64,000 nt of DNA from a virus, in IMG/VR virus record IMGVR_UViG_3300044641_004147, positions 29,347 to 93,346 of that record; one strand, 5' to 3'. The position numbers and the translations under genes were made by a program. The notes below the pieces were generated by a model. It saw only the letters and a list, made by a program, of their open reading frames with translations. It searched no databases and was not told the origin of the DNA. Positions 1 through 64,000 of the stretch are shown in pieces (position 1 is the stretch's first letter; each line of letters begins with the position of its first letter).

Positions 1-1
1 A

Positions 2-2014
2 GTAGTAAATGTTGATAACTTTGTCGGTACAGGATCTGACACAGCATTTACACTGTCTGTGACTCCCGGCGCCAAGAATCAAACACTGATTGCCATTGGT
101 GGTATTGTACAACCTAAGTCAACTTATACTCTTGCTGGCAATGTAATTACATTTAGTTCGGCACCTCCAACTGGCGCACCAATCGAAATTCAAACGTTTG
201 TTACAACCACTGTAACAGGATATACTGGTAGCCGTGGAACTGATGGAGTAGTTGGGTATACTGGCAGCGCAGGGGCATTAACTAATTGGTCTAAAAAGAC
301 GACAAATTACACAGCAGTCTCTGGTGATAGAATAATTGCTGACACAACAGGCGGAACTTTTACTATTAATTTACCTGCCACACCATTGCTAGGTTCCGCA
401 ATCAAAGTCACAGATGGCGGAAATTTTAGCCTAACTCCTTTAACAATAGGAGCCAATGGTAGTACTATTGAATCACAATCCAACGATGTATTAGTTAATA
501 TTGGAAAAGTTGACTTAGAATTTATCTATGACGGCTCAACCTGGCAAATTATTTCTACCATTGGGCCCCGAGGATATACCGGAAGTGCAAGTGGAGGTGC
601 AGGAGTAGGATTTACAGGCAGTGCTGGGGCACAAGGAGCCTCTGGCTTTACAGGCAGTGCTGGGGCACAAGGAGCCTCTGGCTTTACAGGCAGTGTCGGT
701 ACCTTTACTGGAACTACAACCGAAGTAATAAAAACTTCAAATACAACAGTTAGTACAAGTACTTCCACAGGTGCTTTAGTTGTTGCTGGGGGTGCAGGTA
801 TTGCCGGCGAATTGTACGTTGGCGGAACAACATACGTCAGCGGTAGTATTATACCTACTTCAAACAATACAATTAATATTGGTAGTCCTACTGCACGTTT
901 TGGTACAATTTATGTTTCTGCAAATACCATTGATATTGGTGGCGCAACAATTTCTACAACTCCATCGGGCGACTTAGAATTTGAGACGGCATCGGGTACG
1001 ATACCAATTACAGCAAACACAGTAAACTTTTTAAATACAGTATCAACTACTTCAATTGCACAAGGTGACTTTTCTGCTCTGGCTCCGGTGAGCCCATTAA
1101 TTAACCAAGTTTTTGTAACCAATAGTTCATATCAAAATCTTGACGACACCGCAGTTGATGTTGCAGGTGGATATATTAAAATTACAGGATCGGGGTTTGT
1201 TGAGAATAGTACAATATTGATTGGCAATACTCCAGCAATATCAACAACATTTATAAGCTCAACCGAAATTCGAGCTCAAATTCCTACAATGTCTGCAGGT
1301 ACTTATGTTATATTTTTAGTCAACGGAAATGGCCAATTGGCCATAAAGTTAGCAGGCATTACATATAGTGGATTTCCAACTTGGGTCACTGGAAGTACAT
1401 TGACCAGTAGAACATCTGGAACAGCGTTTAGTCAACAACTGTCTGCCACCGGGGCAACTCAGTATTCGTTAGCCGCTGGATCTGTTTTACCAACTGGATT
1501 AACATTGTCTAGTAGCGGTTTGTTGTCTGGTAATATCACTGTTGCATCTAATACAAACTTTACCTTTACAGTCAATGCAGATGATGCAGAAAATCAAACC
1601 AGTCCACGTACATTTAGTTTGCTAGTAAATGTAGAAGTATTGTTGCAGTATCTGGTAACATGGAGTAACAATGGTGTTGGGGAAATGGCATGGGACTATG
1701 GTAGAACACCAGGCGGACTTATTTTCAACACCATTGATAGAAACGGTGTTAGTATGAACACAGCCCGCTGGCCAACTGCACCAGGATCTGTCAGAATAAC
1801 CTTTATTGGAACTAGTACCAATATAAACGGAACATACAATTTCTCGAGTGTAATTTTACCTGGTCAAAGTGGCGGTTTTGCTGGAGTTACAAATAATGCT
1901 TATCAGGTATTAAGATCTTCGGTATCAGGGGGCTGGACTAATGTCTCTGATCCGTTTATGGCGGCATTAAACGGCGAAACAGTAATTGCTACTGTGTACT
2001 TGCTACCAAACTGA
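2..2014 (+). CDS. Fibre/virion structural protein, 5'-truncated (GxTGS repeats, IPT/TIG-like and He_PIG-like Ig domains)
   Basis: The frame of ORF 59..2014 is open back to position 2 (VVNVDNFVGTGSDTAFTLSVTP). It contains GFTGSA repeats, the GGYIKITGSGF..STTFISSTEIRAQIP IPT-like domain and the LPTGLTLSSSGLLSG He_PIG motif. Confidence 0.75.
   Translation, partial: VVNVDNFVGTGSDTAFTLSVTPGAKNQTLIAIGGIVQPKSTYTLAGNVITFSSAPPTGAPIEIQTFVTTTVTGYTGSRGTDGVVGYTGSAGALTNWSKKTTNYTAVSGDRIIADTTGGTFTINLPATPLLGSAIKVTDGGNFSLTPLTIGANGSTIESQSNDVLVNIGKVDLEFIYDGSTWQIISTIGPRGYTGSASGGAGVGFTGSAGAQGASGFTGSAGAQGASGFTGSVGTFTGTTTEVIKTSNTTVSTSTSTGALVVAGGAGIAGELYVGGTTYVSGSIIPTSNNTINIGSPTARFGTIYVSANTIDIGGATISTTPSGDLEFETASGTIPITANTVNFLNTVSTTSIAQGDFSALAPVSPLINQVFVTNSSYQNLDDTAVDVAGGYIKITGSGFVENSTILIGNTPAISTTFISSTEIRAQIPTMSAGTYVIFLVNGNGQLAIKLAGITYSGFPTWVTGSTLTSRTSGTAFSQQLSATGATQYSLAAGSVLPTGLTLSSSGLLSGNITVASNTNFTFTVNADDAENQTSPRTFSLLVNVEVLLQYLVTWSNNGVGEMAWDYGRTPGGLIFNTIDRNGVSMNTARWPTAPGSVRITFIGTSTNINGTYNFSSVILPGQSGGFAGVTNNAYQVLRSSVSGGWTNVSDPFMAALNGETVIATVYLLPN
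611..695 (+). repeat. Perfect 36-bp tandem repeat (about 2.4 copies) encoding FTGSAGAQGASG
   Basis: tttacaggcagtgctggggcacaaggagcctctggc at 611-646 and 647-682, plus a partial third copy. Confidence 0.9.
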
Positions 2015-2033
2015 CCTTTGTAGTATTCTGCAA

Positions 2034-2061
2034 TTTGCGGACACCACGACTGCAATTTTTT
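2034..2061 (+). terminator. Possible intrinsic terminator
   Basis: TTGCGG/CTGCAA stem with one G-U pair, followed by a T-run, just after the stop at 2014. Confidence 0.4.
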
Positions 2062-2064
2062 GGC

Positions 2065-2070
2065 TAAATA
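2065..2070 (+). promoter_or_regulatory. T4-type late promoter (TAAATA)
   Basis: ggcTAAATActa in the intergenic gap upstream of 2113; the motif recurs before many structural genes. Confidence 0.65.
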
Positions 2071-2112
2071 CTATATAAGCCGCGAATATTTCGGCGAAAA
2101 TACAAGTACAAT

Positions 2113-3996
2113 ATGCCTACAGTAAATCTTACTACTCTTTTAGCAAGCGGCGATTTTCTCGGATACACTGGCAGTGCCGGTGCCACCCCTGCAGGGTATT
2201 ATGGCAGCACTGGCGGCGCCAGTATTGCGCCCAATCTTTATGTTGCAGGAACATTAACAGTTAATAGTTCAATTGTACCCACAGGCAACGGAACAGTCAA
2301 TCTAGGAAGCCCTTTAAACAGATTTGGCACACTATATATTTCCGCAAATACTATCGACATAGGCGGATCACAAATTACCACAACCGGAACTGGCGACATT
2401 TCTTTTTCGACAGCATCCGGTAATGTTGCATTAAACGCAAACACAGTTAGTTTCTTGAGTGGTGTTAGTGAAACTGGTGGCGCAATAGGTTTCACCGGAA
2501 GTCGCGGAGATTTAGGTTTTACTGGCAGTATAGGCTTCACGGGCAGTATTGGCATTGGTTTTACTGGTAGTCAGGGTATACCTGGCGCAGCCGCAGACAA
2601 AGGCTTTACGGGCAGTCAGGGCAACTTGGGTTATACAGGTAGTATTGGCCCGACAGGCTCGCAAGGTATTCCTGGAACAGCCGCAGCAGTTGGCTTCACT
2701 GGTAGCGCAGGAGTAGGATTTACCGGCAGTACTGGTTTTACTGGTAGTCAGGGTATTTCGGGCGCAGCCGCAGACAAAGGATTTACGGGCAGTCAGGGCA
2801 GTATTGGATTTGCTGGAAGCCAAGGTATACAAGGTGTAATTGGATTTACGGGTAGTCGCGGTGCATTTGATGCCATTGGTTTCACAGGTAGTCGGGGCGA
2901 TACAGGTTTTATAGGTAGTCACGGCAATGCTGGGTTTGTAGGCAGCACTGGTTTCACTGGTAGCACCGGGGTAGGATACACGGGAAGCGCAGGTGGCGAA
3001 TTGTTTACCACAGGTAATACCGCACCAGTGTCTCCAAAGGTTGGAGATTGGTGGTATTACACTAACGGCAATACGTTGTTGAGATATATGAATGTCGGTG
3101 CCGGTACATTTTGGATTGACATAACCGGTTCAACTCATAATTTCGGTCTAAGTGCAAACACCCAATTGGCAATTATACAATCATCAATGGTGGCACCATT
3201 GATGGAATATCTTGTGGTTGCTGGTGGTGGCGGAACTGACGGAGGCACACATGGCGGTGGTGGCGGTGCTGGCGGACTACTACAAGGATCAGTATCAATT
3301 GGAATAAATTACACTTACACTATTGTTGTTGGCGCCGGCGGAGTTAATCAATCCAATGGATCTAATAGCAGTATTTCTAGCATCAACTTTGAGAACTTGA
3401 TTGCAATTGGCGGAGGCTTTGGCGCCGGTCCGTCGAGTACAAGTGCAGGTGGCAGTGGTGGTAGTGGCGGTGGAGCAACAATGTATTTTGCTAGCTCGTT
3501 TGGTACCGGAACAGCAGGTCAAGGTAACAACGGTGGCGCAAATGGTGATTATAATAATATTACCACTGGTCGTGCTGGCGGTGGTGGTGGAGCCGGCGGC
3601 GCAGGATATGCAGGAAACGAAGCAACTACATCATTACGCGGCCAGGGCGGAATTGGCGTAGAATCGTCTATATCAGGCGTATCTACCTATTATGCCGGTG
3701 GTGGTGGCGGCGCAAGTTGGCAAGGTGCAACAACAGGATTTGCAGCCGGGGGCCTAGGTGGTGGCGGAGCCGGTGGAAGACAAAATAATGCCTTTAGTCC
3801 AACAAATGGTAGCGAAAATACTGGCGGAGGCGCAGGTGCAGAATTTGGTATTGGAAGATCTGGAGGATCTGGTATTGTTATTATACGATACCCCGATACT
3901 TACCTTATAGCCACTACTACTGGCAGTCCGACTATTACAGTGTCTGGTGGATATAGAATATACAAATTTACCAGTTCCGGAACCATAACATTTTAA
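2113..3996 (+). CDS. Collagen-like fibre with C-terminal glycine-rich (polyglycine) domain
   Basis: About 180 aa of G-[FY]-T-G-S-x repeats, an APVSPKVGDWW module and a YLVVAGGGG...GGSGIVIIRY...YRIYKFTSSGTITF Gly-rich domain. Confidence 0.75.
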   Translation: MPTVNLTTLLASGDFLGYTGSAGATPAGYYGSTGGASIAPNLYVAGTLTVNSSIVPTGNGTVNLGSPLNRFGTLYISANTIDIGGSQITTTGTGDISFSTASGNVALNANTVSFLSGVSETGGAIGFTGSRGDLGFTGSIGFTGSIGIGFTGSQGIPGAAADKGFTGSQGNLGYTGSIGPTGSQGIPGTAAAVGFTGSAGVGFTGSTGFTGSQGISGAAADKGFTGSQGSIGFAGSQGIQGVIGFTGSRGAFDAIGFTGSRGDTGFIGSHGNAGFVGSTGFTGSTGVGYTGSAGGELFTTGNTAPVSPKVGDWWYYTNGNTLLRYMNVGAGTFWIDITGSTHNFGLSANTQLAIIQSSMVAPLMEYLVVAGGGGTDGGTHGGGGGAGGLLQGSVSIGINYTYTIVVGAGGVNQSNGSNSSISSINFENLIAIGGGFGAGPSSTSAGGSGGSGGGATMYFASSFGTGTAGQGNNGGANGDYNNITTGRAGGGGGAGGAGYAGNEATTSLRGQGGIGVESSISGVSTYYAGGGGGASWQGATTGFAAGGLGGGGAGGRQNNAFSPTNGSENTGGGAGAEFGIGRSGGSGIVIIRYPDTYLIATTTGSPTITVSGGYRIYKFTSSGTITF

Positions 3997-4008
3997 GAAA
4001 AAAATATC

Positions 4009-4602
4009 ATGACATTTGTTGCTACGCCAATTGATAATCAACTTGTTACTGTTAACGGTATTGTTTATCGTTATAATTCTTCTCTGAATGCTTGGTTTAA
4101 GTATCAAATAACTTCGGCAAATGTTATCGTCACAGACACTGCTAATATTGTCTCTAATACATCAAGTACCAGTACCACAACCGGAGCATTGACAGTTGCC
4201 GGCGGTATTGGGGTACAGGGCAATATATTTGCTGGTGCAGTATATACCAATAGTTATTTTTATGCCAACGGGTCTGTATTAAGTAGAGATGTTGGTTATA
4301 CTGGCAGTGCTGGAGCGGGCTTTACTGGCAGCAGTGGTTATACCGGATCAATTGGCTATACAGGCAGCAGCGGCACAAATGGCTTTACTGGTAGTGCAGG
4401 AGCGGGCTTTACTGGCAGCGTAGGAGTAGGCTTTACCGGCAGTCAAGGTATAATTGGTTATACCGGTAGTGCAAGCAGCGGTGGCGGTGCAACATTCTTG
4501 ACAGTGGGCACAAGAACTACAGCAATAAATGTTGGTGTAGCCACAAGCAGTTCATTGAATGTTGTGGGCCGCGCTGGAAACGTAGCAGTAAACTTTACAT
4601 AA
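4009..4602 (+). CDS. Short fibre protein (MxFxxxPxxxQ N-terminal module plus GxTGS repeats)
   Basis: The N-terminus is paralogous to those of 29387 and 30776; contains a [14 protein letters not shown] module. Confidence 0.7.
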   Translation: MTFVATPIDNQLVTVNGIVYRYNSSLNAWFKYQITSANVIVTDTANIVSNTSSTSTTTGALTVAGGIGVQGNIFAGAVYTNSYFYANGSVLSRDVGYTGSAGAGFTGSSGYTGSIGYTGSSGTNGFTGSAGAGFTGSVGVGFTGSQGIIGYTGSASSGGGATFLTVGTRTTAINVGVATSSSLNVVGRAGNVAVNFT

Positions 4603-4605
4603 ATA
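4600..4605 (+). promoter_or_regulatory. Late promoter TAAATA overlapping a stop codon
   Basis: acaTAAATAtt; its TAA is the stop of 4009..4602. Confidence 0.5.
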
Positions 4606-4621
4606 TTAAAACGAGCATAAT

Positions 4622-4885
4622 ATGGCTAATAGAATACCTTTAATAGTTAACCCCAGTTCTAATCAAATTCAGGAACTGCCTGCTATTGACAACTTAGATC
4701 TTGCAAACAGTAGCATTGTTGGCATCGACAATCTATCTGCAACTACCGCTACTATATCAGGAAATTTAGTAGTCACTGGAACCATTGTAGGCAATGTTGC
4801 CGGCATAGTCAGTGGAGGCAGTGGCAGTGGCAGCAGTGGTGTTAGTTCAAATGCTCGAATAATGGCAATAATTTTTGGAAGATAA
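4622..4885 (+). CDS. Small virion structural protein (hypothetical)
   Basis: Tightly packed co-directional 87-aa ORF in the fibre operon. Confidence 0.65.
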   Translation: MANRIPLIVNPSSNQIQELPAIDNLDLANSSIVGIDNLSATTATISGNLVVTGTIVGNVAGIVSGGSGSGSSGVSSNARIMAIIFGR

Positions 4886-4888
4886 AAC

Positions 4889-5245
4889 ATGGCTAATCCT
4901 AATATTTCTAATGTTAACAGTATAATAGGCGATACAGCCTATTTGAATGCCGGGACTAGTCCTGGCACAGTAGTCTCCGGCGAAGCAGACAAAGTTAAAA
5001 AAATTGGAGCCATTGTTGCAGCCAATTATGCTAACACTGATCAAACAGTTACAGTATTTGTACTGCGTTCAGCTACCAGTTTCTTTATCGCTAATCAAAT
5101 CACAGTACCGGCAAAAGCCACAGTGTTGTTGCTAGGCAGGGAACACAGTTTCTATCTATTAGAAGCTGACGCACTAAGAGCACAGGCCAGTGCATCGGCA
5201 TCTATTACAGTCACCATAAGTTACGAAACATTATCAATAGTTTGA
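4889..5245 (+). CDS. Small beta-rich structural protein (MANPNI..NV family, hypothetical)
   Basis: 118-aa ORF starting 4 nt after the upstream stop. Confidence 0.7.
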   Translation: MANPNISNVNSIIGDTAYLNAGTSPGTVVSGEADKVKKIGAIVAANYANTDQTVTVFVLRSATSFFIANQITVPAKATVLLLGREHSFYLLEADALRAQASASASITVTISYETLSIV

Positions 5246-5256
5246 TTTAGTCTAAT

Positions 5257-8200
5257 ATGAGCAAAAGAAAATTAATTGGCAAATCAAGGTTACTTAATCC
5301 CTATGACAAAAGTGGTGTTTACACCACGGATGAAATAACCAACATTGAATTAGAAAATAAAAATCTATTACTAACAGGCGTAAAGCATCGCCGTCACGAT
5401 GTCTACACTGAATTTACTGGTAATGTTGATCCTTACTACAATCATGTGGTCTGTCATATTCCAGGTGCAACCTACGACACCCATGTGCTTAAAGATCAGT
5501 CCGGTAACAACTTTGATGAATTTTTATACGCCAACGACTATAGAATTGAAGCAGGCATCAATGAGTCGGGTCCAAAAGAATATCACTCGATATATTTTTG
5601 GGATCAGGCATATCATGTAACAGATGCAGCCAGTTTGCGATTAGGAACAAATAATTTTACCATTGAATTCTGGATGAAAACTGGACGAGCATTTGGCGCA
5701 GAATCGTACATCATGGGCAAAGGTTCCGGTGGCGGCCGCGCCAGTGGTGGCACCGGATGGGTAATCTATCTCACCTCAGGAAACCTAATAGGATTTTACG
5801 ACGGCTTAGGAAATACTTCAACACAGAGCACCACAGCAATTACGCACGATACTTGGACGCACATTGCTATAGTGAGATCTGCTGGTGCAGTGACCATTTA
5901 TCAAAATGGTGTTAGTGTGGGCACTGGCACTAGTTCGGGTAATTTTACAGATACTGCAACCATGGTCATTGGCAGAGACAGAGACACTGGTGCTAATTAT
6001 TATGGTGGGTACTTGTTTGATCTTCGTATTCGTACATCTGTAGTATATTCGGCTAATTTCACACCGCCCACAGATCTACTGGATATGAGCAATTCTATTC
6101 TTAGTATATCTGGTTCAGAACCATATCACCCTTATCACACAGGCATTCAACGAGAAGGTCGTACTGTCACTAACTGGGGCGGCTATAACAGCGTTAGAAA
6201 ATATCCAGATCATCCGTTCATTGTTAAGTTTCCTAGACCCACTGGCAGCGGTATGAGCTGTTCTGTTCGGGCAAACGACCGAGGGTACCAAATTGCAGAC
6301 AGTAAACCTGGGCGAAGTTTACAATTTGGTACAGGAGCATTTACTATAGAGTGCTGGGTTTTCGTATCATATGCTGGAAGAGCCTCTCAATTTGGTATAG
6401 CAGGCAAAGGCACAGGTGATGCAGCCGCTGCTGGAGCCACTGGCTGGAGTTTTATCTGTAACGGAAGTCAACTTCAATGGAGTGATGGCACCAGTGCTTT
6501 GGTAACTGGCACCAACGCAGTTTTAGGCGGCAGTGCTTGGAACCATGTGGCAGCAGTAAGAGAAGGCACCGGTACAAATCAGTTTAAGATGTATGTCAAT
6601 GGTCAATTGGCCTATACTGGAACGCTGGCCTCTAACTATAATCAAACTAGTCCGCTAGTACTCTGTGCTAGTAGAAACCATCAATATCAACCGCAAGGTG
6701 TCAGATTCTTTGGGATGAAAATTAGTAATGTTGCCAGATACACTGCACCATTTACTATTACACGATCTACTTTTTACGACACAGTGGCCACTAACGATGC
6801 TAACACCTTGCTTTATATGTTTGATACCAAAGACAAACGAGCAAGACCATTTAAGGCACAGTATATCAGCGACGGCTACGAACCGCTGTCGGCTAGAGCC
6901 AGAGGCACCACAGGGCAGCATAGACTAGGAAGCCGAGGATTGTACACTGGCAATCACAGTGTTTCAAATATAGCTGGTGGCGCCAGTAGTACATTGTTTA
7001 CATCCACTACGCAAGGAAGTTATAGCTTTGGCACCAGCGATTTCTCTATAGAATTTTGGATATGTAATCAGTACGAATGGGAGCCTATTATGAATGCTGC
7101 TCCTAGATTTTTATTTGACTGTCGAGCTAACTTCAACGATGGTACTGGATTTGCAATGAGATATAATTTCAGAGCATTGCAGATTATAACCGGAGGTATG
7201 GTTATATTAGCTGACTCATCGGCCTATTTTCCACAGCGAGCATGGTCTCATATTTGTTTGCAAAGAACTGCGGGACAATTGGCATTGTATGTCAATGGAG
7301 AAAAAAGAGCAGAAACATTTTATGCCGGCACCATGGCAGCGGCCAGCAATAAAATGTATTTTATGAACGGTGCCTTTAATGTACGCAACGATCAGCGTTG
7401 GTACGGATGGATGTCTGACATCAGAATTTTAAATGGCTCCGGAGCTTACAGTGTCGGAACTTCAAATCCGGAGCGTATTCGTGTTCCCACTCAGCCGCTA
7501 ACGGCTATTACAAATACAGTTCTGTTAACAGCAGGACAACCAACACTGAGAGATTATTCCAGTGTTGATAATCTTGTTTGGGCAGGTAATAGACCAGATG
7601 CAACTCATACTAGTTCTTGGGATGTTTATATCAGCGGGTTTGGACCTTATACCAGTCAAGATAAATCCTTAGGAATGACCACTGATTTTTGGGACGGTAG
7701 TTATTCTGGTGGTCACTCAGAGCCGGACTATAACACTGGCAATGACGCAATGATAGAGATGACTTGGATGACTAGGTTAGCCAAACCTTGGACTTTAGAA
7801 ACATGGTTCTATCAACCTCAAACCGATCCTAATGCCATTGCAACAGTACCGACTGCGGTATACACTGCAACGTCCAACAATGAAAACGGTTGGCAACTTA
7901 TAACAAACTATGCTGCCGGAGCTAACAGCTACAATGATGTGTCATTTGTTTGGCGCTCACCGAGACTGGCCGCCGGAGCCAATGAGTTTTTGAACACTAC
8001 TACCGGTAATGGAAATATACGTCCACACAGTTGGAACCATGTAGCAGTGGTCTATGATCCTAGCAAAACTACTAAAGCTGCACTTTTTGTTAATGGAAAA
8101 AGAGTAGCCACACGGGCATCGTTTACACAAAGTTATTCATTGGCCTATACCTATAGAATACAACACAGTGGATATCACGGCGCTGGTGATGTTAAAATAA

Positions 8201-9063
8201 GTGACATTGCCAGGTATGATGTTGATCAAACTACATATACCGTTCCGACTGTGGCGTCATGGACTAGAGATGCTAATACAGCGTATCTTCTACGCATAGA
8301 CAATGGTCTATTAGACAGGTCGCAAAATATGACTTATATGCTCGATGGTCTAATTAGACCCAGTTATCAGTACTCCAAGTGGGGTTCTGGTAGTATGGGC
8401 ATGAATAATTTAAACAGCACTGCAAATTACGACAGAATTTATATGAACCCAACCGCTGGTGGTTGGGCCGAAAGAGTCTGGGACTACCGTTACGGAGACT
8501 ATACTGTTGAAGGGTGGGCTCAGTGGAAAGATGCCACAGCCGGCGGAAAAGCTACGCCTACTAGTGCCCCTGGAGCCTGCATGTACCATCAAGGTAATTA
8601 TATATGGGTAGGTATTAATGCCAGCGGTAACTGGACTTTGCTGCACAGGGCCGGAGCAACTACTAACTTTACACCCACAATTATTAACTCAGTTGCAGTG
8701 GCCACTTCAACTGCTGGAACTTGGAATCACTGGGCCCTGGTGCGTAAGGATGGAGATTATCATTTATATGTTGATGGGCTGTTAGTAGCCAGGCATCTAG
8801 ATGGAAACCATGGAACTTACACCAGCAATGGCCCTACATCGGATGCTCAAAGCAGTCATAATGATTTTTACAATGTCAATGATGCTCGTGTAGGCTACGA
8901 GTATAACGAGACTACCGGAACTTGGTGGTGTGGGCACTTAGAAGATTTTAGAATGACTGCATTAGCAAGATATAGTCCGGGAGTAGTCAATGGAATATGG
9001 GCTATGTGTCATAATGGCACCAATATTTCAGCACTGCCAACTGGACCATTTCCTATTAGGTAA
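5257..9063 (+). CDS. Multi-LamG/Concanavalin-A-like lectin protein (about 5 domains)
   Basis: Five [FWY]-[TS]-[ILV]-E-x-W ... W-x-H-x-x-x-x ... [YF]xxG ... x-D/N-x-R/K-I/M repeats. Confidence 0.8.
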   Translation: MSKRKLIGKSRLLNPYDKSGVYTTDEITNIELENKNLLLTGVKHRRHDVYTEFTGNVDPYYNHVVCHIPGATYDTHVLKDQSGNNFDEFLYANDYRIEAGINESGPKEYHSIYFWDQAYHVTDAASLRLGTNNFTIEFWMKTGRAFGAESYIMGKGSGGGRASGGTGWVIYLTSGNLIGFYDGLGNTSTQSTTAITHDTWTHIAIVRSAGAVTIYQNGVSVGTGTSSGNFTDTATMVIGRDRDTGANYYGGYLFDLRIRTSVVYSANFTPPTDLLDMSNSILSISGSEPYHPYHTGIQREGRTVTNWGGYNSVRKYPDHPFIVKFPRPTGSGMSCSVRANDRGYQIADSKPGRSLQFGTGAFTIECWVFVSYAGRASQFGIAGKGTGDAAAAGATGWSFICNGSQLQWSDGTSALVTGTNAVLGGSAWNHVAAVREGTGTNQFKMYVNGQLAYTGTLASNYNQTSPLVLCASRNHQYQPQGVRFFGMKISNVARYTAPFTITRSTFYDTVATNDANTLLYMFDTKDKRARPFKAQYISDGYEPLSARARGTTGQHRLGSRGLYTGNHSVSNIAGGASSTLFTSTTQGSYSFGTSDFSIEFWICNQYEWEPIMNAAPRFLFDCRANFNDGTGFAMRYNFRALQIITGGMVILADSSAYFPQRAWSHICLQRTAGQLALYVNGEKRAETFYAGTMAAASNKMYFMNGAFNVRNDQRWYGWMSDIRILNGSGAYSVGTSNPERIRVPTQPLTAITNTVLLTAGQPTLRDYSSVDNLVWAGNRPDATHTSSWDVYISGFGPYTSQDKSLGMTTDFWDGSYSGGHSEPDYNTGNDAMIEMTWMTRLAKPWTLETWFYQPQTDPNAIATVPTAVYTATSNNENGWQLITNYAAGANSYNDVSFVWRSPRLAAGANEFLNTTTGNGNIRPHSWNHVAVVYDPSKTTKAALFVNGKRVATRASFTQSYSLAYTYRIQHSGYHGAGDVKISDIARYDVDQTTYTVPTVASWTRDANTAYLLRIDNGLLDRSQNMTYMLDGLIRPSYQYSKWGSGSMGMNNLNSTANYDRIYMNPTAGGWAERVWDYRYGDYTVEGWAQWKDATAGGKATPTSAPGACMYHQGNYIWVGINASGNWTLLHRAGATTNFTPTIINSVAVATSTAGTWNHWALVRKDGDYHLYVDGLLVARHLDGNHGTYTSNGPTSDAQSSHNDFYNVNDARVGYEYNETTGTWWCGHLEDFRMTALARYSPGVVNGIWAMCHNGTNISALPTGPFPIR

Positions 9064-9066
9064 CTT

Positions 9067-9297
9067 ATGCTAGATTTTCCCATTGAACCCAAAGACCTTG
9101 ATGTGCATATATTTGAAACACAAAATTTTGTGTTCCATAGTAATGCCAATGCTTGGTGGCCTGAAGGCATAACTGAAGCTGTAAACACTGCAATTGATAG
9201 GAATTATGTTAATTACTATCTTTCTTCGGGCATATATGTGACCTTAGATAAAGCAGTTTTAGCAAATTATCAAGCACCACTACACCCTAGTAGTTAA
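9067..9297 (+). CDS. Small hypothetical protein, stand-alone FPxxP...NAW module
   Basis: MLDFPIEP...NANAWW resembles the N-termini of 4009, 29387 and 30776. Confidence 0.6.
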   Translation: MLDFPIEPKDLDVHIFETQNFVFHSNANAWWPEGITEAVNTAIDRNYVNYYLSSGIYVTLDKAVLANYQAPLHPSS

Positions 9298-9312
9298 CAA
9301 CCCGTTACCAAA

Positions 9313-9350
9313 ATCTCTCTGGGCTAAATACACTAACGCCTAAGGGAGAT
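9313..9350 (+). promoter_or_regulatory. Hairpin with late promoter TAAATA (9325-9330) in the loop and SD (GGGAG) in the 3' arm
   Basis: ATCTCTCTGGGC-TAAATACACTAAC-GCCTAAGGGAGAT. Confidence 0.6.
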
Positions 9351-9358
9351 ATGGAACT

Positions 9359-11317
9359 GTGGCAAATAAGAACTTTGTAGTTAAGAACGGCCTTACGGTC
9401 GGCAATTTAGACATCGTAGCAGATTCTGGTGACTTAACCACCAGCGGCAATGTCACAGTCAATACACTCTACGCAGACACTCTGGTTAAAACCGGTGGCG
9501 GAACATTTACAGGATTTTCGGGCTCTGCAGGATCTGCAGGCTACACAGGTAGCTCAGGTAACCCGGGCGGCTACACTGGCAGTCGTGGCGACACTGGATT
9601 TACAGGCAGCACAGGCAATTTAGGCTACACTGGTAGTCAAGGTGCTGGTTTTGTAGGTAGCCAAGGTACTACAGGTTTTGTAGGCAGCAGTGGGCAATTT
9701 GGTTACACCGGCAGCGATGGTGCCACAGGTCCACAGGGCTACAGTGGTAGTCAGGGACAATCAGGCGCTACAGGCCCTACAGGTGTGGCCGGCGTTCCTG
9801 GAACTCAAGGCGCATCGGGCGTAACAGGTCCAACTGGTCCAACTGGTCCAACCGGAGCCACAGGTGCTCCAGGCCTGGGTATTAACATCAAGGGCTCAGT
9901 TGCTACAACAGGTAATTTACCCAGCACAGGCAATTTAAACAACGATTCCTATATTGTACAAGCAGATGGACACATCTGGGTTTGGAGCGGGTCTGCTTGG
10001 TTTGATGCTGGTTTAATCTTAGGCCCAACGGGTGCCACAGGAGCCACAGGTGCTGTAGGAGCCACAGGAGCCACAGGGCCAATTGGTTTTACAGGTAGCT
10101 TTGGAGCCACAGGTGCCACAGGTGCCGTGGGCGCCACAGGTTTCACAGGATTCATTGGTAGTCGCGGCCTGCAAGGCTTTGTGGGCAGTGTGGGTTTTGT
10201 GGGCAGTCAAGGCACAGGCTTTGTAGGTAGCCGAGGTACACTAGGATTCACAGGTAGCCAAGGCGCCGGATTTACTGGCAGTCGTGGCGAAAAAGGATTT
10301 ACTGGCAGCGAAGGTAGTTTGGGTTACACTGGTAGCTCTGGCGCCACAGGACCTTCGGGTATCGCTGGCTTTTCTGGCAGTGTTGGAGCAGGTTATACAG
10401 GCAGTGAAGGAACAATAGGCTACACTGGTAGTATTGGTTACGCAGGTAGTTCTGGTGCAGGTTTTACAGGTAGTCAAGGCACCGAAGGACCATCTGGTCC
10501 GCAGGGTTTACAGGGCTTACAGGGCGTTGCTGGATTTGTAGGCAGTGTTGGCGGCCCTGGGCCATCTGGCCCATCTGGTCCAGCTGGTCCAGTTGGATAC
10601 ACTGGTAGTTCAGCTGAAGGCGCTGGAATAAATCCAAGTTTGGCCATTATTAATGCCAACACCTGGACTTCGACTAGCACAACCACCGGAGCGTTACAGT
10701 TAGCCGGCGGCGCTGGCATACAGGGTAATGTTTATGTAGGCGAATCACTGTATGTTACTGGTAATATATTACCAACCAGCAATAACTTAGTAAACTTAGG
10801 TAGTCCTACACGCAGATTTAATACCCTATATGTGTCAGCTAACACCATTGACATTGGTGGCGGCACTATTAGCCTGGATAATCTGGGTCAGTTTAACATC
10901 AAAGGTGTTCATGGTAATCTAGTCATTGGTGCAAATACAGTTAGCTTTCTGAGTAATGTAGCCAGCACTGGTTACGGCATCATGCCGCCTAATACAATTA
11001 ATTTGTATCAAGCAGGTCCGTTAAAGATTATTAATGGCACTATGCGTTGGTATGCGCCATACAATTGTTTGGTAACCAAGGTCTATCCAAGAGTGGTCAG
11101 CAGTGCTGATGCAGCAGTGCATATTAGGTTGAAGAAAAATGACAATACATTAATTACGCTGGTCATTGGCGCTAATCAATTTGATTCAGCACCATATATT
11201 GCCGGCATTAATATGTTGGCCGGAGACTATTTTACAGTAGATGTAATACAAATTGGCAGCAGTGCCAAGCCTGGTGCAGAATTGTATGTTCAGTTTCAGT
11301 ACCAATTTGTGGTATAA
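9359..11317 (+). CDS. Collagen-like fibre protein
   Basis: GTG start. Long G-X-Y runs ([17 protein letters not shown]) interrupted by a [10 protein letters not shown]...WVWSGSAW module; beta-rich C-terminal domain. Confidence 0.8.
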
Positions 11318-11323
11318 TAAATA
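11318..11323 (+). promoter_or_regulatory. Late promoter TAAATA
   Basis: Immediately after the stop at 11317 and upstream of 11343. Confidence 0.5.
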
Positions 11324-11342
11324 TAAAATGTTGGGGATTTAA

Positions 11343-13163
11343 ATGGCTATTATTAAAGTAAATGGAACAAGTATGCAGACCTGTGCAGTCTTCGAAGACA
11401 CACGGCCTACAGGTAACAGGTTTTATTTTTGGCAAGACGCACACAAGGAAACAAACTTAGAATATGTACTAACTGGCTTATTGATTCACAATACTGCCGC
11501 TACTACTATTTCAGGGTATGGATTTCCTAGTTTTAGTCCAAATACCACTGATTGGCGTCATACTGGTATATTAATGCTAGGTGGCGAAGTTGTACATTGC
11601 AGTCATCAAATTACCACTAATAACGATCGCAGAAATAACTTAGATTTCACTATGTTAACCAGCATGGATCCTGCAAATCCTACTCGCAATCATAGATATG
11701 TCACAGACACAACCGGCAACAATGCTTTATTCAGTCAGTTCAACCATATGCAGGTTCCGGCCGCTGCCCCTAGTGTTACATACCAAACAAGATATAATGT
11801 AGTTGGCGAAATAGATTCTCAACCTCCAACTAAGGCTAGCTCAGTAAACTATTATCAAAGTTGGGCAGTTTTCTGGAGACAGAGCACCGGTAACATGATT
11901 CAAATTACCAACAACTATAACAGTTCAAGTGATACTAACTGGCCAAACCATCTCTGCCCAGGTCGTATTCAAAGTGTATTAACTGGTCCTGGTACTACTA
12001 CATTAACCTATGCTGCCCCGACTACTTATCAAAACGTTATGTTCCAGTTTTTAGGAATAGCCACAAACGGTCAGGCTATATTTTTAAACAACTCTCTGGA
12101 TAACGATCACACGCAATTATTGATGCGTTATAATGATGTTGACAATACTATAACAACATTGGCAACATTTAACGCAGCCGTGACCGCAGCCGGGACCAGT
12201 GCTGGTGGCAGTCGCGGAACAGCACATGGAAATACACTGACTAAATTTAGCAGTAAAACATTTACAGATCCTACCAGCGCCGGTAATACTGCATGGTACA
12301 CACCATTTGTTGATAGCTCGGGTAACTTCCATCCGCACTTTTTCCAGTGGAATAGAACTGCTGATACATTTACTCGTAACAGTAATATCACAGTTAACTG
12401 GGGTGCTGGTACTAACCAAAGTACAAACTGGTTACCGGACACCCTGAGTGCAGCCAGCTCGTCGACTGTGCATATGATTCAGCGTTTCTGGTATAACGAA
12501 ACATTTACAGTATCTGGCACCAGATACTTAACATTGATTCAATGTCACGGGTCCGGTGCAGTCTATGACAGTGAACCTAAATATAGAACATTTATAACTT
12601 TCAGCATTGATGCAGCTGATCCAAAGATCTTAAACTATCACAGTCGTGCAATTATTCCTGTGACACCTAAGAATATTATCTGGCTCAATGACGATCGTAC
12701 ACAGATGGGTGTGTTTACCTGGAATAACTTCTACATCTATACATTTACAGCAGGCAGTGGCTGGAGTCAAACTGCCAACTTACCATTTAGATTCGAAGCA
12801 GTGGGCCGAGACCAACTTGGAAGAATCTGGGCCGTGGACGGTGGACAATACACTTTTGGCAGATTGCACTTGATTACACCAGCTGTGCCAACCACAGTGT
12901 CTGTGGTCATGGCTCAAAGCAATTATAATTATCAAGGTTCAGTGGTTAATACCACTGCTACAGTAAATGCCTATGACCAATCTGGCAATAGAATAGCCGC
13001 AGTGGTTACACTGAAGATCGAAGGCAGTTCAATGCGTTTGGTCAGCGGCGGCACAGAATACACAGAGCTAGCAGTGACTACATCTAACAGTGCAGATACC
13101 ACTGTTAATATCAGAGTAGTTGCAGCCGGAACCAGCAACATTGTTGCTTCCGTTAACATTTAA
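11343..13163 (+). CDS. Putative virion/receptor-binding protein, paralogue of 13436..15346
   Basis: Shares DPTSAGNxAWYTPxxDSSGxFHPxFFQWNRTxDTFTRN and an Ig-like C-terminus with 13436. Confidence 0.7.
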   Translation: MAIIKVNGTSMQTCAVFEDTRPTGNRFYFWQDAHKETNLEYVLTGLLIHNTAATTISGYGFPSFSPNTTDWRHTGILMLGGEVVHCSHQITTNNDRRNNLDFTMLTSMDPANPTRNHRYVTDTTGNNALFSQFNHMQVPAAAPSVTYQTRYNVVGEIDSQPPTKASSVNYYQSWAVFWRQSTGNMIQITNNYNSSSDTNWPNHLCPGRIQSVLTGPGTTTLTYAAPTTYQNVMFQFLGIATNGQAIFLNNSLDNDHTQLLMRYNDVDNTITTLATFNAAVTAAGTSAGGSRGTAHGNTLTKFSSKTFTDPTSAGNTAWYTPFVDSSGNFHPHFFQWNRTADTFTRNSNITVNWGAGTNQSTNWLPDTLSAASSSTVHMIQRFWYNETFTVSGTRYLTLIQCHGSGAVYDSEPKYRTFITFSIDAADPKILNYHSRAIIPVTPKNIIWLNDDRTQMGVFTWNNFYIYTFTAGSGWSQTANLPFRFEAVGRDQLGRIWAVDGGQYTFGRLHLITPAVPTTVSVVMAQSNYNYQGSVVNTTATVNAYDQSGNRIAAVVTLKIEGSSMRLVSGGTEYTELAVTTSNSADTTVNIRVVAAGTSNIVASVNI

Positions 13164-13174
13164 GAGAGAGTAAC

Positions 13175-13426
13175 ATGGGAACTAAAATTGTAGAGAAAAA
13201 AGGCCAGGGAGCCGACGGAAACGAAATCACTGTGAAAAAGATTCAATTGAGTTTTGACGGTACTAATCTCAATGCATCGGAGCTTAGAAACGACGAATCC
13301 GGTACCGAAGTTGCAACACTGTACTTGGTACAGCCGTGGAAATGTTTTTCGGATGGTACCATTGGTAATTTTACTTCAGAAGAAGATGCATTTAACTGGG
13401 CAGAAGATAATCTGTACCTGTTCTAA
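13175..13426 (+). CDS. Small acidic hypothetical protein
   Basis: 83-aa ORF between the two paralogues, with GAGAG SD. Confidence 0.7.
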   Translation: MGTKIVEKKGQGADGNEITVKKIQLSFDGTNLNASELRNDESGTEVATLYLVQPWKCFSDGTIGNFTSEEDAFNWAEDNLYLF

Positions 13427-13435
13427 GGACTAACC

Positions 13436-15346
13436 ATGGCAATTTTAAAAAATATATACTATCCAGTTATAACCGCAGCAGTCACTGAAGATCCTACTCC
13501 GGGCAGCAGCAAAATTTATATGCAATTTGAAGCATATGATCGTGTGACACTGTCACCGCTGTTTAATCAAGGATTGAATCACAGTACCACTGGAGTTGAT
13601 TTTGCTGGGTTTGGCTCCAGTTATGTAAGAAATGATAGCTGGCAAGCCGGGCAGATGGGAAAACTATTGCTCAATGGACCGGTAACTGAAGTGAACATAT
13701 CTAACACCAGTAACAACAGTATTTGGAACATGGTCGATCCTACCATGTGGCACAGCATGGACCCTACTAGGCCTATTCGTAAGGTCAGATATGACACCAA
13801 CGGAACGACTTCAGTCATAGGAATGTACGCTCCAAAGATTGTAGGACCCGACGACGGTCGTGGCGCCGCCAACGGTACCTGGGCAGAAGCCGGTGACGGC
13901 CATTGTTGGACACAGACCTGCTTGCGTTACAATCCAGTAAACATGGAAAGTTCGTTGCCTTACTCAAATCTCCGCCGAGGCAATCAAGGTGCAGGTACTC
14001 ACGGTATGCGAGCCGGCATGTGTTTTTACCCAGTGTATTTTAACACCAGCACCGGTAACATGGTTATGTTGCAGTGGGCTGGCGCAAGAACTAGTCCCGA
14101 CAACGACAACAACAACACTCCTGGTTATAACAGAGCACCATCCACTGGTTATGGAGCTAGATTCACTAACTACCTGAGTACTTCCTACGGCTGGTCAGGA
14201 AATACATCAACTTATTTCCAAAATAGAAATTCACAGTTCTTAGGCGTCGACACCGGTGGCCGCGCTATATTTTTAATCAACGATGTAGCATCTGATTTCA
14301 CCCAACAAGTTATCAGATATTTTGATGTGGATAATACCACTTCGGTGTTGTTTACTAATACCACTGCTCCTTCGGCTGCTGGTACTAATGCCGGTGGCAA
14401 CAGAGATACTGCATATGGCAGTTATTTTGCAAAATACAGTACCTTGACTTTTAGCGACCCTACCAGTGCTGGTAATGTAGCATGGTATACTCCTTATTTT
14501 GACAGCTCGGGTAAATTCCATCCATTTTTCTTTCAATGGAATAGAACCACAGATACATTTACTCGAAACAATGACATAACTGTTAACTGGGCTGGTGCAA
14601 CAAACCAAGAAAATATTTGGAGTCCTGACACAATTACGGGTAGTATGAATAACTCAGCCTTTGGGTTACAGAGATTTGTGTTTACTGATACATGGACTGT
14701 AAGCTCTACTAGATATCTAATGTTTGGTCAAGTCCACGGAACCGGAACTGTTTACGATAACATACCCAAGGCAAGAACTTTTGTAGTGTTTACAGTAGAT
14801 GCGGCTAACCCAAAACTGTTAACATATCATAGCTCTATAACAATTCCTACAACACCTAGAAATATAATCTACTTTAACGAAAACACTAGGACACAAATGG
14901 GAGTGTTTTCTGCATCGGCCTTTTACACATATAACTTTGCGCCAGGAACTGGCTGGGTATTAACTGGCACATTGCCGTTTACTTTTGCTGCCTGCGGTGT
15001 AGACAGCCTGGGTAGAATTTGGGCCATGGCACCAGGTCCGCATGGCTACGGTGAAATACACATGATTACATTGAATGTACCAGTGACCATTTCTGTGACT
15101 TCTCCACAGATCAGTTACAATTTTACTGGTACAAATATTAATTCTTCATTAACTGTCAATGCCTATGATACCGCAGGAGCAAGAATAGCTGTGGCTGTCA
15201 AACTGGTCATCGATGGAGGTTCAATGACCTTTGCCGGCAGCACATTGACTACTACTATAAATACTTCGGCTTCTGCTGATACTACTGTTCCGGTTGTTAT
15301 TACAGGTTCGGGCATCAGTAACGTTATTGCCAGCGTAGTGTTGTAA
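13436..15346 (+). CDS. Putative virion/receptor-binding protein, paralogue of 11343..13163
   Basis: AAGGA SD; conserved C-terminal region and divergent N-terminal region. Confidence 0.7.
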   Translation: MAILKNIYYPVITAAVTEDPTPGSSKIYMQFEAYDRVTLSPLFNQGLNHSTTGVDFAGFGSSYVRNDSWQAGQMGKLLLNGPVTEVNISNTSNNSIWNMVDPTMWHSMDPTRPIRKVRYDTNGTTSVIGMYAPKIVGPDDGRGAANGTWAEAGDGHCWTQTCLRYNPVNMESSLPYSNLRRGNQGAGTHGMRAGMCFYPVYFNTSTGNMVMLQWAGARTSPDNDNNNTPGYNRAPSTGYGARFTNYLSTSYGWSGNTSTYFQNRNSQFLGVDTGGRAIFLINDVASDFTQQVIRYFDVDNTTSVLFTNTTAPSAAGTNAGGNRDTAYGSYFAKYSTLTFSDPTSAGNVAWYTPYFDSSGKFHPFFFQWNRTTDTFTRNNDITVNWAGATNQENIWSPDTITGSMNNSAFGLQRFVFTDTWTVSSTRYLMFGQVHGTGTVYDNIPKARTFVVFTVDAANPKLLTYHSSITIPTTPRNIIYFNENTRTQMGVFSASAFYTYNFAPGTGWVLTGTLPFTFAACGVDSLGRIWAMAPGPHGYGEIHMITLNVPVTISVTSPQISYNFTGTNINSSLTVNAYDTAGARIAVAVKLVIDGGSMTFAGSTLTTTINTSASADTTVPVVITGSGISNVIASVVL

Positions 15347-15362
15347 TCAAAGGATAAGAACA

Positions 15363-18300
15363 GTGACTCAAGCCACCGGCGGTACAATATCGTACTATAT
15401 TAGAAACAATGTTGCTTACAAAGTACATACATTTACTACCAGCAGTACTTTAACTGTAACCGAAACAGGCAACATTGACATTTTAGCTGTAGCCGGCGGT
15501 GGTGCCGGGCATGGCTATGTTGGCGGTGGAGGTGGTGCTGGTGGACTACTGTATCAAACAAACTTATCAATTGCCAGTAATTTAACTATTACCATTGGTG
15601 CTGGATCCACTGGTGCTCAATACGGAACTACACAAGACGCTGCCAATTCGGCCGCCGGTGGGAACACCACTGTAACAGGCACTGGCGTAAGTTTAACTGC
15701 TGTTGGCGGAGGTAGTGGCGGTGGATATTCGGACTCCAATGGCAGTGCTGGTGGATCTGGCGGTGGTGTTGGTGGCGAGCAAACCGGCGGCGGTACTGGC
15801 GGTGCTGCCACTGGCAGTCAGGGTAACCGAGGCGGAAATAGCGTAAGTGGGCGCAGTGGTAATGCTACCGGAGGTGGTGGTGGCGGTGGTGCAGGTGCTG
15901 TTGGTGGCAACAGCATAGGAGCAGGTACAACCACAGCTGGATCAGGTGGTGCAGGTAAACGCGAAGGTGTGGACTTTTTCATTGATGGCTCTGGGCTATG
16001 GTATGCAGGCGGTGGTGGTGGTGGCATGTTCAATGCTGGAACTGCTGTGGCCACCGGTGGCAATGGCGGAGCTGGTGGAGGTGGCGGTGGTGGCGCTTTT
16101 GGCAGTGTAAGCACTCCCGGTGCCGGAGGAATTGGCCGCAACACTGGCGGAATTGGTCAAGGCAGTGATACTGCTGGACGAGGTGGCGACGGCGGAGCCA
16201 ATACCGGTGGCGGCGGCGGCGGAGTAGGTCACTATAGCACAGGAACTAACGGCAGAGCCGGATCTGGTGGATCCGGTATTGTTATTGTTCGGTATTCATT
16301 TACACCCACAGGATTAACTGCTACACGAAATTCTGCAACACTGACACTAAACAAATACGCAACCAATACCAGTACAGCACCAGTGACTGGCACCAGTGGC
16401 TCTAATGTTTACTCGTATTCTATTAGCCCTGCACTGCCAACGGGTTTATCTATTAACACCAGTACCGGTGCCATTGTTGGACAACCGCAGACTGCGGTCA
16501 CTGGTGTTACCTATACGGTTACAGTCAATGATGGATTTATTTCCGAAAGCAATACATTTAGTCTAACTACCACTACAAATTTGGCAACATCTATTGAAGC
16601 TGCCGGAGGTAGTTTAGGTTATTACTATAACAGTACTAGAAATACAATTTACAAAACACACACATTTACTTCAGCAGGAAATCTAGTGGTAACCACTCCG
16701 GGTACTATTACCATTTCTGCCTGGGGTGGAGGTGGTGGTGGTGGTTGGACCGCAGGATCCGGTGCAGGTGGCGCTGGAGCTTTTGTACAGGGCGATTTTG
16801 CAGCCAGTGTAGCATCTTACGGCATTGTAGCCGGAGGTGGTGGTTTGTCAAGAGCCAACGATGTTGGCCCCGGCGCAGCCCCAACTGGTGGCGGTGGCTT
16901 GCCAGGTAACGCAGGTTACGGTGGCCAAGGTGGTGGATACAGTGGATTTTTTGCAACCACTACTATTAATCAAGCTGGAGCATTATTGATTGCCGGTGGT
17001 GGTGGTGGTGGTGGCTGGGAAGGCAGGGCCGGCGGTGCTGCCGGAATTGCCGTAGGAAGCCCGGGGCAAGACGGAACAACATATGGCGGCCGCGGTGGCA
17101 GTCAAACAGCCGGTGGCTATTCGGCCAGTGGAGCCGGCAGCGCACTACAAGGTGGTAATATTGCTGCTCAAGGTGACGGAGGTGGTGGCGGAGGCGGCGG
17201 CGCTGGCTACTTTGGCGGAGGCGGTGGAACCAGTGACGGTACCGGATCTGGCGGCGGAGGTGGCAGCAGCTATTTTGCCGGCAACATAACCACTACTACA
17301 GGCGAAGCCGGCTCGGGAACGATATCTGGCGGAACTACCAGTGCATTATATCGTGGTTGGGGTATAGGAGGAGCGTCCGGGGCAAATAACGGAAATCCTG
17401 GCGCAGTGATTGTATCTTATCCGTTTGAGCCTTCGCCGTTGATAACAACAGTTGCAACTCCTAGTGTAACTTTAAATCGTTGGACCAATAACGGCGGCGT
17501 GACACCAATTACAGTCACTGGTGGACTGGCACCATATTATTACACAGTAAGTCCTGCAGTACCAGCAGGGCTACATTTTAATACATCAACTGGACAAATA
17601 ACCGGTCAACCAATTACGGCCACTGCATCAACTGTTTATACTGTTACTGTAAGAGATTCTACTATTACTCTACTTGGAGCACCAGTTAATAGCGCCATCG
17701 ATACTTTTACGCTGACAACTACTATAACATTACCCGGTGCCCAAACAGTCACTGGAGGCAGTACATCTACTACTTCTGCTAACGGACTAAACTATCAAGT
17801 ACATACATTTACATCTTCGGGCAATTTAACTCTAGGTCAAACAACTACACTAGAGTATCTTGCAGTAGCCGGTGGTGGAGGTGGTGGCGGACGACATGGT
17901 GGAGGTGGTGGCGGTGGCGGATTAGTTACCGGCACCATAGCTTTACCTGCTGGTACATATCCAATTATTGTAGGAGCCGGTGGCTCGGGAGCACAAACTG
18001 ACACACAGGGTATCGATGGTGTTGATTCGGGTATAATTCAAAGTCTGCAACACGGCTCTGGTGAGTTTGATGGCAGATCAAGCTATATACAGTTGGCTAA
18101 TAGTACAGCACTGGCATTAAATGGAGTGTCTTGGACTATAGAATGTTGGGTAATGCCAACTGGTGATTACTCAGGACAAGGTAGAACTATTTTCAGTAAG
18201 CGAGTGTCTGGCGCTACAACTACTGCATATTATGGATATTTACAGGCAACAACTGGATTTGTAGGATACTACAACGGAACAACAGAATTAACATCATCGA

Positions 18301-21242
18301 CTGTGCTTACTCCTAGAGTATGGAGTCATATTGCATGGGTTTACAACGGTACTAACATAAGAATTTTTGTAAACGGAGTATCTGTATTAAACACTGCAAC
18401 AGCAGTTAGTGAAATCAATGAGCCATTGGTAATTGGTGGAACACGGGGATACAATGCTTGGTTCCATGGATACATAAGTAACCTTAGAATTGTTAAGGGT
18501 ACAACACTGTACACAGCAGACTTTACACCGCCTATAGGCCCATTAACAGCTATCAGCGGAACAAGTTTGCTAACACTACAACATCCAACTGCTTGGGTAG
18601 ATAGTTCAACCAATGCGGCTGCTATCACTACCAGCGGCACTCCAGTACAGAGTCCGTTTAACCCATTTAACAATCTGGATGCATCCGGGGGCGGTGGTGG
18701 CGGTTCTTATTCTAGTAACGCACCAACTGCGGGTCGTGTTGGAGGATCTGGTGGCGGCGGCGGTACCAGCGGGGCAGCTGGCGGCGCAGCCTGGATAGGA
18801 CAGGGCAACGCAGGTGGACAAGGTAACAACGACGAAGGTGGTGGCGGTGGTGGCGCCGGCACTCCTGGTCAAACTGCTGTAGGCAGTGTTTATGCTGGTG
18901 CTGGTGGTACGGGCGCAATATCAAACATTGACGGTCTAAACTATTACTATGCAGGTGGCGGTGGCGGTGGATCTTGGCAACAAATTGCCGGCGCCGGCGG
19001 ACTTGGCGGTGGTGGCGGTGGTGGTGGTGGCGATACGGCAACAACCAATGCTGGTGCAGGTGGCACCGGCGGCCGCACCAATGGTGCTGCTGGTGTAGCA
19101 GGATTTAGTGGAAATGTCAACGGCGGTGCTGGCGGAGCCAACACTGGTGGCGGTGGCGGATCCAGCGGTCAGCGTGACTTCCAAAGCTATACTGGCGTAG
19201 GCGGCAATGGTGGTTCGGGTATTATAATCGTTAGATACATTACCGGTCCTGGGCAGTTGTTAACTTCAAAAGTAATACCAGAAGTATTATTTGGAAAGTA
19301 CGATAATACACCACAGATTCCGGTCGCTCCAATTGGTGGAACAGCACCATACACTTAGTCTATTAGTCCCAGCTTACCTGATGGCGTGTTATTTTCCTCT
19401 GGTAACGGTGCGGTGTACGGTACACCATCTGTGGCAGTATACGATGCTACTTATACTGTTTCTATCACAGACTCATCAGCAACACCGGTTACTGCAACAA
19501 ATACCTTTGTATTGAGCACCAGCGTTAGCTATCAATATGCCATAGATTTAGTGGCAAATAGGCTGTTAAAAATTACCACTGAATATGGAATTTCAGACAC
19601 CGACAGACGATCGGCTTATATCGAAAGTCCGGGCGCACAGATCATTACAAATAACTTACAGTCTAATAACAAATCTTTGATATACGGCAATGTGTTGTCT
19701 GTGTCTAGTCTGGCTAATGTTACATATGGAATTGGCCCGGATATAGTAACCACAGTCACAGTGCCCACTACATTTAATAACTATGTCAATGTCGGTGGAA
19801 ACCTAAAGACATATTACGGTAATATTGTGGCCAATGTCAGTGGATTCTTTTTATCTAATGCATTTTATGGCACAGCGGGCTCATACACCTGGACTGTGCC
19901 TGCTGGAGTATCTAGTATCAGTGTTGCCGGAGTTGGTGGCGGTGGTGGTGGAAGCCAAAAAACTACCGGAGGTTCTGGTGGCGGTGGTGGTCAGTTAACC
20001 TATATCAACAATGTACCAGTTACTCCCGGGGATACTTATACCATTGTTATTGGTACCGGGGGCAACACTGGCAGTAACTTTGGTGTCAGTGGTGGTGATA
20101 CCTACATGTTCAAAAACACAGGAAATACTGTGCCAATATTATTGGCCACCGGCGGTCGTGGTGGAGACAGCATGTACTGGACAGACACTTCTAGTTTTGT
20201 TTCGGTATCTAGCTCTCCGGCATCAATGTCATTTTACACATTTCGGGCCACGAGTCCGTTGAATCAAACTATAACCTATAGTTTTTCTGGACCATTACCC
20301 GGTAATGTTACTGTAAATTCTTCTACTGGTGTATTGGGCGGAGTGCCCGAAACAGTAGGAAATGTAACCAATTATCCAATCACTGTGTCGGCAGTGACCA
20401 CAGCACAAACAATTACAAAGCCATTTACTTTGACAGTTAGACCATTAACTGAAGTTACTTATGTTGCAATCGGTGGAAATACATTAGGAACTGCTACCAC
20501 AGGATCCTTTACAGTGTTAAACACACCTTTTGTTGATGTTTGGGGATGTGCCGGCGGTGGTTCTACAATTGCGCCAGGAGCTGAACCGGGAGCCGGCGGT
20601 GGTGGCGGTGGCGCTAGCCAACTGAATGGTTATAGACTGACCGTGACTCCCGGGGAAACACTTACTTATAGTATTGGAAGTTATGGTCAGCCTACTACTA
20701 TCAGTCGTGGCGGTACGGTCATCTTCCAATTAAATGCTGGTAGTAGTACTACCAATTCTACTGGTGGTGCCGGCGGCACTGCTAACAGTTATTCAAGTCA
20801 TGCGGGTGGTGCAGGCGCCAACGGAGGTGGAAGATTCACCGGAGGCAGCACCGCATCCAATGTGACTGGTTGTGCCGGCGGAGGTGGTGGCGGCGGCTAC
20901 GGTGATAATAGTCCTTATACCCTTGGCGGGGCAGGCGGCAATGGCGGCACTAGCAGCGTTCCGGCTGGATCAATTTGTATCGGCAGCATAGGGGGCACAG
21001 GTGGTGCTAGAACCAATCCACCAACAAGAGGTGGAAACATACTATTGGCTGAAGGCGGTAGAGTCACCAACGAAGGCTGGCAAGGCATGGGCGGTGGAGC
21101 AGGAGGAGGAATTAAGATAAATGCTATCAGCACTACCAATTTCTACGGAGGTGGCGCTGGTGGCGCTGGTGCTGTATATACAGCTAACCAAACACCCGGT
21201 GGACCTGGTTGCCTCTACGTATATTGGAATGCTAACAGTTAA
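15363..21242 (+). CDS. Giant Gly-rich/He_PIG/LamG adhesin of 1959 codons interrupted by an in-frame TAG at 19356-19358 (readthrough gene or nonsense allele)
   Basis: ORFs 15363..19358 and 19386..21242 are in the same frame. The stop falls inside a He_PIG motif: GGTAPYT*SISPSLPDGVLFSSGNGAVYGTP. Confidence 0.75.
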
Positions 21243-21245
21243 ATA
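21240..21245 (+). promoter_or_regulatory. Late promoter TAAATA overlapping a stop codon
   Basis: agtTAAATActg, followed by TAAGGA SD and ATG at 21274. Confidence 0.5.
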
Positions 21246-21273
21246 CTGACATAAAGAATTTAAGGAAATATAA

Positions 21274-24200
21274 ATGCCATTAGCAACTGGTGGAACTTTA
21301 ACAACCATTACAGTAGGATCAACTACCTACAATGTTCATACATTTACCAGCAGTGGAACCTTGACTTTTACTTCGGGCGGATCTATAGAATATCTTGTAG
21401 TTGCCGGTGGAGGCAGCGGAGGTGGCGATGCAGGCGCAGATGGTGGAGGCGGTGGAGGCGGATTTTTAAGTGGTACTGCGTCTGCTACAGTATCTCCTTA
21501 TACAATTACCGTTGGAGCCGGCGGCGCTGCTAATACATCTGGATCGGACTCAAGTTTTTCGCTGGCAGGCACTGCCATTGGTGGTGGCCGTGGCGGCAGA
21601 TTTATTGCTTGGAATGCAGGCGAAGCAGGACAAAATGGCGGATCCGGCGGTGGCGGTTCTGGAAACTATTTTGGTGGCCAAGCAGGCGGTACTGGAACAG
21701 CTGGCCAAGGTAACAACGGCGGCAGCGGCGCCGTGTTTAGTAATGGCAGCTACAAAGGTGGTGGCGGCGGAGGTGCCGGTAGCGTTGGTGGCGCTGCAGG
21801 TGCAACTTCGGCCGGAAACGGTGGCAGTGGTGCCGTCAGTTCAATAACTGGTGTTAATATAACTTACGCCGGCGGCGGTGGTGGCGGATCAATTCAAGAA
21901 TCTGGGGCCACCACCGGTGGCGATGCCGGTGCTGGCGGCGGCGGAGAAGGCCAAAGATCGGGTAGCAGATCTGCCACTTCTGGTCTGACAAACACAGGTG
22001 GTGGCGGTGGCGGTGGTGCCGGTGCCGGCGGCTCGGGTATCGTTATTGTTCGATATATACCAGATGCTGGATCGGGCGCTCCAGTACCAGTTTCATACCC
22101 TGTAGCCACAGGAGGAACTTCGACTACCCAAGAAGTAAATTCTATAGGAACAAAGCAAGTATACAATATACATGCTTTTACAACCAGCGGAAATTTAACG
22201 GTAACACAAGGCGGTACTTTTGAATATATGGTTGCAGCCGGGGGCGGTGGTGGTGGGTCTGACATGGGCGGCGGAGGTGGTGGCGGAGGCTTCTTAACCG
22301 GCAATATTACATTAAATCCTGGTACTTACACTGTTACTGTTGGCGCTGGAGGCACTGGAGCTACTGCCGGTACTGATCAGCCTAGAGCCATTTCTGGCGG
22401 TAGTTCGGCTATAACTCCATTTGGATTTAAAGGACACAGTTATAGTTTTGACGGTATCGGTGATGGTGTGAACTGTGGAACACAGAGCGCATACGCAATT
22501 GGATCAGGGGCCTTCTGCCTAGAGGGTTGGATATATAACCATGTAGTAAAAGACTATAGTACATTATGGACTACACGACCCGACAACGGTGCCTATGGTG
22601 ATGCGTATCATATCGGCTGGAGTGCTGTCGGCGGCATAAGTTTATATGTAGGCAGTGCAGCAGTAGTTGGCGGTGCGTCGGGTACAATTAGAGCTGGTCA
22701 GTGGCAACATATTGCAGCCTGTCGTAATTCTTCTGGCAATACTGCATTTTTTGTTGATGGCGTGCGTGTCGGTTATGTAGCCAGCTATACTAATAATTTT
22801 ACAAGATCATTATTGGGACTAGGGGATTTTCCAACTACCAAAGTTGAAAGCATCAACGGTTATATTTCAAATGCTCGTATTGTTGTTGGCAATGCAGTCT
22901 ATAACCCTACACAAACAACTTACACTGTACCAACTGCTCCGTTGACAGCAATTTCTGGCACTGTTATATTAACAGCACAGGACAATTCATTTATAGACAA
23001 TTCTCCTAATAATTTTACTTTGACTGCACAGGGAAATAGTCAGACCAGTCACTTTACACCTTTTACCGGTATGGCCATTGGCGCAGCCGGTGGTGGAGGT
23101 GGTGCGTCGGATCATACTAGTCCTGCTGCTACCAGTGCTGCTGCATCTGGTGGCTCCGGTGGTGGAGCCGCAGGAAATAATGCCAACAGAGGTATAGGAA
23201 TCACAGGACAAGGTAGTGCTGGCTCCAACAGTGCCGGATCTTGGTATCCTGGTGGTGGCGGTGGCGCTGGCGGAGCTGGCGCAACTAATCCTGCCAATGG
23301 TGGTGTTGGTCGAGAAAGTACTATTTTAGGAACTAGTTATTATTGGTCTGGCGGCGGCGCCGGGGCAGGATACACCGGAATTTCGGGCAATGGCGGCATT
23401 GGCGGTGGTGGCGGTGGTGCTCCTAAGAGTACTAATGGTGGTGGTAGTCCAGGCGCAGGTACTTACGCACAGGGTCAAGTTCCTTATATGCTGGTAGGAA
23501 ACCACGGAGCATACGGAACATTGAACGCACAAACTAATGTGCCCGGAGGCCCCGGAATTATCAACTCTGGTGGTGGCGGTGGTGGTGGTTCTCACATCGG
23601 CACTTCGAATCCTGGTGGCAATGGTGGTTCGGGCATGGTAGTAATAAAATATCTGGCCAGTGCTAATGCGTCGGGCAGTGGTGGAGCTGGTGGACCAAAT
23701 GCTGGTGGTGGCGGTGGTGCCGGCAACGACGGATATCTAGGACGAGTAGTACCTAGTGTAATAACAGTGTTTACCAGTTCGGGTAATTTAACAGTCACCG
23801 GTGCCGGCACCGTTGAATATCTTGTTGTTGGTGGTGGCGGAGGTGGCGGATCTGACATGGGTGGTGGTGGCGGAGGTGGCGGTTACCTAGCAGGATTTAC
23901 CACTCTTAGTTCTGGAACATATTTGGTTACAGTAGGAGCCGGAGGCGCAGGAGCGCCAGCTGGTATCAGTCAACCTCCGGGATCAAACGGTGGAGACAGT
24001 GCCATTCAAACTTATGCGTCTGGCATTGGAAACAACTACAGCTACTACTTTGATACCTATAACGACTTTATAAGTTTTCCTTCTAATGCAGCTTTTGATA
24101 TTGGCAGCAATGACGCTTGTAAAGAGCTATGGTTCTGGATGTACAAAGATGATGGTACATATCATACATTCTGCGGACAAAACTCTGGTACGGGCAGTAC

Positions 24201-26178
24201 AATACGACTTGCTTACAATAATGGTCAACTTTATTACAGTATTAATAACGATACAGGTAGAGGTATTACCTCAGTTGAAGCACAAACTTGGTATCATGTG
24301 GTACTGACCTATACCAGTGGCACAGCCAAATTCTTTGTAAACGGACAACTACGAGATGTTACCACAGGCTTAGGCAGTATTACTGCCAGAGCAGAAACAT
24401 ATGTTATTGGACAGGAAGATAGTATATGGATGGATGGTTACATCAGTAACTTTAGATTCTGTAATGGCAGTATACCTACTCTGTATCAAACTGCTAGTAC
24501 CACAATTGGCGCACAAATTTTTACGCCGCCAACTGCATCATTGACCACTACCAGTCAAGGAGCCACAGCGGCACATGTAAGATTACTAACTTGCCAAAGC
24601 TCTACAGTAGTTGATAATTCTACTAATAACTTTACGCCAACTAAAACTGGTGAGGTTATTTCTGTAAGATTTAATCCGTTTGAGAGATTGACCTCAGTGG
24701 GTGGCGGTGGTGGTGCCAGCGAATATAGTAACAACAACAGCCCGGGTCGCTCTGGTGGCAGTGGCGGTGGCACAGCCGGTGATAGTAGTACCACTTTTGG
24801 CCGAGGAATTCGGCCTAATTTACAAGGCTTACTGGGGCAAGGATTTGCTGGCGGTGCCAGTGGGGGCAGGTACTATCCTAGTGGTGGTGGCGGTGCCGGG
24901 GGCGCAGGTTCTAATAGTCCCGGCAACGGTGGCAACGGTGTACTAAATTCTATTTTGGGCGTAGGCTATTACTGGGCTGCTGGCGGCGGTGGTGCTGGTT
25001 ATAGCAGTAATCCTGGTAACGGCGGACTAGGTGGTGGCGGAGGCGGAGCTCCAAAACAAAGTAGTGCATTTGGTGTTGCCGGCACCGGTGGTTATCAACC
25101 GGGCACAGATGGTACAGTTGGTAGCTTAAATAGCCAAACTAACGTTCCTGGAGGCCGTGGGGGCACAAACACCGGATCTGGTGGCGGTGGTGGTGCTCAT
25201 TATAATAGTAATAATAATGGCGGAGCCGGTGGGTCTGGCATTGTAATTCTTAAATATCGTCCAGACCAAGTTACTTTGTCGGGCGGTAGTCTTAGTTTAA
25301 CTCTTACTACCTTGGATAATATCTATGGTGGAGGGTTCGGTGCCACTGGCAGCTCGTTGGCTGCTGGCAATAGAGGTAGCTTATTTGGCGGTGGTGGCGG
25401 TGGATCTGGCTCAGCCAAAGGTGGCGGTGGCGGTGGTATCAGCGTTATTGGTGTTCGTGATGGCTTGGCCTTAGGAGGCACTGCGGGCGGAACTGACGGC
25501 GGCAACGGACAAGCAGGTATTTTTGGAGAACCTGGTAGCAACGGTAACGGTGGATTATACGGCGGGGGTGGTGGTGGTACTACTTACAGCGTACTAGATC
25601 CTGCGGTAGGAAACGGTGCCCGTGGTGCATTGGCAATTTTCTGGCAAGGAAATATTTTACAGTATCCTACAGTAATACAGGCCAATAATGTGTCTGCTTT
25701 TGGTACGCCATGGGCATTGGCTCCTGGCGGAAATATTGCCCAGGGCTATTTACTTTCTAATGTAACCATTGAAAGTTTAGAAGCCGGAATAAGCGGAAAC
25801 ACCAGCACATTATTGGAACTAGAAGTGCGGTCCGAATCTAGGCCCACTGCCAACAGTAATTTGGGTATTCTCACTGATACTATAGCAAATGCTAATATTA
25901 GAGCTGTGCTCAGTGTGAATTCTGTAACTGCAACTACTCCAATTACCGCGGTAAATAACATTGCAGTCCAAGAACTTCAAATTATTACTTATAGAACCGA
26001 TGACGAAATGATGTTGGTCACTGTGCAAAATACTGGTGGTTACACCAATTCTGCACAGCGTATTGATCGTATCACAGAAGAAAACGATCCACGCAGAGTT
26101 AAGGCATATCTATTAAACTATATTGTTGGAGTTACTGGAGAAGACAACGATATTATCCAGACACAAATCTGGTTCTAA
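21274..26178 (+). CDS. Giant Gly-rich adhesin with two LamG domains
   Basis: Three complete FTxSG...YxVxxGGGxG...GGSGxVxxxY domains, two containing LamG inserts, plus a further Gly-rich half-domain. Confidence 0.8.
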   Translation: MPLATGGTLTTITVGSTTYNVHTFTSSGTLTFTSGGSIEYLVVAGGGSGGGDAGADGGGGGGGFLSGTASATVSPYTITVGAGGAANTSGSDSSFSLAGTAIGGGRGGRFIAWNAGEAGQNGGSGGGGSGNYFGGQAGGTGTAGQGNNGGSGAVFSNGSYKGGGGGGAGSVGGAAGATSAGNGGSGAVSSITGVNITYAGGGGGGSIQESGATTGGDAGAGGGGEGQRSGSRSATSGLTNTGGGGGGGAGAGGSGIVIVRYIPDAGSGAPVPVSYPVATGGTSTTQEVNSIGTKQVYNIHAFTTSGNLTVTQGGTFEYMVAAGGGGGGSDMGGGGGGGGFLTGNITLNPGTYTVTVGAGGTGATAGTDQPRAISGGSSAITPFGFKGHSYSFDGIGDGVNCGTQSAYAIGSGAFCLEGWIYNHVVKDYSTLWTTRPDNGAYGDAYHIGWSAVGGISLYVGSAAVVGGASGTIRAGQWQHIAACRNSSGNTAFFVDGVRVGYVASYTNNFTRSLLGLGDFPTTKVESINGYISNARIVVGNAVYNPTQTTYTVPTAPLTAISGTVILTAQDNSFIDNSPNNFTLTAQGNSQTSHFTPFTGMAIGAAGGGGGASDHTSPAATSAAASGGSGGGAAGNNANRGIGITGQGSAGSNSAGSWYPGGGGGAGGAGATNPANGGVGRESTILGTSYYWSGGGAGAGYTGISGNGGIGGGGGGAPKSTNGGGSPGAGTYAQGQVPYMLVGNHGAYGTLNAQTNVPGGPGIINSGGGGGGGSHIGTSNPGGNGGSGMVVIKYLASANASGSGGAGGPNAGGGGGAGNDGYLGRVVPSVITVFTSSGNLTVTGAGTVEYLVVGGGGGGGSDMGGGGGGGGYLAGFTTLSSGTYLVTVGAGGAGAPAGISQPPGSNGGDSAIQTYASGIGNNYSYYFDTYNDFISFPSNAAFDIGSNDACKELWFWMYKDDGTYHTFCGQNSGTGSTIRLAYNNGQLYYSINNDTGRGITSVEAQTWYHVVLTYTSGTAKFFVNGQLRDVTTGLGSITARAETYVIGQEDSIWMDGYISNFRFCNGSIPTLYQTASTTIGAQIFTPPTASLTTTSQGATAAHVRLLTCQSSTVVDNSTNNFTPTKTGEVISVRFNPFERLTSVGGGGGASEYSNNNSPGRSGGSGGGTAGDSSTTFGRGIRPNLQGLLGQGFAGGASGGRYYPSGGGGAGGAGSNSPGNGGNGVLNSILGVGYYWAAGGGGAGYSSNPGNGGLGGGGGGAPKQSSAFGVAGTGGYQPGTDGTVGSLNSQTNVPGGRGGTNTGSGGGGGAHYNSNNNGGAGGSGIVILKYRPDQVTLSGGSLSLTLTTLDNIYGGGFGATGSSLAAGNRGSLFGGGGGGSGSAKGGGGGGISVIGVRDGLALGGTAGGTDGGNGQAGIFGEPGSNGNGGLYGGGGGGTTYSVLDPAVGNGARGALAIFWQGNILQYPTVIQANNVSAFGTPWALAPGGNIAQGYLLSNVTIESLEAGISGNTSTLLELEVRSESRPTANSNLGILTDTIANANIRAVLSVNSVTATTPITAVNNIAVQELQIITYRTDDEMMLVTVQNTGGYTNSAQRIDRITEENDPRRVKAYLLNYIVGVTGEDNDIIQTQIWF

Positions 26179-26197
26179 CAAATTAAAGAGGAAAAAA

Positions 26198-26575
26198 ATG
26201 GCACATTTTGCTAAAGTAGAAAACGGTACAGTTACACAGGTTATTGTAGCAGAACAAGATTTTATCGATTCTGGTGCAGTAGGAGATCCTGCAAGTTGGT
26301 TACAAACTAGCTATAATACACGCGGCGGTGTACACTATGGTCAAAATGGTGAACCCGATGGCAGCGCAGGACTACGCAAAAATTATGCAGGAATTGGTTA
26401 CACTTACGATACCGGCAGAGATGCGTTTATTCCGCCTAAGCCCTTTGACAGTTGGGTACTCAACGAGAGCACTTGTCTTTGGGAAGCGCCGGTGGAAATG
26501 CCGCATGATGGTCAGCGTTATACCTGGGATGAACCCACAACCAGCTGGGTTTTATTACCCGAAATGAACCCTTAA
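26198..26575 (+). CDS. Conserved small phage protein (MAHFAK..., fibre-assembly/chaperone-like)
   Basis: The true start is ATG 26198 after an AGAGGA SD. Contains QTSYNT...RKNYAGIGYTYD...DAFIPPKPFDSW...WEAP motifs. Confidence 0.7.
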   Translation: MAHFAKVENGTVTQVIVAEQDFIDSGAVGDPASWLQTSYNTRGGVHYGQNGEPDGSAGLRKNYAGIGYTYDTGRDAFIPPKPFDSWVLNESTCLWEAPVEMPHDGQRYTWDEPTTSWVLLPEMNP

Positions 26576-26586
26576 TCGGTTCATTT
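26562..26586 (+). terminator. Stem-loop over the stop of 26198..26575
   Basis: AAATGAACC-cttaatc-GGTTCATTT, a 9-bp inverted repeat. Confidence 0.45.
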
Positions 26587-26601
26587 ACCGGGCATAGCAG
26601 C

Positions 26602-26670
26602 TAGACTGCGCTTGACCATAAATATGTTAACGAGGACAAATTATGGTCGTTGAGCGCAGTCTATTTCTTT
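26602..26670 (+). promoter_or_regulatory. Long hairpin/terminator containing late promoter TAAATA (26619-26624), SD GAGGA and an ATG
   Basis: TAGACTGCGCT-T-GACCATAA ... TTATGGTC-GTTG-AGCGCAGTCTA, followed by TTTCTTT. Confidence 0.75.
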
Positions 26671-26729
26671 GTGTGCAAAATCAAAGATCAGTCCTACATA
26701 CCCAAGATAATAATAAAAAGGTTGTGTAA
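26643..26729 (+). CDS. 28-aa leader ORF (MVVERSLFLCVQNQRSVLHTQDNNKKVV) coupled by TAATG to the next gene
   Basis: GAGGA lies 6 nt upstream of ATG 26643; the stop TAA at 26727-26729 overlaps ATG 26729. Confidence 0.45.
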   Translation: MVVERSLFLCVQNQRSVLHTQDNNKKVV

Positions 26730-29374
26730 TGGCAATTCTAAGAGTTGAACCCAATATAATTAACAGTAACGGAGCCTATACCATGGACTCTGTTACTGCC
26801 AACACTGTTGTGGTCAGTGGCACTATACTGCCCACAGTTAGCAATGTAATTAATATTGGTAGCCCTACACAGCGTTTTGGTACAATTTATCTAGCTGGAA
26901 ACACCATTGACTTAGGTGGTGCACAGATTAACAGCACTGAAGGCAACATTAGTTTTGCTACTACAGCAGGTAATATTGAACTTACTTCACTGCTTATTGA
27001 CTTTTTGTCCAATGTTGCAGTACAAGGTTCGCCGGGAGCACAGGGAAATATTGGCTATACAGGCTCTTCGGGCACCGCAGGAACCGCAGGTTTTACAGGT
27101 AGTCAGGGTATACCGGGTAACCCAGGCGGATATACAGGTAGTACAGGTTTCGTAGGCAGTCAAGGCGACCCTGGCGGATATACAGGTAGTCGTGGATTTA
27201 CTGGTAGTTCTGGATCCGATGGTGCCGCAGGATCACCGGGCACAGCAGGTTTTACAGGCAGTGCCGGCCCTGCCGGCGGGTATACCGGTAGTCGAGGCAA
27301 CACTGGATTCTCTGGTAGTATTGGCAATACTGGTAGTACAGGTTTTACAGGTAGTCAGGGCATCCCTGGTGCAGCCGCAGATAAAGGATACACAGGTAGC
27401 CAAGGCGATACAGGTACTCCAGGGGCCACGGGCGGTCTAGGATACACTGGTAGTCAGGGCATTCCCGGTGAAGCTGCCGCAGTAGGATATACAGGTAGTC
27501 TAGGTTTTGTAGGCAGTGCTGGCACCACAGGAGGACTGGGATTTACTGGTAGTCAGGGTATTGCTGGTGCAGCCGCAGATAAAGGATACACAGGTAGTCA
27601 AGGCGATCTAGGTTACACTGGTAGTGTAGGATCAATTGGCGTCACCGGATTCACAGGTAGTCGGGGAGCTTTTGATGCAGTAGGATTTACTGGTAGCCAG
27701 GGCACAACTGGGTTTGTCGGTAGTCAAGGCAATTTAGGATACAGTGGTAGTAAAGGCGACACCGGCTTAGGATTTACAATTGCTAAATCATATGTTAGCG
27801 TAGCCGCACTGACAGCAGATACAAGCCCAACAAGTATCGCAGCAGGACAATTTGCCATAATTGAAACTGGCAACGTTAACGATGCCGAAAACAGTAGATT
27901 ATATTTGTGGACTGGTAGCGCATACAATTATGTAAATGACTTATCTGGTGCAATCGGTCTAACAGGTCCGCAAGGATCTACTGGCTTTGTGGGTAGTCAA
28001 GGAACTACTGGATTTGTAGGAAGCCAAGGTGGCAGTGGTTACACAGGTAGCCTAGGAGTAGCTGGTGGCATAAATTATGCAGTTACTAATTCTGGAGCCA
28101 GCAGTTATACCATTGCTGGGTCTAGCAATCCTACACTGACACTGATCAAAGGGTTTACTTACTATTTTACAGTTTCAGCTAGTGGACATCCTTTCTGGAT
28201 TAAAACAGCACAGGCCACAGGCACAGGTAGTGCTTATACTAGCGGTGTAACCAACAACGGTGTTGAGTCTGGTACAGTGACATTTACGGTACCATTTGAT
28301 GCCCCGGCTACTCTTTACTATATTTGCCAACACCATGGCTCAATGGTTGGTACGCTGAATATAGTAGAATCTATGCAGGGGTATGTAGGTAGCCAAGGCG
28401 TTGGCTACACCGGATCAAAGGGCACTGGTGCAATAACAACAGCATCTTCTGCTCCTGCTACACCCAACACTGGTGATTTGTGGTACAACACAGTACGAGA
28501 TGTTCTACTGCGATATATGAATGTGGGCACTGGGTCGTTCTGGATTGATATGTCAGGACCGGTATACAATTTTGGCATCAGTGCTGTAACTTCAACAGCT
28601 ATCTATCTTTCTGCACAAGGACCAACGGTTGAATATTTAATGGTAGCCGGTGGCGGAGGCGGTGGTGGAGGCGTATCTGCTGCATACAATTCTGGATCGG
28701 GAGGAGCCGGCGGCCTGTTAACTAGTTCTGCGGTATTTACACCTGGTACAACATATACCATTACAGTGGGTGCTGGCGGAGCAGGTGGCGCTACTGTGGC
28801 CGGTACCACTGGATCAAATACAACATTAAGTGGTTTAAACATCACAGCGTACGGCGGTGGTGGAGGCGGTGGTTCGGGCAATGGACTCAATGGTGGTTCA
28901 GGTGGGGGTGGCGGCGGCCCAGCTGGAGCCACTACAGGTGGTAAAGGTGTTTACCCTGGATCAACCTATATTGATGGACCTCGACAAGGATACGATGGTG
29001 GCAACGGACCCGGTGGTTATGGTGGCGGTGGTGGCGGTGGTGCCGGCGGAGCAGGCAGCGGCGGAACTGCAGGAATTGGAGTGTCCAGTTCTATTAGCGG
29101 AACATCAGTTGGATATGCCGGAGGTGGTGGCAGTTCGGGCTATGGTGCTGGTACCGGCAATGGCGGAGCAGCAACAAGTAATTCTGGTAGCGGTGGAGCA
29201 GCAGGATGGGCATCTCCTCAGAATGCTGGAGGTGCTGGCGGATCTGGAATTGTAATATTACGATACCTTGACACATATTCCGCACCATCACTGACCACCG
29301 GAAGCCCAACGGTTACTGTTGCCGGCGGGTATAGAATATACAAATTTACCACTAGTGGTAGTATAACATTTTAA
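26729..29374 (+). CDS. Collagen-like fibre with cupredoxin-like and Gly-rich domains (paralogue of 2113..3996)
   Basis: GxTGSx repeats including GAAADKGYTGSQG; HPF...YYICQHHGSM motif; same C-terminal Gly-rich domain as 2113. Confidence 0.8.
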   Translation: MAILRVEPNIINSNGAYTMDSVTANTVVVSGTILPTVSNVINIGSPTQRFGTIYLAGNTIDLGGAQINSTEGNISFATTAGNIELTSLLIDFLSNVAVQGSPGAQGNIGYTGSSGTAGTAGFTGSQGIPGNPGGYTGSTGFVGSQGDPGGYTGSRGFTGSSGSDGAAGSPGTAGFTGSAGPAGGYTGSRGNTGFSGSIGNTGSTGFTGSQGIPGAAADKGYTGSQGDTGTPGATGGLGYTGSQGIPGEAAAVGYTGSLGFVGSAGTTGGLGFTGSQGIAGAAADKGYTGSQGDLGYTGSVGSIGVTGFTGSRGAFDAVGFTGSQGTTGFVGSQGNLGYSGSKGDTGLGFTIAKSYVSVAALTADTSPTSIAAGQFAIIETGNVNDAENSRLYLWTGSAYNYVNDLSGAIGLTGPQGSTGFVGSQGTTGFVGSQGGSGYTGSLGVAGGINYAVTNSGASSYTIAGSSNPTLTLIKGFTYYFTVSASGHPFWIKTAQATGTGSAYTSGVTNNGVESGTVTFTVPFDAPATLYYICQHHGSMVGTLNIVESMQGYVGSQGVGYTGSKGTGAITTASSAPATPNTGDLWYNTVRDVLLRYMNVGTGSFWIDMSGPVYNFGISAVTSTAIYLSAQGPTVEYLMVAGGGGGGGGVSAAYNSGSGGAGGLLTSSAVFTPGTTYTITVGAGGAGGATVAGTTGSNTTLSGLNITAYGGGGGGGSGNGLNGGSGGGGGGPAGATTGGKGVYPGSTYIDGPRQGYDGGNGPGGYGGGGGGGAGGAGSGGTAGIGVSSSISGTSVGYAGGGGSSGYGAGTGNGGAATSNSGSGGAAGWASPQNAGGAGGSGIVILRYLDTYSAPSLTTGSPTVTVAGGYRIYKFTTSGSITF

Positions 29375-29386
29375 ACGGAATTTATA

Positions 29387-30763
29387 ATGGCATTTCCAGG
29401 ATCACCGATTAATGGACAAATAACTGTAGTTAACAATATTAGCTACACTTACGAAGCGGCATCAAATGCTTGGTATAGAACTGGAGAAACTTCGGCTAAT
29501 CTAATAACCGTAGACACAGTTTCAATATCATCAAATGCCACTAGCACCAGCACTACCACAGGAGTATTAACGGTTGCCGGTGGCGCAGGTATTGCGGGTA
29601 ATGTATTTGCTGGTGCAGTGTATACTAACAGTTATTTTTATGCCAATGGCTCAGCATTTGCCGGAGGTACTGGTGGAGTTGGATTTACCGGATCTGCTGG
29701 TGCAGGTTTCACTGGCAGCGCAGGATTTGTTGGATCTGCTGGAACGGTAGGATTTACTGGTAGCACCGGAGTAGGATATACAGGAAGCGCAGGTGGTGGA
29801 TCATTTACCACTGGCAATACTGCACCAGGTTCTCCTGCAACTGGAGCATTCTGGTTTAATACCAATGATGATACTTTGTACCAGTATATGAATACTGGGT
29901 TAGCGTCTTATTGGATTGATATAACAGGATCAGAATATAATTTTGGTGTAAGTGCAGTTACTCAAGGAGCCATAGCTTCAACCGCTGCTTCAACACCGTC
30001 AATTGAATATTTGGTTGTGGCTGGCGGCGGTAGTGGAGCCAAAGGGCAGTCAAGTGTAGGAACTGGTGGTGGTGGTGCAGGTGGCCTGTTAACTGGTACC
30101 GTAGTTCCAGCTGTTGGAACTAGCTACACTATTACAATAGGTGCGGGTGGCGCAGAGCAACCTACAATGAATATGCCTGGTAATGCAGGCAGCAACTCTT
30201 CCATTGGTGCTTTAGTTTTAACTTATGGTGGCGGCCGTGGCGGATTCTGGAGCACTAACTTTGCTGGTGGCGGCGCTGGCAACGGCGGATCAGGTGGCGG
30301 CCGTGGAGGTAGTACCTCTTTTATAGGTTATGGAGTATACCCTGGATCTCCATACATAGATGCTCCTAGACAAGGTTACGATGGCGGCAATGGTACTGGA
30401 ACAGTAGGCGGTGGTGGAACCACTGGCGGAGGTGGTGGCGGTGCTGGAGGCGCAGGCACTGGTTCAACAGGCGGTATAGGGTTGAGTAGCAGTATATCAG
30501 GATCGGCTGTTACATATGCTGCTGGTGGAGCCGGCGGCGCTGGTACTGCTGGTGGATTGACAGGAGCAGCCAATACCGGAAACGGTGGCGCTGGCGGAAG
30601 TGGTGTTGATGCAGGCGCAGGTAAAGCCGGAGGATCTGGCGTGGTTATTATAAGATACCCTTCGCAGTATTCGACTGCAACAACAACCGGATCACCTTCC
30701 TATACTAATGTAAATAATTACAAAACATTCATATTTACAAGCTCCGGCACAATAACATTTTAA
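29387..30763 (+). CDS. Fibre protein with Gly-rich C-terminal domain
   Basis: MAFPGSPINGQ module, GxTGS repeats, APGSPATGAFW module and Gly-rich domain. Confidence 0.75.
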   Translation: MAFPGSPINGQITVVNNISYTYEAASNAWYRTGETSANLITVDTVSISSNATSTSTTTGVLTVAGGAGIAGNVFAGAVYTNSYFYANGSAFAGGTGGVGFTGSAGAGFTGSAGFVGSAGTVGFTGSTGVGYTGSAGGGSFTTGNTAPGSPATGAFWFNTNDDTLYQYMNTGLASYWIDITGSEYNFGVSAVTQGAIASTAASTPSIEYLVVAGGGSGAKGQSSVGTGGGGAGGLLTGTVVPAVGTSYTITIGAGGAEQPTMNMPGNAGSNSSIGALVLTYGGGRGGFWSTNFAGGGAGNGGSGGGRGGSTSFIGYGVYPGSPYIDAPRQGYDGGNGTGTVGGGGTTGGGGGGAGGAGTGSTGGIGLSSSISGSAVTYAAGGAGGAGTAGGLTGAANTGNGGAGGSGVDAGAGKAGGSGVVIIRYPSQYSTATTTGSPSYTNVNNYKTFIFTSSGTITF

Positions 30764-30775
30764 AGAGATATAACA

Positions 30776-32164
30776 ATGGCATTTCCATCATCTGCAGCAA
30801 ATGGTCAAATAATTTCAAATAATGGCATTGCATATATCTACAACCTTTCCACAAATTCTTGGAAAAAATACGCCTCTACAAGTGCTAATATTATTACCAC
30901 TGACACAGCCAATGTAACATCAAATACTTCAAGTACTAGTACCACAACTGGCGCCTTACAAGTTACCGGCGGTATAGGTGTGCAAGGTAATGTCTTTGCC
31001 AGTGCAGTGTATACCAACAGTTATTTTTATGCAAATGGAACAGTATTCAGCGGTGGCGCAGGTTCTACTGGTTTCACTGGTAGTGCTGGCTCAGTTGGGT
31101 TTACTGGTAGTTTGGGTACAACTGGTTTTGTGGGTAGTCAAGGATCCTCAGGATTTACAGGTAGTTTTGGATCAACTGGTTTCACTGGTAGTACTGGCGT
31201 AGGCTTTGCTGGCAGTGCCGGGTTTACAGGTAGCACCGGTACAGGATTTACTGGTAGCACCGGCGCACAAGGTATAATTGGATTTACTGGCAGTTCCGGA
31301 ACTGGTGGCGGAGGTGGTGGTGGCTATACAGGCAGTGCCGGAACACCAGGCACCTTAGCGTCTGGTCAAGCAACTAATACATTCACGGGCAACGGATCTA
31401 CCACAGCGTTTACTCTGTCAGTGGCACCTGTTAGCAAAGATGCAGTTACTGTTAACATTGACGGTGTTACACAACAGCGCAGTGGTTACACAGTTAATGG
31501 CTTTGTTCTTACCTTAGATGAAGCTCCATTATCGGGTGAAGTCGTTGAAGTTACTGTGGCCACATATGGCACCACAAATTTTGTAACTAGAACTTATACT
31601 GGCAATGGTAGCACAGCCAATTATGCAGTTACACTAGGCGCCACAGTTGATTCAGTGATTGTCACAGAAAATGGCGTGGTACAGACTCCAACATCAGATT
31701 ATACTATCACAGGCAATGTACTGTCATTTGTAGGAGGAGCGCCAGCAGCTGGCACAGCCATTGGCGTTAGAGAAATTCCTGCAGGCTCTGTTGGTGGTAA
31801 CAGTGTTTACAGTAGAACAGCAATCACTGCCACAGCCGGACAGATTAGTTTTGCTGTGGCATACAATGTAGGATTCTTAGAAGTATACTTCAACGGTGCT
31901 TTGTTAAATGCCATTGACTACACAGCCACAAACGGATCCACTGTAGTATTAACCGATTCGGCTGCTGTCGGAGACATTGTAGAGTTTATTACATACAATG
32001 TAGTGCCAGTTACACAAGTACCCACAGCTACATTTAACAGTACTAACTTAACAGCTAATTTAGCTATTACCGCTGGCTACAGTGCGGTCAGTGTGGGTCC
32101 AATAAATATTGCTGACGGAGTATCTATTAGCATTGCAGATGGACAGAAATGGGTGATATTATAA
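30776..32164 (+). CDS. Fibre/virion structural protein
   Basis: MAFPSS..NGQ module, GxTGS repeats, two [FY]TGNGST repeats and a TATAGQ...DYTATNG repeat. Confidence 0.75.
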   Translation: MAFPSSAANGQIISNNGIAYIYNLSTNSWKKYASTSANIITTDTANVTSNTSSTSTTTGALQVTGGIGVQGNVFASAVYTNSYFYANGTVFSGGAGSTGFTGSAGSVGFTGSLGTTGFVGSQGSSGFTGSFGSTGFTGSTGVGFAGSAGFTGSTGTGFTGSTGAQGIIGFTGSSGTGGGGGGGYTGSAGTPGTLASGQATNTFTGNGSTTAFTLSVAPVSKDAVTVNIDGVTQQRSGYTVNGFVLTLDEAPLSGEVVEVTVATYGTTNFVTRTYTGNGSTANYAVTLGATVDSVIVTENGVVQTPTSDYTITGNVLSFVGGAPAAGTAIGVREIPAGSVGGNSVYSRTAITATAGQISFAVAYNVGFLEVYFNGALLNAIDYTATNGSTVVLTDSAAVGDIVEFITYNVVPVTQVPTATFNSTNLTANLAITAGYSAVSVGPINIADGVSISIADGQKWVIL

Positions 32165-32165
32165 T

Positions 32166-33194
32166 ATGCCAAGTAAAGCAAGACAATTAGGATCGGCAAT
32201 TAGCACAGGAGGTGCACTGAGCGGGGGCGCCGGGGCTACACTCACAGTAGGAAACACAGCACAGCGGCCAGCAAGCCCTGTCAATGGCCAGATGTATCTG
32301 AATAGTACAACAAGTTACGTACAAGTTTACTACAACAACACATGGAATAATTTGAACTTTGTTGGCGGAATAGTTGCAACCGGTGGAACTGTAAGCATCG
32401 TTGGTGGCTACAAATATCACACTTTTACTTCGTCTGGCACTTTTGTTGTAACACAAACCGGTCCTGCATCAACTATCGATATTATAGTCGTAGGTGGCGG
32501 TGGCGCAGGTGGCGGCGGCGGATATTCCCAGGTCCGAGGTGGCGGCGGCGGCGCAGGTGGCGTATTAGAAAACATTGGAATTTCTGTTTCAACAACAAGT
32601 TATGCTATAGTAATTGGTGCAGGTGGAGCTGGAGTTGCTGGACTTGGTGGCACAGGTGGTGCAGGAACTAATACTACAGCATTGGGATTTACAGCATCGG
32701 GCGGCGGCGGCGGTGGCTCTTACCTTACAGGGCCTACCGCAGGCGCATCAGGTGGCGGTGGCGGAACAGGAGAAGTATCTGGTAGGTTACCGGGTGCAAG
32801 TGCCACACAAGGATTTGCCGGTGGCAACGGTGTTGCATACGCTAATAGTACCGCAGCAAGCGGTGGCGGCGGCGGTGGAGCCGGTTCTTTGGGATTAAAT
32901 GCGTCCGGTGGCACTGGCGGTAACGGCGGCGCCGGAAAAACAGCCGCAATATTTACAACGTTTGGTGTCGCCGGTGTGTTTGCAGGCGGCGGCGCCGGCG
33001 GCGGTGGCGTTACTTCTGGAATTGCTGGCTCAGGCGGTGGCGGTGCTGGTGCAGCAGGTAGCGGTGCTGGCGGCGCAGCAACAATAAATTCTGGTTCGGG
33101 CGGCGGTGGTGGCGCATCGGGCGGCGGCAACCCCGATGATCGAGCAGGCGGTGCCGGTGGTTCGGGTATAGTTATCATAAGGTACGCAATATAA
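32166..33194 (+). CDS. Gly-rich adhesin-like protein
   Basis: GNTAQRPASPVNGQMYLN module plus YKYHTFTSSG...GGSGIVIIRY domain. Confidence 0.75.
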   Translation: MPSKARQLGSAISTGGALSGGAGATLTVGNTAQRPASPVNGQMYLNSTTSYVQVYYNNTWNNLNFVGGIVATGGTVSIVGGYKYHTFTSSGTFVVTQTGPASTIDIIVVGGGGAGGGGGYSQVRGGGGGAGGVLENIGISVSTTSYAIVIGAGGAGVAGLGGTGGAGTNTTALGFTASGGGGGGSYLTGPTAGASGGGGGTGEVSGRLPGASATQGFAGGNGVAYANSTAASGGGGGGAGSLGLNASGGTGGNGGAGKTAAIFTTFGVAGVFAGGGAGGGGVTSGIAGSGGGGAGAAGSGAGGAATINSGSGGGGGASGGGNPDDRAGGAGGSGIVIIRYAI

Positions 33195-33195
33195 T

Positions 33196-33834
33196 ATGGC
33201 AAGCACAATAAACGCATCAACAACTTCAACCGCAGGTTTGGTCTACAACGCAGACGCCAGCGGTATACTACAGTTACAAAGCAACGGCGTCACCGGATTG
33301 ACAGTAGAAGCCAATGCCAGTGTAACTGTTAATACAACTTTGCAAACACCTAATGGTCGTGTAGAACCATTGGTGTTGGGTACTGCACAAACAACAACCA
33401 GTGGAACAAATATAGATTTTACTGGAATTCCCGTATGGGCCAAGAGAATCACAGTGATGCTAAATGGTGTTTCGACCAACGGAACAAGCGGACTGATAGC
33501 ACAGTTAATAGTGGCCGGTACTCCTGTTACTAGTGGATATATTGGAGCCAGTGATCACGCGATTTCTGGCATAGGCCCGGCCGCACACACCACTGGTTTT
33601 GGATTATCGGATGTAAGCACACTGGCAGCATACGCAATGAATGGCTGTTTGACATTTATTAAATTTTCGGATACTGTCTGGAATGGGTCGTTTGTTGGAT
33701 CTAGTATTACTGCTGGCTTTGTATTAGGAGCAGGATATGTGCCGGTCACTGGTGATGTAACTGGTGTTCGTATAACTACGCTAGGTGGAGCAAACACCTT
33801 TGACGCCGGCACAGTAAACATCATGTACGAATAA
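33196..33834 (+). CDS. Virion structural protein (hypothetical)
   Basis: 212-aa ORF with a TSGTNIDFTGIP.WAKRITV...FDAGTVNIMYE beta-rich domain. Confidence 0.7.
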   Translation: MASTINASTTSTAGLVYNADASGILQLQSNGVTGLTVEANASVTVNTTLQTPNGRVEPLVLGTAQTTTSGTNIDFTGIPVWAKRITVMLNGVSTNGTSGLIAQLIVAGTPVTSGYIGASDHAISGIGPAAHTTGFGLSDVSTLAAYAMNGCLTFIKFSDTVWNGSFVGSSITAGFVLGAGYVPVTGDVTGVRITTLGGANTFDAGTVNIMYE

Positions 33835-33846
33835 CAGGAATAAACA

Positions 33847-34773
33847 ATGCCATACGGAAAATTAGCATTAGATCAAATTGAAACTTCTGGCAGCTTGGCT
33901 GTCACTGGAAATGTCACAGTGTCTGGCAACTTGTCGGCTGCAAACATGTCAGGTCAAAATAGAATTATCAATGGAGCTATGGTAGTAGATCAACGCAATA
34001 CCGGAGCCAGTCAAACCATCACTGCTGCCGCTGCACTAGCCTATACAGTTGACCGTTGGTATGCTTATTCAACTGGGGCTAACGTAACCGGGCAACAAAT
34101 AGCTGGTAGCGGATTCAATTTGTTTGCTTATAGATTTACAGGCGCTGCCAGTGTGACTGCAATAGGATTTGGGCAACGTATTGAATCACTCAATTCAGGT
34201 GACATGGCAGGAACTACAGCCACACTCAGCGTAGAACTTGCCAACACATTGTTGACCTCTGTGTCATGGACTGCATTTTATGCCAACACCACTGACACGT
34301 TTGGCACATTGGCCAGCCCAACTAGAACACAAATAGCCACAGGCACATTCACTGTAAACTCAACATTAGCTCGTTACAGCACAAGAATAAATATTCCCAG
34401 TGCAGCCACTACCGGTATTGAAATTTTGTTCACGGTAGGGGCACAAACTTCAGGTACTTGGACCATAGACAACGTTCAACTTGAGCCCGGTACACTGGCT
34501 ACACCATTTAAGCGTAGGCAGGTTGGAGAAGAATTGTTATTGTGTCAACGCTATTACGAAGTAAAAACAGCATATTCTGTCACCAAAGGTGCTCAATATG
34601 ACAGTGCTTCTTGGATTTTTGTTCCGCAATATGTGACTAAAAGAGTTATTCCTAATATCACTTGCACCGCCTCTTTCTCCAATCCTTCGAGTCGTAGGAC
34701 AACAACAGCAGCGGTTATGACATCTGCTAATGCACTAGACGGCGCAACTGTATTCATTGACGCAGAATTATAA
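33847..34773 (+). CDS. Tail-associated protein with carbohydrate-binding-like domain
   Basis: NRIINGAMxVDQR...YTVDRW...VQLEPG..ATPF...EELLLCQRYY motif typical of phage tail proteins; CAGGA SD. Confidence 0.7.
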   Translation: MPYGKLALDQIETSGSLAVTGNVTVSGNLSAANMSGQNRIINGAMVVDQRNTGASQTITAAAALAYTVDRWYAYSTGANVTGQQIAGSGFNLFAYRFTGAASVTAIGFGQRIESLNSGDMAGTTATLSVELANTLLTSVSWTAFYANTTDTFGTLASPTRTQIATGTFTVNSTLARYSTRINIPSAATTGIEILFTVGAQTSGTWTIDNVQLEPGTLATPFKRRQVGEELLLCQRYYEVKTAYSVTKGAQYDSASWIFVPQYVTKRVIPNITCTASFSNPSSRRTTTAAVMTSANALDGATVFIDAEL

Positions 34774-34785
34774 GGATCTCAAACA

Positions 34786-35724
34786 ATGGCACTAACACTA
34801 GACGGAACTAACGGATTAACATTACCAAGTTGGACCACTGCTGGCAGACCCGCTACGCCACAGAATGGTCAAATGGGATTGAATACTACTCTGGGATACA
34901 TTGAGTGGTATTCGGACACTTTTTTAACTTGGTATCCTATATTTTCAGGACCAGCCTATTCAGTAAATTACTTGATTGTTGCTGGCGGAGCTGGCGGCAG
35001 TGACTACGGCGGCGGCGGAGCCGGCGGCTTATTAACTGGAACCAGTTTTCCACTTAGCCCTAGTGTTGTTTATACAGTTACTGTGGGTGCCGGCGGAACT
35101 GGTGGGTCTACCGGTACTGGTGGATCAAATTCATCTTTTATTGATCTTACTGCCATCGGCGGCGGTAGAGGAGCAGCTACATCAGGCACAGGTGCATCTG
35201 GTGGATCGGGTGGCGGTGGAGGACATTCATCTGGTGCGGGCGGAGCTGGCACAGCAGGTCAAGGTAATAATGGCGGTACTGGTGGACCCGGTAGCCCGCA
35301 ATTTACTGCGGGCGGCGGTGGTGGCGCCGGAGCAGTAGGAGCAGTGGGAACTACAGTGACCGGTGGTGCGGGCGGCGGCGGACTAGCATCGAGTATTACA
35401 GGATCTAGTGTCACGTATGCTGGAGGTGGTGGCGGCGGAAGTTTTTCAGGGTCTGGCGGATCCGCTGCTGGAGGAGCAGGTGGCGGTGGCAATGGTGGAA
35501 GAAGCGGCACAGGTATTACAGCAGGAACAGTCAACACCGGAGGCGGTGGCGGTGGCTATGGTAATACCGGCTTTAGCGGTACCGCTGGTGGCTCGGGTAT
35601 AGTGATAATAACATATTCGAGTCTAGCACGACGGGGAACCGGTGGCGCAGTTACCAGCTATACATCAGGCGGCAGTACTTTTTGGGTACACTCATTTACC
35701 ACATCAGGAACATTTACAGCGTAA
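34786..35724 (+). CDS. Gly-rich adhesin-like protein
   Basis: WTTAGRPATPQNGQMGLN module plus Gly-rich domain; TAAGGA SD. Confidence 0.75.
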   Translation: MALTLDGTNGLTLPSWTTAGRPATPQNGQMGLNTTLGYIEWYSDTFLTWYPIFSGPAYSVNYLIVAGGAGGSDYGGGGAGGLLTGTSFPLSPSVVYTVTVGAGGTGGSTGTGGSNSSFIDLTAIGGGRGAATSGTGASGGSGGGGGHSSGAGGAGTAGQGNNGGTGGPGSPQFTAGGGGGAGAVGAVGTTVTGGAGGGGLASSITGSSVTYAGGGGGGSFSGSGGSAAGGAGGGGNGGRSGTGITAGTVNTGGGGGGYGNTGFSGTAGGSGIVIITYSSLARRGTGGAVTSYTSGGSTFWVHSFTTSGTFTA

Positions 35725-35730
35725 ACAATC

Positions 35731-36723
35731 ATGCCAAGAACAAGAATTAAATCAAACAGCATAGACACTATCACAGGCGCAGGCTTGCCCGTAGGTACTA
35801 CAGCACAGCGTCCGGCTAGTCCCAGCAATGGACTGATGCGTATCAACAGTACCACAAGTTATATGGAAGTATACTATAATGGTACATGGAGCAATATTAG
35901 TCCAGTCGGAATTTATCCAATAGACTATTTAATTGTTGCCGGTGGCGGTGGTGGCGGTGGATCTGACTGTGGGGGTGGTGGCGGTGCAGGTGGACTGTTA
36001 GGCTCTAGTACAAATGTAATTCCTACTACATCTTATGCTATTACCATTGGCGCCGGTGGTGGTGCTGGAACTTCTACTTTTGGTGGCAACGGTGGTAGTT
36101 CTTCAATTGGCACATTAGCTATAACCGCCATTGGTGGCGGTGGTGGCGGTAAAGGTAATGTTAACGACACCATCACTGGTGCTGGCCAAGTCGGAGGCTC
36201 GGGTGGCGGTGGTGGCTGGGGCGCCAGATTGGGAGCCGCTGGAACTGCTGGACAGGGAAATGCCGGTGGTAATGGTAATGGTAGTCAAGGCGGAAGTACC
36301 ACAGGTGGAGGTGGAGGTGGAGCCGCCGCAGCAGGCACCAGCAACAGTGATCCTGGGAACGGTGGCGCTGGCTCATCAGCATATTCAACTTGGGCTACAG
36401 CAACATCCACAGGAGCCGGTGGATTTTATGCTGGCGGTGGGGGCGCCGGAACAGACACATCAACATCATCAGGCGGTGCAGGTGGCGGAGGTGCAGGCGC
36501 TCGAGGAAGTCCAGCTACTACTCCTACTGCTGGAACAGTAAACACTGGTGGTGGTGGCGGTGGCGGCCGAGGTTATAGTGGCACTGGAGGCGCCGCCGGA
36601 GGATCTGGTATAGTAATTATTCGCTATCAAAGTACTTTTCAACGAGGATCTGGCGGCACAATTACCACTTCTGGCGGCTACTATTATCACACCTTTACTT
36701 CGTCCGGAACATACACAGCATAA
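35731..36723 (+). CDS. Gly-rich adhesin-like protein
   Basis: GTTAQRPASPSNGLMRIN module (paralogous to 32166) plus Gly-rich domain. Confidence 0.75.
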   Translation: MPRTRIKSNSIDTITGAGLPVGTTAQRPASPSNGLMRINSTTSYMEVYYNGTWSNISPVGIYPIDYLIVAGGGGGGGSDCGGGGGAGGLLGSSTNVIPTTSYAITIGAGGGAGTSTFGGNGGSSSIGTLAITAIGGGGGGKGNVNDTITGAGQVGGSGGGGGWGARLGAAGTAGQGNAGGNGNGSQGGSTTGGGGGGAAAAGTSNSDPGNGGAGSSAYSTWATATSTGAGGFYAGGGGAGTDTSTSSGGAGGGGAGARGSPATTPTAGTVNTGGGGGGGRGYSGTGGAAGGSGIVIIRYQSTFQRGSGGTITTSGGYYYHTFTSSGTYTA

Positions 36724-36735
36724 TTTGGGTAAACT

Positions 36736-39700
36736 ATGACAACACGAATCAGTAGTAATAACTTAGACACTTCAGTAACAGCTCAATTTGGGCCAAAAAT
36801 TTCTGGCATCGTTGTAACCAATGACAGTTACACTAACCTAGATGATACCGCAGTGGATATAGCCGGAGGCTACATTAAAATTATAGGCACAGGTTTTGCT
36901 ACAGGTTGTCAAGTTTTAATTAACACTACACCAGCAACCAGTGTTACTTATATCAGCAGTACCGAAGTTAGAGCACAGTTGCCAGCCACAGCCGCAGGTA
37001 CTTATGTGGTTTATTTGGTTAACACAGATGGTGGTGTGGCTATCAGATTCAATGGCGTTACTTTCAGCGGTATACCCACTTGGTCTACCAGCAGTGCTTT
37101 AGCTGGGGCTGACACAGACTCTGCAATAAGTATCCAATTAGCAGCCACTGGCGACACTCCTATGACCTATGCACTACAGGCTGGCAGTAGCTTACCTGTG
37201 GGCTTGTCTTTAAACAGCAGTGGCCTGCTGTCAGGCGCGGTCACCGGACTTAACAACGATACCACTTATAATTTTACCGTTGTGGCCACGGATGCACAAT
37301 TGCAAGACAGTCCCAGAGCATTTAGCATTACCATTACCTCTGGAGATCCAAGTTGGGCGTATGTCTCAACATTGTTAAACGCAGATGTTATGCCATTTAA
37401 CGCAGATACTAGTACTAATAACTTTGCCGTAAGTGCGTTTGGCGATACTAGACCTAATAATTTTGGCCCCTACACACCAGGTTATTATAGTGTGGCTATG
37501 AATGGTGGAACCAGTGGTGATCTATTGAGTTTTCCTAGCAGTTCTACGGCATACAATCTCAGTGGCGGAACTTGGACAGTTGAGATGTGGATGTATCCCA
37601 CAATGTCCACATTTTCGGATGGAGATTGTAGAATACTAATGGCCGGGTCAAACGGTACTAACTCGGCATGGCAGTTATTTATAAACAGTAATCGTCTCAT
37701 CGGATTTGGGATTCCATTCGGAGGCACTACAAGCGTATTCACAGGCAACAGTGCTTTTTCTTTTAATACATGGACCCATGTGGCTGTGGTATGCCAGGCC
37801 GGAAGTGCTATAATTTATGTAAATGGTGTAAGTGCTGGTGGCCCAACAAGTATAACATTACCTGCTTCTGTGTCTGTGGGATTTAAGATAGGCTACGATA
37901 ACGTAGGAACAGTCAGTACACAGTTTGCTGGATTTATTACTAATGTTCGCATCAACACAACAACAGCAATATACACAGCCGCCTTTACACCACCCACAGC
38001 ACCTTTAACGGCTGTTTCTGGAACCAGCCTGCTAACCTGCCAAAGCAATAGATATCTAGACACAAGTACAAATGCACTATCTGTTACTGTTGCCGGTAGT
38101 CCGCGGATATCAGGATTTGATCCATTTGTACCTGCCACTAATTACAGTACCTATGGTAGTACTTACTTTGATGGCACCGGTGATTATTTGTCTGTTCCTT
38201 CTAATAGTGCATTTGCATTTGGCACTGGGGATTATACAATAGAGGCATGGGTTTATATTACAGTAAGTGCTGCTCAGGCAATAGTAGGTAACGGAGACGG
38301 CGCTGTGGCGAACCCGTACTTTTACATTAATGGAACTACCCCTACTCTTTTCTTTAATAACGCCGCACTGGCATCGGGACCTGCTATTCCTCTAAATGCC
38401 TGGACACATGTTGCGGTTACAAGATCTGGTACACTAGTTCAAGTATTTACTAATGGAGTAGCCGGTACCGGTGCCACAAACGCAACCTCAATGATATCGT
38501 CTGGACTAACCATCGGTGCATCAAGCGTGCCGTCTCAGTTTATCACCGGATATATATCTAATCTTCGAGTCGTCAAAGGCACCGCGGTCTATACTTCGGC
38601 ATTTACTCCATCCACTCAACCACTAACTGCTATTGCCAACACCAGTTTACTAACACTGCAAACTAACACGCCAGCCAACAACAGCGTATTCATCGATAAC
38701 AGTACCAACAACTTCTTAATCACTCGCAACGGTAATACCACACAGGGCACATTCAGTCCCTACGGTGCAGGTTGGAGCAACTACTTTGATGGCACTGGGG
38801 ATTTTTTAAGTTTTCCTGCCACTGCGGCAACGAGCTTTGGTACAGGTGACTATACCATTGAGTTCTGGATATACCTAGTGGGTACTGGCGATTTCACTGT
38901 GTTTGATAATCAAGGTTCGGGCGGCGCCAGTCAAATATCTAGAATAAGTGGAACATTATATCACGGCAGTGCCAGTACCTGGTCATATACATTTACCAGA
39001 GATGTTTGGACACACATTGCTTTTAGCAGACAAGGAACTAATTTAAGATTATTTGCCAACGGAGCACTCCAGCAAACTCAAACCAATAGTAGCGTCGTTG
39101 GAAGTGCATCGAATACAAATACCATTGGCATGAGAAATGACAATTTTTATTCATTCAATGGATATCTTTCTAATCTGCGTATTGTAAAGGGCACAGCAGT
39201 ATACACTGCCGCATTTACACCAAGTGCAACACCACTACAACCCATTGCCAACACTAGTTTACTAACCTGTGCAGATCCTAGATTTGTAGATGATTCAGGA
39301 AACAACTTTGCCATTACTCGTAACGGTGATGTTAGCATTCAACGATTCAGTCCTTTTGCTGGCACCACATTGCCCGCACCCGCCTACAGTGCTTACTTTG
39401 ATGGCACTGGGGATCATTTAATTGTTCCTGCTATTACACCAACTGCTGGCAATGCAACAGTTGAGTTTTGGATATATCCTGCAACAACACAAGCGTACAT
39501 AGGAGATGCATTCATTGTAGGCACAACAGACAATACTGCAGGCACCTGGGCAATTAGTTTGAGCTCAAACAATACCATAGGTGTTTGGGTTGACGCCTAT
39601 AATAGTATTAAATTTGTTTCAACTACTGCTGTTAATAGAACTACCTGGAATCATATTGCACTGGTTAAAACAGGTGGTATAATCTACTTGTATGTAAATG

Positions 39701-41187
39701 GTGTACAGCAGGCATCAACATACTCTCAAGCAGGAACTTTTGGGCGCAATGCTACTATACACATCGGTCAATATTCCGCTGGCGGACAAAATTTTACCGG
39801 GCACATATCCAATTTAAGGATAGTTTATGGTACCGCAGTTTATACCGCAAACTTCACTCCACCCACAGCACCATTAACTGCAATAGCCAATACCAGTTTA
39901 TTAACCTGTCAGAGTGCAACATTCACGGACAATTCAACTAATGCATTTAGCATAACTGCTTTCGGCAACAGCCAACCATCACTATTCAGTCCATTTGCAG
40001 TCGCTTACTTGACTAAGCAAAGTTATACACCTGCGGTCTTCGGTGGCAGTATGTACTTTGATGGCACTGGTGATTTTTTAACTGTTCCTGACTCTACCGC
40101 TTTTACCATGGGAGCTGGCGATTTTACGCTTGAATGTTGGATAAATTTGTCAACAATTTCCGGTTCTCAAATAGTAATTGGAACTTGTGATTCAGGTGGT
40201 TCTCAGGGTTCTATGAGTTTTGTCCTGCAGGTTAACAGTGGAACACCTAGAATAGGAGTAGGTTATAACGGTGCTATGTATTTTGCTACAGCAGCATCTG
40301 CAATTACACCCAACCAGTGGTATCATATTGCAGGTGTTCGCAATGGTGCTAGTGTCTATATATATGTAAATGGAGTTCGATCTGCTCCTTTAGATATGGC
40401 AGCATTAGCTATAACTGATTCGTCACAAGTTGTTGGCATTGGTAGAAACGGTAATTTCAACGGGGAATATGTAACTGGATACATCAGCGATCTTCGCATA
40501 GTTAAAGGTCAAGCAGTTTACACCAGTAACTTTGCTCCTCCAGTAGCACCCTTGTCATTCAACGCAAATGCTGTATTACAAGTCAACGGAACCAGCGCCG
40601 GCGTACTAGACGGTTCAGCAATGGTCAATTTAGAAACGGTTGGTGGCGCACAAATTAGTACAAGTATTAAGAAATACAGCACTGGTAGCATATACTTTGA
40701 TGGCACTGGGGATTATTTGGCTACAAACAGTACACTAATAACAAATTTTGGAGCAGGACTGTTTACTATAGAATCTTGGGTATATTTTAATTCTGTGTCA
40801 GGTACTCAATATATAATGTCAACTTATCAAGATTCAGGCACAGGCTGGGCCCTTGGCTTATTCAACTCAAAGTTTAATTTTTGGTCAACAGGAGACGGGC
40901 CAGATATTGTTGGCACAACCACTCCTGTTATTAACACATGGTATCACTTGGCAGCATCGGGCCAAACAGGATCAATAAAACTTTTTGTAAACGGAATTCA
41001 AGAAGGATCTACATATACTGGCGCAACAGCATTAAACTCTACATCCACTTTGCGTGTTGGCGACGGAGCAGGTGCCGCAGCCGGCCAAGCCTTAAACGGC
41101 TATCTAGACGATGTTCGTATCACCCGCGGTGCGGCCCGTTATATCACTACCTTTACTCCGCCTACGGGTGCATTCAGAGGCAAGTAA
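36736..41187 (+). CDS. IPT/TIG + He_PIG + six LamG/ConA-like domain protein
   Basis: The N-terminal module is paralogous to that in gene 2..2014. Repeated YFDGTGD...TxExW...WxHxA...GYISNLRIVKG domains follow. Confidence 0.85.
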   Translation: MTTRISSNNLDTSVTAQFGPKISGIVVTNDSYTNLDDTAVDIAGGYIKIIGTGFATGCQVLINTTPATSVTYISSTEVRAQLPATAAGTYVVYLVNTDGGVAIRFNGVTFSGIPTWSTSSALAGADTDSAISIQLAATGDTPMTYALQAGSSLPVGLSLNSSGLLSGAVTGLNNDTTYNFTVVATDAQLQDSPRAFSITITSGDPSWAYVSTLLNADVMPFNADTSTNNFAVSAFGDTRPNNFGPYTPGYYSVAMNGGTSGDLLSFPSSSTAYNLSGGTWTVEMWMYPTMSTFSDGDCRILMAGSNGTNSAWQLFINSNRLIGFGIPFGGTTSVFTGNSAFSFNTWTHVAVVCQAGSAIIYVNGVSAGGPTSITLPASVSVGFKIGYDNVGTVSTQFAGFITNVRINTTTAIYTAAFTPPTAPLTAVSGTSLLTCQSNRYLDTSTNALSVTVAGSPRISGFDPFVPATNYSTYGSTYFDGTGDYLSVPSNSAFAFGTGDYTIEAWVYITVSAAQAIVGNGDGAVANPYFYINGTTPTLFFNNAALASGPAIPLNAWTHVAVTRSGTLVQVFTNGVAGTGATNATSMISSGLTIGASSVPSQFITGYISNLRVVKGTAVYTSAFTPSTQPLTAIANTSLLTLQTNTPANNSVFIDNSTNNFLITRNGNTTQGTFSPYGAGWSNYFDGTGDFLSFPATAATSFGTGDYTIEFWIYLVGTGDFTVFDNQGSGGASQISRISGTLYHGSASTWSYTFTRDVWTHIAFSRQGTNLRLFANGALQQTQTNSSVVGSASNTNTIGMRNDNFYSFNGYLSNLRIVKGTAVYTAAFTPSATPLQPIANTSLLTCADPRFVDDSGNNFAITRNGDVSIQRFSPFAGTTLPAPAYSAYFDGTGDHLIVPAITPTAGNATVEFWIYPATTQAYIGDAFIVGTTDNTAGTWAISLSSNNTIGVWVDAYNSIKFVSTTAVNRTTWNHIALVKTGGIIYLYVNGVQQASTYSQAGTFGRNATIHIGQYSAGGQNFTGHISNLRIVYGTAVYTANFTPPTAPLTAIANTSLLTCQSATFTDNSTNAFSITAFGNSQPSLFSPFAVAYLTKQSYTPAVFGGSMYFDGTGDFLTVPDSTAFTMGAGDFTLECWINLSTISGSQIVIGTCDSGGSQGSMSFVLQVNSGTPRIGVGYNGAMYFATAASAITPNQWYHIAGVRNGASVYIYVNGVRSAPLDMAALAITDSSQVVGIGRNGNFNGEYVTGYISDLRIVKGQAVYTSNFAPPVAPLSFNANAVLQVNGTSAGVLDGSAMVNLETVGGAQISTSIKKYSTGSIYFDGTGDYLATNSTLITNFGAGLFTIESWVYFNSVSGTQYIMSTYQDSGTGWALGLFNSKFNFWSTGDGPDIVGTTTPVINTWYHLAASGQTGSIKLFVNGIQEGSTYTGATALNSTSTLRVGDGAGAAAGQALNGYLDDVRITRGAARYITTFTPPTGAFRGK

Positions 41188-41193
41188 AATCTC

Positions 41194-41222
41194 TTGCAAG
41201 TCCGATTTATTTGCTATATAAT
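41194..41222 (+). promoter_or_regulatory. Sigma70-type promoter, leaderless
   Basis: TTGCAA (41194-99), 17 bp, TATAAT (41217-22); ATG follows after 6 nt. Confidence 0.75.
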
Positions 41223-41228
41223 AGCATA

Positions 41229-44200
41229 ATGAAAATTGCTATCATTGACATAATCGGACTTCCATACGATGGCACCACGGTATACCGCCAAGGACTAGGT
41301 GGATCTGAAAGTGCTGTTACCTACATGAGTGCAGAACTGGCCGCACTGGGATTTGAGGTAACAGTATTCAATAACTGTAACATCGACCACGCACAGGCCG
41401 GCAAGTACTCGGGCGTAACTTACCGCCCACTTTCAGATCTTGCCCACGATCACTATTTTGACATTGTGGTCAGCAGTCGCACTATTATTCCGTTTATGCC
41501 GCCGGAACGGTATCATGAATTGCAGGACAATCGTGCTATGCCACTGCAAGGTTATAATATCTATAACCGAATCTGTGCTCAGGCAAAGATGCGTGTGCTT
41601 TGGATGCATGACACATTTTGTCTTGGTGATAACTATATCGAAGAATTAGCAGTCGGCAATCGCATCACAGATATTTTCACACTCAGCGACTTTCATTTAA
41701 CCTATGTGGCCAACTGCAACCATGGCCGTCGTAGAAACTTTGAAGTACTAAAGTCAAAACTGTTTATCACTCGCAACGGTGCTAAAAAGTTTGATGTTCC
41801 AGTTAATGTATCCGCCAAGGACCGTAACTTATTTGTTTACAATGCGTCTGTGACCAAAGGCATGATACCATTGGTTAACGAAATTTGGCCCATGGTACGA
41901 CAAGTCATACCTACTGCAAGATTAAAGGTCATTGGCGGCTATTATAGATTCAGCGAGGCACATGGTCCCGACCAACAAGAGCAAGATTGGCGGCGTATGG
42001 TTGCAGACCCAAAGTATTCTGCCCAGGGCATAGAGTTCACTGGTGTTATTCCACAAAGTGAAATTGCAGAAATACTAGCACAGGCCTACATGATGATCTA
42101 TCCTGGAGCATTTCCAGAGACATTTGGCATCAGCAGTTTAGAAAGTTTAATTTACAATACACCTGTGGCCACTTGCAGGTTTGGTGCCTTAGAAGAAATT
42201 GTGCCGGAGTTGGCAGGCTACCACTTAGATTATGCCATTGAGCCCAACAGTCTATTCACAGATATAGATCGTAGTCGTCAGTGTCAGCTATTTGCTGACA
42301 TGGTTATTCGTGCATGGAATAACCCATACCTACACCAGCAAAAACAATATTACTGTAATGCAGTCAAAGACATTGCCGGTTGGGATAGTGTAGCCTTACA
42401 GTGGAAGCAATGGTTCTATCGCAAAACCGGTAACTATCTCAGCAGAGATCAGTACCGCCGTGTGAGTAAAATAAACCATGCAGTACATAAAATCTGGGGT
42501 CGTAGATACACCAACACTGTAGAATTTGAATCATACAAATCCGGCCAAGAACAACCTATTCGTGTAGTCAGTACTTTTTATAATGCCGAACAATACATCG
42601 GCAAGTTTATTACCAGTGTGGCCTGTCAAGACTACAACAGCTACGAAGTTTATATGGTCAATGATGCCAGCACTGACAGTACTGCGGCAGCAATTCATAG
42701 TGCGCTGGCTCAGCTGCCTGCAGAAATTGCACAAAAGTTTCATGTAGTCAACAACAGAGAAAATCGTGGCGCAGTGGCTAACCAAGTGGCAGTGCTTCGT
42801 GCCTTGGCAGACACAGACAGTATTGTAATGGTCATTGACGGTGACGATTGGTTAGTCAATGACAACAGTATATTCAGCTACTACAACACCGTCTATGATG
42901 GCACCGTAGAATTTACCTATGGTAGTTGCTGGAGTGTAGTTGATAATATTCCGTTGATTAGCCAACCCTACCCTGCGGAGATTAAACAGGCCCGTGCTTA
43001 TAGAAAACATCAGTTTAACTGGATACTACCTTACACACACCTGCGTACATTTAAATCTCAATTGATTAAAAATATACCTGACAGTGCATTTCAAGACAGT
43101 CACGGACAATGGTATCGAGCTGGCGGAGATGGCAGTACCTTTTACAATTTAATCGAAGCTGCTGATCCTGCGGGTGTTCGTTGCTTGCCCGAGATTGTTT
43201 ACTGTTACAACGATGCCAGCCCGCTTAACGATTACAAAGTCAACGGCCAAGAACAAAATCGTACAGCACAAGAAATAGTCAATAGAACCACAGAAGAAAA
43301 GAAAGAATCACCTAAAATGGATTACATCCCAGTATTAGAAAACGAATATCAGTGGGCCTGCGACACGCCCAGCGACATTAACCAACACCTGCCACTGCTG
43401 AGGTCCTTGGCCGACGAGTGCAACACTGTGGTTGAATTGGGTGTGCGTACTGGAATCTCTACCAGAGCATTGTTAGTCAGCAGGGCTCGTTTATACAGCT
43501 ATGATATTAGCTTAGAGCAGTCAGTGACCAATCTGTTTAATTTGGCCAAGCAAGCCGGAAAAGTCTGTAGTTATGAATCTGCTGACAGTTTGACAATGAC
43601 TATTCCGGAAACTGATTTACTGTTCATTGACACATATCATACCTATGCACAGTTATCGGCTGAACTCAGACAGCATCACAGTCGTGCAAAAAAATATATA
43701 GCCTTCCACGACACATTTACCTATGGATTAAAAACAGATCAAGACCCTAAGAAAGGTATACTGACAGCCATTATGGAGTTCATGGTTGAACATCCTGAAT
43801 GGCGTTTGAAATATCACACTTCTGAGAACAATGGATTTACAGTTTTAGAAAAGTCTGCACCAGCATCTAAGTCAGTGACTACAATGGCAAAGAAGATTCT
43901 AGTGGCTATTCCTACTGCTAGAAATATCGAAGCAGAAACTTTTAAAAGCATTTACGATCTAGAAGTGCCCGACGGATACAGGGTTGATTTTCAATATTTC
44001 TATGGCTACAACATTGATCAGGTACGCAACTTAATTGCCGACTGGGTAGTTCGTGGCTATGATTATCTGTTTAGTGTAGATTCAGACATTGCGTTTCCAC
44101 CAGATACACTAAAGAGGTTATTAGCACACAATGTTGACATGGTATCGGGACTGTATATTCAACGCAAGCCCGGGCAACACACTTTAGAAGTCTACGAACA

Positions 44201-45173
44201 TAACGGTCAGGGTGGCGTCAGTAATATTCCCTACGGAAAAATCAAAGGGCGCGGTCTAGTAGAAATTGCCAGTTCTGGCTTTGGCTGTGTGTTGGTCCGG
44301 GGCGAAGTTATGCGAGCTATTCCGTATCCGCACTTCAAATATCACAGCGCCATTGATCATCGTAACACCATCAGCGAAGATGTGGATTTCTGCAAAAAGG
44401 CGTTAGCTCAAGGATTTAAGATTTGGGCAGACACAGACATTCAATGCCGACACATTGGCAGTTCAGAATTTCTAGTAGATAACAATATTCCTGCTGTGGA
44501 AACACCTGTGGTTAACATACAGGATCGTCTGCGCGAATTAGGCAATCAGCGACTGCTGCCTAAAACGCATATAGACTATCTGTTGCAGTTAAAGTTGTCA
44601 GGATACACCCCTAAGGTAGTCTATGACATTGGCAGTTGCGTTATGCATTGGACCAATGAATCATTGAGAATTTGGCCCGATGCTCATTATGTGTTGTTTG
44701 AGGCTATGCCATCTGTGGAATTTTTATATCAAGAGCGCGGAATCAGAGATTATCACATTGGAGTGTTAGCTTCCGAGTCTGGCCGTACTGTGGAATTCTG
44801 GCAAAATGATTACCATCCTGGTGGCAACAGCTACTACAAAGAAAATGTGGCTATTAACCCTGGTGTTCCTGAATACTTTATGCGTAAGTACACAACAAAA
44901 ACATTGGCCGAAGTAGTGGCACAGCGTCAGTTTCCCTTGCCCGATCTGGTTAAAATGGATGTGCAAGGTGCCGAAATGGATATTGTTCGTGGTGCAGAAG
45001 GTATTATTAAACATGCCCAACATGTTATATTAGAATTGCAAAAAGTTGAATACAATACTGGCGCACCACTGCACCAAGAAGTAATTGCATATATGGATCA
45101 ACTGGGCTTTGACTGTCTGGGCATTTTCAGTGACAACGGCCCGGACGGTGACTATCACTTTGTTCGCCGATAA
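41229..45173 (+). CDS. Five-domain fusion: GT-B (GT4-like) + GT-A (GT2-like) + class I SAM methyltransferase + GT-A + FkbM-family methyltransferase
   Basis: GLGGSE...ETFGISSLES (GT4); TFYNAE..VNDASTD..IDGDD (GT2); VELGVRTG..LLFIDTYH..AFHD (MTase); VAIPT..VDSD..GFGCVL..SEDVDFC (GT-A); VYDIGS..FEA..KMDVQGAE (FkbM). The true start is ATG 41229, giving 1314 aa. Confidence 0.85.
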   Translation: MKIAIIDIIGLPYDGTTVYRQGLGGSESAVTYMSAELAALGFEVTVFNNCNIDHAQAGKYSGVTYRPLSDLAHDHYFDIVVSSRTIIPFMPPERYHELQDNRAMPLQGYNIYNRICAQAKMRVLWMHDTFCLGDNYIEELAVGNRITDIFTLSDFHLTYVANCNHGRRRNFEVLKSKLFITRNGAKKFDVPVNVSAKDRNLFVYNASVTKGMIPLVNEIWPMVRQVIPTARLKVIGGYYRFSEAHGPDQQEQDWRRMVADPKYSAQGIEFTGVIPQSEIAEILAQAYMMIYPGAFPETFGISSLESLIYNTPVATCRFGALEEIVPELAGYHLDYAIEPNSLFTDIDRSRQCQLFADMVIRAWNNPYLHQQKQYYCNAVKDIAGWDSVALQWKQWFYRKTGNYLSRDQYRRVSKINHAVHKIWGRRYTNTVEFESYKSGQEQPIRVVSTFYNAEQYIGKFITSVACQDYNSYEVYMVNDASTDSTAAAIHSALAQLPAEIAQKFHVVNNRENRGAVANQVAVLRALADTDSIVMVIDGDDWLVNDNSIFSYYNTVYDGTVEFTYGSCWSVVDNIPLISQPYPAEIKQARAYRKHQFNWILPYTHLRTFKSQLIKNIPDSAFQDSHGQWYRAGGDGSTFYNLIEAADPAGVRCLPEIVYCYNDASPLNDYKVNGQEQNRTAQEIVNRTTEEKKESPKMDYIPVLENEYQWACDTPSDINQHLPLLRSLADECNTVVELGVRTGISTRALLVSRARLYSYDISLEQSVTNLFNLAKQAGKVCSYESADSLTMTIPETDLLFIDTYHTYAQLSAELRQHHSRAKKYIAFHDTFTYGLKTDQDPKKGILTAIMEFMVEHPEWRLKYHTSENNGFTVLEKSAPASKSVTTMAKKILVAIPTARNIEAETFKSIYDLEVPDGYRVDFQYFYGYNIDQVRNLIADWVVRGYDYLFSVDSDIAFPPDTLKRLLAHNVDMVSGLYIQRKPGQHTLEVYEHNGQGGVSNIPYGKIKGRGLVEIASSGFGCVLVRGEVMRAIPYPHFKYHSAIDHRNTISEDVDFCKKALAQGFKIWADTDIQCRHIGSSEFLVDNNIPAVETPVVNIQDRLRELGNQRLLPKTHIDYLLQLKLSGYTPKVVYDIGSCVMHWTNESLRIWPDAHYVLFEAMPSVEFLYQERGIRDYHIGVLASESGRTVEFWQNDYHPGGNSYYKENVAINPGVPEYFMRKYTTKTLAEVVAQRQFPLPDLVKMDVQGAEMDIVRGAEGIIKHAQHVILELQKVEYNTGAPLHQEVIAYMDQLGFDCLGIFSDNGPDGDYHFVRR

Positions 45174-45176
45174 ATA
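45171..45176 (+). promoter_or_regulatory. Late promoter TAAATA overlapping a stop codon
   Basis: cgaTAAATAac, followed by AGAGG SD and ATG 45194. Confidence 0.55.
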
Positions 45177-45193
45177 ACTTAAAGAGGCAGGCT

Positions 45194-45373
45194 ATGAGAC
45201 TAAAGGAATTTATCAGAACAACATTCAACAATGACGGCGTACTAGATGTCTATGAGCATGGCCGTCACGAAGTTAACCAACCATTTAACAGCGAAACTGG
45301 CGAAAAGTTCAAGGATCAAGACGAAGCATTGTCTTGGTTATTAAAATACTACCCTAATTATTTTACGCCCTGA
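45194..45373 (+). CDS. 59-aa hypothetical protein (MRLKEFIRTTF...YFTP), absent from the ORF track
   Basis: Has its own late promoter and SD. The QPF...G..F...DEA..W motif is shared with 13175..13426. Confidence 0.65.
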   Translation: MRLKEFIRTTFNNDGVLDVYEHGRHEVNQPFNSETGEKFKDQDEALSWLLKYYPNYFTP

Positions 45374-45789
45374 TTTAGCAGGCGTTGCACCGTTTTTAGT
45401 TTTTCGATAACTTCGTTAAAATTAATGGTGCGCCAAACGCCAGGGTGCAAGGGCTTTGGATGATCTTCGACTGCACACCAAGCGTACCCTTTGTGTTCTT
45501 CGTTGAGCACAGGCACAAACTCATCATCCACAGGAATTAAAAATGTGTGATAAGTGAATTTGTTGTTTTCGCTGGTAAACTTTTCAATTGGATACAGTTT
45601 GGCATTGGGTATAACGCCGCCCAATTCTTCTTCAATTTCTCTGGCTAGGCCTTCTGACACAGTTTCGCCTCGCTCTATTTTGCCGCCAGGTAAACCCCAG
45701 GTATTAGCATATTTGTTTCCGCTACGCAGTAGGAACAAATATCGTTTGGTGCTAATACTGTAAATTAGTGCTCCAGTACTTTCAATCAA
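45358..45789 (-). CDS. Nudix hydrolase
   Basis: Nudix box GGKIERGETVSEGLAREIEEELG; the start overlaps the gp15-like stop. Confidence 0.9.
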   Translation of the reverse strand: MIESTGALIYSISTKRYLFLLRSGNKYANTWGLPGGKIERGETVSEGLAREIEEELGGVIPNAKLYPIEKFTSENNKFTYHTFLIPVDDEFVPVLNEEHKGYAWCAVEDHPKPLHPGVWRTINFNEVIEKLKTVQRLLNQGVK

Positions 45790-47153
45790 ATCGTTAAACT
45801 CCAGCGTGAATTATCATAACGACCTTCGACGCTCTTAGTCCAAATATTATTTTCCCATTTGTACTGAGCGCCAGTGGTCATGTTAGTAACATATTCTACA
45901 CTGGATGTGGCCTGGCTGTCAAATGCTACGGTCCAATAAAGGCCATTAAATTCCACAATATCGTTGGCATTGGCAATCAATTGTGTGTAGCCTGGCGGAT
46001 TCCAAGCCGATGCTGGATCTGTGTTATCTGGATGACCCACGGCATGTAACAGCAAATATCTAGCACCATTGTTTGGAGTCAACAAATTAGCATTGACATC
46101 AATGGTCTGCGGATTAATAATAGCATCCACTGGGTCTAGCGTGTTAGTTGGCACAGTATCCATGTCTGGTGTATAGAGAACCAATGTGTCGTCACTGGGG
46201 TGTAGTGCAATAGTGCCCACTAGCTCACTGCCATTGGCTTGCATCATTCTAACACGGCTAATACCATTTCGGATTCCGCCGTACTGTGTTGTTAGTGCTT
46301 GCCAGCTGTGCGAAGTTCGAAGATTAATTTCGTCTGTGATGGTAGTTTCTGTAGCCGACAAATCGTTTTTCTTTAGCAGTCTTAGAGTGTTACCGTTGTA
46401 GACAATGTCATAGTTGTCAAAGGTCAAGTAGACAAATGCTAATTCAAAGCCGTCCCCATCTGTAGGATCGAGAACACTGCTGATAATTTTATGAATAACA
46501 CCTAGTTGTTTGACCTTGGCCGGAGCACTTATCCAAATTGGTAGTTCAAAGGTTAAGCTGGCAATGTCAATATTTTCTTCTGTGCCCACAGGCACACTGC
46601 GATTGCTCCAACTAATATCTGTTAACAATACATAGCTTAAACTGGTCCAGTCGATATAGTTGTCGGTGCTTTGAATTTCCATTGCCGGGTTGAACATGAT
46701 CATGATCTGTTCCAGCAATTGTAGTTTTTGTTCAGTGTTACTGGTCCATACATCTACTTTAAGAGTTAGTTTGTATGGCACTGGCATCAGACGCTCAACA
46801 GTATAAGTGCCGCCTTGTTGATCTGTGTACTGTCCAGTGGATTCATCATAACCACGGGTGCGAATATTCATTTTACTAACAAAGTTAGGTTCTTGCACTC
46901 GCTCACGATCATAGGTTAATTGGTTAATATGCACAGCCATGGCTGGCACAGCCTTGATAGTATTTTCACTGTTTTGTCTTAGTATTTGACTGGCCTGTCT
47001 ACTGGCATCACCATAAAACACCGGCACACGCTGATAAACAGCATGACCTTGGTCGTCGTTACTGAGTTGAACTTGAAAGTTACTCATAATCCTGACAAAC
47101 TGTGTCAGGAATCTGCGTATTTGTCTGTCGTAGAAAAATGTAGTATAGCTCAT
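45786..47153 (-). CDS. Tail sheath stabilizer/terminator, T4 gp15-like, with C-terminal extension
   Basis: FFYDRQIRRFLTQF..RVPVFYG..YDRER..PVPYKL..QLLEQI..FNP motifs. Confidence 0.75.
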   Translation of the reverse strand: MSYTTFFYDRQIRRFLTQFVRIMSNFQVQLSNDDQGHAVYQRVPVFYGDASRQASQILRQNSENTIKAVPAMAVHINQLTYDRERVQEPNFVSKMNIRTRGYDESTGQYTDQQGGTYTVERLMPVPYKLTLKVDVWTSNTEQKLQLLEQIMIMFNPAMEIQSTDNYIDWTSLSYVLLTDISWSNRSVPVGTEENIDIASLTFELPIWISAPAKVKQLGVIHKIISSVLDPTDGDGFELAFVYLTFDNYDIVYNGNTLRLLKKNDLSATETTITDEINLRTSHSWQALTTQYGGIRNGISRVRMMQANGSELVGTIALHPSDDTLVLYTPDMDTVPTNTLDPVDAIINPQTIDVNANLLTPNNGARYLLLHAVGHPDNTDPASAWNPPGYTQLIANANDIVEFNGLYWTVAFDSQATSSVEYVTNMTTGAQYKWENNIWTKSVEGRYDNSRWSLTI

Positions 47154-48334
47154 CAGTTATCAGGATTAGGTTTAAGAGCTTGGCTGAGACCTTGACGCTC
47201 TTGATGCGTACCAGCATTGTCAGCAAAAGTACGATTGTTGTTAATAAATCCACTCTTAAGAGTTTGATTCTGCGCTCCAGGAGTCAACGGACTGCGAACA
47301 TTGTCTTCAATCTTGACCCAGCGTTTACCGTCAAATCTAAATAACCTATTAGGTACATAATCTACACGCAGACAGTAATCACCGGTATTGGGCGCAGATG
47401 GAAAGCTAATACCAGAAACCAATGGAAATCCGTTTGGTGCTTGCCCGTCTCCGGTTAACCACCCTTTGACTTTGGCGTCTGGGCTGATTCTAGCCAAGTC
47501 TGCAGATATCATTAAGTCGCTGGCATCGGCACCTAACAATGTATTAGAAGCAAAATTATCAGCAGTGACAACTTTACTAGGAGCAGCCTGCCCACTGGTG
47601 TCCAATGGCTGTATAAAAATACCCGAGGTATCATACCCACTTTTTGGCACTTCAACTTCTGCCTGTTGCACAATGGCGTCATTGATATCAGTGTAGGTAT
47701 TGTAAGTGCTGATCACATCTCTTAGAGTCATTTCTTCACCGTTGGCACCTGTTTCAATTTTATTGAGGATATCTTTGTATTCCTGGCTGTCCACCAGTGG
47801 GTTAATCTTACAACGCCACAGGTGTGGCCACCAAGTTGGACTAAAGCCTTCACTGGCTCGTTGGCAGTCGCCAACTATAAAAAATCTCTTTAGTGCCACA
47901 GGCACATCGTTTAATGCATCGTAATCTTTGAGATGCAATAGCTCAATGACATCGCCGCTCATAATTTTGCGACCTACTAAGTTGACCATGTCATTGATGT
48001 GGAATGTTAAAAACAGCGTACCAGTGGCTAAAAATAGTCCAAACTGTGTTAGGTCAAAATCGCTGTCACTAACCTGATAAATTCCACGCATAGGATATAC
48101 CGTGGTGTCATAGACTCTGTCACGGTTTTCTAAAAACAGCAGGTCTTGAATCTGCTGTTCGCTTTGGTTGGCATACTGTGGCTGTGTGTAATCGTCAACG
48201 CCTTGATTTCTAGTACCTAGATACTTGTGTACCAAGACGCCCGTTCCGCCCACAGTGAACATTTCCGAAATTCTACGGTCAAAGAACTTGTAGTCGTTTG
48301 AGTGATTTTCGCGCCAGAGCGATAAACGAGGCAT
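47153..48334 (-). CDS. Neck protein, T4 gp14-like
   Basis: IQDLLFLENRDR..LTQFGLF..GRKIMSGDVIEL motifs; adjacent to the gp15-like gene; AAGGA SD. Confidence 0.65.
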   Translation of the reverse strand: MPRLSLWRENHSNDYKFFDRRISEMFTVGGTGVLVHKYLGTRNQGVDDYTQPQYANQSEQQIQDLLFLENRDRVYDTTVYPMRGIYQVSDSDFDLTQFGLFLATGTLFLTFHINDMVNLVGRKIMSGDVIELLHLKDYDALNDVPVALKRFFIVGDCQRASEGFSPTWWPHLWRCKINPLVDSQEYKDILNKIETGANGEEMTLRDVISTYNTYTDINDAIVQQAEVEVPKSGYDTSGIFIQPLDTSGQAAPSKVVTADNFASNTLLGADASDLMISADLARISPDAKVKGWLTGDGQAPNGFPLVSGISFPSAPNTGDYCLRVDYVPNRLFRFDGKRWVKIEDNVRSPLTPGAQNQTLKSGFINNNRTFADNAGTHQERQGLSQALKPNPDN

Positions 48335-48355
48335 AAATGGGTATCCTTATTGCTA

Positions 48356-48361
48356 TATTTA
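48356..48361 (-). promoter_or_regulatory. Late promoter TAAATA for the gp14-gp15-Nudix operon
   Basis: The minus strand reads caTAAATAtagcaataaggatacccatttATG. Confidence 0.65.
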
Positions 48362-48366
48362 TGGAC

Positions 48367-48395
48367 TTGACAAACTATAATTTTGGATGTATAAT
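48367..48395 (+). promoter_or_regulatory. Consensus sigma70 promoter, leaderless
   Basis: TTGACA, 17 bp, TATAAT; ATG at 48402 follows after 6 nt. Confidence 0.85.
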
Positions 48396-48401
48396 AGTGA
48401 A

Positions 48402-48662
48402 ATGCAGGAGCGTCACGACTTAAACCGAAAAAAACTGGAAGAGTGCTTTGCCCAGTTGCAGGGTATGAGTATGGTACCAAAAAGTAAAATGTTTAAGTTT
48501 TACAAAAATGCCAGCGTGGCATTCACGGACTTAGACAAAGAATTTGTAGAATGTCGGCGACTCAAGCATATTTCGTCCAGATACGAAACACTGGAACAAC
48601 AGTACAACGAATGTATTACAGTTTTTGAACAGTGGAGCATAATGGCTACCCTGATGTACTGA
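48402..48662 (+). CDS. Hypothetical helical protein (86 aa), early gene
   Basis: In-frame ATG at the predicted +1 of the sigma70 promoter. Confidence 0.7.
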   Translation: MQERHDLNRKKLEECFAQLQGMSMVPKSKMFKFYKNASVAFTDLDKEFVECRRLKHISSRYETLEQQYNECITVFEQWSIMATLMY

Positions 48663-48663
48663 C

Positions 48664-48692
48664 TTGACAAACGGTTCAAAATCTGCTATAAT
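48664..48692 (+). promoter_or_regulatory. Consensus sigma70 promoter with extended -10
   Basis: TTGACA, 17 bp, TGcTATAAT; AAGGAG SD before 48721. Confidence 0.85.
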
Positions 48693-48720
48693 TAATAAAT
48701 TACAGTAAAGGAGTTGTCTT

Positions 48721-49878
48721 ATGGCTACAGTTGCTGGCGTTAAAATTAAAACCAAAGCACCTAAAATTCGAAATCCCCTGTTTGCTGATGAAAAGTACAC
48801 AGGCTCAGAGCCAGAGTGGCCAACTGAGGCAAAAGATTGGGACGATGCTAAATTCGACAATCTGTTGCGCCGTAGCTTCTACTACTACAATTATTACTAC
48901 AACCAAAAAGAAACTAAAAAACATGTGGTAGATTGGATGCGCCGTAGCACAGAATTCGACAAAGACGAAATTCGTGCCTTTGAGCGAGCCAACGATCGTT
49001 GGTTGCCCATGACCGCTTGCAGTTTGATACTGGCGCATCGCAAAGGCATGCCGTTCCGCACTCGTCACAGTGACTATCTCAATAAGACTATCTTGGAAAT
49101 TATTGAGCGCAGTCGCGAAGAAATCGAAGAAGTTGTTGCCACACCAGAGCAGGTTGCAGTTCGCCCTACTATCCAAGATCGTTTGGCAGAAAAGACCGGT
49201 GAGCTAATTGGCGAACTTGAAGGTCACTATGACGAAATGGATACCAGTACAGTTAAGTTCTATGATTGGTTTGTGGCCAATAATGTAGTTCAGAGCCAAT
49301 TGGGCAGGTACGAAGCACTTTACACCCGGCGTCTTGAAGAACTAGAAGAAGCACAGACAAAGAAAGACCCACAGCTCAAGGAAGCCTACAGCCACTTTAA
49401 AGCCGTGGATTTTAAGAAGCGTATTAGTTGGATCAACGATTTGTTGAGTGCCATTGAGCAGTATCGCGGCGTTAAAAAGGCCGCTAAAAAAGCTCGTGTT
49501 AAAAAGGCTCCTAGCAAAGAAAAGGTAGTGGCCAAACTCAAGTACGCCAAAGATGACAAGGCAATGAAGATTGTCAGTATTAATCCTGCAGACATTGTAG
49601 GGGCCGCAGAGCTTTGGATTTACAATAACAAGACTCGTAAGCTGGGCAAATATGTTGCTGGCAGTTATCATACTCTAGGTGTTAAAGGTACTACAATTAC
49701 CGGATACGACCCTGATAAAAGTGTGGCAAAAACTCTACGCAAGCCCGAAGAACAGCTTAAAGAGTTTGCCAAAGCAGGCAAGATTGCACTACGCACCTTT
49801 ATTAAGGAGATCAAAGCAGTCGAAGTCAAACTCAACGGGCGCATTAACACAGATACTCTGCTACTGCGTATAGGCTAA
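48721..49878 (+). CDS. Hypothetical basic protein (385 aa), early gene
   Basis: Strong promoter and SD; Lys-rich C-terminal domain; no function recognised. Confidence 0.8.
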   Translation: MATVAGVKIKTKAPKIRNPLFADEKYTGSEPEWPTEAKDWDDAKFDNLLRRSFYYYNYYYNQKETKKHVVDWMRRSTEFDKDEIRAFERANDRWLPMTACSLILAHRKGMPFRTRHSDYLNKTILEIIERSREEIEEVVATPEQVAVRPTIQDRLAEKTGELIGELEGHYDEMDTSTVKFYDWFVANNVVQSQLGRYEALYTRRLEELEEAQTKKDPQLKEAYSHFKAVDFKKRISWINDLLSAIEQYRGVKKAAKKARVKKAPSKEKVVAKLKYAKDDKAMKIVSINPADIVGAAELWIYNNKTRKLGKYVAGSYHTLGVKGTTITGYDPDKSVAKTLRKPEEQLKEFAKAGKIALRTFIKEIKAVEVKLNGRINTDTLLLRIG

Positions 49879-49894
49879 GTTCGAGTTCGACTCC

Positions 49895-49929
49895 AGTCCT
49901 GTGCATAAATACTTGCACAGGACTTTTTT
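49895..49929 (+). terminator. Perfect 11-bp hairpin plus T-tract, with late promoter TAAATA in the loop and the gp13 SD in the 3' arm
   Basis: AGTCCTGTGCA-TAAATACT-TGCACAGGACT-TTTTT-ATG. Confidence 0.85.
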
Positions 49930-51060
49930 ATGGCTACACTTAAACCAGGTTTAACGCCGACTGGCGCACTTATTACAGACAACCTAGGCGGCCCCGGGCA
50001 GATCGCTTTTGATCCTACGCCACTGGATTCTTTAAGTCAAAAGAAAAACGAAATCATTGACTACATCAGACTACGCCTAGGCGATCAAATTGTCGATGTT
50101 GAACTAGACAAAGAACACTACGAGCTGGCTATAAAAAATGCATTTAACAGATACAGACAGCGGGCTCAGAACAGCGTCGAAGAAAGCTATGCTTTCCTAG
50201 AGTTACTGCCTAACACACAAGAATATATACTGCCACAGGAAATAATGACTGTTCGCAGTGTTTATCGCAGAGGTATCGGCAGTGTCACAGGAACCACAGC
50301 CAGCCAATTTGAACCTTTTGCATCAGGGTATTTGAACACTTACATGCTGGTAGCTGGCCGCGTAGGTGGTCTAGTTAACTACGAATTGTTTACACAATAT
50401 CAAGAGCTGGCTATGAAGATGTTTGGTGGCCATATTGACTTTACTTGGAACCCTTCTACACGAAAACTTACACTGATTCGTAAGATTCCCGATCAAACAA
50501 CCACTTACATTCGATTGAATAGCATGACTGCCTCCGGTTTAACTCCAGGCAGTACAATTACACTGGCTACCAGCACATCTACCTCAGTGGCTGTTGGTGC
50601 TAGCCTTGTTATTAATAACTGCCCTATAGCAGGATACAATAACAACTATATGGTTACCGCAGTAGATACTGTGCTACAGACTCTTACTGTAACAGCAGTA
50701 CAAGCTCTAGGTGCAACCAGTGTCACAGGGTTTGATCTAAGTAAAACTCGTGTCAGTAGCCCTGCCACAGATGTTCCAGCAGAAGTGGTAATGTTACGCA
50801 CTTACAATCATAAACCTGATGTAATGTTGCTTAACGATCACTTTATCTTTCCCTGGATTCAGGACTATGCTTATAGTTTTGCCAAGCGTATTGTTGGTGA
50901 AGCTCGTAGTAAGTTTCAAACCATTGCTGGACCGCAGGGCGGAACCAGTCTAAACGGTGACGCACTTAAAACCGAAGCACAGGCCGAAATGGAAAAACTA
51001 GAAGAAGAGTTAAAGAACTATGTTGACGGTTCGGCCCCTCTAACCTGGGTTATCGGCTAA
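49930..51060 (+). CDS. Neck protein, T4 gp13-like, with an inserted beta-rich domain
   Basis: IIDYIRLRLGDQIVDVELD...WIQDYA...GEARSKF..IAGPQGGTSLNGDALKTEA motifs. Confidence 0.85.
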   Translation: MATLKPGLTPTGALITDNLGGPGQIAFDPTPLDSLSQKKNEIIDYIRLRLGDQIVDVELDKEHYELAIKNAFNRYRQRAQNSVEESYAFLELLPNTQEYILPQEIMTVRSVYRRGIGSVTGTTASQFEPFASGYLNTYMLVAGRVGGLVNYELFTQYQELAMKMFGGHIDFTWNPSTRKLTLIRKIPDQTTTYIRLNSMTASGLTPGSTITLATSTSTSVAVGASLVINNCPIAGYNNNYMVTAVDTVLQTLTVTAVQALGATSVTGFDLSKTRVSSPATDVPAEVVMLRTYNHKPDVMLLNDHFIFPWIQDYAYSFAKRIVGEARSKFQTIAGPQGGTSLNGDALKTEAQAEMEKLEEELKNYVDGSAPLTWVIG

Positions 51061-51068
51061 TTAAATCC

Positions 51069-51097
51069 TTGACAAAATTGCTATTAACTCATACAAT
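51069..51097 (+). promoter_or_regulatory. Sigma70 promoter, leaderless
   Basis: TTGACA, 17 bp, TACAAT; ATG 51104 follows after 6 nt. Confidence 0.8.
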
Positions 51098-51103
51098 CGC
51101 TGT

Positions 51104-51751
51104 ATGATTATTGGCATCTGTGGATTCATTGGCAGCGGCAAAGACACTGCCGCAGACTATTTGGTTAACTTTCATGAATTTCGCCGTGAAAGTTTTGCTG
51201 GCATTCTCAAAGACGCAGTCTCGGCAGTGTTTGGCTGGGACAGAGAAATGCTAGAAGGTCGTACTAGGCAAAGCCGCGAATGGCGTGAACAGGTAGACTC
51301 ATGGTGGGGGCAAAGGCTCAACATTCCTGAATTAACCCCTAGGTGGGTCCTACAGTACTGGGGCACTGAAGTTCTACGCCGCGGGTTTCATGACGATATC
51401 TGGATTGCAGGACTAGAGAACAAATTGCGTACCAGCAGTGACAATGTAGTGATCAGTGACTGTAGATTCCCTAATGAAATCCAAGCAATTAAAAACCAAG
51501 GTGGCCGAGTAATCTGGGTTCAGCGTGGTACGTTACCTGAATGGCATGAATATGCTGTGGCTGTAAACAAAGGCCCCGGTCATATTGGTTGGGCTTTGGG
51601 CAAAGAGCGCCTGGGCAAATACAAAATACATGCCAGCGAAACCAGCTGGGTAGGCACAGACTTTGATGCTGTCATTGACAATAACGGATCATTGGATGAT
51701 CTGTACAATCAAATCAAAAATCTGGTACAAGATCCGCAGGCTTCCAACTAA
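51104..51751 (+). CDS. Deoxynucleoside monophosphate kinase (T4 gp1-like)
   Basis: IIGICGFIGSGKDT P-loop; TPRWVLQYWGTE; ISDCRFPNE; HASE motifs. Confidence 0.9.
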   Translation: MIIGICGFIGSGKDTAADYLVNFHEFRRESFAGILKDAVSAVFGWDREMLEGRTRQSREWREQVDSWWGQRLNIPELTPRWVLQYWGTEVLRRGFHDDIWIAGLENKLRTSSDNVVISDCRFPNEIQAIKNQGGRVIWVQRGTLPEWHEYAVAVNKGPGHIGWALGKERLGKYKIHASETSWVGTDFDAVIDNNGSLDDLYNQIKNLVQDPQASN

Positions 51752-52064
51752 GCCTACTTTTAAATACTTCCTGTTGACAGTTTAGGCATATAGTTTTTAA
51801 GTTAGGCCAACTGTTATTACGCAGATTTCCATCTAGATAAAATACCCTGAGTTGATCATCGGGGTATTTTGCTTTGAATCCACACTTCTCACACTGCGGT
51901 TTTTTTCTGTAACCGTGCTTGAACCAAGACGGCGGTTGTGGCTTAGGCGTGCGACCTTTGTGTATGCAACTGGTACACATTCTTCTATAATGTGTGACAC
52001 CGTTCTTAACATAGTTAATTGCCACTGGATGTTGGCCGCATTGGCATAAAGATCTACATTGCAT
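51714..52064 (-). CDS. Zinc-binding HNH-like protein with a degenerate active site
   Basis: Cys pairs CQC, CTSC, CEKC and CLNC; LRVFYLDGNLRNNSWPNL in place of the usual VHHxDG..NN...NL. Confidence 0.65.
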   Translation of the reverse strand: MQCRSLCQCGQHPVAINYVKNGVTHYRRMCTSCIHKGRTPKPQPPSWFKHGYRKKPQCEKCGFKAKYPDDQLRVFYLDGNLRNNSWPNLKTICLNCQQEVFKSRLSWKPADLVPDF

Positions 52065-52068
52065 ATAG

Positions 52069-52074
52069 TATTTA
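52069..52074 (-). promoter_or_regulatory. Late promoter TAAATA, (near-)leaderless
   Basis: The minus strand reads gaTAAATActatATG. Confidence 0.6.
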
Positions 52075-52108
52075 TCGTGCTGACCTTTGCAAAGGACCTG
52101 TAACGATA

Positions 52109-52157
52109 TCCTTTTATGCTGGCCAGAATAAATAACTACAATGTAATCTTAAAAGGA
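52109..52157 (+). promoter_or_regulatory. Late promoter TAAATA (52129-52134) enclosed by an inverted repeat that pairs with the sheath SD
   Basis: TCCTTTTA (52109-16) pairs with TAAAAGGA (52150-57). Confidence 0.6.
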
Positions 52158-52164
52158 AAATCAT

Positions 52165-55100
52165 ATGGCAGCATTAGTATCCCCTGGCATTAGCATCACA
52201 GTTATCGACGAAAGCCAATACTTACCAACCGCGGTTGGAACAGTTCCTTTCGTGCTATTTGCTAGTGCCGAGAATAAAGTAGTAAACAACGCCATTGCCC
52301 CGGGTACCAAGAAAGCCAATGCAGGCAAGGTATATGGTATTAGCAGCCAACGAGAATTAGTAGCCACATTTGGTGCTCCTACATTCCGTTTGAGTGCTTC
52401 TGGTACTCCGCTACATGGCAATGAGCTAAACGAATACGGTCTATTAGCCGCTTACAGCGCACTAGGCGTAGGTAATCGTGTCTGGGCCATCCGTGCCGAT
52501 ATTAACTTAGATGAGTTAGTTGGCACCACAGTTCGCCCAATCGGTGAAGTACCCGATGGTACTAACTGGTTAGACACCGCAGAAACAGAATGGGGTGTTT
52601 ACGAATACGATCAAATCAATAACGATTATGTGAACAAGGTTCCGCTGATTATTTCTAGCTGGAATGATATCACAGTCACCGGTGGTGTACCAACACCAAA
52701 CCAAAGCCTAGGCACAATTGGTGCTTATGCAGTGGTAGTTCGTGATGCTAATAACTACACATTCTACAAAAATAGTCTCAATGACTGGGTACAAATTGGC
52801 AGTTTAGATTGGCAAAATAGCCACCCTGCTGTATCTGGTACAAACAGCAGTCCTAACTTTACCGCAGGCAGAAGTTTCAGCATCAACGGCGTTGCTGTAA
52901 ATATTCCAGCTGGTACGCCTGATGTGGCCACCGTGGTTACTATTATTAATGCTCTAAACATCAATGGTGTTACTGCCGATATTGTCAATGGTTTCCTAGC
53001 ACTATATGTAGATGGAACCAGTAGCAGCACAGGCGGAACAGCCAATGGCGCTATTGCACTAGTCGACGGTACTGGTACAGGCCTAGCAGAACTAGGCATT
53101 GGTGCTGGCACATACTACGCTCCAGAGCTATACTATGGTAGTTTTAACCAAAACCCAAGTTGGAGCAGCTTTGATCCAATTCCTCGACCAACAGGTTCTG
53201 TATGGTTGAAGACCAGTGTTGCTGGCAATGGTGCAAACTTTGCAGTTAAGCAGTGGAATGGCACAACCAAGGCCTGGAACAAGTTGGCTACACCAATTTA
53301 CGCCGATGGATATGATGCACTATACGGTCTAGACAGCACCGGTGGTGGCCAGAATCTTCGTGCAGGTGCTATGTTTGTTAAGTATGACACCAACAATAAC
53401 GGCAACCTAAGCTTCAAACTATACGAATTAGTAATGGGCGGCAAGGTTGAAGTGTCTGGTTCTACTGTAGCCGGATCATTTGTATCTGGCAGCACATTTA
53501 CAATGCTAGTAAGCCAGCCTGGCACAAACATGCCAAGCACATACAATATTACAATCACTGGTACAAACGCCAGCGATTTTGTTACAGCTATTCTAGCCGC
53601 TAACATTCCTAATGTCACAGCCCGTGTAAACGGAGCAGGCGTAATCACAGTTCTGCACAATGCTGGTGGTTTAGTTACATTAGTTAATACTACAGTTGGC
53701 ACTAACCCAATTACCACAGCTGGCTTTACCACCAGCACCGTTGGCGTAGTTCCAAATCTAGTACCTGGTAGCATCACGCTAACCAACTGGCGTCTAGCTA
53801 CATACACATTCAGTGACACTGAGCCATACACAGCACCAGATGATGGTCGTCTATGGTACTACAGCGATCCTACAGCAGTTGATATCATGATCTGTGACAC
53901 CAATGGCTGGAAGGGTTACAAGAATGTAGCTCGTGATGCTCGTGGCTTTAACCTACAAGTAACTGATCCAGGTGGCGTTATTATTGCTGCCAGCGAGCCA
54001 GTTACACAAAGTGATGGCACACAGCTAGAGCCGGGTGATCTATGGTTAGACAGCAGTGATCTAGAAAACTATCCAAAACTATATCGCCGTACTGCTACTA
54101 ACAGATGGCAACTAATTGATAACACCGACAGCATTAGCCAAAACGGTATTGTATTTGCTGATGTTCGTTGGGATGGTGACAGCAACCACACTGGTGGTAA
54201 CACAGATCCGATCTCTGGAGATTATCCTAGCTGTGCAGACATGCAGTCCAGCAACTATATTGACTTAGACGCTCCGGATTTCCGCTTGTTCCCACGCGGC
54301 ACATTGCTATTCAACACTCGTCGTAGCGGCTACAATGTTAAGAAATACATTGGTAACTACTTCAATGCACAGGCATTCCCAAATAACATTCTGCCAACAG
54401 TCAAGGCAGCTTGGGTCACAGATAGTGGCAACAAGCAAGATGGTACACCATATGCTGGACACTGGGCACAGCGAGCAGTTATTGTTCGTGCTCTAAAGGC
54501 AGCACTAGACGGAAGCCTAGACATCCGCGAAGAAGGTTATAACTTTAACCTATTGACCTGCTCTGGATATCCAGAGTTGATACCTAACTTGATCGCACTA
54601 AACAACGATCGTAGCAACACAGGCTTTATCATTGGCGACACACCGATGACATTGCCAGCTACAATCAGTGACATCACTAACTACAACAATACTGTAGCAG
54701 TGAATCGCGATCCGTATGTGGCTCTGTACTATCCAAGTGCATTGACTAACGACCTAAGTGGTAACGAAGTTGCAGTACCTGCTAGCCATATTATGTTACG
54801 CACATACATTCGCAACGACAATGTAGCATATCAGTGGTTTGCACCAGCCGGTACACGCCGCGGTCTAGTAGACAATGCTACAGCAATTGGATATGTTGAT
54901 GCTAGAAGTGGATTGTTTGTTAATACCGGTATTGGCAAGGGTCTGCGCGATGCACTATATGAACTAAATCTAAACCCAATTACTTTACTGTTGGGTACAG
55001 GTCTAGTAGTGTATGGTCAGAAGACACGCAACCCAGTATCCAGCGCACTGGATCGTGTAAACGTTGCACGACTGGTAAACTATTTGCGTGTGGTGCTACA

Positions 55101-55374
55101 ACCACTGGCCAACCAATTCTTGTTTGAGCCAAATGACAAGATCACTCGTGATCAAGTTAAGCAGGTTGTTGAAAGTGTACTAAATGATCTAGTAGCCAAG
55201 CGTGGTCTGTATGATTACTTGGTTGTCTGTGATAACAGCAACAATACACCAGACCGTATCGCAAGAAACGAGCTGTACATCGATATCGCTGTCGAGCCAA
55301 TGAAGGCTGTAGAATTTATCTACATTCCAATTCGCTTGAAGAACCCAGGTGCCATCAGCGGAGGCACAGCTTAA
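52165..55374 (+). CDS. Contractile tail sheath protein (T4 gp18-like), 1069 aa with large insertions
   Basis: LVSPGISITVIDESQY N-terminus; WFAPAGTRRG, GQKT, DRVNVARL, FLFEPND, NNTPDRIARNELYIDIAVEPMKAVEFIYI. Confidence 0.95.
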   Translation: MAALVSPGISITVIDESQYLPTAVGTVPFVLFASAENKVVNNAIAPGTKKANAGKVYGISSQRELVATFGAPTFRLSASGTPLHGNELNEYGLLAAYSALGVGNRVWAIRADINLDELVGTTVRPIGEVPDGTNWLDTAETEWGVYEYDQINNDYVNKVPLIISSWNDITVTGGVPTPNQSLGTIGAYAVVVRDANNYTFYKNSLNDWVQIGSLDWQNSHPAVSGTNSSPNFTAGRSFSINGVAVNIPAGTPDVATVVTIINALNINGVTADIVNGFLALYVDGTSSSTGGTANGAIALVDGTGTGLAELGIGAGTYYAPELYYGSFNQNPSWSSFDPIPRPTGSVWLKTSVAGNGANFAVKQWNGTTKAWNKLATPIYADGYDALYGLDSTGGGQNLRAGAMFVKYDTNNNGNLSFKLYELVMGGKVEVSGSTVAGSFVSGSTFTMLVSQPGTNMPSTYNITITGTNASDFVTAILAANIPNVTARVNGAGVITVLHNAGGLVTLVNTTVGTNPITTAGFTTSTVGVVPNLVPGSITLTNWRLATYTFSDTEPYTAPDDGRLWYYSDPTAVDIMICDTNGWKGYKNVARDARGFNLQVTDPGGVIIAASEPVTQSDGTQLEPGDLWLDSSDLENYPKLYRRTATNRWQLIDNTDSISQNGIVFADVRWDGDSNHTGGNTDPISGDYPSCADMQSSNYIDLDAPDFRLFPRGTLLFNTRRSGYNVKKYIGNYFNAQAFPNNILPTVKAAWVTDSGNKQDGTPYAGHWAQRAVIVRALKAALDGSLDIREEGYNFNLLTCSGYPELIPNLIALNNDRSNTGFIIGDTPMTLPATISDITNYNNTVAVNRDPYVALYYPSALTNDLSGNEVAVPASHIMLRTYIRNDNVAYQWFAPAGTRRGLVDNATAIGYVDARSGLFVNTGIGKGLRDALYELNLNPITLLLGTGLVVYGQKTRNPVSSALDRVNVARLVNYLRVVLQPLANQFLFEPNDKITRDQVKQVVESVLNDLVAKRGLYDYLVVCDNSNNTPDRIARNELYIDIAVEPMKAVEFIYIPIRLKNPGAISGGTA

Positions 55375-55384
55375 TATAGGTACA

Positions 55385-55411
55385 TAATGGAGCAGAGACC
55401 CTGCTCCATTA
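55385..55411. terminator. Perfect 11-bp stem-loop after the sheath gene
   Basis: TAATGGAGCAG-agacc-CTGCTCCATTA; no long T-tract. Confidence 0.6.
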
Positions 55412-55427
55412 CCAGACTTAAATTAGG

Positions 55428-55433
55428 TAAATA
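55428..55433 (+). promoter_or_regulatory. Late promoter TAAATA for the tail tube gene
   Basis: ggTAAATAtttgcaacAGGAGacgaaaatATG. Confidence 0.65.
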
Positions 55434-55454
55434 TTTGCAACAGGAGACGAAAAT

Positions 55455-56072
55455 ATGGCAATCGCATCGTTGACGAGATTCACAGTACCGTTGGCCACTG
55501 ACCAAAGCGCCAGTAGCCAGGGACTATTGATGCCAAAATTGCCCTTCCGCTTTAGGGCCAGTTTTGAGGGGTTTGGCGTTAGTGCTAACAAAGTAGAACT
55601 AACAAAACAAGTAGTAAGTTTTGCACGACCAACAGTTACATTTGGTGACATTGATATTCATGTTTATAACAGTATTGTCCGATTGGCAGGTAAGCCAACT
55701 TGGAACGATATTCAAGTTGTACTGCGTGACGATGCTCCAGGTAATGTTACCAAGTTGGTTGGTGAACAACTTCAGAAGCAATTTGACTTCATGGAACAAA
55801 GTAGTGCTGCCTCGGGCATTGACTACAAGTTTATCACACGCTGCGAAATGCTAGACGGTGGTAACGGAGTCAACGAACCGACAGTGTTGGAAACATGGGA
55901 ACTATATGGTTGCTATATCCAAAGTGCGGCATATGGCGAATTAAACTACAGCACTAACGATCCTGTGCAGATTACACTGACACTAAAGTTCGATAATGCT
56001 GTTCAGACACCTGGAGGCGTTGGAATTGGTACATTCATTGGACGTACCATTGGAACTAACGTAACACAATAA
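55455..56072 (+). CDS. Tail tube protein (T4 gp19-like)
   Basis: Directly after the sheath gene; LAGKPTWNDIQVVLRDD...WELYGCYI...YGELNY...ITLTLKFDNA. Confidence 0.9.
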   Translation: MAIASLTRFTVPLATDQSASSQGLLMPKLPFRFRASFEGFGVSANKVELTKQVVSFARPTVTFGDIDIHVYNSIVRLAGKPTWNDIQVVLRDDAPGNVTKLVGEQLQKQFDFMEQSSAASGIDYKFITRCEMLDGGNGVNEPTVLETWELYGCYIQSAAYGELNYSTNDPVQITLTLKFDNAVQTPGGVGIGTFIGRTIGTNVTQ

Positions 56073-56090
56073 CGCCCTGGTGACACCCTT

Positions 56091-56119
56091 AATGCCCGGT
56101 TTAGGCCGGGCATTTTTTT
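56091..56119 (+). terminator. Rho-independent terminator
   Basis: AATGCCCGGT-ttag-GCCGGGCATT followed by a T-run. Confidence 0.9.
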
Positions 56120-56123
56120 GACA

Positions 56124-56129
56124 TAAATA
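56124..56129 (+). promoter_or_regulatory. Late promoter TAAATA, leaderless
   Basis: caTAAATAttgttATG (5-nt spacer). Confidence 0.7.
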
Positions 56130-56134
56130 TTGTT

Positions 56135-57838
56135 ATGGCAAATATTTTCAGCGACATTTTTAAATTTGCAGGTTCGGTTATTAACCAGGCCCTGACTCCG
56201 GATAACCTACGGGACTACAGACACGCCAGCAAATTATTCGTCGACGACCAATACAGACTACTGCCCAAGATGGGCTATCTGTTTCATGTGGCATTCGACA
56301 TCAACGATCCACAGGCTACTAGATCAGATCCACAGAATCCGAATGCACTTAGAGAACTTGGAATGTTGGTTAAGTCTGTGAGCTTGCCTAAGTTTTCCAT
56401 TGATACAAAAAAATATAACGCATACAATCGTCCGAACTATGCACAGAGTAAAATCAACTACGATCCTATTACTATTACATTTCACGATGACAGTGCCAAT
56501 GTAATTAGAAACTTTTGGTTTGACTATTTTAATTACTATTACAGGGACAGCGATTATCAACAAGAGATGTATGGGATTCCTCACAAATACGAAAGTTCGA
56601 GACCATCAGACAAATGGGGATATTCACCAAGGCTGCAAATGGCACCAAGCTATCTTAATTCAATAAGAATTTACAGTTTGCATCAAAAGAAGTTCAGTGA
56701 ATATGTGTTGATCAATCCAATCATTAAAACTTTTAGACATGGTGATCACCAACAAGGATCTAACGAAACAGTTCAACATGAAATGACCATTGAATACGAA
56801 AGTATTCTTTACTTCTATGGATCTGTAACGCCTAGTAATGTCAAAGGCTTTGCTGATTTGCATTACGATAAGATGCCCAGTCCACTGACTCCTGCTGGCG
56901 GTGGCACAAAGAGTATTTTAGGTCCCGGTGGCCTATTAGATACTGCCGATGATGTTATACGCGATATAAAAGATAATAATTACGGTTCGGCTCTTTTCAA
57001 AGGGCTCAAGGGATTAAAGACTGCTGGCAGCATGGATTTGAAAAAAGCTGCGGTTGGTGAACTGCTAGGTATAGGTACAGGTATACTGCGAGGTAACAAT
57101 CCACAGAATAGTATTTTTATTCCTAGCTTGCCTAGTCTGGGCGGCGCCTTGAGTTCTATCAGTGGCGGTGGGTTTGGAGGAGCATTAGGTGCAGGCCTAC
57201 TAGGCGGCGTACTAGGAGGCGGGTCTGGTATTCAGTCAGGCGCCAGTAGCTGGCTCAGTGCTTTTACCAGCCAGCCGCTATTGTTATCCGGTGGAGGTTC
57301 TTCTAATCAAGAAATGAGTGATGCTACCAGTTATCTAGAAGGGGTAGCACCTTATTCATCATATTATGATTTTCCTGGCCCTGACGGAGAAGAAAATTTT
57401 ATCAACGGTTACAATATCAGTGATGCATATAGCGGAGAAACAACGCTCAGCGATTTAGGATACAGCCCAGGGCCAAGCAATCAAGGAAATATGTTTGACT
57501 ATGGCGAAATACAGGACTTAGATAACAACATTAATATAGGCACATCGGCTTTGTATGATCTTGAAGTTGAAGCCAACCAACTAAAAGAACAACAACAGCT
57601 AACAGTTGATGCCGTCAACTCTTTAGATACTAAAAAACAAGAATTATTAGGACTGGGTCTAACCGAAGACGACCCAGATGTCATTGAATTAAATCAACAG
57701 ATCGAAATGCAAATAGCCATTGCCAGCGACCAAGACAGCAGGCTCAATGAGCTTAGTGATAAGAGCACCAATTTGGCCGCCGAAGTTGAGCGACAGATTG
57801 TCAAGAAAGAAGGCTTAACCGGAGTAGGCGGAATATGA
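56135..57838 (+). CDS. Tube-fold baseplate/tube-initiator-like protein (gp48/gp54-like) with Gly-zipper and acidic coiled-coil extension
   Basis: VKSVSLPKF...INYDPITITFHDD tube-like motif; GGALGAGLLGGVLGG segment; acidic heptad C-terminus. Confidence 0.6.
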   Translation: MANIFSDIFKFAGSVINQALTPDNLRDYRHASKLFVDDQYRLLPKMGYLFHVAFDINDPQATRSDPQNPNALRELGMLVKSVSLPKFSIDTKKYNAYNRPNYAQSKINYDPITITFHDDSANVIRNFWFDYFNYYYRDSDYQQEMYGIPHKYESSRPSDKWGYSPRLQMAPSYLNSIRIYSLHQKKFSEYVLINPIIKTFRHGDHQQGSNETVQHEMTIEYESILYFYGSVTPSNVKGFADLHYDKMPSPLTPAGGGTKSILGPGGLLDTADDVIRDIKDNNYGSALFKGLKGLKTAGSMDLKKAAVGELLGIGTGILRGNNPQNSIFIPSLPSLGGALSSISGGGFGGALGAGLLGGVLGGGSGIQSGASSWLSAFTSQPLLLSGGGSSNQEMSDATSYLEGVAPYSSYYDFPGPDGEENFINGYNISDAYSGETTLSDLGYSPGPSNQGNMFDYGEIQDLDNNINIGTSALYDLEVEANQLKEQQQLTVDAVNSLDTKKQELLGLGLTEDDPDVIELNQQIEMQIAIASDQDSRLNELSDKSTNLAAEVERQIVKKEGLTGVGGI

Positions 57839-58203
57839 ACACAAACAATCTAGGCACAATCGACATAAACAGTCGAAGCAATGCATCTAACTTTTTCAAC
57901 AATTTAACTTTACCTAGTATATCAGTTAGTCAAAATGTCGACGATGCAATCATTGGCTATTTTCAGCAGGTAGCTGAAAATAAAGAAGCCGCAAAGGCAT
58001 TAGCATCTGCGGTTATTCTAACCAGCGTGAGCCAAGGCATTGATCCAATGGAAACTTTGCAACAATTTATGAAAATGGGCAAGGCAGAGCTCAATGGTTA
58101 CTTAACAATGTTTTTAAACTTAAACAGAGTTGGAACCAGTTACCTAGGTATCAGTAATCAGCCAGTGACTGGCAAATATGTCGCAAGAACTATATTACCA
58201 TAA
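57835..58203 (+). CDS. Hypothetical protein (probably baseplate-associated)
   Basis: ATGA overlap with the upstream gene and TAATG overlap with the downstream gene. Confidence 0.7.
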   Translation: MNTNNLGTIDINSRSNASNFFNNLTLPSISVSQNVDDAIIGYFQQVAENKEAAKALASAVILTSVSQGIDPMETLQQFMKMGKAELNGYLTMFLNLNRVGTSYLGISNQPVTGKYVARTILP

Positions 58204-58640
58204 TGGCCAAATACGCTAACGGAAAATTTCAAGTAAAGAATGCCGCAAAATATGTAGGCAAGAAACAACCTACCTATAGGTCAGGTTGGGAATTTACTTT
58301 TATGCAGTTTTGCGACAACAATCCTGCTGTGGTTAATTGGGCCAGCGAACCTTTTATGATTCCCTATAGGAATCCTTTTACTGGCAAGAATACAATTTAT
58401 GTACCGGATTTTATGATAGTCTATGTTGACAAAAATCAACAGAAACATGCAGAGGTAGTAGAAGTCAAACCACGCAAAGAAGTTAGCATGGAAAGTGCCC
58501 GCAGTGACAGAGATCGAGCTGCCGCTGCATTGAATGCTGCCAAATGGATGGCTGCTAAAGCCTGGTGTGCCCAACAGGGTCTGCACTTCCGTATAGTAAC
58601 CGAAGAAGATATCTATGCTGGTATCAAAAAAACCCGCTAA
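58203..58640 (+). CDS. Head completion nuclease, T4 gp4-like (TnsA-type PD-(D/E)xK)
   Basis: KYVG..PTYRSGWE..FM.FCD.NP.V..WASE...YVPDF...VEVKP...KW.AA..WC...FRIVTE. Confidence 0.85.
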   Translation: MAKYANGKFQVKNAAKYVGKKQPTYRSGWEFTFMQFCDNNPAVVNWASEPFMIPYRNPFTGKNTIYVPDFMIVYVDKNQQKHAEVVEVKPRKEVSMESARSDRDRAAAALNAAKWMAAKAWCAQQGLHFRIVTEEDIYAGIKKTR

Positions 58641-58643
58641 ATA
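58638..58643 (+). promoter_or_regulatory. Late promoter TAAATA overlapping a stop codon, leaderless
   Basis: cgcTAAATAtctgcATG (5-nt spacer). Confidence 0.65.
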
Positions 58644-58648
58644 TCTGC

Positions 58649-59146
58649 ATGACCAAAAAACTTGAAGAATTTTTTAACTTGCCCGAATCTGGTTTAGAGC
58701 AACCTGCAGGTGCCGAAGCTGATATTGAGCAAAAGAAAGAACTCATTACCAGTGCAGAAAACATTATTGATCGTATAGATCGTGCGCTACCTGAAGTTCG
58801 TGAACTTGACGGCGCCGACGATGAGCTAGACGAATTAGCTAAACTGGCCAGAGACAAGTTTGAGGACTTAATGGACTTAGGAATGAATGTAGAGGCACGC
58901 TACAGCGGCCAAATACTGCAAACTGCTGGTATACTGCTAGGTCATGCACTAACAGCCAAGCAGGCTAAAATTGACAAAAAACTACGCATGGTTGATCTGC
59001 AATTGAAAAAAATGCGCTTAGATCAAGTATCGGCCAAGGAAGGCAATGGCCCAACGCCCTTAGAAGGACAAGCAGTAGTTTTAGATAGAAATGAACTACT
59101 AAAGCAAATTCTCAGCGAGCGCAATGACTCAAAGAAATTACAGTAG
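58649..59146 (+). CDS. Helical protein, possible terminase small subunit (gp16-like)
   Basis: The true start is ATG 58649 (165 aa). A coiled-coil core and short C-terminal VVLDRNELLKQI recall the gp16 architecture; the function is inferred. Confidence 0.4.
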   Translation: MTKKLEEFFNLPESGLEQPAGAEADIEQKKELITSAENIIDRIDRALPEVRELDGADDELDELAKLARDKFEDLMDLGMNVEARYSGQILQTAGILLGHALTAKQAKIDKKLRMVDLQLKKMRLDQVSAKEGNGPTPLEGQAVVLDRNELLKQILSERNDSKKLQ

Positions 59147-59148
59147 CA

Positions 59149-59154
59149 TAAATA
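59149..59154 (+). promoter_or_regulatory. Late promoter TAAATA
   Basis: gcaTAAATAtag upstream of 59179. Confidence 0.6.
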
Positions 59155-59178
59155 TAGATAACTGGATTTATTATTACC

Positions 59179-59772
59179 ATGAAACCATTCACACAGTACC
59201 TGTACCATACGCAGAAAACCTATGAGTTTCGTGTAAAGGTCGCCGAGGTTGAAATGAGCGAAGAAAACCTGGCAAAAATTAAAAACGCATTAGAGGCTTA
59301 TGGCGTAGAAAGCATGGGCAAGCCTAAGCGTTTACCTATACAAGAACACACAGATTTTCCTAAGATGGGTCCTTGCGAATGTCACATCATTGACATTGGC
59401 CTAAAGTACCCAACAACCACAGAGCAATTACAGCACATTGTAGCCGAAAGAGCTATGTTAGACAAAGGTTGCGTATGTGTTTATACCAAGGATCAATTTG
59501 AACAAAACATGGTCACAGAGCCAGCACCAGCAAAGAAAGGTCCTGTGCTAACAGACCCAGATTTAGAAGATCAACCCGGCGCACAAGAACTAGTCGGCCA
59601 GGCTCGAGTTGGCAGCTTTATCAAAGAGCTAATAAAAAACAAGGAAACTAAATTTGAAATAGCCGGTAAAGAAAAAGCCGACCCTACAAGTTTAGACACA
59701 TTACCCCTAGGGACCAAGAGCCCAGTTGGCAGCAGCCAAAATAAAATACCAAGCCCCGTTAAAGGAAAATAA
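59179..59772 (+). CDS. Hypothetical late protein (probably head-associated)
   Basis: MKPFTQYL N-terminus resembles T4 capsid-targeting sequences. Confidence 0.7.
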   Translation: MKPFTQYLYHTQKTYEFRVKVAEVEMSEENLAKIKNALEAYGVESMGKPKRLPIQEHTDFPKMGPCECHIIDIGLKYPTTTEQLQHIVAERAMLDKGCVCVYTKDQFEQNMVTEPAPAKKGPVLTDPDLEDQPGAQELVGQARVGSFIKELIKNKETKFEIAGKEKADPTSLDTLPLGTKSPVGSSQNKIPSPVKGK

Positions 59773-59773
59773 A

Positions 59774-60982
59774 ATGGATATGGATTTCAGCAAAATATTA
59801 TCAACCTTCTCTGCTTTGTCAACTACTCAATCTTTAGGCGAAGCAGAAAAGAAAGAAACCACTTGGACAGACATGAGTGGTAAAAAGCATCCTGCTACAC
59901 AAGTCAAAGGTGACAAGTATACAGGCAAGGAAGCTGAAAAAGATGAAAAAGAAAAGAAGGTCAAAGAATCTGTAGGATACAAGCCTGTAGACATGGCATC
60001 ACTGATTGCCAGAATGGACGCTATCGTTGAGTCTGAAAAAGTTGATGAAGACGATGTTGAAGAAGGCAACGAATTCTCTGGCGAACTAGCCAAGGCCAAG
60101 GCCGCTGGTAAAAAAGAATTTGAAGTAGACGGCAAGAAGTACGATGTCAAAGAAGGCAAGAAGCCAGACTTCCTAGACGCAGACAAGGACGGCGATAAAA
60201 AAGAGCCAATGAAAAAAGCTCTTAAAGATAAAGAAGAAGTTAAAGAGGCCGACGATCGCCCTGCCAGTAAAGAAAAAGATACAACCTGGACTGACAAGGA
60301 AGGCAAGAAGCATCCTGGCAAGCAAGTTCAGGGTTGGCAAAGTGTCAAAGCCGACAAAGAAGCCGACAAAGAAAAGAAAGCCACAATGAAAGAATCTGCA
60401 CTTGGCGAGTGCGGAATGATGGCCAGCGACGGTTCTGGTATGGGCGATAGTGGTATGAGCGTTAATACAAATATTGACACACGCACTGGTCGTAAAAGCG
60501 TTAGCGTCACTGCCGACGGTGAAGCTGCTGACCAATTAATGCAGATGCTAAAACTAGCTGGCATGGGCGGCGGTTCGTCATCCATGGGCGATGTTGACGG
60601 CGACGGTGATCATGACATGGCCGACCACGCTTCGGAACTGACCGGCGGCAAGGCCGATGTTAAAGTTGTCAGTGTACCTCTAGCACATGCCGAAGGCGGT
60701 TTTAAGTTTGGCGGTGACAAAGAAGTTGACGAAACTTATGCCAATGAACCCGACGAACAAGTACAGGGCATTGATGCACAACTACGCCAAGGTACAGACT
60801 TACATAAAGAAAAGAATATGGTCAAGCACAGCTATCGTCAAGGCGATAACCCAATGGCCATGAGCGAAAGCGAAGAATTGGCTGCACTAGAAGCACAGCT
60901 TTTCGAAGAGCTAGCCAGTATTAAAAAAGTCAAAGACGAAAAGAAGGACGATAAAAAGTCCATGAAAAAGAAAATGAAGTAA
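59774..60982 (+). CDS. Highly charged putative internal head/scaffold-type polyprotein
   Basis: ATG 59774 after an AAGGA SD. Many [VLIM]xE sites, a duplicated TTWTDxxGKKHP module, DxDxDG loops and an LKLAGM motif. Confidence 0.65.
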   Translation: MDMDFSKILSTFSALSTTQSLGEAEKKETTWTDMSGKKHPATQVKGDKYTGKEAEKDEKEKKVKESVGYKPVDMASLIARMDAIVESEKVDEDDVEEGNEFSGELAKAKAAGKKEFEVDGKKYDVKEGKKPDFLDADKDGDKKEPMKKALKDKEEVKEADDRPASKEKDTTWTDKEGKKHPGKQVQGWQSVKADKEADKEKKATMKESALGECGMMASDGSGMGDSGMSVNTNIDTRTGRKSVSVTADGEAADQLMQMLKLAGMGGGSSSMGDVDGDGDHDMADHASELTGGKADVKVVSVPLAHAEGGFKFGGDKEVDETYANEPDEQVQGIDAQLRQGTDLHKEKNMVKHSYRQGDNPMAMSESEELAALEAQLFEELASIKKVKDEKKDDKKSMKKKMK

Positions 60983-60984
60983 TT

Positions 60985-61941
60985 ATGAAAAAATTAGCAG
61001 ACTACTTTGTTGAATCTGAACAGGCTGTAACTGAAAAAGCAGTTAGCCAGCAACAGCAAAAATTCATGGGTATGGTTCATGCCATGCAAAAAGGCGAAAA
61101 AGTCAAGGGCGCCAGTCCTGAACTAAAAAAAGTAGCCAGTACAATGAAAAAATCAGATGCCGAAGATTTTGCTAAGACCAAACATAAAGGTCTGCCCAAA
61201 GAAGTTGGCGAAGATGCTGTTGACGACTTCTTGGCTCGGGGTGGAAAAATTCAAGTTGGTAAAACTCATAAGCCTCGCAAAGCCGAAAAGTGGCAAGGGT
61301 CATCGCATATTGGTGCAGCCGGCGGCAAAGGAACAAAAGGTAAAGTATCAGGTATGGGAGCTAATACAAATCCAAAAGGCGGAAAACCTGTGGTTACCGC
61401 AGACATACACACAGAAAGCGCAGTGATGCAAGGCGTTCGTCAAGTATCGGAAGCTAGGCTAATTGCCGAAGCTGGTGTAACTGTTGGTCACATTATTAAG
61501 AGATTCAAACACGAAGTTAAAAACTTTGTCGAAGATGGTGATCTGGACACCGACTTGTATCACGCATTATTTGACTATTATATGGACAACGGCGAAATGC
61601 CTTATGGCGTGGCCAAAGCCCGTAGCGGCGATCCATTTGAGTGGATCAGTGAGCGTTTTTATAGAGATCTTCAAGACGAAGGTCTAGTAGAAGCCGCAGA
61701 TCCTTTAGAAATTCCTGCATACCAGCGCAAGGGCAGTGCAAGATTAGGCAACTTCCCTGCGCCAGTGGCTCCAAAAGTTGATACAATTGGTAAGGCCAGA
61801 CCAGAGAATATTCCGGCTGTACAGCGCAAGGCAGCGGGACAAGATTTCCCTGTAAGTATGGATCAAGTTCAAGACACTAGCGATAAGATTAGTTCACTTG
61901 ATACACTACGCAAAATGGCAGGACTGCCTCCTCGGGTCTAA
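60985..61941 (+). CDS. Putative internal head polyprotein with DUF3008-like and other short modules
   Basis: MKKLADYFVE N-terminus; AVSQQQQKFMG...EDFAKTKHKGLP; FLARGGKIQ; GEMPYGVAKARSGDP; IPAxQRK twice; LRKMAGL. Confidence 0.65.
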   Translation: MKKLADYFVESEQAVTEKAVSQQQQKFMGMVHAMQKGEKVKGASPELKKVASTMKKSDAEDFAKTKHKGLPKEVGEDAVDDFLARGGKIQVGKTHKPRKAEKWQGSSHIGAAGGKGTKGKVSGMGANTNPKGGKPVVTADIHTESAVMQGVRQVSEARLIAEAGVTVGHIIKRFKHEVKNFVEDGDLDTDLYHALFDYYMDNGEMPYGVAKARSGDPFEWISERFYRDLQDEGLVEAADPLEIPAYQRKGSARLGNFPAPVAPKVDTIGKARPENIPAVQRKAAGQDFPVSMDQVQDTSDKISSLDTLRKMAGLPPRV

Positions 61942-61942
61942 G

Positions 61943-62305
61943 ATGAGAGCTTCCGAGTTCGTTCGTGAGGACAAAAAGCCTTTACGCAAAGCACTGGTGC
62001 AAGCGGCACCTCACTTAACAACTTACGATCAACTAGACAATAACAACAGCCCGTATCTAGCCTACAGATTTGGCGTTGCATTGGCTCCGGCACCCGATAG
62101 TATAGGCTACGCAGAAGGACCAATTGGTAGCAGATTTACCATGGTTGACTACAGTGATGCTGACACTAAAATTCGCAAAGCAGCCGAAAAGAAGATGGGC
62201 ATTAAAAGTAGTTCGGACACTGGTGCAGGGTCCAAAGAACTGCCTGGTATTAACACACAAAGCCCAATGTCTCCAAAAGGGCCAGTTAAGCCTAAGAGAA
62301 AATGA
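61943..62305 (+). CDS. Hypothetical protein (MRASEFVRE N-terminus, probable internal head protein)
   Basis: The true start is ATG 61943, 2 nt after the upstream stop. Confidence 0.65.
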   Translation: MRASEFVREDKKPLRKALVQAAPHLTTYDQLDNNNSPYLAYRFGVALAPAPDSIGYAEGPIGSRFTMVDYSDADTKIRKAAEKKMGIKSSSDTGAGSKELPGINTQSPMSPKGPVKPKRK

Positions 62306-62541
62306 GCGATCCAATCAAGGACTTACAGCACCTAGCCGGAATTAAAAAGAATCAAAGTCCGACTGCAAATCGAGATGGCGGCCTAAGTCCAATTGGTAGT
62401 AATATAAGCGTAACCGGAATGGAAAAGCGCCGGTTAGAAAAAGAACATAACATTAAACCCGGAACTGATGAATGGTTCCAATTATGGTTTAGTCGTCCTT
62501 ACCTAACCGGCGAGCCACCGGTGGGTTCTAAGCGGCATTAA
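62302..62541 (+). CDS. Small hypothetical protein with LxxLAGI motif
   Basis: ATGA overlap with the upstream gene; IKPGTDEWFQLWFSRPYLTGE C-terminus. Confidence 0.7.
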   Translation: MSDPIKDLQHLAGIKKNQSPTANRDGGLSPIGSNISVTGMEKRRLEKEHNIKPGTDEWFQLWFSRPYLTGEPPVGSKRH

Positions 62542-63064
62542 CAGCCGATTTGTCCACACCTAAATATTTGTACCACGATTCGTGCGGTACATGGAATGGA
62601 CGATTCTTCCACTGTGCAATCAGACTGTAGTAGTCTGGCTTAAACGGCATACGATGTGGCTTCCACAACTTACTGCCCTTTTTGTAATTGCAAGGCTTAC
62701 AGGCTGTCACAGAGTTTTCCCAAGTGGTTTTACCCCCAGCAGCTCTAGGAATCACATGATCCAGTGTTAATTCTTTGTTGTCAAATGTGTCATTGCAGTA
62801 AGCACAGGTATACAGGTCGCGCAAAAACACATTGGCACGACTAAACTTAACCGACTTCTTGTAGTTAAAATACTCTTTGGTCATACAGACGCTGGGTATT
62901 TCCATAGTGATGTGCTCACTACGGATTAACTTACCCGGATAAGTTTCCAAAATTTCTACGCGATCCAAAAAGTACAGTTTTACAGCGTGTTCCCATGGGA
63001 CCACACTCAACGGCAGGATTGAAATTGGATTGAAATCTGCGTTTAATAGAAGTGTTGTGCTCAT
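62528..63064 (-). CDS. HNH endonuclease (McrA/HNH_5-like)
   Basis: FSRANVFLRDLYTCAYC...LTLDHVIPRAAGGKTTWENSVTACKPCNYKKG. Confidence 0.9.
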   Translation of the reverse strand: MSTTLLLNADFNPISILPLSVVPWEHAVKLYFLDRVEILETYPGKLIRSEHITMEIPSVCMTKEYFNYKKSVKFSRANVFLRDLYTCAYCNDTFDNKELTLDHVIPRAAGGKTTWENSVTACKPCNYKKGSKLWKPHRMPFKPDYYSLIAQWKNRPFHVPHESWYKYLGVDKSAVNAA

Positions 63065-63069
63065 AAGTA

Positions 63070-63075
63070 TATTTA
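63070..63075 (-). promoter_or_regulatory. Late promoter TAAATA for the HNH gene, leaderless
   Basis: The minus strand reads gtTAAATAtacttATG (5-nt spacer). Confidence 0.6.
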
Positions 63076-63095
63076 ACCAATCGTCGAACTAGATG

Positions 63096-63124
63096 ATTAT
63101 AACACAAAGCATGTCGAATGTCAA
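63096..63124 (-). promoter_or_regulatory. Consensus sigma70 promoter for the HNH gene
   Basis: Minus strand TTGACA (63124-63119), 17 bp, TATAAT (63101-63096). Confidence 0.85.
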
Positions 63125-64000
63125 ATTTAAAACCACTCGAGAATTCGTTAATTAAGCGACCGCACCAACAGCAGTCGTGGACCGAACACGATCTAATCGA
63201 GTTTGCTCGTTGTGCAGACCCAGCAACCGGGCCGGCATACTTTATGAATAATTACTTTTACATACAGCATCCTACCAAGGGCAGTATGTTATACAAGGCT
63301 TTTAGTTTTCAGGAAAAACTAATTGACACATATCATAACAACAGATTCAGTATTGCATTGATGCCTCGCCAGACTGGTAAAAGTACATCGGCTGCTGGGT
63401 ACTTACTGTGGTACGCAATGTTTGTTCCGGACAGCACTATATTGATTGCCGCACACAAGTACACAGGCGCACAGGAAATTATGCAACGGGTACGATACGC
63501 ATATGAAAATGTACCTAACTTTATTCGTGCAGGTGTGACCAGTTACAACAAGGGTAGCATAGACTTTGAAAACGGATCGCGCATAGTAGCACAGACAACT
63601 ACAGAAACAACCGGTCGTGGTATGTCTATATCACTACTATACTGTGACGAGTTTGCGTTCGTTAGACCCAGCATTGCCAAAGAATTCTGGACTAGTATTT
63701 CGCCTACACTATCAACCGGTGGTAAGGCCATTATTACCAGCACACCCAACAGCGATGAAGACCAGTTTGCTGAAATTTGGAAAAGTTCAAATAAAACTAT
63801 TGACGAGTTTGGTAACGAAACAGGCATCGGCCGCAATGGTTTTAAGTCCTATAAAGCACACTGGAGCGAGCACCCTGATCGCGATGAACAATGGAAATCT
63901 GAAGAAATGGGTCGCATTGGCGAAGAGCGGTTCCGCCGAGAACACGAATGCGAGTTCTTAATTTTTGATGAGACACTGATCAATTCTATCACTTTAGCTG
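63118..64000 (+). CDS. Terminase large subunit (T4 gp17-like), 3'-truncated; absent from the ORF track
   Basis: Manual translation gives MSNLKPLENSLIKRPH...MPRQTGKST (Walker A)...GRGMSISLLYCDEFAF (Walker B)...IITSTPN...RFRREHECEF; the frame is open to the window end. Confidence 0.95.
   Translation, partial: MSNLKPLENSLIKRPHQQQSWTEHDLIEFARCADPATGPAYFMNNYFYIQHPTKGSMLYKAFSFQEKLIDTYHNNRFSIALMPRQTGKSTSAAGYLLWYAMFVPDSTILIAAHKYTGAQEIMQRVRYAYENVPNFIRAGVTSYNKGSIDFENGSRIVAQTTTETTGRGMSISLLYCDEFAFVRPSIAKEFWTSISPTLSTGGKAIITSTPNSDEDQFAEIWKSSNKTIDEFGNETGIGRNGFKSYKAHWSEHPDRDEQWKSEEMGRIGEERFRREHECEFLIFDETLINSITLA

Follow-up and report, generated by a model that had tools for sequence, protein, structure and literature searches.

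P0001 is probably a capsid-tagged internal head protein, a cargo of the prohead core that is organized like a T4 internal protein but lengthened into a string of small modules; the virus that encodes it would, on this reading, be an uncultivated jumbo phage with a T4 core and a genome of roughly 350 kb. Its ORF (60985-61941, +) translates into 318 aa free of stops and comes from a 93-kb contig of an uncultivated virus, of which the 64,000-nucleotide stretch analyzed here is called the window; coordinates are those of the window unless given for the contig. The protein bears a T4-like N-terminal tag and a C-terminal motif common to the scaffold, the contig encodes a T4-type prohead protease, the gene occupies a hypervariable slot, and its relatives exchange modules at sites that match the known specificity of the protease family.

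The phage has a T4-like core and is kin of PA5oct and Atu_ph07. A Peptidase_S77 gene (contig 3844-4482; T4 gp21-type), with its PF03420 match at contig 3916-4350 (86.3 bits against a cut-off of 27), is found between a portal-adjacent acidic protein and the scaffold, and the head genes follow the T4 order of portal, protease, scaffold and capsid. The same type of protease is encoded by five of the six related contigs of at least 83 kb, and the capsid protein of the contig has YLAE at the position where T4 gp23 is cut between FLTE and A. Cleavage by gp21 takes place after L/I-x-E (PMC9026906). P0001 itself begins with MKKLADYFVE (residues 1-10; 60985..61014, +), which ends in a hydrophobic-x-E (hxE) site and resembles the starts of T4 IPIII and IPII (MKTYQEFIAE) and of IPI (MKTFKEF), as read from NC_000866. 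In the T4 internal proteins the first 10 residues are enough for packaging (PMC9026906). Homologues start with MKSFKDYIAE, MKKLTDYIAE and the like, giving the pattern MK[KS][LF].[DE]Y[FIV].E, and a strict regular expression, built to fit T4 IPII and IPIII, matches 47 of 118 homologues and none of 225 long control ORFs, in agreement with the capsid packaging suggested in the preliminary description. The same expression fits only 9 of 64 ORFs of the slot, indicating that the tags there are diverse. The tag is followed by the spacer SEQAVTE (residues 11-17; 61015..61035, +), which ends in a second hxE site whose E17 is invariant across 46 homologues, with a residue at P3 that is always hydrophobic. 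At the other end of the protein, LDTLRKMAGL (61897..61926, +) carries an LxxLAG[LIM] motif that matches the C-terminus of the contig's scaffold protein (..ELKRLAGL). This motif recurs in PA5oct gp281, in P0003, the product of the upstream gene, as LKLAGM, and in ORF 62302, where it is N-terminal and reads LQHLAGI; many slot proteins from other loci also end in it.

Between the two tags lies a series of unrelated units. Module A (residues 18-76; 61036..61212, +) has a pI of 9.8 and ends in ..GLPKEVGE. It was previously described as DUF3008-like, and the likeness is real as a sub-threshold match, covering nearly the entire Pfam profile (PF11450, positions 1-56 of 57) with a score of 19 bits (E 1.6e-3), below the gathering threshold of 24 bits; it also matches phrog_30268 (E 4e-19), and many close homologues have precomputed PF11450 matches. 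Module B (residues 77-140; 61213..61404, +) is basic and disordered (pLDDT <50 in the AlphaFold model), with a SutA-like start, DAVDDFLARGGKIQ...KPRKAEKWQGSS, of which DAVDDFLARGGKIQ lies at 61213-61254, and with KPVV at its end; when its profile was run against 1.84 billion proteins, it was recovered in 150 clusters, inside unrelated proteins. The linker TADIHTE SAVMQGVRQVSE ARLIAE (residues 141-162; 61405..61470, +) has tandem E-terminated sites after residues 156 and 162. In the homologue P0014 this linker follows module A without an intervening unit, and SVTE followed by STVLDE stands in its place in other homologues. Module C (residues 163-236; 61471..61692, +), a small helical domain of acidic character (pI 4.6) that contains GEMPYGVAKARSGDP and ends in GLVE, is the one confidently predicted fold (pLDDT ~87-92). 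It occurs alone in viral proteins of 74-92 aa and in many other architectures, and in the ESM Atlas it retrieves only unnamed viral clusters. The basic, disordered tail (residues 237-318; 61693..61938, +) contains two [DEN]-[IV]-P-A-[YVF]-x-R-K motifs, within AADPLEIPAYQRK at 61693-61731 and in ENIPAVQRK at 61804-61830. Modules B and C and the tail, each searched alone, have no match among PHROGs; a PDB sequence search with P0001 gave no usable match, and comparison of the AlphaFold model, confident only for residues 164-233, with 48,161 PDB chains gave no fold match at Z >=5. In this model a single small domain is confident, module A forms moderate helices and the rest is disordered, as would suit beads strung on a flexible chain, and the predicted fragments measure 6-9 kDa, three of the four being basic (pI 9.6-10). 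All the strings from which the bead-like order had originally been read (MKKLADYFVE, AVTE, AVSQQQQKFMG...KHKGLP, VGE, DAVDDFLARGGKIQ, VSE, IAE, GEMPYGVAKARSGDP, LVE, AADPLEIPAYQRK, ENIPAVQRK and LRKMAGL) are present at the positions then given.

The stop codon of the upstream partner gene P0003 (59774..60982, +) is 2 nt from the ATG of P0001; its product is modular and rich in K, E and D, with 13 hxE sites, and in the homologues P0052 and P0065 P0003 modules are fused to P0001-type modules A and C. One nucleotide past the P0001 stop is the ATG of a gene with the tag-like start MRASEFVRE (61943..62305, +), whose product has no match among PHROGs and whose counterparts at related loci start with MRAREFIAE, MRAHEFVKE or MKSREFITE. 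The slot is bounded upstream by a gene for a conserved virion structural protein (59179..59772, +; phrog_14802; homologous to PA5oct gp282, E 9e-13) and downstream by a small conserved gene (62302..62541, +) that most related loci keep, directly before an HNH gene and TerL. In about 60 IMG/VR loci, the sole source of the genomic contexts given here, genes for these modules occur between the homologues of the two boundary genes, the latter with HNH and TerL, or just after TerL. The slot ranges from about 1 to 7 kb and is highly variable in content, with different tagged ORFs across the loci that have tag-like N-termini and LxxLAG C-termini. All homologues of P0001 are metagenomic; a scan of genome contigs matched only MAG bins of unrelated phyla and indicated no host. 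The T4 late promoter TATAAATA was not found near the P0001 cluster. In the cultured relative PA5oct the slot is occupied by gp281; considered as a homologue of P0001 or P0003, it was set aside, as BLASTP was negative and no homology is detectable beyond the LxxLAG motif. A search of a literature library found no paper that names DUF3008 and none on module polyproteins of the P0001 kind.

Proteins of relatives bear indirectly on a presence of P0001 in the virion. A stand-alone 69-aa DUF3008 homologue of module A, gp279 of cyanophage S-SCSM1, is annotated as a virion protein, the virion proteins of that phage having been identified by mass spectrometry in its paper, and the slot neighbors gp282 and gp281 of PA5oct are annotated as virion proteins detected by ESI-MS/MS. 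The best surviving alternative is that P0001 and its neighbors are minor parts of the core, like T4 gp67, gp68 and gp22, that help to build or size the very large head, are then cut into small pieces and are mostly lost before DNA enters, their modules binding parts of the phage (shell, portal or scaffold) rather than of the host. The LxxLAG motif in common with the scaffold protein, the tandem sites of the linker and the small size of the predicted fragments are all in keeping with such an accessory, as is the behavior of T4 core proteins, which are cut many times and whose peptides are expelled (PMC9026906). However, conservation is the rule for core assembly proteins, and the slot is hypervariable in content and length. 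The modules also exist as stand-alone phage proteins and within unrelated proteins; the stand-alone DUF3008 protein of S-SCSM1 is, by its annotation, present in mature virions; and the basic character of three of the four fragments recalls the DNA-bound internal proteins of T4. We thus consider a role confined to assembly unlikely, and an internal head cargo remains the reading that we prefer.

Two of the modules had also been proposed to imitate ligands of the host machinery. For module B, the resemblance to SutA is real but marginal: the RNA-polymerase-binding domain of SutA (PF20661) matches P0001 with E 1.4e-3 and is the top Pfam match in 17 of 20 module-B proteins; SutA (7f0r_G) is the top PDB match of the module-B profile (E 0.032); and a clean module-B HMM gives SutA 16.7 bits, against at most 10.5 in 2000 shuffles. 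The Pfam matches, at 18-20 bits (best 20.2), are all below the gathering cut-off of 29.3, and the likeness extends over some 30 residues, the best match covering profile positions 11-26 of 35, about half of the polymerase-binding region. The interface of SutA comprises K60, R64, L67, M71, F74, L75, G78, G79, V81 and I84 (PMC9300723). In module B, F74, L75, G78 and G79 are retained and M71 and V81 conserved in kind, which makes six of the ten positions (V, F, L, G, G, I); K60, R64, L67 and I84 are absent, being replaced by Gly or falling before the start of the module. The acidic N-terminal domain that SutA needs for activation is likewise absent, module B beginning at a predicted cut site before DAVDDF, upstream of which the sequence differs in every architecture. 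Among the 150 matches in the 1.84 billion proteins searched there was no SutA-type partial match to the first third of the module: 148 span essentially the whole of it and the other 2 only its later part. The three short relatives of module B that were found proved not to be SutA, and a PDB sequence search with the 29-residue SutA-like piece gave no usable match. In detail, SutA (PF20661; 7F0R) and module B have in common A-[VM]-x-[DE]-F-L-[AS]-R-G-G-K-[IV]-Q followed by P-[RK]-K-x-[DE]-x-x-x-G-S, and both proteins are largely disordered; module B, in contrast, has no wedge loop, no acidic domain and no counterpart to the N-terminal half of SutA's binding helix, and adds a Gly/Lys-rich stretch of 40 residues. 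On these comparisons, module B would be a weak candidate for an RNA-polymerase ligand.

The C-terminal peptide of E. coli FtsZ, DYLDIPAFLRKQAD, resembles the tail motifs in its core [DE]-I-P-A-[FY]-x-R-K and its setting in a disordered basic region, with I-P-A-[FYV]-x-R-K kept. An HMM of the motif, whose logo draws on 71 unique copies, scores the FtsZ tail at 15.5 bits, and none of 5000 shuffles exceeds 9.5; in a six-frame background of 1.65 M residues from the same loci nearly all matches are below 8 bits, with one at 10-12 bits that was not identified, and the counts in the lower bins extrapolate to ~0.04 chance matches at 15.5 bits. The claimed likeness is thus above background, but the hydrophobic equivalent of L378 is missing. 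ZipA, FtsA and MinC depend critically on both I374 and L378 of FtsZ, and the two residues matter for SlmA as well (PMC4117426). The position of I374 is I or V in 69 of the 71 unique motifs, and that of L378 is Q in 39, K in 9, R in 7, A in 7, H in 5, M in 2 and L in 1 (Q, K, R, A or H in 67 of 71), so that nearly all of these motifs lack the hydrophobic pair of FtsZ. Unlike the FtsZ peptide, the P0001 motifs are internal, occur twice and continue with a conserved AAGKDFP or xxxRLG foreign to FtsZ. That P0001 acts through outright mimicry, with module B on the RpoB protrusion and IPAxxRK in the pocket of FtsA, ZipA, MinC or ClpX so that division is blocked, could invoke these scores and retained interface positions (PMC9300723), together with the precedent of T4 Alt, which is injected as cargo and targets RNA polymerase (PMC9026906). 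We give this little credence, because the SutA scores do not reach the cut-off, four interface residues and the essential acidic domain are missing, no partial match of the SutA type was recovered and the IPAxxRK motifs offer no free C-terminus; moreover, SutA occurs only in Alteromonadales and Pseudomonadales (PMC9300723), to neither of which the contig scan tied these phages.

The proposed processing into pieces would take place at the hxE sites. In P0001 the motif [LIVMF]-x-E occurs eight times, with its Glu at residues 10, 17, 76, 156, 162, 183, 223 and 236, and a hydrophobic P3 precedes 8 of its 21 Glu residues, against about 4 expected. This count alone is not striking; the significance of the sites comes from comparing relatives. 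In 60 proteins of the same slot the hxE motif is enriched 1.5-fold, with a z of ~10 that is inflated by the relatedness of the proteins, whereas control proteins from the window show no enrichment (1.09). In slot proteins h-x-D, h-x-x-E, hE and [SAG]-x-E, which served as control motifs, are not enriched, and E-x-h is mildly enriched (1.27-fold), suggesting that helical periodicity contributes. Among 90 distinct indels of at least 25 aa, counted over related proteins and hence not fully independent events, both ends fall at hxE in 30%, against 2.0 +/- 1.4% at random, and at least one end does so in 87%, against 35%. Homologues gain and lose whole modules at the boundaries from which the bead-like organization had been proposed. 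These large indels were used in place of breakpoints at HSP ends, whose counts are noisy, with ~2-fold enrichment. Individual junctions show the same pattern: the start of module B is preceded by [LIVM]-x-E in 25 of 25 cases, the V-x-E at the end of module A is the junction to every variable insert, and inserts between modules A and C join at hxE, unrelated ones ending on the same motif. Other features do not conform, in that module B ends in ..TADIHTE or ..[TS]AE, whose polar P3 is a misfit to L/I-x-E, tail indels occur without any hxE, and two of the sites (after 183 and 223) fall within the folded module C. It is nonetheless very unlikely that P0001 acts as a single uncut chain, inside or outside the virion, whose hxE junctions reflect only a composition favored in linkers or helix caps or are left over from module recombination, as the E-x-h enrichment and the boundaries without a hydrophobic P3 might suggest, because the enrichment is specific to h-x-E, the same motif closes unrelated inserts and coincides with the known specificity of the contig's protease family, and tandem redundant sites are described for giant-phage propeptides (PMC9026906).

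We accordingly envisage the following course for P0001 as a head cargo. The protein would be translated from a tightly packed late operon between the tail/neck genes and the terminase, and MKKLADYFVE would anchor it in the scaffolding core ahead of shell closure, probably aided by the C-terminal LxxLAG helix common to the scaffold. The gp21-type serine protease would then cut after Glu at hxE, removing the tag and very likely freeing four units, the DUF3008-like module, the disordered module with the SutA-like start, the acidic helical module and the IPAxxRK tail, of which the basic ones would remain on the DNA and exit with it at infection, like T4 internal proteins. The small conserved units and short linear motifs suggest binding roles, directed at DNA, the phage core or host proteins. 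Of the original proposal that a packaged precursor is cut and injected as host-directed peptides, the packaging and cutting are favored in silico by the tag, the S77 protease, the LxxLAG motif, the slot and the swaps at hxE, and the host-ligand part is weak. A broader version is possible but doubtful: a cassette system of uncultivated T4-core jumbo phages in which small autonomous modules, among them module B, DUF3008, DUF6321 and the GEMPYG domain, recombine at protease sites into capsid-tagged polyproteins within one hypervariable slot, each gene yielding several injected peptides, some copying, by short linear motifs, host ligands such as the RNAP contact of SutA; this would amount to a polyprotein strategy of effector delivery in a dsDNA phage. 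If the internal-cargo reading is true, a large environmental clade of giant phages packages interchangeable strings of mini-modules by means of a T4-type tag and protease, the protease site doubling as an evolutionary joint for module swaps. Many orphan phage domains, such as DUF3008, DUF6321 and the GEMPYG domain, would be explained as head cargo; the combination of tag, hxE joints and LxxLAG would provide a sequence rule for finding injected effectors in metagenomes; and the modules would offer natural parts for loading foreign proteins into phage heads.

Textbooks illustrate the injection of phage proteins along with DNA by the internal proteins of T4, of which IPI is an anti-restriction factor; they are few and single-domain, and knowledge of them comes mainly from coliphages. 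P0001 resembles IPI, IPII, IPIII and Alt in the 10-residue N-terminal tag of the same pattern with its hydrophobic-x-E end, in the gp21-family protease encoded in the genome, in the small basic products (predicted for P0001) and in a gene content that varies among related phages and is sited among morphogenesis genes. It differs in that the T4 proteins are cut once (Alt at both ends), whereas the P0001 chain consists of four or more unrelated modules, exchanged whole at sites between genes, and has a second tag, LxxLAG, as in the scaffold; P0001 is, moreover, known from sequence alone. A second parallel is found in T4 gp22, gp67 and gp68, counterparts of which the contig encodes, as these too are products of protease-adjacent genes cut at several L/I-x-E sites to small peptides. 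They are, however, conserved acidic assembly proteins whose fragments mostly exit the head, unlike P0001, which is mostly basic and lies in a separate hypervariable slot. In phiKZ, 201phi2-1 and SPN3US, many head proteins are cut after the Glu of a three-residue motif, with redundant sites in the propeptides, and large amounts of protein are packaged and ejected (PMC9026906, PMC10052503). Yet these phages are of a different lineage, and their inner-body proteins, processed by gp175-/gp245-type proteases, form large paralogous families with an S/A-x-E motif, in which cutting mostly removes propeptides and no shuffling of small modules at the sites is described. The T4 internal-protein scheme is known, and the multi-module chain with swaps at its putative processing sites appears to be new.

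The open frame of P0001, the protein under study (60985-61941, plus strand), encodes 318 aa, and all strings quoted in the preliminary description were located in it where they had been placed. The stop of the upstream partner gene, P0003 (59774-60982, plus strand; 402 aa), lies 2 nt before its ATG, and only 1 nt separates its own stop from the next gene, spacings so short that the three form one tight unit. The 93-kb IMG/VR contig, whose terminal 64 kb constitute the window, has an estimated completeness of 26%, which would imply a genome of about 350 kb. Judged by its terminase and TnsA-like gene, the phage is a distant relative of Pseudomonas phage PA5oct, Agrobacterium phage Atu_ph07 and the Rak2-like coliphages. 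In genome collections, every relative sits in a MAG bin and the bins belong to unrelated phyla, a pattern that suggests mis-binning of phage sequence; tblastn recovered no full-length P0001 homologue in isolate phages.

A search of 5.8 billion proteins returned 668 relatives, whose coverage of P0001 is strikingly modular: BLAST segments group at residues 1-76, 72-140 and 154-229. We distinguish a DUF3008-like module A (18-76), module B with a SutA-like start (77-140), an acidic helical module C (163-236) and a tail (237-318). P0001 has eight hxE sites ([LIVMF]-x-E, with the hydrophobic residue at P3 and a putative cut after Glu), after residues 10, 17, 76, 156, 162, 183, 223 and 236. Module A always ends in ..GLPKKV-x-E and is followed by module B, by one of at least six unrelated inserts, or directly by a short linker; the inserts end, for example, in ..GIEE/, ..PIGE/, ..SLDE/ or ..LGE/SVTE/STVLDE/ (slashes mark putative cuts). 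Directly before module B, [LIVM]-x-E occurs in 25/25 proteins, unrelated DUF6321 proteins included. Homologues acquire or drop whole modules at these sites. Among 90 distinct indels of at least 25 aa, 30% can be set in a single register that puts both ends directly after an hxE site (random placement, 2.0 +/- 1.4%), and in 87% at least one end fits (random, 35 +/- 5%); however, module B itself ends with a polar P3 (..KPVV[TS]AE or ..TADIHTE), and tail indels occur without any hxE site. The motif is enriched 1.5-fold in 60 proteins of the hypervariable gene region, or slot, that houses P0001 (476 versus 314 in the composition-shuffled expectation; z about 10, inflated by relatedness), whereas the ratios for h-x-D, h-x-x-E, hE and [SAG]-x-E are 1.05, 1.01, 0.90 and 0.90, and that for hxE in 17 other proteins of the window is 1.09.

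An AlphaFold2 model from an alignment of 46 sequences shows a confident small helical domain at residues 164-233 (pLDDT about 87-92), moderate helices in module A (55-67) and disorder in module B and most of the tail; no solved fold matches it at Z of at least 5. The four predicted fragments have masses of 6.5, 7.2, 8.6 and 8.8 kDa and pI values of 9.8, 10.0, 4.6 and 9.6, respectively. Module C also exists as stand-alone viral proteins of 74-92 aa. Module A matches DUF3008 below threshold, although over the entire profile, and PHROG families strongly; its homologues bear PF11450, and by tblastn 159 cyanophage records contain it as a small gene of its own. [quoted passage not shown] Within P0003, the stretch TTWTD..GKKHP..QV.G is present twice (at about residues 44-62 and 185-203), and the homologues P0052 and P0065 have the P0003 block ..YANEPDE..GxDLHKEK..GDNPMA joined to modules A and C.

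Upstream of the window, the same contig carries a T4-ordered head module (L008:889-6802): portal, a protein of 75 aa, a very acidic protein, a T4 gp21-type Peptidase_S77 prohead protease (PF03420; score 86 bits, cut-off 27), a scaffold protein of 364 aa ending in ..ELKRLAGL, and the major capsid protein. The N-terminus of the last bears the sites ALLE, VVLE and YLAE; YLAE, about 36 residues ahead of the conserved GVQPM, lies near the position at which T4 gp23 is cut (FLTE/AEIGG, about 47 residues ahead of the same motif). The protease is encoded by 5/6 related contigs of at least 83 kb, and its absence from shorter related fragments is expected, since these are only 10-19% pieces. Directly 3' of the capsid gene, an ORF (L008:6882-7586) with histidine boxes typical of membrane fatty-acid desaturases (HRKHHRH, HNNHH) may be an auxiliary metabolic gene for a putative desaturase.

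An IMG/VR scan yielded 567 stretches encoding relatives, and 80 loci were fetched. About 60 of these share the order sheath, tube, two conserved genes, TnsA-like gene, p58644, p59179 (59179-59772, plus strand), variable region, p62302 (62302-62541, plus strand), antisense HNH gene and TerL; one clade differs, with its module gene about 3 kb past TerL. Between loci, the variable region differs in length, from about 1 to 7 kb, and in its set of tagged, Lys/Glu/Asp-rich ORFs. The p59179 product has a homologue in PA5oct gp282 (E 9e-13); the annotations of gp282 and of gp281, the PA5oct slot occupant, both record detection in virions by ESI-MS/MS. In other phages, the slot also holds ORFs that start like signal peptides or lipoproteins (MKTWISIVLLAASSSAFA, MKKLFAVLLLVPGLAFAQ; L022:11464, L025:12655, L072:11942, L078:6072) and fall outside the cargo pattern. 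The HNH endonuclease gene (62528-63064, minus strand) keeps its position just before TerL in most related loci and is thus long established there, not newly inserted by homing. The p62302 protein and its homologues are small and clade-wide, with an N-terminal LxxLAGI and a C-terminal W-F-S-x-P-Y-L-T-G-E.

Five independent lines of sequence evidence, together with the virion proteomics of relatives, make polyprotein cargo of the phage head the best explanation of P0001, and we consider it reasonably probable. The packaged polyprotein proposed earlier is supported in silico; the proposed role of its modules as ligands of host machinery is a slim minority possibility. For module B, the best match is Pfam SutA-RBD (20.2 bits, E 3.7e-4; cut-off 29.3), which hits 17/20 module-B proteins, always at profile positions 11-26. 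With the module-B profile, SutA (7f0r_G) ranks top among 177,635 PDB sequences (E 0.032; alignment from ..AMEEFLSRGGKVQ.. to ..PPKKPDSKYGS), and a clean module-B HMM scores 16.7 bits on SutA against a maximum of 10.5 in 2000 shuffles. What the two have in common is a short segment, which is possibly homologous. Of ten interface residues named for the SutA binding domain (residues 57-90; PMC9300723) six are kept; module B lacks the first half of SutA's helix and the acidic domain needed for SutA activity. The likeness falls short of membership in the SutA family. When 1.84 billion representatives were searched with the profile, 150 module-B clusters emerged, nearly all spanning essentially the whole 67-residue module and two its later part only; none is a SutA-like partial match. 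These clusters are at 50% identity; in their proteins of 95-1442 aa (P0083, P0120, P0139-P0282) the module can sit anywhere along the chain and often adjoins DUF6321, typically as ..GVAE/D..KPVV[TS]AE/..; many of its bearers start MKINDF.., MKAKEFIP.. or MKTTDFIKE. The likeness of the tail to the FtsZ C-terminus (DYLDIPAFLRKQAD in E. coli) scores above background: an HMM of the phage motif P-x-[DEN]-[IV]-P-A-[VYF]-x-R-K (71 unique copies) gives 15.5 bits on the FtsZ tail against at most 9.5 in 5000 shuffles, and in a six-frame background of 1.65 million residues matches above 13 bits are family members only, one unassigned match falls at 10-12 bits and the rest below 8, for an estimated 0.04 chance matches at this level per proteome-sized search. 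However, I374 and L378 of FtsZ are critical for ZipA, FtsA and MinC, and L378E abolishes SlmA binding (PMC4117426); since 67/71 unique phage motifs have Q, K, R, A or H at the L378 position and the motifs are internal, whereas the FtsZ peptide is C-terminal, mimicry in the simple form proposed is unlikely.

The reading of P0001 as head cargo finds its closest counterpart in T4. The gp21 protease cleaves after L/I-x-E, the first ten residues of IPIII are enough for encapsidation, and among the diverse T-even internal proteins the tag alone is conserved (PMC9026906; PMC3012670). In NC_000866, IPIII and IPII start MKTYQEFIAE and IPI starts MKTFKEF; P0001 starts MKKLADYFVE, a similar tag pattern, and its homologues MKSFKDYIAE, MKSFKDYVAE, MKKLTDYIAE and the like. 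A regular expression written to fit IPII and IPIII matches 47/118 homologues, 9/64 slot ORFs and 0/225 long control ORFs. Further slot ORFs bear variants such as MKI.[DE][IV]I.E and MRA.EF..E, the latter type including the gene just downstream of P0001 (MRASEFVRE). A probable second tag, L-x-x-L-A-G-[LIM], has four credible occurrences on the contig: at the C-termini of the scaffold protein and P0001 (LRKMAGL), internally in P0003 (LKLAGM) and at the N-terminus of ORF 62302 (LQHLAGI). Many large slot proteins of related loci end in it (e.g., ILKLAGKK, LKLLAGLKK), and PA5oct gp281 has two copies. By these sequence features, P0001 would be a novel variation on the T4 internal-protein system.
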